A DNA stretch of 64,000 nt from Trichosphaerium sp. ATCC 40318 (GCA_038496445.1 JALMLS010000525.1:1-64000); one strand, 5' to 3'. Shown: positions 1 through 64,000, counted from the first letter of the stretch. The notes: a model not told the origin generated them from the sequence alone. Numbers and translations: made by a program.

Positions 1-240
1 TTTTTTTTTGCATGGTGCAGTTATTGTGCACAAAGATTGATTGGATGAAGTGAAGCCGGAGGATACAACAATACCTGAAAGATGCATTTTCTTTACGACT
101 GTTTTGTGTCCTTTTATAGGCGGGATACCAAAAGTAGTACTCGTTTTAGCTGTAGAAATTGGTTTGAATACTAACTTATTTAAACAATTTATAAGTTTAT
201 TGGTATTTACAGTGTTTAGCCAGTTTCTGACCTTATAAAC

Positions 241-3200
241 CTATTTTTTACCACGTAATTTCTTAGGGACAGGTACACCAAACTTCAAAGCCTTTGAAGA
301 TAGCTTGTCAGCATAACCTTTACCTTTTTTCTTCAAACGAGCTTTTTGGCTTAATTGCGAGTCATCTTCTTCAGGCTCATCTTCATTATCTTCATCTATT
401 TCTTCTCCGTTTCCTTCTCCCTTGCCTTCTTGATCGTTATCGACAACGATATCTTCTTCTCCTTTAGCTCCTCTGAAGAGATCACTGCACCACCAACTAT
501 CTTTTACAAGTTGAAGCAAGCCGGAAACAATTTCCTTCGTTTTCTTCTTCTTGTGGTTGCTAATGTATGACGCGACTGTAGCTTGCATTGCCTTCGCATC
601 AGCCTTATCAGGTACAAAAGCATCATTGAGAGCCTTCTTTGTTGCAGTATACACCTTTGACTTCATGGACATTCTGCGAAAAAAGTAAGAAAAGTAAGTT
701 CACTTTACGAAAAAGTCACGTGATTGTTTACCTTTTTAGGCAGTATAGTGATACTAAAGCAACACTATCATTTTTGAACCAACCCAAGTTCGTCATAATG
801 ATTGCTTTGAGTTGTTCTAAGGCACTGTTGGCGTTGCTGTAAAACTGCTTGGACATTGTCATTGACGCAAACAAGCCAATAGCAAACAAGTCAAGCATTG
901 TTCCTCTATAATCACCGAAAATAATGACCTTTTATGATGTCAATACATTAACTAAGTATGTTATTGGTACCCAGTCTTTGCATGATATAGCTTTGCTGTC
1001 GAAATACACCAGGGTAAGCAATTTCTGCTTAATTGAGAGTGATACGTATGTTGAAAACATTATCTTGATGATATTGCTATCAGCAGAAAGCTCCGTTGAT
1101 GATAGCATTGAGATAAGTTCCTTGTCTAATACAGAAGTTATACAATGTCTGGCTACTTTTCTTACTTTTTTTTGAGTTCCCTAGATGTACATCGTTTGGA
1201 ATGCAAAGAACTCTGTCAGATGATTTCAAAGGTAGACAAGACAGCTTTAGTTGTCCACAATTCCTTTTAAACGTTAGTGGACTCAAATGAATTTGTGACT
1301 GCTAGGTACCATCCGTTGTCACCTTTTTGTAGGTTGACTTTTATATTTGATATACTGTAAGTTGTAGGCGGTTCGTCTTTCATTTGTAATTTTAAGAGCT
1401 CCCTTGCTTTCTTGTGTGCGTCTTCTTCTTTTGGGTCTCCTTTAAAGAAACCTGACTTGGCAAAGAACTTTGTCTAAAACAAAAACCTATCAACAAAAGA
1501 ACAGGTGTTCTGTTGCTTACCGAAAAGTCCAATTCTGTTGATGCTTTAGAAGATGAGAGTCCCTTAACAAGACCACCCTTAGGAGTATTAAGGAATACAA
1601 CACCATTATCTTGTAGTGAACTGAGACCTAGAGCAGAGAAAGGACTTATATTTCCGGTATCCTTTGGAAAATGATTTGCTAGCTCCCTAATTGAAACAAC
1701 TTAGTTCGCAAGATCGTTTTCTTGTTTGTTTTACTTACGTCCACTTGAAACCTGCGTTTGGTTTTCCTGTTTTATCCACTACGTTATTTAAGGCGAAAAT
1801 TAACGGAGATCGGACAGTTCCTTTCTCCTTTGTCATCCAATGAGGCGGTTTACAATCAAACGCTTTGTTTGTTGCCCGATCAAAAGTAGCACCATTGTAC
1901 ATGTCAACATCCCATACACGTGTATTTAAACCCAAACCTACGAGTGGAACTTATTACGTGATGCTAGATGATAGAAAGAAAGTTGTACCTGTGAGAATTT
2001 TGAGCCAAGACATGTACATTACAGCGTTGATATGTTTATCAGTCAACAAGATTGCATCATATGATTCAACAGTTGGGAACTCTTCCCAACGAGGTGCACA
2101 TCTACAAGCTTGTTGTTGATACTCTATCGATTTGTTTTTAAATATTAATTCAGCTCTCACTAGCGCTCTAATGTGGTGTAAGTGACGTCATCGTGAAACA
2201 TGCTGTGGAATTGTTTACATACTTTTTAAAATGCAAGACATCTTTTTTCATTGTGAAGTCAACGTCCAACGCTATACTCGATTTTGAGTTGATTTCAGGG
2301 ATAACAAGTACAAGAGTCTGTGAGTTTGTATCTGGTTCTTGTACTATATCTTTGTGATTTACAATAACATCCTAAACTCAGCGTTAACAAAAGTAAACAT
2401 ACAAGAAAAACACAAAACAGTACCTGGGTGAATCTGAGTTTCAAAGCGATACTGCCTTCTCCTTGACCGTAAGGTTTTAAGGAAATGTTCTGAATTGATA
2501 CTTTCACACTTCCTGAATCTCCTCTAAATAAGCTCTCGGTAACCTAATAGCATATTTATGAGAAACAAAAAGCAATCGCAAAATAAAAGCTAACCTTAAT
2601 TGATTCAATGCGAACTGGGTACTGAACTAAGAAGTCTACAACACGTTGACAACCCTATAATATCGTCAGTTCAAAGTGTGCTGAGTATTGTCATACCCTG
2701 AAAGCGCGTCTTGTTAGTTCAGCATTTACAAGTAATTGGGAATGTTCTATCAAAGGACCAGGTTTTGAAGGTGGAGCGAAATCAGCAATATTGACTTTGA
2801 TTTCTTGATCACTAAGAGTAACAGAAGCGCCAGGAGCAATTTTTGGGAAAGCAACAGCGCTTCCCTTTGTCATAATACCCTTGATATTCGAGGCAAATAA
2901 AGCCATACCAGCAGGAAGAGTGAGTCCTCCTGTGTTCTTTACAACTATGTTTTTAATCACAACTTCTCTTTGGGGCTCCCATACACCATCCCCAACAGAA
3001 TCAACAACCTCAAAGCTTACGAATTGAGGATAGTACAGCTGTTTACTCTTCTCAAGAACAGAACCCTACAAAAAAGTAAGAAAAAAAGTCAACAATTGTC
3101 TTTCAAACTTACGTTTGGTGATACAACAGTATAAACTGTTTCTGCATCTCTACCAGATGTTCCACTAGTACCGCTTTGTCCTGAGTTTCCAGAGCGTCCT

Positions 3201-6185
3201 TGTTTTCCCCATTTTCCTTGACGTCCAGAAGAACCTACGTTTCCACTTCTAGACTACAAAGGTTGTTAGTACATGGTATTTTTCTGTAAGTGAATAACTT
3301 ACATAGGTTCCATTTCCATCGCTTCCAGCTTTACAAGAAAATATTAGCTTTGGGCAACAAAACAAAAAACTCACGTTCACTCCATCGACCAGGTGCTCCG
3401 CCACTACCACCGCTCCCATTCGAACTATAGCACGTGAGAAAGCTGTGAAAAAACAAGCTTTGCATACCCGCCAGAACCTCCAGTGCCGCCAGTACCTCTG
3501 GTACCAGCACTTCCGCCTCTGCCACCATAGTTATGACATCGAAGGAGCATTAGAAGTCGAGGATCAGCTGTAGTCACAGTAATGGGCGCAGCATCACCAC
3601 CACTACCGCCATTACCTGTTATGAAATTAACCATGGACGCTGCCTTTAATGTAGGTACCTCCTTTGGCTCCATTTGCGCCATGTCCTCCGTTCCCACCAC
3701 TAGCAGCAATTAGGAAAACAACTTCAAGTTTGAATTGGCTACTTACTTTCCACCGTTACCTCCTCTTCCACCGTTAGGAGCTCGTTGCCCATCTCCGGCA
3801 CCACCGTCACCTCCGCGGCCTCCGTATCCCTAAAATACACTTAGATTGTTACAAAATGTTTGTTTCGTACACCAGAGCCACCAGAACCTCCATTTCCCTA
3901 TTAAGTTGTACGTTAGTAAACTAAACGTTGTTGGTATGTGCAACTGTACCCCTGAACCTCCGGAACCACCTGTTTAAAGTAATTAGAAAACGATTTTGTT
4001 TTTACAAACATACCATTTCCACCACGTGCATCTAATACTATGATAGTGTCTTTATCTCCACAAGCAGATAAGCTTATTGAAGAACTATCAGTCCCTGATA
4101 GTTGAATACCTACAGTTCCGTCGTTTTGAATACCCTGGGCATAGGTAAGTTCACAGTATAAAACATGAGATAGCGGCACTTACACTTGTATCCAAAGTTA
4201 TATCTATTGGCATTGCACTTTCAGCATACCCGCCATCGCCGCCACTGGTACCAGCTTGTCCGCTAGTACCTGGTTCACCGTGTTCTTTTAAAAGAAAAAA
4301 GTAAGTATTTCAACAGCTATCATTATACTGTACCTCCATCAGCACCAGGTTGTCCAGCAGCACCTGTTACTCCAGCACGTCCATTTTTACCAGAACTCCC
4401 ACTCGATCCTTTTTGAATAATTAGTATTGTGTACTTGAAACTGAGTAGGTACCGCTTGTGCCTGATTCTCCTGTGCTTCCGTGTTTACCCGAAAAGTTAA
4501 CATGCAAAGAAACTTCTTCAGGTACTTTGACAGACAAAGGAACAATTGTTACTGACCCATCAATAAGCGTGATTACCTTGGGCATAAATATTCCTTCTTT
4601 CTCTACCAATTTAGAGTATTTTGGATCAAGACCTTAAAACAGCCTTTAGGATTTCTTGTACGGTTGATTTATAAATCAACTGAAATGTCAAGTACCAGGA
4701 GCAGGTAGAGCATTATAATTATTAAGTTTAACCCAAGGAACGTTTTTATCAGAGAGAAATTTAGACATGGCCATCTCCAGTGTCTGTGAAATCAATGTGG
4801 ATTGTTTCTATAAAGCATGAGATTGTGATTTGAAAAATATTTCTTTAGCGTACCTGTAAAAACTCTAGTGCTGGCGGATCTGTTGCTGGAACAATCTGTG
4901 CTAGACAGTTTATCTTTCCTGACATCTTATTTCTTGCATCAAGGTCGCATATGAAAGGTACAGCGACATTGTCTACAAAGAAGAACTTGTTAGTTGGAAA
5001 GGTGTTGGTTTTTTGTACCATCAATTTTATCTAGCAGTATCTCCATTTCAGCTATTTTTTGGTCACTGACTATAGCCTTACTGTTGTATACTTCTACAAT
5101 TACACTACAACCACGATCTCTAACGAGTGCGGATGATTCATGTTCCCAAACAAAGCTTGAAGGAAACTCTTTCGTTCTACAAGTTATTGAGAATTCGAAG
5201 AAAAAACCTAGGACAGAGAAAAGGCGGTTGCTCGCATGCAGTTTTCAGTTACCATGTTACCACAACAGCGGTGTGTAGGTAGCAAACAATTATTTTGCAA
5301 ATACGTGAAGAAAGATACAAGAAAAAAGTAGAGAAAAGAAAATGGATTGCTTACTCTGTTCGTTTAAGTTGAGGCGTTGATGCCATTTTATTCTTTGGAT
5401 GCGTAGAAAAATGCCACGTGGCGTAATACTCTAGAAAAACTAACATCAACACCTTGAAGGTCCACAAAGTGAACTCAAAAAAAAACTCAAGAAAGCGTAC
5501 TTCTGTTAATAACATCTGTGAAGTTCGCCTCGTTAATGAGTAAATACATCGACGAAGGATTCTTTTGTAGAGCCTGTAATAAATAAATAAACTCATGACT
5601 AAATATGTTCGTAATAGTACCAACGCTGAGGACTCTGATGTTTGTACAACATAGCGAATAGATAGTAAAACTTTTGCTCCTTTTTCACCGAAATTGTGCC
5701 TTTCACAGATTAAGCCACAGTACAACCAGAGTGGATAAACCATGATAAAAAAATACAGTTCTTACCATTTACGCTCTGTGATGTTTTGTTTTATATCACC
5801 CAAAGACAATTTGATGTCCTTATAAGTTGAAGCGCCAAAGGTTTTTTTAAACTTTACGAAAAATTAGCAGGAGGCTCTGTTTTCAATAGATATTTCTCCG
5901 TACTCTAAGTCTGCATTTTAGTTCTTTAGCGCCTGACACATTGCTAAAAGTATGCGTTTCTCCCCATAGAGGATCAGGCTAAATTATGTAAGTACGCTAC
6001 AAGAACGTCATTGCGCTTACCCCGCTTGTAAATTTCGCAGTTTTAGATACGTTCCCAACATGTAGTTGAACGCTCCACTTCTTTTTTGCGTCGACGCCAG
6101 TCCCACGTATTATACGAACAACCAAGTTAGATTGTTGTATACCTGTACCGGTCGACTTTTCATCTGAAGAGCTGCTGCGTTCCAT
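241..6185 (-). CDS. Large multi-exon protein: two N-terminal C2-like domains, Gly-rich (G-x-x / PGRS-like) region, uncharacterised C-terminal domain and acidic/basic tail
   Basis: ATG at 6185 (MERSSSSDEKST...LVVRIIRGTGVDAKKKWSVQLHVG, C2-like). Second C2-like segment EYYATWHFSTHPKNKMASTPQLKRTE/FVWEH...VIVEVYNSKAIVSDQKIAEMEILL. GGxGGxG exons at about 3100-4500. Then YYPQFVSFEVVDSVGDGVWEPQREVVIKNIVVKNTGGLTLP and TRVWDVDMYNG. Stop at 241. Co-oriented GT-AG introns link the fragments; a split into two genes cannot be fully excluded. Confidence 0.7.
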
Positions 6186-6713
6186 TTGTGAAGCTACAAA
6201 AAAATACTGCTGTAAAACTAAACGAAAACTTTCCAAATTTCTGGTTTTTTAACACGCTTACGCTCAGCAGAGCCTATTGTTAACGATGCCCAGAATGCCT
6301 AATAAATCAGACGACAATTTACCAGAATCAAGGTTGACACTATGTGTCACTATTAGCATTTCATTGATTCTTTGAAATTTTTGTAATCTTCTCAGTATTG
6401 GCACCAGAAAAAGTACTAGTAATATGAACAAAACTGGCTTTGAACACATAAAGTGGCTTGTAGTAAAATCATATTATTTGCTACAATAGTGGGAGCATAG
6501 TTGACCAACAAAGAAAGCCGTAACAATACAAAATCGTCAAATGGCAAAAAACAACAAAATCAGAGTTTTGATGCTAAAGAGGAACAGAACCCTCGGAGAG
6601 CTCGTTTTAGTTACTCTGGGTTAATATATTGAGTCTTACAATGTGATTATGAGTTCTTTGCGCTTTCTTAATTTGTTTAAGCGCTTATTGTCTGGCAACT
6701 CCCCAATAACGCC

Positions 6714-7695
6714 ATGCGAGCTATATCAAGCGTTTTAGTTATTTTGGCGCTATGTTCGCTGCTTATTGCGCGTGGCGTCGAAAAATCATCTTGTGAAGCG
6801 AATAAGGACTGCAAATCGTGTACACTGAGTTCCACGCCTTTGGGTTGTAGGTGGTGCGGTACAGATAACACTTGTCGGCCTACTTTTGGAACAAACAATA
6901 GCACATGCTACGAGGCAGAATATATCGATGAAACAAAGCTATGTGGGGTACAAACTCACACTTTTAAGATTTGACAAATCGCACAACAATACGTATTCTT
7001 TACTGCTAACGCAATAACGCTTAAATCCGGTTTGAGCGTACTGTAGTGTAGTACGACATCTAATTTAGCTTAGTGTACGCCAACAACTTGTAAAGTAAGC
7101 CCTGGACTTGATAGTAGCGTATGTTCATGGTACACGCGAACTACAGAAGGCACTTTGGGTAATGACACATCTAAATGGTTTGGTACGTTTTTTCTAAAAA
7201 TGCATGTGACCCTTTTGACAAAAAAAAAGGTGGTGATTTCCTTCCAAAGATTTATAGTAATACGGCGCACTGTGTTTGCTCAGGAGACAATCTTCCATTG
7301 TGGGAGGTACCTGTAGCTCAGTGTATCCGTAAAAGTATTATTCAGAGCCATTACGCCATCCCTCCAGAAACAAAGGTAAGTTCTTGTTGGTTTTCTTTTT
7401 TTTTTTTTACCACGGCCTATATTTGGTCTAACAAGCTCATCAATAGCGCAAGATGAGGTCTATTTCGGGTGAATGTATTGAATCAGAACAATTTGTGCCA
7501 ATGATTTATGCCATTCATCAGAAAGCATACAAGACATGTTGTTGCACTGGAAAAATTGCACCAATTGAGGCATGGTATCTTCTTATGTGTGAGGGCAGTG
7601 CGTTCCCTTGTAGTATTAAAGGACCGCCGGAAACGCTTAAACCTGGTCTTTTGTGGTCAGTACTCGAGGCTGGACGCTGTGGTTGCGGATGGTAA
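6714..7695 (+). CDS. Secreted cysteine-rich protein with an N-terminal PSI-like domain (4 exons)
   Basis: Signal peptide MRAISSVLVILALCSLLIARG; PSI-like SCEANKDCKSCTLSSTPLGCRWCGTDNTC. Three GT-AG introns join in frame to the C-terminus ...CCCTG...GRCGCGW*. Confidence 0.8.
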
Positions 7696-8074
7696 CAACT
7701 TTTATTTACACTTGTTTCAAACTAATAAAATGGCTTCCACGATATTAAATGTTTTGTCCTTGGTGCGGATGCACAGTACGTTTTTTTTTCATGTAGTATC
7801 AAGCTCAGTAGCACACGATATCATCTTTGCTACTCTTAAATTTCTGTTTGTACAACTCTTGACGATAAGTTGAAGCCATCTTGTTCAATGTAATTTATTG
7901 CTGATTGGGCAACTAGATTTGAAAGAATGAATTCCCTTGAACAAAACTATGAAGAAAGTTCATAACTTAAAGTCAACAGTTGTGATCGCGATGGTCACGG
8001 GTTAATAAATTATCAAAGAGTGACTTTGTCGATAATATAAACACGAAATTTATTTAAATTTCACTTGAATCTAT

Positions 8075-10233
8075 TTACATAAACAATGCTATTACAAAAA
8101 CGAACAATGATAAAATAGGAACCAATGCCTTAGAGCTTGACTCAGGTCTACTATTAGATCCTGTTATCGTTATTTCAATGCTATTACTAGCTTTGCCGTT
8201 TGCAGCAACTTGGATACCGATTAAATTTCTTCGTGAGAAAGGCATAGTACAAGTCTACGAATAAAATGAATCAACACACATACGCAATAATCAAAACATA
8301 AAATAACGATTGCTGGAAGAACAATGAAGACTAGAAATTGGAAAATTTCGTCTTTTTTTTTTTTTCTGTGAAAAAAACGTACCACTTCAGAAAGAGCTGT
8401 GTTTGCTTTTGCTACTGATGTTGTAGCTGCAGCAAGTCCTCCGTATATGCATGCTAGATCATCACCATAGAAGAAGTAACCACGTATAGTTATGACATCA
8501 CCGACAGTAATGGAATCTTTGTCCGTCCACAAGGCGATAGGACATGGATCAAAGTTCACTGGTCTTGATTAGTTGTTTGGTTTTGTTGGTATGATTGAGT
8601 TCGTACAAACTAAAGTCCATCCAAGACGCCAGAATACGTTTACTTCTTCTGGTTGCATACCGTAAATACGATCAGGCTCAATTGTAGGTACCATTAGACC
8701 TGGTTGTTGAGTTAATTTTAAAAGTTTGGAATTTGCTAAAAGATCTCACCTTCGTATTTCTCATCCCAGGTACCAGCAAGTCCATTTTCTCCTGTGGAAA
8801 ACGGTATGCCATCATCATCGGATTTTACTAGGGCAGAAAAACCTAAGAAACTCGTTTCGGTGCCTAATAGTAAAGAGTAAGTAAAGATTGGCGGATTTAT
8901 TTCGTTTCGTTTAAAATTCACCTTTCTTTATTGAACGAACACCAAACCATGATGTTCCAGGGAGTCTGTACAAATCTAACATCGTTGGTATGATTTCATC
9001 TGGATCTGGAGTGCCGGCAGCATCTAGAAAAAAAGTTAACAAAAAAACGCCGTTTCATTCAAAAATAACCATACACTGTCTATCTTGTTCACTAATGAAC
9101 CCAAAAATATGACCCATCTCACGTACTAATACAGCAACAGCATCAATTTTACCCTTTGGTAAAAAAGTTAAAAAAACATGAGTTTTCAAGTAATATCACG
9201 TGATATTTTTGTTTGAGTGTTTAGTTGTACGTACAGATTCGAGTGGTGTTGTAACATCGAAATCAAATGGGTATGTCGTATCATCATTAGAGAGAACAAT
9301 CTTACCATCTAGTTCGCCGTTTGTATCGTCAAAATTTCTGGTTGGAAATATTGCCTTGGTTTTAAACGTAAGCCATTGCAGGTGAAGGTTTTTTTTGCGT
9401 AGTACCTTAGCTTGCGCCTTTGAAGGACCTATTTTTGTAGGAAGCACTTGACCATCTTCAGTTTCGAAGTTCAATCTGCTTGTAAAAAATACATCTTGTA
9501 GAATGAAACTCTTAGCTTTCAAGTTGCTTTGATATTGAGTTCTATACAATTTATGAGTTAAGGTTTGTAAACTGTAGGAATGTTGCTTTTCTTTTTGCTC
9601 TTGTATTAAAGTACGTACACTAATTCGTCTCTTCCCATATCCATTATACGCTCAACGGTAGTGGTAACAGCAGTATTTGTATCACCATTGAAATCAACTT
9701 CGAAAGTAACCGTAACATCATCGAGAATAACCTCTTTCTACGCGTATTTAGTACATTCCGCACCGTTTCGATCACGTTTTATGGAGGAAAAAAAAGCGTG
9801 ATGTATATTACGTTAGAAAATGAAATAAGTCGTACCCAAACAAGTATCGCTGCGTCCACAGAGGCTTGAATGTCTGTTCTCTAAGATAGACAGTTAGCAA
9901 ATTTCAAAAAGAAAAATTTTCGTGCACTTACGTCAACTGCTCCTGGCCCGTAGTTTACCACAATATTAAGCTCAGAACCAGCACTATGCGTTGTGCCGCC
10001 CCTTAGGAGATTAATGGGTGTTTTGGGTTAGTGGTGTACCTTTTATGTGCGTCACCTTTATAACTTGCCTCAGAAGCTAAGATTAAATGTTAGTTATACA
10101 TAGGCACTTGTTTATTACATGACGCGATACATGCTCTCGTGAATCGACGTGACGACTAATTATTAAACCATAACATACCTGTAGCAACTCCCAGTATTGT
10201 TACGCATAAAACTATTAATAAGAGAGGGCGCAT
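8075..10233 (-). CDS. GPI-anchored surface protein: zincin (NF038122/matrixin-like) pseudo-metalloprotease domain plus IPT/TIG domain
   Basis: Signal peptide MRPLLLIVLCVTILGVAT. Core DGKIVLSNDDTTYPFDFD...GKIDAVAVLVREMGHIFGFISEQD...PTMLDLYR...GLMVPTI. IPT-like ITVGDVITIRGYFFYGDDLACIYG...TCTMP. Hydrophobic C-terminus SSSKALVPILSLFVFVIALFM*. Confidence 0.75.
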
Positions 10234-11522
10234 TGTTAATGTCTTACTGAAATAATTGCTCAAGTCTTGTTTGCTAAAAATATTCCTAACTTAACATCTT
10301 ACCTTCTTCCGTCGCACGCAACCTCCGAACTATCTCAGAGAGAACAATAACTGCACGGTGTCTTTCCATCTAGCGGGTTCTGTAAAAAGGAAGTTCCTGT
10401 GGGGCAATAGTGCTCTGCATTTAGGAAGTACGAAAGAATTTTTCGTTTCGTATTTGTTACCCTGTGCTTATTGCTTTTTTTGTAATGTCGGTTCGGATCA
10501 CCAAACGTCGCGAAGAATTCCAAAATATTCTGAACAATGCAAGCGCATTGGCATTGAAGTTGCTGTGAAGGAGCTAACTAAACCCTCGCGGAAGATTGTG
10601 ATACCACGTTCACCGCTAAGCACTATTTATTTTCACTAGTTTATGAAAAAGGAACCTCAAAAATATGCATAGCTATTTGCCTATAAAATGAAGACGCCAA
10701 AAGATTGGCTTTAAGTAGGCAAACACTTTCAGCTGAGATTGAAGTACTTCCTTACAGCCACAGTGGTTTTGACGTACATGGAAAATTTTCAAAGGACCAA
10801 TAATAGTCCAGAAAATGAACTTTATGCCCATTACACAGGTGTCATTTGCCTTCGATACTTCTCTTTTTTTACACTTTGTGTACTTGTATTTATCCTCAGC
10901 AAACTGCATGTACGCTATTTCTTGTGTTCTCCATGCATAATACATATTGAAATAACATTGAATAAATGGTTCACCTGAGTCATGCCACCATCTACTTTAG
11001 TTTGAATACTAAAAATGCTTGAGCAAGTGGCCTGCAGCGCCACTCCTGTAGTCTCTTTAATTTGCACAGGCATAACAGAGTTGGAACACGATGCCCAAGT
11101 TTGATGTCACCATCAAGTTCGCAATTTAAAACTCTGTTCTTTTATTTTCTTGCGACTGGAACCGTTTGTTTCCGCACTGATGCTCTTCAACTTAGTGTCA
11201 AATCTTGACGTTGGTGCTGTGTATCTATTTAGCAGATGGTTACATTTTATTCCACGTTGTAACGAAGGTAGCAAGTGGTACTGTGGCTCCACTGGAAGGT
11301 GCAATAGATAGCATTTTTCGGTTTTTGTTCCAATTTAGGATTCAGTTTTCGGTTGTCTAGACGAATTTCTCGTTCCTTGGTGCCCACCCAGAAATTGTTT
11401 CATTAACATGAAAACATGGTAAGCGATAACTATTTTGAAAGAGCAGGATAGACCTATTTAAGCAATCGAAACTCTTGCAACTTATCTGAATAAACAGTTA
11501 AGACACACTAGCTCATTAACGG

Positions 11523-13172
11523 ATGCTTAGAACTGCTGTAAGTCATCAAGTTACGCGTCAAAGACGCCATCACGCACACAACAGCCGCCTTTACGCTCAA
11601 GTAAACTCCTTGAATTTAACAATTTACTGAAACATACTTAGACATCAGAGAGCATCGTACCAGATTCTCCTGTGCTTAAAACAGAAGATGTTGAACTAAT
11701 ACGCTCATTCATTGTTTCCCGTTCTAATCTGACAGTTATCACTGGCGCAGGCATGAGGTATGTCAATAAAAGTAATCACAGCGCCGTAAATACCGCCTGG
11801 TATTTTCTCCGCTAAACTTGTTTAGCACTGAGTCTGGTTTACCTGATTATCGATCCCCTAATGGTAGGTACGCGTAAAAAAGCTCTAAAATCAATTCGTA
11901 GCTTACCTGATGTTTTTTTCAACAGTTACTCTAAAGGCCACAAACCAACTACATTTCAAGAATTTATGCGAAAAGACGGCATAAGAAGGCGGTACGAACA
12001 AAATCTGTATATGACACTTGTCATAAAAAACAAAATCCTAAATGTCACATAAAATAACCAAAACAAGGTATTGGGCGAGATCAATGTATGGATGGAATAG
12101 ATTTAACGGTAAAAAACCAAATGCTGGTCATGAGGCTGTAGCAAACCTTCAAAAACTTGGACATATTAACAATATCATTACACAGGTACAACGACGAGCA
12201 CCAGAAGCATCCAAGCAACTTGACAAATTTTTTTTGGACTTGACGTCTCCACGCTCACTTTTGCTCAGAATGTTGATAAGCTTCATCATAAAGCTGGTGC
12301 AGAACGTATTATAGAGCTCCATGGGCATCTATCTTCTGTTGTTTGTATGAAATGTGGTCGTTCTATGGATAGAGGAGCATATCAAAAGGATTTGATGGAA
12401 AGAAATAAATCATGGATAGAAAGGAATAATTGTCTTGTAGATATTCAACAAGGTTCGACAATCGATTTAAACATATCGCTCCGTTTTCCACATAGTGAAC
12501 CTTTTTGACGCTGATATCCATGTCTTCAAGGCTATTAACCTGTATCTCCTACAACATTGTCAACACATTGTAGTGAGTTGAGGAGCTTTTTTTTGATACT
12601 TTTTTTCTTCCACCTTTACTACTTTTTCTCATTCTCTACTAGGAAGAGCTGATGGTGATGTTGCGCTTTCAGATGATACTGATTTTTCAGACTTTTCTTA
12701 CGCTCATTGTCAATGCGAGATGAAAGCTATCATCAAACCAAATGTTGTATTTTTCGGTGAAAATATTCCGTTTGAAAGGAAAGAGAAAGCAAAAGATATA
12801 GTACTTGATGTACGCCTATAATGTCAACCCACCTATTTTTCTTCTCCTTTTCAAAAAATCAGTTTGTTGTGATTGGATACCTCAACACAGTTCTTTCTTG
12901 TTCATTCTTTCCTTTAGTCTGATGGTGTGCTTGTTCTTGGAACATCATTAATGGTTTACTCTGCGTATAGCCTTGTTCTAAAAGCAACAGAAGCAGGTAT
13001 ACCTGTTGTTATCTGTAATATAGGGGAGTCACGTGCAGATAAACTTGAAGGTATAACTAGAGTGCAGGTGCGTTATAAACTAATTTTAAGGCTTAATTCT
13101 TAACGTTAACTTTGTGCACAAATACAGGGTCGTACTGGTGAAATAATGCCACATGTAGTTTCCTCATTGTAA
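11523..13172 (+). CDS. SIRT4: NAD-dependent protein deacylase, sirtuin class II (SIRT4-like), probably mitochondrial
   Basis: Spliced motifs TGAGMSTESGLPDYRSPNG, RRRYWARSMYGW, PNAGH, ITQNVDKLHHKAG, ELHG, RADGD, KPNVVFFGENIP, VLGTSLMVYSAY, NIGESRAD. Confidence 0.93.
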
Positions 13173-13971
13173 CATAAGATATATATCAGTCTCTTTGTAC
13201 TAAATTTAATGTTGTTTGTTTTCACATGTAAACCATTGCAACTCACCAAAAATGCAAAGTTTTTCAAGTAGACTTCAGCAAATGCATTAGTCTAGAAGTC
13301 CAGAAGTCCAGCATCAAGTGTAGAATTGTTGTGAACCTAAATAGCAATCGCTAGTTTAAACGGTAGAATTCACAGTTTAAAACACATATTAAAGGCCAGG
13401 CCAGCGCGGTCCAAACAACAAATAGTAACAGGAAGAATGGGGTTAGACATGCGTAGTAGAATATAATTGAGGCCTAGGGGAGGTTTACCTTTTTGTTTTA
13501 AACGGCGTTTTGTGCACACTCCCTCTACGCGTAATTAACGGTGTCTAGAGTATTGTTGCTCGCGATTTTAAAGAGCAAACCGTTTTTTCAGCCAATAACT
13601 GATGTACAATGTATATAACTTCTGCTCCCACCTAAACGGAGCCTGTTATACGTGTAGAGAGACTGACGCATCATGAACAAGTGCTCAAGGAGACATATGG
13701 TGATACTTTCCTAATTAGGCGAGTTCTTGTCCTGTTTAGTAAATAATTGTTTTCACGCTTACCACATAATTTTACGCTTACACACTCCGTATCCTCATTT
13801 AACAGTACGTTTAAAAGCGGATAAGCGTGTGTGGAACGCTTACGCAATCTAAACATGGGTCAAAATGTCGCCCAAAGTTGTTTGGTTTTCTGGCCAAAAG
13901 TCAAGTCGCGTAACAATATCAGTCAATAAACGTTCCTCACATACCTCCGGTGTTACAGATTTCACCAGAAA

Positions 13972-15036
13972 ATGATGAAACAAGCAACAAATATGGACTG
14001 CGTGCCTCCCGAGACGTTAACACATATTTTACGGTATTTACCCAAGAAAGAGCGTATAAGAGCTACTACAGTCTCTCACTTGTTTAATAATATCATTCGG
14101 AACAATATTGGGTTTGTTTCTCTTTGTGTGAAACGAGACACGGTGTCTTTGGATTGTAACACGCTCAAACATAGTCCTTTGCTTAAAAACACAAGAATTT
14201 TTGGTTCTTACAGAAAATTATCGGATAGCGACTTGGCTTGTCTTCAAGGTGTTCATACAATTGGCCTGCAAAACGCAACAATTACAGATAGTGGTATCCT
14301 TTCATTGGTTGAAGGCGGACACACCATTCATACGATTAATTTGTGCAATACAGATATAACAGATGTTTCTTTAAAGGCTCTCAAGGGAGTACACACGATT
14401 GACATTTATGGGTGCAAGAATATTACTTCAGAAGGAATAAAGGCGCTAGGAGATGTCCACAATATCAAACTTCTAGATCAAACAGGTTCATTACTCAAAT
14501 GCCTTGGTAATGTACACACTGTAAATACTAGTCATGGAGGTTACGAAAAACTTTCAGTACCTGATGGAATCAAATCATTGACTAATGTCAAACACCTCAA
14601 CTTGAGGTCTTTACATGCAGGAGATGCATGTTTAAAGTGCTTGGTTAATCTAGAGTACCTTCATCTTCGTACTTGTTTTGAACCCACAGGATCATGTTTT
14701 AAGCATTTGGTGAACCTCAGATACCTAAAGTTTGAAAGTTGTAACAAAATCGACGACTCAAGTTTGAAGTGTTTGGGTAATCTTGAAACTCTTGAAACTC
14801 TTGAAATTGGTTTGAATAATGCTAGTATAACAGGATCATTTATTAAGTATTTAGTCAACCTCAAATATCTCAGCATTAGTCAACAACTAACTGAGTTTAC
14901 GACAGATTGCTTGAAACAAATGAAATCCCTGAAGCGTATTACCTTTCATGGCAATTGCTGCTCACAAATTTCAAGAGAGGATGTTGAGGCTTTGGGTATA
15001 ATTTATCGATGTAAGATACTCCGTAGGATATGCTAA
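13972..15036 (+). CDS. Intronless F-box / leucine-rich-repeat protein (copy 1)
   Basis: 354-aa uninterrupted ORF. F-box VPPETLTHILRYLPKKERIRATTVSHLFNNII, then VHTIxLxxxxITDxxLxxL and LVNLxYLxL repeats. Confidence 0.88.
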   Translation: MMKQATNMDCVPPETLTHILRYLPKKERIRATTVSHLFNNIIRNNIGFVSLCVKRDTVSLDCNTLKHSPLLKNTRIFGSYRKLSDSDLACLQGVHTIGLQNATITDSGILSLVEGGHTIHTINLCNTDITDVSLKALKGVHTIDIYGCKNITSEGIKALGDVHNIKLLDQTGSLLKCLGNVHTVNTSHGGYEKLSVPDGIKSLTNVKHLNLRSLHAGDACLKCLVNLEYLHLRTCFEPTGSCFKHLVNLRYLKFESCNKIDDSSLKCLGNLETLETLEIGLNNASITGSFIKYLVNLKYLSISQQLTEFTTDCLKQMKSLKRITFHGNCCSQISREDVEALGIIYRCKILRRIC

Positions 15037-15664
15037 GACAATGACCCCGTGTTTTTACAACTTCCTTAACGAATGTTTGCTTCCAAGTTAGAAAGACAAT
15101 AAACAGCTATTAAACGATTCATTGGTAGTTTCCTCTTATTTTAATATTACATTGTGAGCAAATGTCAGGTTGTAGCGTGGAAGAGACCGCGCCCTGACAG
15201 GAAATTAACAGCTCGCAGGTTAGTGTGTAAATCATTTGAAGTTTGGAGACGGTGCAGCAGCATCACCTTGAGACAGTGTCGAAAGTTTACAAATTTGTGG
15301 TCTTACATAATTCGGCAATCTTTAAGACATTTTTACTCACTTCAGAACCGCCTTAAAATTTTGAACACATAGATATGGTGCTATAGTTAAAGATTCAAAA
15401 ACAATTTTGTGATTCGTTTATGCTGTATAGGAAAATTACCAACAATCAAAACAATTTTTTTCAAAATTCCTTTTTTAATAATTCCATAAGTTTCCGGAAC
15501 TTGTTGAATATTACTTAATTAACTATGCCTCCCTTTATCCAAAGTTATAAGCCACCAACTCACAACCTAAGCAGACTGTAATGAAAAGCAAAGGACATTC
15601 AAGTGTATGTGTAACTAAAGACTTGTTTACAAAAGAATGTTAATGTTTTATTACTTATTTTAGT

Positions 15665-18600
15665 TCATTTATTTTAAAGCATTGTAATATGTATCTTATA
15701 TCAGATACTTTCTTTGTAGATAAAATAGCAATAAGAACAGCTTCACTGATAGGTGCTTCCAAAAACTTTACAATCTGCTTGGCCAAAATTATCTCTGAAC
15801 TGATAAAAGCAGCTACCGGTGGTGCCAAAAGAATAGCCTAATAAAAATAAATCAAAACAAAAATCAAAAAATCCAAAAAAAAAAAAACGTTTTTTACCAA
15901 GCACACCAACGACTTTGACAAAAAATAATAGCATAAATATAGTGTACAATATTAAAGTACACCATATATATATAAATTAAAAACGGATAGTGTACTTGTG
16001 CATCAAAAAAAACTCAACAATGTCAAAAGGAAACAAGAAAATAGTTCGGGTTAAAAAAGAAGGATTTGAACGATATAGAAGTGTATTGGTTGCTGGTTTT
16101 TTTTTTTGTACCATTTCGTTTGCTTGAACAACACATATTTCTCTATCACCATGTTTTGTTACTGAGTTTCCCTTGTATAAATAATTACATACAATTTTGT
16201 CAACTTGATATATCTTGTATTGAGAAAGCTCTGCAACTTTTATCATTATATGTGACCTTCTCTTTGATCCAATATGCGCATCTACCAGTAGTTTCTCAAT
16301 AGCCTAAGAGAAGAGAAAATAGTTAAAAAGCGACGTGAGGAAGACAGACTTCCAAAAAAGAAAAAAAGTGAGCTAGAAAAAGCAGACAAACTGTGATACG
16401 CCCAACAAGGTTGGTATTAAAGATTAATCAGTATAGTCCCTCGCATGTTTCTTTTTACATGTGTTGCTTCGCATAAAAGACATAAAAACTCAGACAAAGC
16501 GAGAAAAAAAAGAAACTTTTTTTTGGATGACGTACTCCATAAAACGCATTTGAAGATACGATACTTGTCAAATGTGTCATCTCTTTCCCTTTCTGCTGTT
16601 TCTCCTGAAACTTCTGTTCAATCATCTCACTAACACGTGGTGCATTCAAACTATCAATAACCTTGAAATCAATACCATTATGAAGAAGGTTAAGACTATC
16701 CCAATCAATCAAGTCATCATAATAAGATACATCTTTATGAACTGCATCAGATAAAAGACAAAACTTTCCATTCCTTGTTGGAACCATAACTTTTTTAGGA
16801 TCTATAAACTTCTCCCATTGAGGGAAGTACTTTAACATATCAAGAGAAGACTTAATATTACCATCACGAAGCATATGATTCAAGATCTCTGTAGCTCTTT
16901 CAAGGTTCAAATAAGAAGCACCAAAAGCTGTCATAAGTTTCTGGAATTGTGGATACTCTGAAGGGTATGCATACGGTTCAAGAGGTTCTTTTAGATCATA
17001 AAATACCTTTTGGGCAGGTACGAATGTCTTGAATGATTTTAGGTATATAGGAGACTTTAACGTTTGTAATTGTGATGATATCTCATCATGATCGTCTTCA
17101 AGGTACTTGTATATCTTCTCCAAGTCTCCTATAATCGTTTTTGTATCCTACATGGTCTTGGTGTTAGCCATACGGGTGTTTGTGACAGTAAAATAGAAAG
17201 AAGTGGAGACATACCTTTACTTCTGTTGATATAAAGTTCAAGTGTTTAGCAACAACATTTGCTGTTGGTTTGAACCAATCACGGTTCTTCAGACGTACAT
17301 CCTTGACCAAGAACGGACGTTGAGACCAACAATAAACACGGTAGTCATCTGATATTATATCTGCTGGACAAATAAATTCCCATTTACCCCAACCAGGTCG
17401 CCTTGAAACAAAAGGTCAGAAAGATACAGAATGTACGCTAAATAAGAGGAAAAAATCATCAAAAGAGTTTGACGCACTTAGGGTCCCAATATGTATCCCC
17501 TTCTTTAACATTATACCAACGCGCAGGAACGCACTTAATATCCTTAAGACAACCCTCCACAGATTTATTACAATCATTCTCTATCCACTCAACAAACTCT
17601 AAACACAAAGCAATCAGAAAAAACTTTTTTTTTCAAATAAAAAACCCCACGTGCCTATTGCTGTTGCGAGGTCTTTAGGAACATTAGGATCCAAATACAG
17701 CATTTTCTTCGTATAATCAATAAAAGCAGGATCACCAGGCTTAATATTCGTAGAGATGAGATCATTACGAAGAGTGGTCTTCCACTTTCTTGTCCAGAAA
17801 GAATCAGAAGGAAACTTATCGCCTTGTCCTATATAAAGCCTAGACAATATAAAGTCTTCTCTATCACATAGCTCCTTTGGCATCTTCCATTCTCCACTAA
17901 GTGTCTTTATACATGGGAAATGAGATATACCATGTAAGTCACCAGCAACGAAATCAAGTAATGTCATCTTTTCTTCTTCTGGTAATTGAGAAAATACTTC
18001 TGAAGGTACGACATCTTTTATAAACTCATCACGACTTATACGCTTAATACCAACAGCAGCATAAAGATTATAAAGACCAAGATCCTTTAGAAGCTCTGTT
18101 TTACTCTTAGAGAAAGCTGGAAACTCCTTTGGTAGGTATCGAGGGTTATGTGTTGGAAGTGTTTTAAATCTTGTTTTACGGTAGTCTTGTAGTATCCTTT
18201 GAAGTGGTCTTACAACGTTTATATAGTTTTCTTCCATTAAACGAAGTTGAGGAAGCCTTGTAAAGAACAGTAAGTAGAAGGAAATAAAAGGAAAAGCTAT
18301 TGTAGAGTTTCGATCACAGCTGCGAGAAAAAACAAAGAATGAGTTGTAAGCGTACCCTGGAACGGATAGATTGAGACGACAAGCGTCCTTGTAAAGACCT
18401 ATTGTACCAAACATATTACCTGTCTAAAAAAGAGAATGGATGTTACTGGTTTTGTTGTTGTTTGTAGTTACTTACAGCAAGCACTTTTTTAATGCTCTCC
18501 ATTGAATCTTTGTTATTAAATTTAGCTTTAGCAAGCGCAAGCTATTACAATAACAATGTTAGTATTATATGAGCTATGTATTAGAACAAAGCGGAATTGT

Positions 18601-21600
18601 CACCGAGTATATGGGTGTTATAGAGGAAAAGCGACTCGGGTTGTTACAAAGTAAAAAAAAACTCACCTGTCTAAAGTTTGGTAGTGATCCTATCATACCA
18701 GCTTCCAAACCTCTAATAGTTCCACTAGGGAAAGAGAAATCTTCATAAGAAGGAACACCGAAATGATCAAGAACAGCACGAGCAGCCAAATGTTCTAAAG
18801 TTTCGGGTCTTGACTTGGGCGCAACTTCAAAAATAGCCAATGATTTTAAAGCCTTAATCAATACGCTCTTGTTCTCAGAATCAAGTACACGACTGTTCAA
18901 GAACTGCAATACTTGATGAAGTTGTCTTGGTTTGAAAGATTGGAGTTTCTTTCCAGTAGTGTATGGGTTCATGTCCATAAACTGGATCAATGTCATAACA
19001 CTTGGATTCAACCACAAAGATGAGGGAATGTATGGCTTTGGTGATACAAAATACGCGCCTAGGTGTTGTAATATATAGTTCGTAGCGTTTCCATGATCGT
19101 AGAATATACTACAGCGTCCATGAAGAAAGTACGGAACTAGAAATTCCTGTGGAGAAAAAAAGTAAGAAAGTGAAATTCAAAAAATATGATGTCGTACTTC
19201 TCCCAGTCTCTTTGCTGGTACGAGTGGCCATGCTCGTAATGCATTGAGTACAATATCGAGATCACTTCTAGCTACATGTCTATTCAGAAATCCCCACATA
19301 TTCTCGCTCCACTTGAAGACATCAACACCTTTGATTGGCTTTGACCCAGCTTTAACAACTTCTTTGAAGTACTGACCAGGAAGCAAGAACCTTTGATATT
19401 TTATAAGGGTATCTTTACTAAGATGCTGTAATTTCAACGCAGAGCAGTCAGTCCAATTAGAAACAAGTAAAGACTCTACATCTGGATGAACAGTTTTTGA
19501 TTTGTCGTATTGAGTCAGTAGAGAATCGATTGGGACGTTCTTATCGAGACAAATGAGAGCTTCAACTGAACCAAAAGATACAACTTTTCCACTGCTGAGT
19601 TGAAGCAAAGGTAAGCGCTTGAGTTCTGTTATAGACGGTTTGTCTGATATGCAATAACCAAGTACTTTTACAAGTGCTTCAGATTTAGCATCAGAAACCG
19701 GATCAAGTCTATTCTTTAGTGCATGTCTAAGAGTAGCTGGATTAAGGATTTGTATGTTTCCTTGATGAACACGCTGAAGAGCTTCTAGAGTATTTTTAGG
19801 CACTCTAACAAAGTTTATAGACTTCATTTGGTTCAATATGTCTAAAGGAAGCTGTTCTTTCTCTGGAAGAAATAAAGATCGCTTTAAAGATACCTAATAA
19901 CACTTGAGTATTGAGAACAGAAAAAAAAAAACAGAAGAAAAAAACAAGAAACTTTCTAAACGAAGTGAGCACTCAATGATTTGTACCTTTTGGCCATGGA
20001 TATCAACAAAGCAGTTACCGCATTTAAGTAACCTTTCAAATACCTTATGAGCAAACCTATCCCAGAAAGGATGCGCCGGTATACTCTATACAAAGAGGTA
20101 AGCGAACAAGTTTTGTTTGTTCCAAATGCGTTATTATCATCGTACCATTGGTAAGCTCTGTATACATGTGTCATCGTTCGTATTCATTAGATAAAGTAAA
20201 AGCCTGAAATGTGTCTCTACGAGTTGATCTCGTAGCTGAACATTCCAATTTGATTCATTTTGTCTCAATTGACGTCTCAGGGAATCAAGCTCAAAAGTGG
20301 CATGAATAAGGAATGGGAAATGATCCTTGATGAGGTTTGATTCAAGTGGAAAGTAGCTGAATAGTTGACCTGGTCTATCAATACTATCTGGATGAGTTTC
20401 TTCATCTGTAGGTTGGTAAAGTGTATCAAGATGAAAGGCAACACTTGACATCGCAATAAGTTTTTTCTGGTTTTGTTTCTCTTTGAGTAATACGTATTTG
20501 TACTTATCAACAAGCTCCGAAACTACCCAACTCTGTGTATGAGAAACATCACCGTTACTCTTCATAACAGTCATTAATACCTATAAATTTTTGTAAATAC
20601 ACAAACGACTGTGGTTGAACACAAGCATAACCAACTGTACCTTCTTGATACCTGACTTCAACGGAATGACGTTTTTTATAACCCAATCTTGTACAACGGT
20701 CTCACCTGATTCACCAGCTTCAATTGTCTTGATCGTTATCTCCTTTACGTTATTCAAGAACATCGTTAACCTGAGTACTTAAATAAGAAGATGCATACAA
20801 AAATAACCCTCAAAGTACAAGATTTACGCCTTTATGCAAACGTACTTTGTTATGTCTTTACTGAATTTTGCTATCATATCTTTAACTCGATGAGGTGTGC
20901 TCCACATTTCATCAACAATATGCTTTTGAGTCTCGTAATTCCTCAAAGGAAGCCTTACAGCTGTTCCTTTATAGAAAATCTTCTCTTCTTCCTCTGTCTC
21001 CAACTTAAGTCCATACTCAACAAAAGGTAACAAGTGTCCTACACCATGTTAGTGTTTCATAACATTACAAACAGCTTGTTTACCTGACCACGTCTTTTTC
21101 ATCTCGGGCAAGTGAAGCTTTGCTCCTCCTTTATCTTCGAGGTTAATATATGCTTTCTGAGGGTCAAGGAACCCAATATATTCACCACTAAGTATTGTAG
21201 GAACATCAGTGAACTGATAAGCGACGTTGAATCCTTTCCCAAAACGACCAATGTTGTATGGGTTACCGCTCTTTCTTGATCTGGAAATCTGGCTCAAGCC
21301 CTTCCAGTCATCCTTTTCAAACAAGGCATTATTGCAAAACACTACAATATAAGTTAATAGGCTGTGTACAAGTAAAAGAACTAATTGCCTAGAGAAGGTC
21401 CTTGAAGCCACACAAGTGAGTCATCAATCAAATCTTTCGCAGGAAACTGAGACTTAAGCCTACGATCCCAAATGACAGTAAACTGTGTAGCGCCTTTAGT
21501 AACGCAAAACAGTTAGCATACAATCAAGATAACAACCTTGAACGTACCAGCGTCATCTGCATTCTGAAGAAACTCATAAAAAAGAGACTCTTTGCTGTAA

Positions 21601-24600
21601 TCATGAAGAATATCCTTAATACGGGCTGTAATCTCCTCATGCTGTCCAATAGACTCAACATGTGTTAAGAAAGTGGATATCATAGGAACCTTCAATGTTG
21701 CTGCCTCTTTTCTTGTGAGTTGTTCGTGTAAAAGGCTCAAGCGATTATCAACAAGCACTTTGTTAGGACAATGCTTCAAATCAAGAAAAGCTGAGCTTTT
21801 AATAGGAATGAGAACGTTTGTATCATTGACAACGTGTAGGTTAGCCATAATAGCGCTATTGTCGTTTTCGTCAGCCTGAATCAATGTGGTGATATGTTTG
21901 AGAGCTGCAATGACATTCTTGCAAGTCAATTCATCAAGCTTTTCTGATTTTGTTTCTTTTTTTAGCTCAACCAAAGAGTTTATAAGAGCAGGTAAAGTAA
22001 TCGATGTCTTGACCTGACAATGATCAAATAATTCTTTGTATTGATTATAATCACCCAATAAATTGTAAATAAGAGGTGGAAAGGGTCCGACAGCAAGTGG
22101 GTCATCACTCCTAAGAGAAAAAAAATAAGTCTTTCATTTTTTCTTCAACAAACTATTGTATACAAGTTTTAAGCCGAGAAGTTTACTTGGTCCACTTTTA
22201 GTACCTGAATACTACTCTCCCAGAAGGAAGGAATTTCTCACCATTCCATATCCAAGGTGTTGATGGTACTTCGAATAACCTGTTTAAAGGAATAAGTGGT
22301 ACTAAATTCTTCTTTGTTGCCCAGTTTAAGAAATCATATATTTCATGAACAACATCAGATACTGATTGCTTATTGCTCGTAAGTGGGTTAAAATTACTCT
22401 GTATAACAAGCAATTGGTTAACAACACTTTCCAAGTCTACATTCCTCTTATTCCAATCAAGAATAGTGAGCAAGTGTTCGTTGTTTACAGCCACTTTTGA
22501 AATATGTTTCGAAGCTGATAAAATAGCATAATGATTCTTAGGAGCGACACCAGAAGCTTTTCGTTGATCTGAAGGACCTTCCTAATACATGAACTTAACA
22601 CAAAGTTTCGTGTGGTACAGAGAAATTATACTTCACGCTAAGAACGAAGTTGAAACAACAATTTTGAATGTAATTTTTTTTCTGGCATAAATTAAAAAAC
22701 GAACCCTGCTAGAATGCTTTATGAAACTCGATACTCTCGTGAATGTCGACCACAACTTACGTTGTACAGTAGACTGATCTATAATCTTAGCTTCAGTAGG
22801 CCTTCTAAACGGAACACAAATGTCCCAGCTATCCAAGGGTTCTGTCATAATAGGTATCCATTCAAGTTCTCTCATTGCATTTTCAAGTTCAAAAGAAGGA
22901 ACAACTGTATTACCCAATGTAGCATCCAAATAAGTAAGGATACCTTCAGCTAGATCACGATTCCCGACAGATTTCTTTATCATCTCTAATAACTCTTCAG
23001 GTTCAACATATTGCTTTAGTCCGAGATCCTTTAAGACACCGATCATCTCATGATACTTTCCATGAGGAAAGTTATCATCAGTCAACTGCACTTCGTCAAC
23101 TTTTCTGTCAAAGAGAAGAAGAAGTCTAGGCTCTTCAGGATCGTATAATTCATCTGGACATTTCCTTTGTATACTTCTACATTGCACAAAAGGTTTACGC
23201 TTCAAGGCATCCATCAGAACTTGTTTTTTTTCTTTCTTCAAAAAAGGTAACATTTTTTGTTCGATAAGATCAAGAACAATCTCACGTCTCTCCAGAGAAC
23301 TCTGTGGTATAAAATGTGATAAAGTACTAACATAAAAATGTTCAATACGCATGGAAGGAATCTTAGCATAAAGTCTTAAAAGAACAGCATCATCAGGAGA
23401 ATCAAGGTTAAGTAATTTTGGAAAATCGAACTTCGCATAAGGAAAATCATCTTCACCTTCTGGTTTTATAAAAACCTTCGGAGCTCTACTAGACTTTGTC
23501 CATAGTGACGTGACAGGTGTAGAACTCGAGTGTGTCAAGAAGATAGGTAGATTAGCAAAGGTTTCAAGAAGCTGGCTGCTCCTTTGAAATAAAGCGAGTT
23601 CACTAATCAGGTACCTTCTAAGAACACCCTTCTGACCTGAACCAAAGTTAGTGCTAACAAAATAACACTCATACGTACGCATATCTAACTCCTCTGTGCC
23701 ATTGAATAATCCCGTCATTTTACGTAAACATATTAAAATACCTTCAGCGCTACTCTCTTGAGAGTATTGCTTGCAAAGAGCTGAGTTTATGTCCATTAGT
23801 TCTTGTGAAATAAAACGAAGCCCAATCTTTTTCAAAACGTCAACTAGCTCTTCTTCGAAGTCTTTCATTATGAGTAACGTTGAAGCTCCAGGAAGAGGAA
23901 CATGCTCCGCTTCTCCATTATGATTTAGGAGTCCTGGTAGTCCTTGTAACAACTCCACACACTCACGAGCAATCTTTGATTTCCATACCGATAAAATCCA
24001 TGCTTTGTTAGGAGGATAAGGCATACCGTTCTTTAGCTGCTTCAGTAGATCAGCATCTTCAAATTTATGAATATTAACAGCCGATTGGATACTAGAAGAA
24101 GAGAGAGTTTGGTATAGATCATTAGGAATATCTGTGCGTATGAAAGAGTCTGAGAGCTTTGGTAGAAGAGTAACATGTTCTTCATTATTACTCAACCAAA
24201 ATGGGGTTGACGTCCCAGAGAATCCTCGTACTGATCCATCTTGCATTGGACACAGCACAACCCCTTTCAGTAATTTCTTATCTTTAACCTAAATAGGAAA
24301 GGAGTAAGCCGTAAGAACTCTACTAGTTTAAGGCGTACTGTAAGAGCATATCGAAGTAAAGTATAAACGCTTTTAAGATCTTTTTCGTAATCAGTTGAAA
24401 CAGGCCTTTTGAACTTATTACACACTTCTACAGGTGTTACCCTTCTTGCACCAGGAAGATTATCAACAACAAACTTTGGTACAACTGATATAATTGAGCC
24501 TGTTCAAAAAAGAAAGCAAATCAGCGAATGGAAAGAACAGAACTAATGTGGACAAGGAACTTACTCTGAGCTGCCATCAACTCTACTATGGACTTACTAT

Positions 24601-26716
24601 TATCCTTTGATTTAATACAAGGATCTTCGTCACCACAAAATAAACAGCCAGAAGCCCTGGCTACTTTACTAGATCCAAATACAGAAAAAAGAGGAACTGG
24701 AGACACCATCAATAACTCGTACACTTTCTTTCCTAGTCGCTCGCTCCACCATGTATCTGACTGTCCACGAGGAAATGCATGCATACGTTCACTCGATAAA
24801 AGCACTTTCAATTGACCAATCCAGGCAGGAACTAATTACGCTTAAGTGAAAAAGGCCAAAAAAAAGTACAAGAAAAAATGCTAAAAACCGTACCAACAAC
24901 TTCGTCAAGTAAATACTCATTCCAAAGATCTTTGATTGGATCCTCTTTGTGAGATATACTACATCTATTTACAGAAAGCTGAAATCTCGCATTAACATGA
25001 ACAGGAAGTCCATTACATTCTTCAGGAAGAGGCAGAGTTGCAAAAGATCTAGCTTTACATTCAAGTGAGACTTTTGTGCTATCAGGTTTCTTAAAAGCAA
25101 CGGCAGCAAAAGGTATCATCTTCAAGTCGTGTGTTTCAAGCAAAATAGTTGTTTCAACACTCTTTCTCCTCCTTAAGTTACCACCGCCCATCTGACACGA
25201 AACACTCCAAACTTGGCTTTTTTTAACTTTATTAGCTTCGTGTATAATCTTTAATCTATACGCATAGTGCTGAGGCTCTAGAATAAAAGAATAAGCTTTA
25301 AAGATTAAAACCCCACAACATTTTCTTTTTGAGACTCAGAAAAGTTGTAAAAACGTTTCGTTTAAAATGTAGGAAAAAAATAAGAAACAAAAGTACATAC
25401 CAAGATCTGTTAACTTTAGAACTTTTTTAGACAACACTTTAGCTCTATCTTTTAGTATTGTCGATACACGTTTTCTTTGTATTCTAAGATCCTTCAAAGA
25501 AGAGTCATCTTGTTGTATACTAACACGTGATTTTAACTTCATTTGCGATTCACCATGCTCCCAAACGTAATACTCAATTGTTTCAACATTTTGAAGAAAC
25601 AAAAGAGAATCAATAGCTTCATTCTCCATAAAATCATCCAAAAGTATTTCAATCTTTTCCGCATTTATAGGACGTGATTTCCTGTTTGTTATCTCACTCT
25701 TTTTTGTAATGGATGGCGTCCTTATAGGTAGTCTAAAGAGTGTACCTTTAAAAGGAGTACCAGGCTTACAACCAAACACTTTGAAAGGTTCAAACTGAGT
25801 TGGAAATTGCTTAAACACAGCTGACTTCATTTTTTGCTCTTTTTCAGGTACGTCTATACACTTGATTAGTATAAAGGTCTAATGCAATGTATTATGTCTA
25901 TTAACTAACCTGACCAAGAGCAGGAACCCATAAAATCAATACCACCGCCAACAACCTCAGTATTTTTGCTGTTGAAAACCCACTCGGCTGGATCAGAATG
26001 AACTAAACATGGTCCAGATATAAACATAGGTAACTCAGTCACATGATACACAGAGTTGAAACCAAGACCGAAATTTCCTTTAAAGTATGTAAGCACGCTA
26101 TAAACATAAAAGATAAGGAGATTGGTTGCAGTAATGAACTTCACAAAAAAGTTGGAGAAAAAAACGATGAATTTTCTTCAAAGAAACCACTAGCCACATA
26201 AAAACGCTTGTATAGGCGTAGGATAAAGGTAAAATAGTAAGATGACGTTTAATTTGTAACGGCAATTGTATTTTTCTTCGTTGATATCTGTAAATGGTTA
26301 TAGATTGTACCAGTTGCTGAGTAATCCTCTTTCTTCATAGAGTCGCCTAGGTTCTCTATATTTTTTATATCGCGCCAAGTGAACACAGCGTCGTTAAAAA
26401 CTACTAATGCAGGGCCCATAAACTGTTCCATGCCTGTTTTGGGCGTTAATTCTACTTTTTAATAAGTTTACGTGCCAGTCATTACACGACCCTTCATAGC
26501 CTTTTCATCCGCCCAGTTACGGCGTTTATCAACCAAAAAACGAATAACCCTCGCTCCAGCGTCATCTGCATTTTGAACCTGAATTCTACATTAGCCAACA
26601 CACTCTAAATCCCTCACCTTTTCTAGTGGTAAGCGTTCAAAGCCATATTGTTTTAGAAGATTCTTTAACCTGACAGTTATTGGCTGTCTCTGAGCGAAAT
26701 GAGCCCTTCCACGCAT
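15665..26716 (-). CDS. Sacsin-like protein with two HSP90-like (GHKL) sacsin repeat regions, multi-exon, about 11 kb
   Basis: Repeat 1: FAQRQPITVRLKNLLKQY...QNADDAGA...GPALVVFNDAVFT...GNFGLGFNSVYHVTELP...GTLFRLPIR...GLPVHVNARFQLS. Repeat 2: IGQHEEITARIKDILHDY...EFLQNADDAG...IGRFGKGFNVAYQFTDVP...GTAVRLPLR...FPFLIHATFELDSLRR. Last exon ends ...YILQCFKIK* at 15665. Confidence 0.9.
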
Positions 26717-27159
26717 GGCTATTGCATGTGGGTTATATTTACAAAATCGTTGACACGAAAAGCTTACATCACTTAAACGACAAACGCGCAAGTCACGGTT
26801 TTAGAAAAGTGTAGAAATCCTTGTAAATAAGAGCTTGGGCTGCATCTAAGCACATTAGCGTATTTCGTGTCTAGCGTTTGTAAATAAAATCAAAACGGTT
26901 ACTAAGCGGTGAAACAATCGCACACGTATGGATCGTACGTAATAAGACCCCAACCACGCGAAAAAAGAGAAACGCATTCCCAAGTTTGTTTTTTGTACCA
27001 CCGTGCACCTACATTGTATTATACAGTACCTTAAATGAACCGGAACTACTGTACAATCGTTTTAATTTTTTTGACACGCCAAACAAAAACAATGGTTCGC
27101 TGTTTGTATTTTAGCTCAAGCTAAATCATTTCGGCGAACTGTACCATTTTTGAGCACAG

Positions 27160-29241
27160 ATTACCAAAAACGACGATTCGTTTCGATGCTAACGGTTTGC
27201 TAGCACTATTCTGGGTTGCTGGTGTACTTGGCGTCATTATTATATCACTGGGAGTTGCAGCAATCGCTTTCATCGTATTACGTAAAAGGCGTCAAGATAG
27301 ACGAAAAGCGCGTCAACTAGCGAACGAGGATTCGGTAGTGTATCAGAGCATTGGCATACCAAAAGCAAATAAATTCAGTGTTGATTTAAAACAAGACGCT
27401 GCAGCTACAGCACTCGCAGATGCATCTCATGCTCAAGGTTCACGCTGTTTAATATTGTACCATTACTTACAATTAGTATAGGTGTCTTGATACGTTATGC
27501 CGATCTTACACTAGGCGATGAGATTGGTACAGTATTACTTCTTTTTTTTTTTTGATAGCAATTTGTTTGACTGTTGTGTTTAGGTAAAGGATCTTTTGGT
27601 AGCGTCTTCTCTGGTAGATACCAAGGAAGAAAAGTAGCTGTTAAGATAAACCATAGTTTAACTGGTGATAAACTTCAGGAGTTTCTACAGGAGGTAGAAA
27701 CTATTTCTTTGCTTTACTTTTCTTGATTTTTTTCTTCGTGTTAAAAGTGACTTTAGGTTGAAATCATGCTGAACATACCTCAACATCATAATGTAGTACA
27801 GATTGTTGGTAAGTATATAAACGCATTAGCAGTATTTTTAAAAAATAATAGGATTTTGTCTTCATCAAGGATGTCCAATGTTAGCATTGGAATATTTAAG
27901 GAATGGGACTTTAAGAGAATTTTTTTTAAAGCGAGAAAATGATTTAACGCAGCAACAATTATACGATTTTATATTTGGTATAGTTGAAGGAATGGTATTT
28001 CTTCATCAACACGCTATTGTACACAGAGATCTATCTTGCCGAAATGTACGTCAGGTTTCTTAAACCAAATTGTCAAAAATCGAAGCTAACATTTTCAATC
28101 TAGATTTTGGTACGTATCATTGATGTATTTCTTTCACAAGAAGGTTCCTTATTTTAACTTGAATATGTTTAGCTTGATGACAACAATCAACCAAAAATTA
28201 GTGATTTTGGTATGTCCAGGTACGCATAACAATAATTTATAAAAATCAGTATGGAGCTTTTAAACAGCTTCAATGTCTTTCGTTTCTTAAAATGACTAGG
28301 AGTTATGACGTTGACCAAACTGATGGACAACAAACACTCACAACTATTGGTCCAGTACGGTGGATGGTATGGAAAAAATTAATAGACACTTGTATGTAGT
28401 AGTTAATTGATTGTAGGCACCTGAAAATTTTGAATTTATTTATGAACCTGGTTCTGATATTTGGTCTTTTGCTGTAGTTGTATGGGAACTAACCCATCGT
28501 GCTACACCTCACTCAGGTGAGGTATTAATAGATCTCTGTTATGAGATTAAAAGAACAGGGAAAACACCTGCCATTACCGCTCAAACACCAAGTTGGTGTG
28601 TCGATTTAATGACAAGCTGTTGGAAGTTTAATGTCAAGAACAGACCTACTTTTGTAGATCTTAGTGACCAAATGAAGATGATAAGAACAGCATTAATAGC
28701 AGCAGATATATATGACCCTACGCTATTAAAACCACAATCAAGTTTGAACTCTATCTTTCATTCACAAAAGATGAATAAACTTGATCATGAGGAATGTGAA
28801 CTTACAGATCCTTCATGTTTTGTTCGTCTTGATGATGATATGCATAGCTCTCATACACAACATACAAAAAGACAAACAAGGACTCCGGCATTATCACTTA
28901 CATCTAAAGGTAAAAACCGATTCAGATTTTTATTGTTAAAAATCACGTGATTAGCACGTTTCTCGACGCAAAAAAACACCAGAAAACGAAACTCGCGAAT
29001 TTTTTTTTCTCAGCAAATCAGCTTTTTATTCCAGGTTGTATGCACTGATTTTGCTTACTCGTTGTGTCTTAGATGAATTAGAGAGAATGGCAGCGAAAAA
29101 AGAGGAGAATCTTCAAGCTGGTGATTTTCCACCATTAAAGACTGCAGGTGGTCATAGACTACGTCCTGAGACTAAAGAACCAGTACCAGATCTACCAGAT
29201 TCACATTACAGAGATATACCAAAGGGTCTGATAGAGAATTA
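27160..29241 (+). CDS. Single-pass transmembrane tyrosine kinase (TK/TKL) with a very short ectodomain; true start exon not resolved
   Basis: TM LLALFWVAGVLGVIIISLGVAAIAFIVL followed by RKRR. Kinase motifs GKGSFG, VAVK, HRDLSCRN-IL, KISDFGMSR, GPVRWMAPE, SDIWSF, CWKFNVKNRPTF. Confidence 0.88.
28104..28109 (+). other. 6-nt micro-exon (ATTTTG = Ile-Leu) in the kinase catalytic loop
   Basis: Sequence CTAAC...TCTAG|ATTTTG|GTACGT; it is needed to give HRDLSCRN-IL-LDDNNQPKISDFG. Confidence 0.8.
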
Positions 29242-30778
29242 GACCTCGTTGACAATGTGTCTTAAAAGTTCGGTCTCTGCCTACAAATGTAGAGCAAACC
29301 AATATTTATCCCAAACTATTATCACGGAGGCCTTGGTCTTGTAGTAAACTATTTAAAATCAACCTGTTGTGGTTACATGGAACTTGCACGTTGTCCAAAA
29401 TGTAGTCGCCAATTTTCTGGCTTTTAGCAATTGTTAACCTGAAATAACCAATCAAGCCAAGCAAATGGAAACAAGGGAAGAAAATATGTATAGATAGCCT
29501 CCCTAGCTCAACAAATACATGCTCAATTTACGCTGTTTAACATCGTTTTTGTTGAATTAAAGCTCTTTCAAGTACCTTTAGCGCAAAAACAGCAACAATT
29601 CAAAAAGTCTTCTGCAAACAAATAGGCAACCATTACCCAGACAGTTGAAGCCATGAAAAAAGTAGGTTTGGTTGGTAGTTAGCTAGCAAGATGAGCACGC
29701 TGCTCGTGAATGCGTACAAATACACCCTGTTCCCAATTGAAGCGTGGTGTACAGTATCGTCCTTGCAAGCCAAATAAGTGTATAAGGAAGTCTAGCTTAC
29801 AGCTACGCCAAAAGGCGGTCAAGACCACTTGCCTACAGGGAGGAATCACATACTCCTTACTTGAGCTTTTGTTTATTTAAAGATGAGATTCTAAATAATC
29901 AGTTGAGGCTTGTGCTATTGCCAAGAGGGACGTGTGAGTGTAGAAATATAGACGAATTACTACAAAGAATGCTACAAGACAACATGTGTTGTTTTGGCAA
30001 TCAAATAAGATGATGAAGCTCTTTAACACTTGGCGCAAATTAATGCTCTGTTACGAATGGATAATCGCTTCAGCCTTACACCACGTGATTTCTGTAGCCT
30101 TCATAAACTTTACAACCACTATGGTACCATCTATGGTCTAATCTAGGGTCTAGTTCTAGAACTAAAAGTACGGTTTCTGTTTACGTGAACACGTACAGGC
30201 AAACATAAATTGTACAATTGTGAACGCGCAAAAATATGCATACGCATTGACAGGGATCTTGATACAAAATACTTAAAAAAAACTGTAAAACTTCGTGAAA
30301 ATCCGCGAAAAAGGATCAAAGAAGAGCGTCCATAAATCTCGTGTTTATCTTGTAACCATCATCAAGCTAACACTGCTTTCTTCAGTAAGTCCAACTTCAC
30401 TACAGCCTGAAGATTCCTTTCATAAACTGATAAGGGAAGTACAAACAAGTGCGTAGACTTCTGACTGTTTCCAACTTACAGCGTTCAACATTGTTTGGCG
30501 AAAATTCTTTCCGTAACTGTGCTTTTCTGAAATTACCAATACTGTTCTGATGCACCCAAAAATACGCTATCCTTTCTTGCATAAGCGTGAAATTATGCGT
30601 CAGCACATTGACTGCGTTACCCTAATTGTTTTTTTGCAGTTCCTTTCTTGACTCAGAGCTATATTCGTATTCTTGTCAACGGGTAATACCGTGGGTGTTG
30701 AAAAGCATACACGGAGAAAAAGGGCTTACTTTTCTGTACTTTGGGCTTAATACTACAAAACCCGTTAATAGTGGCAAC

Positions 30779-33407
30779 ATGTCACGCGCAGCCACCGCGT
30801 TAAGGTATTGCATTGATTTATAGTGTAATGGTCGCTTACCACGGATAGCGCCTTTATTTTATTGAGTTGTATCAACGTATATAACGCCCAACAACCTCCG
30901 GCTGCTATCATACCTGGAACATGCATTACTTATCAACATAACTTTACGGGCTCACCTAGTATTTGTGATACCTTTATTCCAGACGGTACAAGTATATTTG
31001 TAGCCAATGACACATCCGTTGCCGCGTTATACAGGCACATAATTTAAATTCTCTAATACACGACTAACACGCGTTTAAGTGATGTTGCGCCTATTGAACA
31101 GATCATTTCATTCGTATCAGAAGCCTGCCGAGCCTCTGGACCTCAATTTGTTTGCGAAGCAGCTTTTAGGCCTTGCTTAGATAACGGACGTACGTTTGAT
31201 TACCTTTTACACGACCTCAACAGTGAATTACGACACAAGTTATTACGATTGGGCCGAATTTCTATTATATTCGTTTAAAAGGAGAAAAAAACGCATTAAT
31301 ACGCCTAAAAAAACTCACCCACACGCGTATTTTCAGTGCCAGAGTGTTTTATAAATTGTTATTTGCCCAAAAAGGAAATTCCTTCTCTTTTTTCTATATC
31401 CATATTTCATCACTAAACAATCATGATTAGAACCACGTATTCCTTGTAAAGATCTTTGTGAAGACACAGTACGGGAATGCGGGGCAATTCTTGCCCTTGC
31501 AAATCGTGTATTGGACTGTAACGATCAAGAAACAGCAATCGAAAATTGTATTAATATTACAGGTAACTACTTTTTTCCATCTTGACATTCGCCCTTTGTG
31601 CTGTACTCATGAGGTTTACCATCAACAAAACCCTTGCTGGGCTTGTCATCAGAACATTTAGAACATTTTTCTAATGATGACAGTCATCAGACAAAGTTGT
31701 ATTTGTTTGACAATTTAGGTTTTTTTCTGACTTTCTCGATTGTAGGAACAAGCAATACTAGTATAAACTCTTTCACTAAAACATGTGCTGAAATGGGCCT
31801 CCTTGATGATGCTGATACAACTGCTGATATTAAATGCGGGTTATGTCCATTTCCGGTATTCAGTGGTGAGTTTCTTGTTTGGCTTTTTTTATTTTCTTTG
31901 CGAGATGACTTCAAGTGCTTATAAATGTTAGATAATGTGTACACGTCAATATACGCATACATGGTTACGTTGTGTATCTTATCGCTCATATTGCAAGTAC
32001 CTTCATTTGCGGCATTTGTATCAACAAAGACGTACGCTAGAGGTTGCTGATTTTGTTTTAACCTTTTCATTGTAGATATCTAACTTTCACTGCTCATTTC
32101 TTTATTATTTATTCCATTGATACAATTGTACCAGCTTGCTTGGGTGTGCTTATTGGGTTATCGGTAGAAGATTGGGTATGCTCCAATCCTACAACTTTTG
32201 CAACCCAGAGCTATGTACCATGTGCTGTTGCAGGTAATCTTATCAAAATTTTTTCTCGATTTTTTCCGTTTTTTCTAATGCTCAGTAGGCACACTTCTTG
32301 TTTTTGTATCTAATCAATTCCACCTTGCTACAATGTGCCATACTTTTACTGTATATTATAATTTTAAACTTGGCCCTAAATTACTCAATCGTGGAGGCTT
32401 ACCAAACTGGTACAAATATGTACGTGCACAAAGAGACGAGCTTTTTTCTTTTCAAAGACAAGAACTCACTGTGATGTACAGACAACTTATGCTATCATCT
32501 GGGGATTACCTACTATACTTTCTTTGATAGCAGGTACAACAAACTCTATTGGTGGTGGTCCTTACGCTTGTTTTTGTACGTCTGTTTTTAAGCGAAATTA
32601 TTTAAATGATGTTTGTTCTCACTTCTCGGTTTTTTTTTAGTGTTGGGCAATTGGCAAGACTGGGTTTTGTTATTTGGGTTTCCTATGGTTCCTTCAATAT
32701 TAATATCACTATTTTGCCTTGCATACATTATATATAACCTCTTTACGGTACGTTGAAAGAGAAACATGCAATATCTAAGACAATTCTTAAGGGCGTGTCT
32801 GGTTCCGCACAAAAACGAGTCACCACAGCTATGTTAACGACTCTATTCACCCTTGTTATATTATTTATTGTTGTGTTGTCTTCTAAGATCTATGTTGATT
32901 CTACTCTTGGTGATATAGAAGCCGTAAGAATTTCAACTTCGAACCTTTTTTGGATCTTTTTATTTTCATGGTAGAATTCTTTTGTTAATCCTTTGTATGT
33001 AGATCGTTGTACGATATATCAACTGTGTTGGTACTATTAGCAATACCATTGACGATTGTACTTCTATTCAAGATGAATCTAACGTGTACCTTGGAGTCAT
33101 ATTTATTACAGTATTGGTTTCCTATGTACGTTTTTACAAAGAACATTACAAAGAAAAGTGATGTCACAAAACAATTCTATATTGATGTTGTGTTTCAATA
33201 GGCTGCTGGTGTAATTATTTTTTTCTCATGGCTACCTCATACGTACGTACTGAAATGATGTAAGATGAAAGCTTAACAGGATGTGTTTCTAGAAAATTCC
33301 GAGCTGCTCTTTCTAATTTGCCTTATATATTCTCTCGTAAGAATAGTACTAGCGCGAGATCTACCAAGGGAAGCACTGGGGTATCTCACGGTAGTATCAA
33401 TGAATAA
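30779..33407 (+). CDS. Frizzled/Smoothened-like GPCR (signal peptide, Fz cysteine-rich domain, 7TM), copy 1
   Basis: Signal MSRAATALSAFILLSC. CRD ...EACRASGPQFVCEAAFRPC...PCKDLCEDTVRECG. Linker CGLCPFP. TM region with WVCSNPTTFATQSYVPCAVAG typical of Dictyostelium Fsl/Fsc-type receptors. Ser/Thr-rich tail to the stop at 33407. Confidence 0.8.
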
Positions 33408-34133
33408 AAATACTATAACACGCTGTAAAGAATATGAAAAAAAAAAATCCAAACAAAAAAACTTCAGAAATAATAATCTCAACAAGCTGTGATTTAGCTT
33501 GGGTACCCTTTTTATACCCCTTGTTATCCAAATTTATTCATTTTTATTAAAACGCTTGTTTTAGAAAAAAAAAATGAAAACAATATTTCTGGACACTTTT
33601 TTTGCTCACGATGTTGTACAGTGATATCACTGCGCGGAGTTTCAAGAAATGTTACAGCTTAAGTACTCGTCCCTTACCCGACAAAAAAAAACTGGTGTTT
33701 ACATTCGCAAACGTCGCCATAATTACGTCATGTTTTGTGACGTAGCGTCTATTCCAGAAACTGAATTTCGTTTGTTGCCGAAATTGTCGGCCACCTCCCA
33801 AACAAAAACTTGTTTACTAATTACGTTCGAATTTAATTGTAGACAAGTTTACACCTGGTTTTAATAACGCCATATTTAATTCTTTTGGTTGTACCTACAG
33901 ACGCGATTACCGAAAATGGCAGAAAATACAAAATTTTCATATACGCTTGATGACGATTGTGTTCGAAGGTGAAGCTCGTTTTGTCTCGTGTATGGCGTTT
34001 GGTTCACGTTATACGTATACCAGCGGCATACATTTTGGAGAGAAACGACTTCACACACAATAGATGAGTACACACCGTTTTGTTTTTAAGTGTACCCAAC
34101 AATATATGTCAAATTATACACGTGATGCAGTAA

Positions 34134-34889
34134 ATGAAAGGTGTACGGTCTAAAAAACGAAGAAAAAGCAGATCAGCCAGAAACTATGAAAGAGCAAAAT
34201 TAGATCTACGAGACTGTATGGGACGATTAACAACGCTGTACAAAACCTGTTTGGTACAGAAAGAGCAAAAAAAAACCGCACCAGGAGAATTACCATGTAG
34301 CTATACAACAGCTGAATTGAGATCTTTGGAGGGTATTCTACAAAATGCGCAAGGAACAAAATATGAGTTAACCTCACAATCAATCGAACATTGGGGATAT
34401 GAGGAACCCGAACAACCTTCAGTTGAGACTTCACGGTTGTATCCCGGTGCCACGGCAATGCTTAGAGCATCGGACTACAAAGGACATGAAATAATCACAA
34501 ACGTATCTATTAATGCCGTCTATAATGGTACTGAAGAGCCCCTACCATCTCCCTTGCACTTAATGAAATGGAGAGCTCCGTGTACATGGCCAATGGCGCC
34601 CATGTACATAAACGCTTCTAGCGTTCTTGAAAACGCTCCCTGTAGTAATGCGTTGCCCACACCTTGGTCTAATGCGGGTACTGATCCTTGTGAGGACGAC
34701 ATCAGTATGTTCTTTGACCCAGATTTTATGGACGTCGACTTTTCGTCTTCAGAACAGGGAAGTCCACGTGATATTGGTAGTCACTTGGAATACAGTGATT
34801 ATGATTCAGACTACACAGATATAAACTTTTTGTCTGGCGAAAATATTAACGATGAGATTCACACAAACTGTGTTATAGCTACTGGATAA
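34134..34889 (+). CDS. Intronless 251-aa orphan with a basic N-terminus and acidic C-terminus; possible nuclear regulator
   Basis: Long open frame in AT-rich DNA. NLS-like KKRRKSR; acidic/aromatic tail DDISMFFDPDFMDVDF...YSDYDSDY. Confidence 0.6.
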   Translation: MKGVRSKKRRKSRSARNYERAKLDLRDCMGRLTTLYKTCLVQKEQKKTAPGELPCSYTTAELRSLEGILQNAQGTKYELTSQSIEHWGYEEPEQPSVETSRLYPGATAMLRASDYKGHEIITNVSINAVYNGTEEPLPSPLHLMKWRAPCTWPMAPMYINASSVLENAPCSNALPTPWSNAGTDPCEDDISMFFDPDFMDVDFSSSEQGSPRDIGSHLEYSDYDSDYTDINFLSGENINDEIHTNCVIATG

Positions 34890-35942
34890 CTTAGGAAGTA
34901 ACAAGTAATTTATTAAAGCGATAAAAAGTGATTAAAACATATTTATTTTGTGTACTATGGCTTTGTTGGATTGTAGTGCAAAAAAAACTGTCACGTGACA
35001 ACAGCGTAGGTGTTATAAATCAAAAGTCCTCAAAACGTCCACGCACCAAACAAGGGTGTATTTTCATGAATGAGTATTCATGAATGTGCCACACAATGAA
35101 AGTTGCTTGTATTCTTCCTAAGAACATTAGTTTGAGTATTGTGTAGGTAGATGTGGTGAGAATCCATCACGTTTTCTTTTCTTTAAAAACAGTTTCTGGT
35201 CTGTAAGATCTGGACCTTTGGCGTATGTTTCGCTGATATTGATCGAAAACAAGGTCAACTGTTCCCCCGCGTAAATTGTTTTTCCGGGAACACCTGAAAG
35301 TTATGTGTAGCCCTTGTTTTTTTTTTTTTTGAAGAGGTGTGCGTGCATGTTGGCTTAAAAACGTTTACCCTTTCTACAGCAAAGTATATTTGTGCAAGTC
35401 ATTGACATGGCAAGGGAAGAGATTTTCTACTGAATCTGAAGCAAATCCACTCGAGTGGATTTTGATACCACATGTGTCAGCAAGCAGTATTTTGAGTGTA
35501 TTATGTATGATCGCTGTTTTTAAGCAAAGCCTATCCGATGTACGCCGCGAATGGAACGGATGGGCGAGTGTTTGATGGTGACTAACCAGGGTCCCAGCCT
35601 GGACGGGTCACTGGAAAAATTCACGAGCATCCATCCTCGACTATCCACAGAACGAATGAAACAACATCTCAGCACCAAAACTACACCATTCTATTATTGT
35701 TTGTTTAAAAAATACATTTAAGATTAACTACTTTCCAATGTTACAGTATCTAGCTTAAACGTTTACACTATTGTCAAGGAGCAGTAGCAACTGTTGTACT
35801 CACAAGAATCAGTGTTTGTTTTCTTGTTGCTGTAGCCATAAATACCAAACTGAGACAAGAAACAGTCCAAGGCAGTCAATGAAGTTTATTAACCTCAAGT
35901 CAATTGACATTATTTTTTCTTCGTGACTATACGCAACCTCTA

Positions 35943-37067
35943 ATGTCAAAACATCACGGAACAGAGATAAGACAAACCAATTTATGCGCACAGCTTCCAC
36001 CAGAGACATTAACGCTTATTTTACGCTATTTAAGTAGAAGACAGCTTATTGCAGCTTGTGCAGTGTCTCACTTGTTTAAAGACATTATTCGCAGTAACAT
36101 TGGCTTTGTTGAGATCAAATTGAAATGCCCAACAGATTGTCACGTGTTAAAAGATAGTCCTTTACTTCGAAATACTAAAATTACTTGTTATCAGCTCAAA
36201 TTATCAGCACGTGACTTGGCGTGTCTTTCTGGTGTTCGCACAATACGTTTGCACTCTTCAACCTTAACAGATGAAGGTATCCTTGCTTTAGTACGAAACG
36301 GACAACACAGTATTCATACAATCGACTTGGCATGTACAGCCATAACCGATGTTTCATTAAAGGCATTGAGCACTGTACACACGATTAACGTTACCTATTG
36401 CTTTGGTATCAGCGATGAAGGAATCAAAGCACTCAAAGATGTTCACAAAATTTCTCTTTTTGATCCACTTGACTCTTGGATAAAACACCTTGGCAACGTC
36501 CATTCACTTAGGATTGTCAAAGGAGACTCTATTACAGCTGAAGGACTCAAATCATTGACAAATGTCCAACACTTAGAGCTTAGTTGTTGCAAGATATCAG
36601 ACAAGAGTTTGAAACACTTGGTCAGCCTTGTTCGTATTGATATTTTATCATGTAGGCGTATCAATGGATCGGTATTAAAGTACTTACCAAACCTAAGGTA
36701 CCTCAAATTACAAGGCTTTTCGACAAGAATAACAGATGATGCATTGAAGTATCTGACTAATCTGGAAACACTTATTTTGGTCCGTCAGAAATTCACAAAT
36801 GAAGGGATCAAGAATTTGGTTAATCTTAAGCAACTGTTTCTTTGGCATTGCAGCAGTATCACAGACTTGGGATTAAAGAATTTGGTCAATCTAGAACATC
36901 TCATTCTTTGGTATTGCAAGAATATTACAAATGATTGCTTGAAACAATTGACATCTCTTAAATACATTAATGTCGCAGGATGTAGACTTACAAAGGATCG
37001 TATTAGATCATTGGGTATAAGTATTGTGAACAATGACCTTAGTTCTCCTTTCAACAAAAAGAGGTAA
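35943..37067 (+). CDS. Intronless F-box / leucine-rich-repeat protein (copy 2, paralogue of 13972-15036)
   Basis: First ATG at 35943. F-box LPPETLTLILRYLSRRQLIAACAVSHLFKDII; Cys-containing LRRs LxxLxLWxCxxITD. Co-linear similarity with copy 1 (NIGFV, SPLL, DLACL, HTIxL, ITDVSLKAL). Confidence 0.88.
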   Translation: MSKHHGTEIRQTNLCAQLPPETLTLILRYLSRRQLIAACAVSHLFKDIIRSNIGFVEIKLKCPTDCHVLKDSPLLRNTKITCYQLKLSARDLACLSGVRTIRLHSSTLTDEGILALVRNGQHSIHTIDLACTAITDVSLKALSTVHTINVTYCFGISDEGIKALKDVHKISLFDPLDSWIKHLGNVHSLRIVKGDSITAEGLKSLTNVQHLELSCCKISDKSLKHLVSLVRIDILSCRRINGSVLKYLPNLRYLKLQGFSTRITDDALKYLTNLETLILVRQKFTNEGIKNLVNLKQLFLWHCSSITDLGLKNLVNLEHLILWYCKNITNDCLKQLTSLKYINVAGCRLTKDRIRSLGISIVNNDLSSPFNKKR

Positions 37068-37297
37068 TACCACAGTTTCGTTATTCATGGCAGCAAGTCA
37101 CTTGAACTATCTTGTACTTGTAACAAAAGTTCTATCGGCCAGAACTTCGAAACTATTTTCGCTAGTAAATTTTGAAATAATGTAGTTTACGCCCTGTTTG
37201 GAAAGGGTTGCAGCTGTTTATTGGGAGACGTTGTGTACCATAGAAACTCGTAGAATATGCGTCATGTTAATTTTGTAGCGTATATTAATTAAAAGCT

Positions 37298-37890
37298 CAA
37301 AAGGAGCAAGTCACGTGATATTTTGGCGTTAAGTATCGTTTTCCGATTGTATTAGTGTTTCACTAGCGCAAACAACTTCGCGCCTATTATTACTCTTTTT
37401 GGCACGTGCGACAGTTCTTCCAAGATTAATAGGCCGACAACAATATCTGCACATTACTGATGCTGTAGGCGATGTAGCTATACACCAATACGCTATAGAA
37501 GCTGAGGTAGATGTTGAATTCAGATGTACGCTTAGTGTATCACTAAAAGAGACTTCTAATTACGCCGTGATGGTATGTTCCACTTACCGCTTGTTAAACC
37601 CAAAAAAAGGCAGCCGCTGTTTTATCTCACTGTGCTTAGATTGTCTCTCAATCTGCGTTTACCGATAATGCGATCATAGTTGTACCCGCAAATGTTCCTA
37701 CAATAGTTTTCGAAGAGGGCGCTTTTAGTAAGTTCCATATGGGAATAGTCACATATTAACCTGTGCTACCACCAGCATCATTGTACACAATGCACATAAA
37801 ATTCACAATCAACCAAACTGTGCTGGTTAGGTGATCGGGAAATAAAAATAGGACCAAACGTGGATTTTATAAACATCCAAACTCAACATG
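37298..37890 (-). CDS. Possible small spliced gene or gene fragment, unknown product
   Basis: Minus-strand donors (GTTAAT, GTAAAC, GTAAGT), CTAA branch points and AG acceptors allow the join WLIVNFMCIVYNDAGGSTGTFAGTTMIALS-RLPFFGFNKR-VHLNSTS... No recognisable family, and the first exon phase is unresolved. Confidence 0.25.
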
Positions 37891-38203
37891 ATTTGATATT
37901 TGCTTCGAAAGCAAAAAAAGTGCAAAGTTACAATCGAATGTTGGTAATAGATTTAAAAATACATCCTTTTTGAATATTAGTTATTACAATATAATTATCT
38001 TATATTTTTTTCTCAAGATTTCCGAATATCCTTTCCAGGTAATGCTGCAGGAGACCGCCTACGAACATCAAAAAAAAAATCCAAAAAAAAAAAAAAAAAA
38101 AAAACCGGACGCACTTCGCGATTGTGAAAGTTTCATCCTTGCGTGTGAATCTTGATTTTGGTGCTATAATATCATTAACCATATATTTAAGTATTAAATT
38201 ACA

Positions 38204-41188
38204 TTAACGATTAAACGCACATGATTGTTTTTTCCGTTCACGTTTCCTCTCAATAATTACTTCTCTTATTGTTCCAAGTTGTTTTAAAGAAATATGAAAG
38301 TCCACTGGATCCAATACTAGTCCATCAGGTAAAGTTACTTGTAAATGTGCTGATCCAAGGGCAGAAGAGTTTCTTAATCCTTTTTTACGAAGTCTTGGTG
38401 ATTTTACGGGACTATCAGCGAGAGCTTCTTGCATGACATCTAATAGCCTATTCATTCGAAAAAAGTTAGTAAAACCTGTTCTCCAGAACATTTCTTTATC
38501 AAACTCTGACTTACTTTTTTGAAGGGTCGTAATCACATACAAATGGGTCTTCTGTTTTAAAGTTAAAATATAATACAAGCAATAAAGTGTTAAGTGTTTT
38601 TTGTGTTTTTTGTGTTTTTTGGTCCAATTGATAAAAAGTGGACTTACTGTTGGGCCTGTGAACTACAAAAAGTTGTTTTAAATCTGCCAAGGAAACTCTA
38701 CCAATTGGTTGATCTTTTGATATATCTCTATCACCGCTAAAAGACTTGGATCGATGTCGATTCTAAAAACGTGATTTTCAAAGTTAGTAAAAATACCCTA
38801 AGTGGAATCCTTCCTACCAATAGCGGTATCGGTCGTTGTCGAACTGGCTGATGATTTCCTGATTTCCTCCTTGTAGCATCACGCATTTTTTGATTATTTA
38901 TTTGCTTAAGAAGATCGTCTATACTCTCAACACCATTTATACCTCGTTTTACTGCATTGTTTTTTGAAAACTACAATAAGAAATGTCACCATTGGATGTA
39001 ATTCAAGCCCTGTATTATGTTTATGTATTTGACAAAACTGTACGTACTTTTTTCAACCTTGGTTGAAAAGAAGGGTCCAACATTTTACGTATCCGTATCA
39101 CTAAAGTAGGAAAAAGTTAAGAAAAAAAACGATATCTTTGCTCAAAGAAGAACGCTTTGATTAAAGATCTTGTAGTTAAGCGTACATGTTGAGGCTCTGT
39201 TAGAAATTGCTGCATTAAAACTGGCCTTTGTGAGTTTACCTTTAAGATCAACTTGTATCATATACGTTAAATCACATGTGTTTGGATGTGTCTTTGAAAC
39301 TTTACAATAAAATCCAGACATAATAGATTCAGCTCTGACTTGATTCTTTTTCTTGGGTTGATGTACTAAAACTGACCGAGATATAACAATGAACCCTTTG
39401 ACTACATTAGAACCAGTAGGTTAAAGAAATTTTACACAATTGTGAAGTGAGTTTACACGTGTGAATCAAAGCGGGAAAAATTGTCACCGACTCAAAAATA
39501 AAAATAGTTGAAAAAAAAAGTATTTTGGCTATTATGCGCATCAGCTTCCTTTTCAAAGTTTGTTTACCATCTCGTGATTTCTTAACTGTTCTTAATAAAG
39601 TAAATTCACGTGCGCGACTTAAAAAAGACGGCATCTTGCACATGATATGCAATAACTAGAAAAAAAATGTTAATTAGAAAAGTTAAGTAGATTTCAAAAT
39701 AATTTTGTTGTACGTCTGTGTTCTTGTCCAGTTGCCTTAGTACTTTTGCAAAAGTACACACTTTATCGTATGACTTAATTTTAGATACATCCATAACCAA
39801 ATCGTATATCTATAATAGAAGAAAAGCGTCAACAATGCATGACTGAATTTTGGGTTTTTTCAGCCTATTTTCAAAAAACGCACTTTCTTTGCTGTCGTCG
39901 CTATCCTAGCAATAGCTTCTCAAATTAGCTCGACTAGTATTACTTACTTACCTTTTACCTTAACCAAGCTATTACGACTATCATAGTCTTGCATGTACAC
40001 CTAATCGACATAAACAAAAAAATTCAAAAAAAACGTGATAAACGCCACCTTAACATCTCTTCTCACTTCAGAAAATTTCCACTTCTCTAAAAAAATCACA
40101 TGACGTCATAAATTGATTTTCTCCAAATATTAAAATATTAATAGTAAAGTGTACCTGGATCCTTTTCTTCGCATTCTTTAGCGAACTGATCTATTTTAAA
40201 AAGAGATCAATAAAGAAAAAAAAAAAAGAAAAAAAAAAAAAAAAAAGAAAAAAGTATTAATCAAAAACTCTCTTCATTTTCGGCGTTTCGATACCATATA
40301 ATACACTAGGCAACCTTGATACTGTACCACGTCTGTGATTTAATCTAGAGCTATTCAAAAAACAGTTAGAGATAAATATCGAGGTAAACAAATAAAAAGA
40401 CAAGATTGACATACCTCCTCATATTAAACATGACGCAGGCTTTTACAAACCGCGGGAAACAATCAGTAGCGAGTATTTTGAAGACTTGCCTGACACGAAA
40501 AAAACCCATTAATGAGTTTTAAAGTAAATCACGGCGGATATTTAAAAGCCCAAAAAACGGTAATGTTCAACGCACTCTTTAGCCTCTTCAAAGATTGTAC
40601 ACGCCTCTCCTGTGAAATTTGATTCAATTGTTAGTTGTTTCTGTATTTCCAAAGCAACAGGTCCAGAAATATTAAGCATCTATCACGTGGTTGGAGAGAA
40701 CCAAAAAAACAACAAAAAAGTTGTATTTTGATGTAAACTCTGACTTTGTTACATCACAGAAACGTACCTTAGGCGCTTCTTTTCTATCAATATATATTTT
40801 ATACAAGTCTTTAGCGTATTTTTGACGAACTTTCGGGTCTGTCTCCTCAGTAAACTGTTCTAAATCCAACCAAAAGCATCTACATACAAAGGAAAGTTAA
40901 AAAACATTAAATTGATTGTCGATAATAGTTGTTTATCCAAAGCACGTGCATGTTTTCATCGCATAGCTCCTTCTCCAAAAATTTAGTAAATTCCTTTCTT
41001 ACAGAAGGAACAGTCAGAGCATCGTCTAGTGGGTTTGATTTTCGTTAAAATAGACAACATGTTCAAACTAATTTATTTTTTTGTTTTTTGCTCGTTTGTA
41101 AAGAGGAAAGGGCAGGGGTACCGAGGGTAAGCTTTTTTGTGTCTTCTTTTTGATTATTTTTATCCTTAGCCTCTTTAGGCTCTGACAT
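38204..41188 (-). CDS. RGS domain plus START lipid-binding domain protein, multi-exon
   Basis: RGS: EFTKFLEKELCDENICFWLDLEQF...AKDLYKIYIDRKEAPKLNISG...IFEEAK...ILATDCFPRF. START: KWKFSEVRRDVKVYM...IYDLVMDVSKIKSYDK...FFKSREFTLLR...FIVISRSV...VRAESIMSGFYC...CDLTYMIQVDLK. Confidence 0.85.
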
Positions 41189-41676
41189 GAGCGTAGCTCC
41201 TTTTAGCTATGAAGATATTGTACGTTCACGTGATTACTTTAAATGACTCTGTAAAACTTAAACTGTGAATGTCAAGATGAAAGGCTACAAGACCTACCCA
41301 TCTTTTTACGACACAACAAACGAGCCATAAGTTTATTTGTAGTATAACAACGTGTTCATGAACTAGAATAAAGTGTGGCTCTTACGTCAACTGATAAACC
41401 AACAAGTACAACACACGTGATTTGTAGTTTGGTGGAAGGTCAACAAAATCACTAAGAAATGGCACACTTCGTGTCCCTTTCTTCGTACATTCTCAAGTCA
41501 TTGTCACATTAACCGTTTTTTCATAGTCATATATAGCATCACAGGTAGATCTGTAGCTTTGCGAAGACTGCTTATCAATTTACTAAATAAGCAAGGATTT
41601 GAAAATAGTTTCTCAATTTGTCCAACAACCGAAAACAGCCACTTGACGTTTGACAAGAAAAGAAAAAAAAAATACT
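41189..41676. promoter_or_regulatory. Divergent promoter shared by the RGS-START and Roco genes, with CACGTG (E-box/G-box) sites
   Basis: Start codons 41188 (-) and 41677 (+) face away from each other. TCACGTGA at 41226 and ACACGTGA at about 41413. Confidence 0.5.
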
Positions 41677-44600
41677 ATGGAGGTAGATGTACGTCTACAA
41701 GACGTATTGATATCAAGAGATTCTTCCATAAGTATGTTTAAAGCCAACTATGTTTATTACAATGCACAAATACCCTATAGGTGATGAAGACGTTTCTAAA
41801 TTTGCAAAATACCTCAAAACACGTGATGCGTATTTCGCGATAGATTTCAGGCACGCTGTTTTACTTTTTTTTTTTTCTAAACAGCATCTAATACTTTATA
41901 GTAACAATAAGATAACAGATAAAGGTATGGTAACGCGTCACGTGATAGTTTTAACAATATTATTTAAAAGCGGTCGCTCTGTTTGCCCCAGTACTATTGG
42001 AACGAAGTGTTATACATTTAGCTCTTGATAACAATGGTATTTCAGTTCAAGGTTAGTGTGATTGTGTATTTGATAGAATTGTATGCTTACGCGTCACAAA
42101 GGCGCTTCGAGGCTTGCTTCTGTACTACAACATAGTGAAACTTTAACAGTCCTTACTTTGAGTGGTAATAATATTGGTCCCACTGGCGCTACGTTACTTA
42201 TAAATGGTTAACCTTTTGACATCTATAACTGTGCACGCGAAGTTAATCTTTTTTTTATGGATAGGCTTACTATCAAATAAACAACTTCAAGAGCTTGATT
42301 TGGGACAAAACAACATAGGAGGTCTTCGGTTTGGATCATCTACAGCAAAAGGTATAATGGATTTTTTTTTTGAATGTTTCCTTCTATGACACTCCTCATA
42401 CAAACCATAATAGGCGGTGAAAGTATAGCCGAGGTTTTAAAGCATAATACAACGCTAGTTTACCTAAACTTACGGTACTAATAACCCGATAATTTCTTTG
42501 GTAATTGCTTAGTTTGGTATTTTTTGTTAGAGGAAATCTTTTTGGTTGTAGGGCTGCTAAAAGTTTCGCTGATGCACTTGTTATAAACAAAGGACTCTCA
42601 ACCCTTTGCCTTGCAAATAATTGTATAGATAGACATGTTAGTACTTTATCAATTAACACCACATTAATCAAAGCATTGTAGGGCGCTCTCGCTTTAGCAA
42701 AGAGTTTAGTTCGAAATGAAACTTTGACAGTACGTGATATTTTGCTTCCCCTATTGAGTTTCACACATGTACCTAGCATCTCGACTTAAGCTCTAATCGG
42801 ATTGATGAGTTTGGTGCTACAGCATTCAGCGAGGCTTTAACGCGAAATTACACTTTGAGAACAATAAACTTGGTGAACAATCCAATCACCTCTACAGGTA
42901 GTTTTGAAGCCTTTTTTAGAATCACTCAACGTACCACTGACTTCTCCTAAAGGCGCATCGCAGCTTGCCAGAAGTCTGTCACTTAATACTTCGCTCACGT
43001 GCCTAAATTTAGATTCGTTTCCTCGCGAACAAGAGCTCAATATTCTTTTCCTACAGCAATTACAACGAATACCTAACATAAACACAATCGCTCAGTTTTG
43101 GAAACCGCCAGATCTTTTACGCCACTTGCAGACAAGTCAAATCGTAGAACAGAATGTAGAGAATAATGTAGATGCTGTTATTCTTGTAGGAAAGCAGTTG
43201 AGGAACATACCTGCTCATGTCATAACACTGTCGAATTTGACACATTTAACTTTATGCGATAATCACATGCCACTATTGCCTGTTTGGTTGGGAAAGTTGA
43301 TACACCTCAAGAGCCTAGTTTTACGTAAAAATCATCTATCAAGCTTGGCTGGATGGCTTGGATTACTTGTGAACTTGGAACACCTTGATGTAAGGTAAGT
43401 ACGACGGACTATTTGAAGTTGCGTTTCAAAGAACTAATTATTTCGTTTTTTCTTATTTTTAGTTTCAACGCATTGACAGCTTTACCTGATGAAATAGAAC
43501 TTACAACTTCTTTGACATCGTTGAACGTAAGTTGTAATAACCTCAAATCCATAAAAGGCCATATATGCAGCTGCACAAAACTAAGGGAGCTATTACTTCG
43601 AAGAAATGCCATAAAGACTCTTCCACATAATCTTTATCTTTTATCAAAATTAAGAGTTCTTGATATATCTGGAAACCAACTATCTAACATGCTTTCATTC
43701 ATGCCAACGAACAGAATAATAACATCACAACATGATATAAGACTCCTTTTAATGTACTTGCATATGACAGGTAAAGACAAAATCAAGATGTCTCGGATGC
43801 GAGTCATTGTCGTTGGAGATAGATCAACAGGAAAAAGGTACATAGGCAAAAAAAAAAGTCAACTTAAAATCCTTCACTTCAAAAAAAGAAAACCAACAAA
43901 TTTCACGTGTCACGTGTTAGTTGTATAATTAGTGAAAACAAAAAAGTGTATTTTAACATTCGAGACGTCCATTAATTTCAAGAATGTTGACTTTCTTGGA
44001 GTTGATCGCGTTTTGTTTAGCTACTAGCTTACTTGGTTCTTATTTTAGTGCTTTAATTAAGTTGATAACAGAAATAAAAAAACCACTCAGAGAGGATGGC
44101 CGTACTTCATCACCTATAGATATAACGGATGCCACAATAGACGGCATCGATTTTGAGTTTTGGGATTTTGGTGACATAAACAAAATAAGCTACGACAAGG
44201 TATGTCTATCTTACTCTCCTGGTTTCGTTTACTAAGTTTGATGATGTAGGTATTTCATCCAATGGCTTTATATATTCTTGTACATACATTGGTTGAAGAC
44301 GAGAACGAGCAATTGCCGTTTTGGTTTAATGTACGCCAAATTTCTTTTCGTACAACTTTTTTTTTTTTGAAAAACACGTGATTTGCCGTTTTCTTATGTT
44401 AACATGTAGGAAATAAGAATGCATGCACCTACCGCACCTTTACTTGTAGTTGGTACTCACCTCGATGATAAAAAGTGTAATGAAAAATACCTGGAGATTA
44501 GGCGGTATAAAATGAGACAGTAAGCAAAAGTTGAAAAAAAAAATTACCGTACTTGTCTAAACAATTCTAATTTTATTGAATAAGACAGTACCGTCGATAT

Positions 44601-47600
44601 AATTACTTAGATTACTTTGAAATATCAAACGAGAAATCAAGACGGAAAACAGTAACTCTAGGGAAAACTAGACAGCTGAGAACACTTTCAAAGAAAAGAA
44701 GTAAGGAAGATTGCAGTTTTTTTGCTCTTTAAGCCTTTCTGATTCTTTACTCTTAAGGTGGTCAACTCAATCCGACCAAGCTTTCTCTTTTACAAAATAG
44801 ATTAGTGGTTCTTGCCAAAGCGCAGTTCGCAAGTCAGCCAATTCCAGGAAGTTACAAGGTACGACCAAATCATAAAAAATTCTCAAGAATTTGCTTTTTT
44901 TGTGGATCGATAAAGACTAAAGTTAAAGGGAGTGGTACAAAGTATGGTTGCTATAAGCATGTCAACAAGTCAATCGCATATTACTCTTGAGGAATTTTAT
45001 AAACTTGCAGCTACTTTTAAAGATGATAGAAGAAATATACAATTCGTACTTCACATGTTAAGAAATATTGGACAGATTGTGTTTTTTGAAGATGATCCAG
45101 TACTTGGGCGTATTCTATTTAGTAGGCGATTTGTACCTATACTAATGGACATTGTTACAAGAAGAAAAGTCAAACATACCAACGGTAAGTCATTTATCAG
45201 GTTCAAAAAATATTAAGGAAAAAACATAGGATTTATCACATTGTCGAAAGGTGATTCTCTGCTTCCAAAGACATTCGATAATCATTCAACGTTTGTTTCG
45301 CTATTAGAAAAGTTTGATATATCCTTCAAACTAGATGAAACCACTCATTTTGTGCCATACACTTTGCATGAAAGACCTTCAACTGTAAGCGAAGTTTTGT
45401 CTTACTTTTTTTATTGAAGTTTTTTGTAGGATTATAAAATGTTCAAAGACAAGACTGTCTTTGTTCCAAGCAATGTTGAACAACATACACGGGTTTTTGA
45501 ATTTCCTAATATGCCTTACTACTTCTTTTATCGATGTATTGCAATTTTATTCAGCATACCTGGAGTCAGTGTTAATGCAATCTATCAAAAAGGTATTTTC
45601 TCATTATTTTCTCACACAAGTTTTTTGAAGAAAGAGTTTAAACTCACGTGGTTTACAGGTATTGTCATCTCTAACGGTGGCCAAATGGTTATACTAGAAT
45701 ACATTCCGATGGAGAAAATATCCTTAACTGTTCAAACAGTAGCTACACGTGGAGAACTGCATCCAGGAGATGAACTTTTTGTAATTTTAGTAACACTTTT
45801 GAGTGGATACACATCACAATTTTTAACTGATGCTGGGCGGGTTGATTCGTTCAAGCATAGCATAGTATGTCCTAGGTGTGTCCAACATCGTGATACAATC
45901 CCACATACCACAATTTATAGCTACGACGAAGTGGTAACAATGATACTTTTGGGTAACGTCTTTTACTCTTAAACAAGAGACCATAAACAAAATACTGACT
46001 ATTCAATAGGTGACACAATCTACTGTAATGAAGTACCATTATCTCCAAGAGAATTAGCACCGGATGTTGCAATGAAATACTTACCAACAATAACAAATCT
46101 TAAAGTCGGCACTGAGGTACAAAAAACTAGACGTGAAACAATGACTGACAATGTTACAATCTAGCTTGGACGTGGTGTAAATAGTATGGTGTATGCTGGT
46201 TCTCTTGAAGACTCGAAAGGTTCTAAAGAAGTATTTATAAAGCAATACATACCAAGCAAGGTAATCAAACAGAACAAAATCTTTTTTTGCAAAACCAACC
46301 TAAAAATTAATCTCATTTTCTCACGCCAAAATCTTCATAGAAAGGAGACACAGAGAAGTTTAATGAATTCCAACGGGAAGCATACATAATGAGGTAAGAT
46401 TGACTGAGAGTTTGTTTCCACGTGTACGATTCTAAGTCTTCAAAAAGCTTGTTAAGCCACCCCAATTTGATACGCGCTTATGGTGTTGTACGCAACCCTT
46501 TGAGCGTTGTAATGAGGAATGTACCTCCTATTACGCTCCTTGATTATCTTCAAAACATGACAAAGAATAATCTGAACTTCCCATGGTCCGAAAGACGTAA
46601 AATAGCTCTAGACATATCAAGGGGCATGCAGGTGAAACAAAACAATACTGTACTTTCTCAAAAAACTAACTTTCGCAAAAGGCCATGCACAGCTTCTCAC
46701 CCCAAATCCTACATCTGAACCTTTCCGCAAGATCTGTATATGCACGTACTAGAATCCAATGCTAATTGCCGTTGTCCTGGTACGTGTTTCGTGAAATTAA
46801 CAGCTGTCGTAGGTGTACAATAATGGTGAAGATGGTAATGTTCATATAAAGATAGGTGATTTCAGCTGTGCTACTTTATACAGACCTTTCTTGCATCGAA
46901 CATCTAAATCAAATGATGTCACTTGGCAATACCAATCACCAGAGATTTTTGATAGCAAACAATATGTTACAGAAAAGTCTGATGTGTACAGGTACATTCA
47001 AAAATTATTTCCAAAAAAAAATTACATTGAAGCCACAAAATCACGTGATATTTGTGATAAGTTTCTTTTCAAAAAAATTATGCTAATGGTTGGGTTTTTT
47101 AGCTATGGCATTCTATTGTGGCAGTTAGCTTCAAGGTACGTTGCAACCTCTCTTTTTTTTTTCGTCACCAGTCTTTTGAGTACAAATTTGAATTGAATTT
47201 CTTGTCTGACTTTGATTCGTCAGTACATTGCCATACGCAGCTGGAATGCCTAGAGAGAATATGGTTCATGTCCTCACTGAAAATGAAGCACAAGATAAAT
47301 CATTAGTTGACAGAATTAAAGCGCTTCCTTTTACTGTTAAAACAAGAAGAGAAAAACTGAGGGTATCTTTTTTTGTTTTCGAATAAATAGCTTCGCGTGG
47401 TTCTTACAGTTATTTTTAGGTTGAGTGTGCAATACCTCATGTCAGAGAAGTAAAGCGTGCTATATTATCTCATAGAAAACGACCAATTATTCCTTATGAT
47501 TGTCCAGTAATGGAGAAACAACTCATGCAAAAATGCTGGTCGCATTGTACGTTTTAGTGTAAAAAAGCCGTTCGATGACTTATTTGTTTTTCTAAGATCC

Positions 47601-49764
47601 GAGAGCAAGACCTACTTTTGAAGAGATTACAACACAGTTGTCAAAGTCTATTGATAGTAATACAAAGGATCTTCTAAGAGCTACAACTTTAGTAGATTTA
47701 AAGGTCAATGATGGCATCATAAACGTAGATGAAAGGGTACGCCACGCAATACCAGTTTTTGACTTTTTGTGTAAAAAGCGAGAAAAAAAATATTGATTTT
47801 AATGATGTTCAGACGAAAATTCAATGTGAGGGTATTACATGCTGTACACGTGTTGGAGAAACAGTGTGGCTTGGAACTTCAAGAGGATCTTTTGGTGTTT
47901 ACAATATGAAAGTAAGGAGAGGTCAATCTTATTGTTTTTGAGCGTTTTTTTTGTTGACCACATTGTTATAGACCAAGATAACGAAAATGCTTCATTACCG
48001 GAAGAGCCGTGTGTATACTATAATATATACTGGAGATACTGTTTGGACATCTTACGAAGATGGTATGATATGTGTATGGAACCCTCAGGTAAACACTTAA
48101 AAAAAAACTTTTCTTTTATTTTTCCATTAATCTTCATTCAGACGCTCATGTGCGAGAAAGAGATTGAACTTCACAATGGACTAGTCAAAGCCTTGATTTT
48201 AGATAAGATTGGTTCTCAGTATCGAGTTTGGTCTGGAGATACAGAAGGTGTAATCTGCAGGTGGAAGGTATGCTACAGCGCTCAATTTATTGCAGCCTTA
48301 AAAGTTGTTTTTAGGATGTTGTTTGTATGCAACGTCTTAGTATTGACTATCCTGTCTTCAGTATGCTCAAGGTACGGATTAAGCGACTAGGTTATTTTCT
48401 CCCACTGACGTGCTTTAGGTGATGGAGAATGATAAAGAGAAAATATGGTTTGGTACAGATGGTCACGTTGCAATTTTGGATGTTTCAACAAAAAAAGTGA
48501 AGCATAGTTGGAAAGCGCATTCTGGTATGGTTAATCAATTATTACGACACAATGATACAGTGTGGACATGTGGAAATAAGAAAATCTGTGTATGGAACGT
48601 CAAGGTATACAGACACTTGAACACAATCAAGAAAATGTTGTTGTACTTTTGCTAATCTTTGGCTTAGACGAAACAACTGATAAAGGAGTTTAATGGTCAT
48701 ACAGGACGTGTCCATTGTCTTAATAAGGTAATTCATGCAGGAAAGCATCATATTTGGAGTGGTAGCTTTGATAGGTACTGTTGTATTTTGAGGCTTTTTG
48801 AATCTTGTTATTAACTGTACATTACCAATACAGATCCATTCTTGTTTGGGATCCTGTTGAATACAAGTGTGTCGCTGAACTAAAACAACACAATGAAAGC
48901 GTACGCTGTATTGTTGACTTGGAAGGTACAATTTCAATTGCATTGACCCTATTATGGGATGAACACTCCATCGTGTAATCTTTTTCAACGTTGAACTATT
49001 TTTGGTGATGAATTTGCGAGCCATCGCAGAATTGGATGTTTTTTCCTCCGTTTTCATAATCACCACTTTATTTAGTATTAATGTATTTATGTTTTAAGGA
49101 TATGTTATGAGCGGATCTTTGGATAGAACTATTATTTTATGGAAATATGCCTCCCTAAATGAAGAAAAAAAGAGTCCTGATTTTCTACCTAAAAAATCAG
49201 TTAACATACGAAGAACAGCGAAATTTAGAAATCTTAGAGCGTACACAGATCCATTTAAAAACAGAGATATGGATGCTTCTGCACCTGAAGCGTAAGGCCA
49301 GTTTTTTATTAAATATGAACTCAATTTTTTTTTTTCTAAAGGAACTTTTCCAGAGGAGCAAAGTCCCTTCCTGCTGATATGCAATTTGATGGTAATCAAT
49401 CCGTAAATTTAAGACCAAATTGGCAACATGATAAAGGTATAATTTTTAAGCAAGTTAGATGCACTGAAGTAGTTTTTTTTGTCAAACAAAAATCGTTTGT
49501 TTAGTTTTTTTTTTGCTAACATACCATGAAGATTGGCCAACATGTCTTTATTGTGGCTCGCAATTTAATTGGAAAAAACGTAGACATCATTGCAGACGTT
49601 GCGGTAAAATATATTGTAACAAGGTACACATCATTAACAAGATACAAGTGTGTCACTAACATAAAAACCACTAGTGTTGCTTTCAAAAGGTTCCAATTCC
49701 TGAAATGGGATATCACAAGCCTGTTCTTGTTTGCAAACCATGTATTAGCAAAATAACGCAATGA
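41677..49764 (+). CDS. Roco-family (LRRK2-like) protein: RNI-type LRR, LRR, ROC, COR, pseudokinase, WD40, FYVE
   Basis: RNI-like LRRs (LTLSGNNIGPTGA, LDLSSNRIDEFGA) and typical LRRs (LDISGNQL). ROC: RVIVVGDRSTGKS, FWDFGD, LLVVGTHLD. COR: LRNIGQIVFF, LLEKFDI, HFVP, ELAPDVAM. Kinase fold: EFQREAYIMSLLSHPNLI, YQSPEIF, SDVYSYGILLW, CWSH..RPTF. WD40: IWSGSFD, GSLDRTIILW. FYVE: WQHDKDWPTCLYCGSQFNWKKRRHHCRRCGKIYCNKCC...LVCKPC. Confidence 0.9.
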
Positions 49765-50092
49765 TAATACACACGTGTATTGTATTTTGTTTCATAAAAA
49801 AAAAACTCACCCTCAAACCAGAATTCCTTACACCCAGTGGAGTCACACATAGTCCAAAACAAAAAGACAAGCACTCCATATAAAAAAAAAGACATCACGT
49901 GATAATCACGTGCTTGCAATGTTCCCATATACATGTTGTTCCGTTTTATACATTGCATGTATGCCATAATACACCAGTGATCACTACGATTTGATGCTCT
50001 GTAAAAATTTTGTTTCGGATTGACTTTAGTTGTACTCGCGATAAATGTTCTCGTTTCGCCGTTATTTAGCTGATTATCTAACTACATACGAA

Positions 50093-50796
50093 ATGGCAGA
50101 CCATCACCCCGCTATGACTATGAGCGTTATATACGCTGGAGCTGGTAGCTACGGCTTTTATATGACAAAGAGCCTCCCTTCGCTATTGGGCGGTACGATA
50201 GTACTCTAAATACGCTATCTAATCGTTACTAGGTTTCGGTATCGCGTTTACTTACCTTTACGCAGTGTACGAGCCATTTCATACTTTTTTTAATCAAAAG
50301 TCGTTGTGATCGCTACTAACTACTCTTAAAGTAACAGAATGGGCGTTGGTGAAGATATTACAGGTGAGTATCCAAAAACTTTTTGAAAAATCAAATAAAC
50401 ACTCACAACTCCACCTAGGAAACCTAATAGCAGCTAGTACGAGTTCTTTACATAAACTAGTTTTCTAAAGCGGATAAAACAAGTAAAACAACGCTATACG
50501 CGTTCAATAATTCATACAGAACGAGAAAACAACCTTTTAAAATTTTGAAGGAATGATTTCACAGACGTAACGACAATTCTTCCGATTTATTGCAAAACAA
50601 GCTCTAATACACTGGATTAATTATTTGTATAGCTGCTGCAGGTGTTGGCACCTCTATCATGGGAAGACGTGCTTCTGTAGCAAAAGCATGGCAATTACCG
50701 CTTACTGTTTCCATCTTGAGTGGCGTGTCATTGGCATTCCATTCTTACAAGGCTTATGTTTACACAAGCGAAGAGCGTGCTGCAGCAAACGAATAA
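50093..50796 (+). CDS. TMEM14-family small membrane protein
   Basis: MADHHPAMTMSVIYAGAGSYGFYMTKSLPSLLGGFGIAFTYLYA...MGRRASVAKAWQLPLTVSILSGVSLAFHSYK matches the TMEM14 pattern (HPA, GY/GF..KSLPSL.GG, MG.R). Several short introns. Confidence 0.8.
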
Positions 50797-51038
50797 AGAA
50801 CATCCAAAAAAAAAAAACCAAAAACTTTTTGCTGTCACTTCATCGCTGAGTATCTAGACACATGTAAAACTTTACATAAATACATCTGCTTTGCAACACC
50901 ATTTTATATTTATCCACTAAAAAAATCCAGAGGCACGTGTGATATCCTAAAAAAAGGAAAAAAGGAAAAACTCTTCGTGATATTCTATTTCGTGTATTTA
51001 TACAATGTTTGTTGGTTGTTTTTCTTTTTTCTTGATGA

Positions 51039-53837
51039 TTAATCGTCTGTGCAACTTAACACAGTCATGTCAATATCTGACGTATTCACTGTCTTTATTC
51101 CACTTGTTGAAGTTTTTTGTGTTGAGTTACCACGTGGTGTTAGCTTCAAAAAAGAAAAGTTAATACAAACAAAAAACATAGGTTGAAGATTACTCACATT
51201 TGTTTCGTTGCTGTAAACACGTCGAGCAGAACCAGGTTTTGTACGTAAAGCTAATTTTCTTCTACACGTAAGTGTGTAGTATGCAGATAGGAGAAGTGAA
51301 GGAAATGTCGGCATGACTAGTATATCTCATTAACCAACAACAAAAAAGGAGAAAAAATCATTAGCGTACGATACACAAAGATAGCAGCTAATAATCCTGA
51401 TGCTGAAAGAGACGCTGCAGACACAATAGATACAAATCTAGGTACTATGTGCGGGAAAACTAAAGAGTATTAAAACTTGAGAATAAACAGTTCAGCAGCC
51501 CTTCAAAAAAACTTACATCCATAGCAATCTTCACCGCTTGAGGCTTCACAGATAGACCACTCAACCATACCAATAACTGTATTACGGCTAGAAACTTCAT
51601 ACCATACATAAAGTGTGGAATCACACAATACAGCTACCCATACCTACACAACGTTAACAAGGAAAGCAAGGGAGTACTGGGTGTTGGGTTTTTTCACTTT
51701 TTATCATAAAACTACTTCGAAAGAAATAACCACGTGCCAGTATCAAATAAATACATTGAGTAACTTGAATAGCAGTAATTGGTGTTTCACTAGACTCTCC
51801 CTGTGATTCATTCTTATGCCACCTCAGTGTCTAAGTTGTAAAAACATTAACACAAAAAAATAACAAGAAAAAAAAAACTTCAAACAAAAACAATGCTATT
51901 TAGTTATTGAGCCGTGCCTTGTGTAACCGTAATATGACCATAAATATATTTACTGTTTGTATAGCTAAAGGTAAAAGCATAGGTATCTGAAAGAATACAG
52001 CACCCATAAATGTGGCTACGCTACTAGTATCATCGATTATGTTTCCTTGAGCGAACGCCGCTATTAACAAAGAAAGTTACACAACAGTTTTGTTTGTTTT
52101 TATCTCTCTTACGGAAACAGCTTGGTACACATCCAGGTATGACACCAAAGTGTCCATTTACTATAAATGCTATCCCACATATTATGGGATAAAGGAAACC
52201 TGCAAAGGTAAAAAGAGCTCTAAAAGATGATTGTTGAGTTTTTTTGTTTTCTATGATTTGATAGGAAGCTACAACGTACTTGTGCCATTTCTTCCAATGG
52301 AATCTTGGATAATACAATGTTATAGTAACTGCTGTTCCATAAGCAGCCCATAAATGTATAGCCATGAACAATGGGAGAAGAGTACATAGTGCTGAAAAAG
52401 AATTAGCTGATTTAACGTAGAAGACAAAGATACATACCCATAGCAGCACATGGGAAGCTATTAATACCAATAATCGGACGATAGTGTCCGTCAATACAAA
52501 CAACACTATCTAAACCTGCAAAAAAGTAGGCACCAGAACAGATAGTTGCCATCCTAAAGGAACCTTAACAAAGAATAATATGTGTACGTGTTGTTTTTGT
52601 TTGAAAAAAAAATGTGTTTTCGGCCATCTTGGATTACATAAAAAATAACAACACGTGTTGGAAAGTCCAAAACAATTGCATAAAAGAGGCGCATACGTTC
52701 TCCAACATTCAAAAATACAAAAGGAAATGAAGGGCGGTAAGAAAAAGAAAAAAAAGAGAAAACTGAAAGAACTACTTACCAGCACGATAATACAAGCAAG
52801 TCAGCAGGAAACTTATACCGAAAACGGTTTACAGTAAGTATCACACATGCAATCAAACCAAGGATAAAGCATATAGGTGATACAATGAAATGTGTCTATA
52901 CAAAGAACGTCAAGAAAAGATACAACAAATTGCACGTGGTAAAAAAAAAAAGTTGTACCCATTTCTCCGCACTGCATTTAAGAGGTAGTGGACACATGTA
53001 ATCACAGTGTTTTTTATCTTTGTTCCATATTGTTGGATAATCACAATCACTAGCATCGAATGTAATATTATAGCTATTACAATTTGATGATGAGTCATAG
53101 GCAGGAAACGGAAAACCTAATTCCCAATTTAGAAAAAAAAAAAAAAATAAAAAAATTGTTCATCTCTTTTGTTGCCTTGCAGGTAACCCCTCACAGTTCA
53201 GATCATTCAAATTCCCTAGTCCGCACTCTTTAAAATACCGTGTCATTCTCAGAATAAAAACAAAGGTATTTCTATGGGGTACAGGGGAAGAAATTTGAAC
53301 GTCTTAGTGATCTGTTTTTCCAAAAAAATTGTACCTCCAAGTATCTCTACTTCACTGCAATTCGGTTCTAAGGTCGGTACAAAGTTGAACGCTGGTTTGC
53401 ATTGTTCTTTTACAGCCTCACAAGTCGATACACAAGGGCTTGAAGGTAATGAAAAAGTACCACAGTTGTGTAGTCTGTATAGTCTCTTGCAAAGGTTCTC
53501 CTTCATTACCACCGCACAACTATAATAAAAATAAGCGTTTTTGTGGCGTACGCGTAATATCGGCTTGATATTTTTCTTCTTACGTTGTGTTCGTTAGGAA
53601 GAGTGACAGCAATGGTAGGTATACTGCCCCGGCGTCATATAACGATGTAAAGTTTTCTGCTGTAAAAAGATCACCAGCTACGGCATACGTTGCATTAGGG
53701 TCTGCTACTGACGATTGTTGGTAGTAAACACAAGGATGACCAGGAGGAAATGGCTCACAAGTAATAACCGGTAATTGCGCAGACGCGGTTAATAGCGCCA
53801 CAGAAGCGAGCGCAAGGTATAGGAGCACCCGTTGCAT
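51039..53837 (-). CDS. Frizzled/Smoothened-like GPCR (signal peptide, Fz cysteine-rich domain, 7TM), copy 2
   Basis: Signal MQRVLLYLALASVALLTASA. CRD CAVVMKENLCKRLY...PCVSTCEAVKEQCKPAF...PNC. Multiple TM exons (ALCTLLPLFMAIHLWAAYGTAVTITLYY; FAGFLYPIICGIAFIV; IPMLLPLAIQTVNIFMVIL). Ser/Thr tail ending CTDD*. Confidence 0.8.
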
Positions 53838-54042
53838 TTGCGCAAAAACACCAAACTAGATTGACTTATTTGTCAAATAACAGAAAAAGAAACCACTACA
53901 AATAGGGCTATTGACATCCTACAGCCACAAGACATTAAAAAAAACTGATTAAACAAATAAAAAATCGAAAGCAACGACACGAAAACGTTTTGAATATGAA
54001 TATTTATTTAGAAGTGTAGATATCCCTGAGGATCGTTGAGAG

Positions 54043-54915
54043 CTATGCTGATGCGTTTGTGAGCATTTTTTGGATTAAACGGCTTGACGTTAAAAGGTTA
54101 CCATGTTGAGGTGCGTATACGTTCCAAGGACCTTCAGTAGCAATTTGACGGAGTGTGGAAGTGTAACCTTGCTTGTTCGTGACACAACGCCAATTCCAAA
54201 ATGGGTTGATTTTGGGGCTTCCAAGAAGACTAACGACCCCAGATAGTATTCTATTAGGAAGAGGATACATCGTCATAAGGCCGCAGTCACCCAGAACTAT
54301 TTTGGTTCCATCCTCGAGCTTCAACGTGTAAAATAATTCGCCCTTCACTCTCAGATTCTTCTCGTTGTTGTACAGTTTGACATCAGTCCGAAGTCTCGGT
54401 AGCAACTCCTGGCAACTCCCTGCAATATCTACAACTCCTTCCATTGCGTCGATAGTGTTTTGAGGACAAATCACTTGAGCTTCTCTAAAAACTTCCTTCC
54501 AAAAGACAGCGTAGGAATCATGTGACGGGGAAGGGACAATAATGTACTTTACCGGTATCCCAAGTTTGCGCACGTGTTCGATACTCTTATCCTGAGGATT
54601 AACGACGTTGTAAAGTAACAATCCGTCATCGTCATCGTCGAGCTTAACAATCGTCATGACGCCTTCTATAGCCCCTTTTTGTTGGCTGTAGATGCACCAA
54701 ACTTTTCCGTCGATGATCGTTTTCATGTCCGAGTTGACCGTTTTGAAGCGTCTCCAGAGCATCTTTGGCAGTATGTCGAACAAGAACATCCATACAAACA
54801 TGCGAAGTAAGACGAGTACAATAGAAACTTTACCAACGAACGAACTGGACGCCCATGCTTCCTTAAAGCCGTAGAACCCTCTCGTCTTGATTTTTTTTGG
54901 GTCGACTCTTACCAT
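54043..54915 (-). CDS. Intronless DUF4336-like / metallo-beta-lactamase-fold protein with an N-terminal membrane anchor
   Basis: 290-aa ORF. MTIVKL...LLLYN, LGIPVKYIIVPSPSHDSYAVFWKEVFREAQVICP, IVLGD, YAPQHG resemble DUF4336 motifs; hydrophobic segment near the N-terminus. Confidence 0.7.
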   Translation of the reverse strand: MVRVDPKKIKTRGFYGFKEAWASSSFVGKVSIVLVLLRMFVWMFLFDILPKMLWRRFKTVNSDMKTIIDGKVWCIYSQQKGAIEGVMTIVKLDDDDDGLLLYNVVNPQDKSIEHVRKLGIPVKYIIVPSPSHDSYAVFWKEVFREAQVICPQNTIDAMEGVVDIAGSCQELLPRLRTDVKLYNNEKNLRVKGELFYTLKLEDGTKIVLGDCGLMTMYPLPNRILSGVVSLLGSPKINPFWNWRCVTNKQGYTSTLRQIATEGPWNVYAPQHGNLLTSSRLIQKMLTNASA

Positions 54916-55609
54916 TGCGTAGCAAACTTTGTTAGTGCACTGTTTAAATAGTTTTCGTCAACAGTAGTCTTTTTAAGGCAGATAAGGGAACTCCGCACTT
55001 TTTTCTCGGATTGTGTTAAGGAGACATGGTACGAAACTAGCGGATGAATGCGCGGGCTATTAATATCCCCATACACACCACACAACGTGTGATTCGCATT
55101 TACGAGAGGTTGGAGGTAGTACAGAGACAGCCAAAGGTAAAAATGGAACACATACGTCAGCTATGCGCGTTTACTTGCTGTGAAATACTCACAGTTACCA
55201 TCCTTGCTGAAAGCGATAAACAATAATCATCGAGGAAGCCTCAGTATCCGCTGTCACTGAAGCCTGTCTTAATTCTTTTCAATACACTTCTATTGTTCGA
55301 AGTATCTTTGGGCGACATTGTATTTTTTTTGATATTGTTTTTTCTGAACTCAGAGTGGGATTCAATGTTGCCTTCACATTTTTTTCTTGAAACCATTTCG
55401 TTGTACCCCTTTCAAAAACAAATAAAATGTGAACAGTCTCAGAATTCTCTTTTGATTTAATTTAAACTAAATGTCGCATCTTATAAACCAAAAGCGTATT
55501 AACACTCCCTGCCGGAGTGAGGTGTACCCTTATACGACATAAATACCGTCAAATAGACGGTGGCACACTTTCATTTTATAAAAACAAACTATTTACTTTT
55601 TATTTTTGT

Positions 55610-57691
55610 CTACGTCTTGTTTGTAATATGGTACCGCAGAGAATTCTCAAATCTACACCAATCAACAGTTTGCTTCCCATCTTTTGACCACTTATCAGGA
55701 ATACCAACATATTTCTGAAACTCCTCAACAGTCCTGACCTTACCCATGCCATAACGATCTATCTCTTTCAAAGCCTTCTCACTAACTTCTGACCTCTTTT
55801 TCTTATTGAACATAACCTATATATGGTGTTAATATTCATAATTAAGATATCAAAATACAAACAACAAAAAAATAGTCACGTGTTTTTTGCACGAGTTTTT
55901 CTTTATGTTGTTTTTTTTCTCGGAAAAAAAAAGCACTTACGAAAAGTCTATCGAACGCATCTTCAGCGCTTCCTTGAACATGATTAAAGAACCATGTTTT
56001 ATCTTTTTTAGCGTCTTTGATTTTAAGTTCTTGACGGTAAAAATGGAATATAACGTTCTCAGAAGTACCTAAACTTCGAGTAAGTTTTAACGTAAGAACG
56101 AAAAAAAATAAAAGACTCGAGGTTTTTTTTGACTTCTACTCACCATATATATTGTAACCATGTGTGAATGCGCGAGCAGAAATTAATAGTTCCTCTCCTT
56201 CAAACATATAGTCAAGATAAGGATCCCAAGGTACCTCTTCCAGAAAAGAGCGTGGAACAAAAATAAGACCAGCACCTAACAAAAAAAATTATTAATAATC
56301 GAACAAAAAAAAGTCGTGAAAACTCATTTTGAAGAGTGACGTACCCAAGAAAGGTGCTGGAATAGGTACACGTCGTCCATTGGGATACTGCTTTAGCATT
56401 TCTACACTTAAAGAGTATCCAGCAGGTCGAGGAATATATTTACCACCAATATCGTATCGACATGTATAAATAAACCTCTTTTGTTCAAATGACAAAGAAG
56501 GAGGATGATGAGCTAAAAAAAGAAGTAAGTAAGTAAGCCCTTAAACAGAATTTTTCAGAATCAGAGTTTCGTTTTGAAGACCCATATGGATCTATTTTGC
56601 AGAGACTGCAACTTGAATCAAAAAGAAGTAAAAGGAAACTTGAAAACCGCGGTTCAAAAAAAAACCAAAAATCCAAACTTTCAAAAAATCATAAAAAAGA
56701 AGGAATGAATTCACTCTGTCATATCACTGATGACACAAAAACTAGTCTTAAAAGTAATAACCACACTGATTAAAAACATACCAATAATAGATTTTCTTGG
56801 TAGCTTAGTAATATGCCACAATATTGTCTCATCCCAATCAGTACCAAACGTTGAATGCGCATCGATTTGTAAGAAATAATCCTCCTGTTCAAAAAGTGTT
56901 GAAGCCAAGTATCTAGCTATGCAAGGCCCTTTTGCTTCCTTGTAGAACTTCTCTATAACACGTATTCTATCTGTAGGGCATCCAGGTCCATCCCATAGCT
57001 TACACAACTCCTCTACGCAATCAATGTCTACAAAGCGTCAGTCGAGCGACTTCGCTTTAAAAAACGTCGTGGGCACTACTGGGAGCACCTAGTTGCACGT
57101 AGTTGTTGGAACAGTAGTTGTGGTACCGCTGGAGCAACGGTTTGTTGTAAAAAAGCAAAACAAGCTGTTATTAAACCAACGATGTCAAAAAAGTCTTTTG
57201 TGCGCGTGTGTACGTTAGCTTACCTTCTTCTGGATCGCGCTGCTGCACTAGCCCGACATATAATCTCTCAGGGTATGTGGCGTTCTTAAATAGTGAGTAC
57301 AGTGTAGCTGGGCATCTAGGATCACGAAAAGCGGCCACCGAAACAAAAATTGAAAGTTTCGACGTTGACAAATCTGCTGCTATATTTACCTAGTATTGCA
57401 TTAGCTACAACGTTTTATAGCCTAATACATAAGAAAAGAATGACATGTGGTATGAAGAGCGACACGAACGCTTTTTTTGGAGTATTGCATTGCTCTATAA
57501 TGCTATTCAAGCATTCAAAGGACGGTTGTATTGATAAATTGCGTTATTTTTGTTGTTTTACGTACATTATGTCCTGTATGGAGTACATTGGGCATGTGCG
57601 ACGCGTGATGAGTGAAGAAAAAATAATAAACACACGCCAACACATACACGCCGACGAAGATACCAATGAGTGCTCGAGTAGACCACGACAT
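55610..57691 (-). CDS. Type II membrane GT60 UDP-GlcNAc:polypeptide GlcNAc-transferase (Gnt1/Gnt2-ModB family, Golgi-type)
   Basis: N-terminal anchor MSWSTRALIGIFVGVYVLACVYYFFF. Motifs IFVSVAAFRDPRC, LYVGLVQQ, EAKGPCIARY, EDYFLQIDAHSTFGTDWD, EVPWDPYLDYMFEGEELLISARAFTHGYN, RYGMGKVRTVEEF. Confidence 0.88.
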
Positions 57692-57803
57692 ACTTATCGC
57701 GTACGCTAAGCGCTTTAAAGGGTTAAAACGGTGTAAATGGAAAAAGTCAACAGAAGTTTGAACTTGTTTTTTTTTATCCTCGGTTCGCAACGCTCGTTAT
57801 ACT
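57692..57803. promoter_or_regulatory. Very compact bidirectional promoter between GT60 and RUVBL2
   Basis: Only 112 bp separate the inferred divergent ATGs (57691 - and 57804 +). Confidence 0.55.
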
Positions 57804-60074
<2,271 letters not shown>

Positions 60075-60501
60075 AAAAATCCAAAGACCAAAAAATGTCA
60101 ACAAAGAAAAAAAAAAAACCCTTTGCTACTCTACAAAAACGTGTTGTTTGCTTATCGACGTTCAATAATGCTTCAGTGGTGTAGAGCGTGTTATAAGAGA
60201 TATATTTCATTCGTTTTATGACGTAGAACGCGAGGTAGGTTCTAGGTTCCCAGCAGGAAATCCATAGTGAACTGTACGTTGTTGACTGATAAGGATAAGC
60301 TGTTTGAACACATTTGACAAGTAACATAAAGTTAACTTCGCTGGTACGCTAAAAAAAGTTATAAACGGCATTATAAAGCCTATACACCTATTGGCCACCT
60401 TGTTGTGATATTAAAATAACCCGTTACGCTGGTATGGAGGTCGTTACTCAACCTCCAGAAAATAAGCAGCCAGATGGGTATATTTTACCTGCAAAGACGA
60501 A

Positions 60502-61920
60502 TGGGAAGAAGGATAAGGTAAAAGGTTCGTTTTTTTTATAAATAACCGGCAAAAAGATACTTCTCTACACAAAGCCGTTATTTTGATGTAAAAACAGGTG
60601 TATAACGCGTAAGTTAGCGCAAAAAGGTAGAAAAAAGTCACGTGGTACCAAACGACGTGCATCGGAATCAAAAAAACGAAAGAGAAGAAAATATCCACCA
60701 TCGACTCAGTCTTCTGAGCAAGGAGCTAATGAGGTTAGCCACACATAACAAACCGGAAAAAAAACAAAAAACAAAGCCTGTTTTACGAAATAATGATTAG
60801 AGATCTTTCAAAACCAAAATAGAAAAAAAAATTGTTCATGTGTTGGTTCTCACTGGTTGTTTTTGTTTAGGTTGATACTGGTAAGGATGATATTCATAAT
60901 ATGCCGGAACCTCGTGACACAAAAAATAAGCATAAAGGAGTACTTGCTGCGCGTGTAGATGATGGAGACGATAGTGGTATTGATAGTTTTATTTTTCCGG
61001 AAGATGCGGTTGTGTCTGCTGATTCTCGTAGAAAGTACGTACCTATACTTCGAATCTATTTAAATAACTAAGGAACACGCAATTATTAATTTAAAGCGAA
61101 CCCAAAACAAAAAAAAAAATTGTCAAGAATTCGCGACTCGCTGGTTTTTTATTCGTTTTGATTGTTTCGAGAAAAAACGTGATTTTTTGATTTTTTGCTT
61201 TTGTCGTTTATTCATTGATTTCTGTACGTAGAGTGATGCTTGTTACGTTGGTTTGGACACTTCTTTTCTGCTTTTGTAATTTACCTGTATCGTTGACTGG
61301 TATCGTTATAGCATGTACGTGGAAGTGTTTTACAAGGATTTTTAGGGGTTGTCTCTGAAAAAGCGATGTGAACTAATATGTACTAGCGTTTCGTCTTACG
61401 AATGCTGATGTATGTCTATCTGGACTGAGTACTTGGGCATTGGTTTATTGTTTATGGCTACTTATATTTGCTGTTATGATGTTACCTCTATTATTGTCTA
61501 AAGGGTACACGTGACAATATCATTCGAAAGAAAAAAAAAGAGAAAAAAAAAGGAATATTTGTTTTTTTTAACCCTCTTCTTACAGGTGCGCTGTGACTTT
61601 TTCTAAAATTCTACATACAATCAACGCATTATTTCAACTTGTATGGGGTGCCATGGGCCTTGCTTTCATATCTGGGAAATGTGTACGCCACAGCACTTGC
61701 AAAACGAAAAAAAAACCCCAAAAACTTATTTGTTTTCAAGGATTCGAAGTGGCCTATCTTCAGATTTAGTATAGTGTTGTTAGTTCTAGCTGTATTAAAT
61801 GTAACGTATTATTGCTTCAGAATGTACAAGTACTCAAAGGCATCTGGTGGTATAAGAGCGAGTATAGTAAGACAAGTACAAGCGCCTCCTAGACCTCCAG
61901 AAGAAGTCGAAGTCGTGTAG
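60502..61920 (+). CDS. Uncharacterised membrane protein with about 4 TM segments and a basic cytosolic N-terminus
   Basis: Spliced exons give GRKKSRGTKRRASESKKRKRRKYPP..., then hydrophobic segments VMLVTLVWTLLFCFCNLPVSLTGIVIA, WALVYCLWLLIFAVMMLPLLL, INALFQLVWGAMGLAFI, FSIVLLVLAVLNVTYYCF. Start codon uncertain. Confidence 0.65.
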
Positions 61921-62049
61921 AATAAATGTAAATATAAAAAAAAACTCTTTGAGCAAAAAAAAAGTTGTGGGGCTGCTTTTTTCGTCTGAGAAAAAACAAA
62001 AAGGTTCTATTTGGCTTGGTTGAAAAATTTATCTTGTTTATTAGTTCAT

Positions 62050-63784
62050 TTACAAGCTAAGAGCCAAAACAATAGCACACAAAACAGCTGAGAAGACCAT
62101 TGTTAAAGCTGAAGATGTAGGAGCAACAGGCATAGTAGGCATAACTGGCATAACTGGAGCGGCAGTAGGAGCAACTGGCATAGTTGGCATAACTGGAGCG
62201 GCGGTAGTTGGGGCAACTGGAGCGGCGGTAGTTGGGGCAACTGGAGCAGCAGTAGTTGGAGGAACAATGGCTGATGCAGTGATTACTTGGTCAATAACAT
62301 GGATGACACCGTTGAATGCGCGTTGGTTGGCAATTGTGACTGTAATGTTACCATTGATTGTGACTGTACCAGAATTGACAGTGATTTGAAGAGAAGTATC
62401 TGAGTTAAGTGGCATAACAGTTTGTCTAAGCAAACAGAGTGAGAATCGTACGTTTCGATAAAGGGTAAAAATGGCTTTTTTTTTTTTGTACGTACGTTGG
62501 CATAAGATCAGTGGAGAAGATCATACCGCTGAGAACGTGGTTCAAGAGGATACCAGACAAAGCTTCAGGTGCTACGGTACCAGCAGCTGTAAAAGCAGCG
62601 TTGGTTGGAGCGAACAAAGTGAATCTGTTTGTAGTGTTTCCAATAGTGGCTGTGAGGTTTGCTTGGGCGAGTGCGTCAGATAAGCTGGTGAGACCGAGTC
62701 CGGCGAGGAGTTCGTTGAGTGTCAAATCTTCTGGTACAATGATAGTGTCAACAACATGAACAACACCATTGCTAGTGAAGACATCAGTTGCAACGATGTT
62801 TGAGTAAGTATTGACAGTTCCAGCAGTGCTGTTGATGGTCAATGAAGAATTGGCCAAAAGAGGTGTTACAGGATCGGAAGGTAGACTGTTTGAGTAAGCA
62901 AGAGCTGAAATAAAGAGTTAGTGTCTTTCGTAGAAAGAAAAAAAGAAAACAAAAAAAAAGACAAAAAAAATTGTTGTATCAAAGTAAAAAGTACCTGGAA
63001 TGACGTGGTTTTTTAATACTTTTGTGAGGAGCTCTTTACCAACATTAGTTGTTGTTAGGAAAGTGATAACAGATGAGTCGTATTTTAGGAAAGCGTCATT
63101 GTTAGGAGCAAGAACTGTGATGCCAGAAGCAGAGCCAAGTACGGATACAAGGTCAACTGCGGTAAGAGCAGTTACAACGGTTGTTAGGTTAGCTGCGTTG
63201 GCTACAATGGTCAAGTTTTCTGGGGTTGGAATAACAGTTCCAATAGTGTATACGTCGCCGTTTGATAGAGATATATTGCTGATGATTGGGATGCCGTTTA
63301 CGTATTTAAGCACATCATTTTCAAAAACAAGCTTAAGTTTTTGTGCAGCATTGAGAGTTGAAGGTGTGTAGGCGCTGTCAACAAGCATTGTAACGTTACC
63401 AGTAGCGTTGAGTGTTTTGTTTACGCCGTGGTAAGAAAGGACTCCTACTACACCTAAGAGAAATAAAGTTAGTAATGGTTGCTGCTAGCTAGGCTTGAAA
63501 CAAAAAGTGCGGAGAAATAGTGATTCTTTTTTTCTGTGTGTTTTCTTTCTCTTAGTGTACGTACTAACGGAACCAGGCGTAAAAGCACTAAAAGCTTGAT
63601 CGGTAGGAGCAAATAAAGATATTTTTGCGTCTGCTGTAGCATTCAAGAAGTCGACAATTGCTTGCTCTCCTGATGCAAAACTGAACAATTGAGTCAGGTT
63701 TTGGGCTGTTGAAAGGTAGTCGAGTATAGGTTGTGCGCTTGCGCAAGAAACGATAAGGATAAGAGCGATAAATACTGTTCTCAT
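62050..63784 (-). CDS. Fasciclin (FAS1) multi-domain, GPI-anchored cell-surface protein
   Basis: Signal MRTVFIALILIVSCASA. Three FAS1 H1 motifs (ISLFAPTDQAF, ITVLAPNNDAF, FTLFAPTNAAF) and H2 motifs (NGDVYTI, NGVVHVVD, NGVIHVID). Pro/Thr/Ala linker and hydrophobic GPI signal SSALTMVFSAVLCAIVLALSL*. Confidence 0.92.
62116..62262 (-). repeat. Coding tandem repeats (PTTAAPVA x3, PVMPTMPVA x2) in the fasciclin stalk
   Basis: Near-perfect 24-nt units GGAGCGGCGGTAGTTGGGGCAACT on the + strand. Confidence 0.85.
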
Positions 63785-64000
63785 TTTTGTTTGAGCGAGC
63801 TGTTGCTTTGTAAAGTGATCGGAGCAATTATAAAAAAATTTAAAATGTAGTTGGCGGAAAATTCATCTTTTTTCATAACTTCACGGTACCGAGTAGTAGA
63901 AAAAAATTGTTGCAAAAGTACTGCAAATATCCATTGAAAACTCGTTTTAAAAGGGTTCTATAGTTTTTCCGCGTTTTCGCTTTACTTTTTTAGTATATGG

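Follow-up and report, generated by a model that had tools for sequence, protein, structure and literature searches.

An expressed Roco-family gene of Trichosphaerium sp. that ends in a FYVE finger and carries a degenerate kinase-like domain

The means by which Roco proteins such as LRRK2 reach endolysosomal membranes are under active study, and the known routes are Rab binding, CASM and, according to a 2025 preprint, binding of PI3P by a basic N-terminal patch. The FYVE finger is a module that normally docks proteins onto the PI3P-rich membranes of endosomes and phagosomes. An earlier note on 64,000 nucleotides of the genome of Trichosphaerium sp. ATCC 40318 (JALMLS010000525.1:1-64000, hereafter the window, in which all positions below are counted and in which all features lie on the plus strand) had claimed that a LRRK2-like Roco protein encoded there ends in a FYVE finger hidden by introns, and had suggested that such a protein targets PI3P-bearing membranes directly. 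The locus thus raises the question of whether the finger is real, whether it belongs to the same gene as the Roco domains, and what it might do for a protein of this family. Our analysis confirmed a Roco-family gene that is expressed and that ends in a genuine C-terminal FYVE finger.

The finger is encoded in three pieces. It starts at the end of the exon 49342-49436, where the stretch 49421-49436 carries the WxxD motif in the form WQHD (49421-49432); this exon terminates in WQHDK and a single base of a GAT (D) codon, the rest of which lies beyond the intron. An intron of 95 bases (49437-49531; GTATAA...GAAG, with a CTAAC branch-like site) separates it from FYVE exon 2 (49532-49623), which translates as WPTC...YCNK and specifies zinc pairs 1 and 2, the RRHHCR motif and the turret loop. 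An intron of 51 bases (49624-49674) leads on to FYVE exon 3 (49675-49764), which specifies zinc pairs 3 and 4, reads CCFQ...VCKPC followed by ISKITQ, and closes with a TGA at 49762-64. Both introns have GT..AG ends. The Pfam FYVE profile (PF01363, curated cut-off 27.8 bits) matched exon 2 alone with 39.2 bits and an E-value of 7.8e-10 over profile positions 10-37, and exon 3 with an E-value of 0.012 over positions 38-66; as one match runs to position 37 and the other begins at 38, they adjoin exactly at the predicted intron. Scanned in six frames with the whole genome, the locus (49528-49758) scored 46.2 bits (E 2.7e-10). Searches of solved structures (PDB) matched exon 2 to the FYVE fingers of ZFYVE16, EEA1, WDFY3, Vps27 and Hrs, and aligned exon 3 with the C-terminal halves of those of Vps27 and Hrs. 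Translations, Pfam matches and the spliced contigs described below therefore agree that the finger is hidden by the two introns that the earlier note had proposed. The peptide given there is written correctly in its three coding pieces and omits only the final ISKITQ.

The motifs of the finger also read as they had been described from the first inspection. There are eight zinc-binding cysteines, in four CxxC pairs (CLYC, CRRC, CNKC and CKPC), along with one extra Cys; the WxxD motif is present; and RRHHCR is intact, aligns with its counterparts in EEA1 and ZFYVE16, and is preceded by a turret loop with a Trp and two Lys. The classic R(V/I)C motif is absent, with LVC standing opposite the RVC of Vps27 and Hrs, so that Arg is replaced by Leu. 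Among the 17 other FYVE fingers that we read in this genome, R(V/I)C is kept in 14, with one KVC, one PVC and one reading (ELC) that is uncertain, which makes the LVC finger an outlier in its own genome. The genome has one copy of FYVE exon 2, whose nearest paralogues reach 52-56% identity.

Evidence that the finger is transcribed as part of a larger gene comes from contigs of three runs (X1 and X2, which belong to different studies, and X4) that we compared with the window from 44200 onward. Though no run is recorded as RNA, the contigs are spliced and so derive from RNA. One X1 contig of 971 bases joins the segments 48417-48602, 48666-48772, 48832-48922, 49096-49291, 49342-49436, 49532-49623 and 49675-49816, and thereby places WD40 exons on a single molecule together with a linker exon and the two FYVE exons. 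Contigs of both X1 and X2, the latter from a separate study of a slightly different strain, carry 49291>49342 and 49436>49532; the joint 49623>49675 is found in X1, and X2 has a 17-base loose end that fits the same joint. Removal of both FYVE introns in two studies bears out the splice junctions of the earlier note. The transcript has a short 3' untranslated end (49765-49816); contigs reach 49816 in X1 and 49812 in X2, in both cases approximately 50 bases past the FYVE stop.

Upstream of the finger, RNA joints back every intron from 46992 to 49674, and the 16 introns confirmed in this way all start with GTA, end with AG and measure 47-173 bases. Phase bookkeeping from 47103 to 49764, over 15 exons that RNA supports, revealed no stop and only sensible split codons, and the open frame spans kinase subdomains IX (YGILLWQL) and XI (CWSHYPRARP), the WD repeats and the FYVE finger. 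By in-frame splicing, the exons of the WD40 region and the kinase C-lobe are continued by the FYVE exons, which end the transcript.

The domains ahead of the finger were assigned along an in-frame chain of approximately 38 exons that covers the whole coding region (41677-49764, ~1,820 codons). Both the start (ATG at 41677) and all exons ahead of 46813 are predictions, and the chain sums to 5469 bases (1,823 codons with the stop counted), with 5' exons that are approximate. At the N terminus lies a predicted RNI-type leucine-rich repeat region (41744-42897, borders approximate), in which Pfam LRR_6 matched the pieces 42077-42208 (E 1.2e-4) and 42777-42947 (E 6.8e-5), and this is followed by typical LRRs (42953-43750; LRR_8 E 1.2e-10, LRR_4 E 8.7e-8). 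One open exon (42953-43394) contains both types of LRR, and another (43463-43837) contains LRRs together with the P-loop of the G domain. The Roc-type G domain (43790-44519) is spread over four exons (to 43837, 44028-44199, 44250-44330 and 44410-44519) and shows the motifs GDRSTGK+S, DFGD and THLD. Without splicing at 43838 its P-loop would take the degenerate-looking form GKR; removal of the predicted intron 43838-44027, which has a GTA donor, creates a split AGC codon and gives GDRSTGKS followed by LL, a canonical GxxxxGKS. Within this domain an X4 contig joins 44330>44410, and the exon with the G4 motif aligns weakly with the G4 of Rac (E 0.07).

The COR-A domain occupies two exons (44923-45384), one of which matched Pfam COR-A with an E-value of 1.7e-4; in the genome scan the E-value was 4e-6, and once neighbouring pieces were added the score came to 35.8 bits, over the cut-off of 35.3. 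The COR-B exon (45430-45952) was matched over profile positions 6-119 with an E-value of 0.014, and an AlphaFold model of this exon alone had a pLDDT of 48.9. Between COR-B and the kinase-like domain is a linker exon (46010-46116) with the motif ELAPDVA..YLP, for which Pfam and PDB searches of 46012-46116 returned no match. Past the kinase-like domain, eight exons (47813-49150) encode WD40 repeats, identified by weak Pfam WD40 and beta-propeller matches and by 'S.D..I.VW' repeats in each exon, and their introns are supported by RNA. A basic linker of approximately 75 residues (49151-49420), split by the intron 49292-49341 that X1 and X2 both remove, connects the propeller to the FYVE finger; Pfam assigned it to no family. 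The Roco architecture that the earlier note had proposed is consequently upheld in its LRRs, in COR-A, in the WD40 repeats and in the FYVE finger, and it is less firmly matched in two places: single G-domain exons gave no match to Pfam Roc, with the locus not among the scored candidates of a genome profile scan for Roc, and COR-B (15.7 bits) stayed below its cut-off of 27.

The kinase-like domain (46165-47640) comprises nine exons, several of which match Pfam Pkinase or PK_Tyr_Ser-Thr. It keeps a G-loop (LGRGVNS), the VAIK lysine (in VFIK) and the helix-C glutamate (in FQREAY). The only PDB matches of the exon 46449-46631, at E-values up to 0.001, were four Dictyostelium Roco4 kinase sequences (E 3.3e-4). 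The catalytic loop, however, reads HLNLSARS instead of HRDLKxxN, lacking the catalytic Asp and Asn, and the DFG motif is DFS. The DFS lies in an exon covered by RNA; the exon with HLN (46682-46735) is predicted and lies outside the RNA cover, and in no frame of that interval is there an alternative exon bearing HRD. Judged by these residues the kinase looks catalytically dead. With HLNLSARS and DFS in place of the HRD and DFG motifs, Rab phosphorylation of the kind carried out by LRRK2 appears unlikely, and the term LRRK2-like overstates the resemblance.

Differences between the window and the contigs of the runs provide an additional view of the reading frames. We counted 14, of which four fall in a predicted 45-base intron (45385-45429) and ten in exons; nine of the ten exonic differences are synonymous third-position changes and the other is a V>I replacement. 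The COR-B exon carries two of these differences, one synonymous and the V>I. This excess of synonymous changes supports the frames and shows that the COR, kinase-like and WD40 parts are under purifying selection; the FYVE exons contain no strain difference and are hence uninformative in this respect.

Whether all of these domains belong to one protein depends upon how the transcript is read. If the FYVE tail were confined to an alternative isoform, with the main protein ending after the WD40 repeats, retention of the intron 49437-49531 would halt translation at a TAG near 49503, and isoform ratios are not readable from contigs; but in both studies every contig that reaches the FYVE region is spliced, none retains that intron, and the transcripts of both runs run on past the FYVE stop, so that we regard a minor isoform as very improbable. 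Two outcomes that the earlier note had named against its own claim, transcripts ending before 49437 and FYVE exons belonging to a separate gene, likewise found no support, as the contig from WD40 to FYVE is spliced through. A break further upstream is a different matter, because the single transcript proposed from 41677 to 49764 is linked by RNA from the kinase C-lobe to the FYVE finger, whereas no contig of the runs covers 45579-46760. Within this interval the region could be divided into an LRR-Roc-COR gene ending at the stop 45970-72, which is reached by reading through the donor at 45953, and a pseudokinase-WD40-FYVE gene starting at an ATG near 46075, 15 codons ahead of the G-loop; protists are known to have proteins with FYVE and kinase in the absence of Roc-COR (PMC10381902). 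Stop and ATG would then lie only about 100 bases apart, against approximately 230 bases, from transcript end to ATG, in the next real intergenic gap. A predicted, canonical 57-base intron (45953-46009) instead joins COR-B in frame to the linker exon 46010-46116, and the only solved relatives found for the kinase exon are kinases of a Roco protein. Moreover, the linker-exon motif ELAPDVAMKYLP is matched by ELAPDIAFVHLP just ahead of the G-loop in a Roco paralogue on contig C26. The one ATG that could serve as a start comes after the conserved ELAPD(V/I)A residues, and at the position of its Met the paralogue has Phe, an arrangement that argues for one gene. Human LRRK2 has a stretch, IAPDL..ADLP, between COR-B and kinase that may be comparable. 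Two genes are in our judgement quite unlikely, and a single gene running from Roc-COR through the kinase to the FYVE finger is very probable, with the predicted link between Roc-COR and kinase drawn from in-frame splicing, family precedent and the motif conserved in the paralogue.

For the product of this single gene, the remaining alternative concerns what the finger binds. Three motifs of FYVE fingers jointly drive PI3P binding, with specificity coming from two residues, Asp in WxxD and the second His in HHCR (PMC3017826). Both of these residues and all zinc ligands are intact in the Trichosphaerium finger, whereas the Arg of RVC, which contacts the headgroup, is lost; in EEA1 the corresponding R1400A substitution lowers PI3P affinity approximately 6-fold (PMC8491906). 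The fold could be real and yet have a structural or protein-binding function, or recognise other acidic lipids, a preference proposed for FYVE variants whose motifs are altered (PMC3017826), and the departure from the R(V/I)C that most fingers of this genome keep would fit such a role. A 6-fold loss is not abolition, however, and a Roco dimer would add avidity: FYVE binds membranes far better as a dimer than as a monomer (PMC8491906), and Roco proteins dimerise through COR (PMC6337361). With the specificity motifs intact, the RVC Arg lost and the EEA1 substitution as precedent, binding is expected to be weakened rather than lost. We consider a finger without PI3P targeting rather unlikely, and PI3P targeting by the FYVE tail plausible, if possibly weak.

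The explanation that we favour, and hold to be probably correct, is that the locus is one expressed, intron-rich gene of the plus strand (approximately 41677-49816) specifying a PI3P-docked scaffold of about 1,820 residues. Its predicted domain order is RNI-type LRR, typical LRR, Roc, COR-A and COR-B, kinase-like domain, WD40 propeller, basic linker and FYVE finger. The finger would dock the protein on PI3P-bearing membranes of endosomes, phagosomes or macropinosomes. A Roco protein dimerised through COR would present two weak FYVE fingers and might bind by avidity in the manner of dimeric EEA1, and this avidity could couple residence on the membrane to the nucleotide and dimer cycle of Roc-COR. 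Since the catalytic Asp and Asn are absent and DFS replaces DFG, the protein would more likely act through its LRR and WD40 surfaces, as a scaffold or by conformational signalling, than by phosphorylating Rabs. A stricter form of this idea, that a Roco pseudokinase scaffold is hard-wired to PI3P membranes, its FYVE pair binding only once the Roc-COR cycle has dimerised the protein, such that the state of the GTPase is read out as residence on endosomes or phagosomes, is tentative and somewhat doubtful. If true, it would amount to a natural, independent counterpart of the link between PI3P and LRRK2 reported in mammals, in an architecture undescribed for any Roco protein.

The novelty of the architecture, as claimed in the earlier note, holds within the literature: full-text searches that combined Roco, LRRK or COR with FYVE found no paper describing it. 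A 2019 review of Roco proteins (PMC6337361) mentions neither FYVE nor PI3P nor phosphoinositides, and its list of domains is without FYVE; in the paper on the Dictyostelium kinome the term FYVE does not occur. Searching 1.84 billion representative proteins (HMMER) with the COR-B exon returned one spurious match, a protein with 15 JmjC stretches, a result that is no evidence of novelty because the exon is divergent and the size of the library raises the score needed. In two metagenome scans, neither the COR-B exon nor a WD40 exon found any relative, and an ESM Atlas feature search with the COR-B exon yielded only transposase and RAG1 noise below 0.9.

The genome itself (70.3 Mb in 642 contigs) contains 36 COR-A matches and 33 FYVE matches, which occur on one strand within 6 kb of each other at only two places, the locus described here and one on C26. 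The latter, where COR-A and FYVE are 5.2 kb apart on the same strand and tblastx matches are collinear, was considered as a second Roco-FYVE gene and set aside as a probable coincidence: its FYVE is read in the same open frame as a BAG domain, and this FYVE is separated from the Roco kinase by a DUF4461 piece.

A Roco protein with a dedicated PI3P reader would show that evolution has linked the family to PI3P membranes at least twice, alongside the fusions of myotubularin to Roco proteins in Amoebozoa, and would offer a simple system in which to test whether the dimer cycle of Roc-COR controls membrane residence without a kinase output. Such significance is tempered by the dozens of Roco genes, with shuffled domains, in this amoeba, by the promiscuity of FYVE in protists and by a novelty judged from the literature.

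Among known proteins, several share a part of this arrangement. The Pfam model now called Roc was named Miro in 2010. In a Pfam-based survey of that year, the partners of FYVE included Pkinase (11 protist proteins), Miro (one protist protein) and Ras (one), and LRR was the partner in no protist protein. WDFY3/ALFY and WDFY1/2 also combine a WD40 propeller with FYVE, but without Roc-COR or a kinase-like domain, and an association of WD40 with FYVE occurs in all eukaryotic groups (PMC2837644); we saw no sequence evidence at the Roco-FYVE locus that propeller and FYVE were acquired together as a cassette. In protists, FYVE is fused to a kinase in Phytophthora PsZFPK1 and to a Ras-like GTPase in trypanosome TbFRP (PMC10381902, PMC3593210), although neither has COR or a Roco architecture.

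Other comparisons are with Roco proteins. Roco4 of Dictyostelium discoideum has the same core order of LRR, Roc, COR, kinase and WD40; its kinase is active and it has no FYVE, whereas the Trichosphaerium protein has HLN and DFS, an extra N-terminal LRR of the RNI type and a C-terminal FYVE. Human LRRK2, which works on endolysosomal membranes, shares this core as well, but differs in its ARM and ANK repeats and in its active kinase, which phosphorylates Rabs. According to a 2025 preprint, LRRK2 binds PI3P directly and is activated by it, through an N-terminal basic cluster and with no FYVE or PX domain (bioRxiv 10.64898/2025.12.16.694573). A likeness in design is seen in the IMLRK proteins of Amoebozoa (inactive myotubularin/LRR/ROCO/kinase), namely Pats1, Roco9 and a set in Entamoeba (PMC2927912). 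What they carry is an inactive myotubularin at the N terminus instead of a FYVE at the C terminus, and the Entamoeba kinases are predicted to be active; as in the Trichosphaerium protein, however, the Roco core is joined to a module related to phosphoinositides, for which a role in membrane localisation is proposed, and several members are catalytically degenerate (PMC2927912).

The kinase-like domain of the Roco-FYVE gene (window 41677-49764, plus strand) retains the G-loop, the VAIK lysine and the helix-C glutamate. Nevertheless, its catalytic loop reads HLNLSARS and its DFG motif DFS (window 46682-46866), and these motif residues suggest a pseudokinase. Such motifs notwithstanding, the gene is under purifying selection, as nine of the 10 exonic strain differences between the window and the contigs of the sequencing runs are synonymous.

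In the Roc domain, the P-loop has GKR when the exon is read through (window 43790-44030), whereas removal of a predicted 190-base GTA..AG intron (43838-44027) produces the canonical P-loop GDRSTGKS-LL. A splicing artefact may thus account for part of the case for a "degenerate GTPase" here. All 16 RNA-confirmed introns (47-173 bases long; window 44200-49674) start with GTA, and several carry a branch-like CTAAC or CTGAC site 10-25 bases 5' of the AG. The predicted intron at 46632-46681 requires a GTG donor. Another predicted intron, of 45 bases (45385-45429), is left unspliced in one contig from run X2 (window 45229-45535), which derives from a slightly different strain and differs from the window at seven positions, four of them inside that intron; either the intron was retained in this transcript or the X2 run contains DNA.

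Intergenic spacers around the Roco-FYVE gene are very short. A separate plus-strand gene begins ~280 bases past the Roco stop, with an ATG at 50045 and a protein starting MFSFRRYLADYL; a contig from run X1 covers this region (window 49913-50210) from ~49913. A representative-library protein matched in the HMMER search with the COR-B exon, P0001 (1,604 residues), has an odd architecture of 15 tandem JmjC domain matches. The match is spurious and the JmjC array unrelated to our finding.

On C26, another contig of the same genome, an ankyrin-LRR-Roc-COR-kinase paralogue is followed downstream by a DUF4461 piece and then a FYVE finger, which shares a single open frame with a BAG domain (minus strand, ~C26:128379-129895; locus L001, G000:C26:125000-134999). 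This FYVE-BAG gene may encode a PI3P-targeted protein resembling an Hsp70 co-chaperone.
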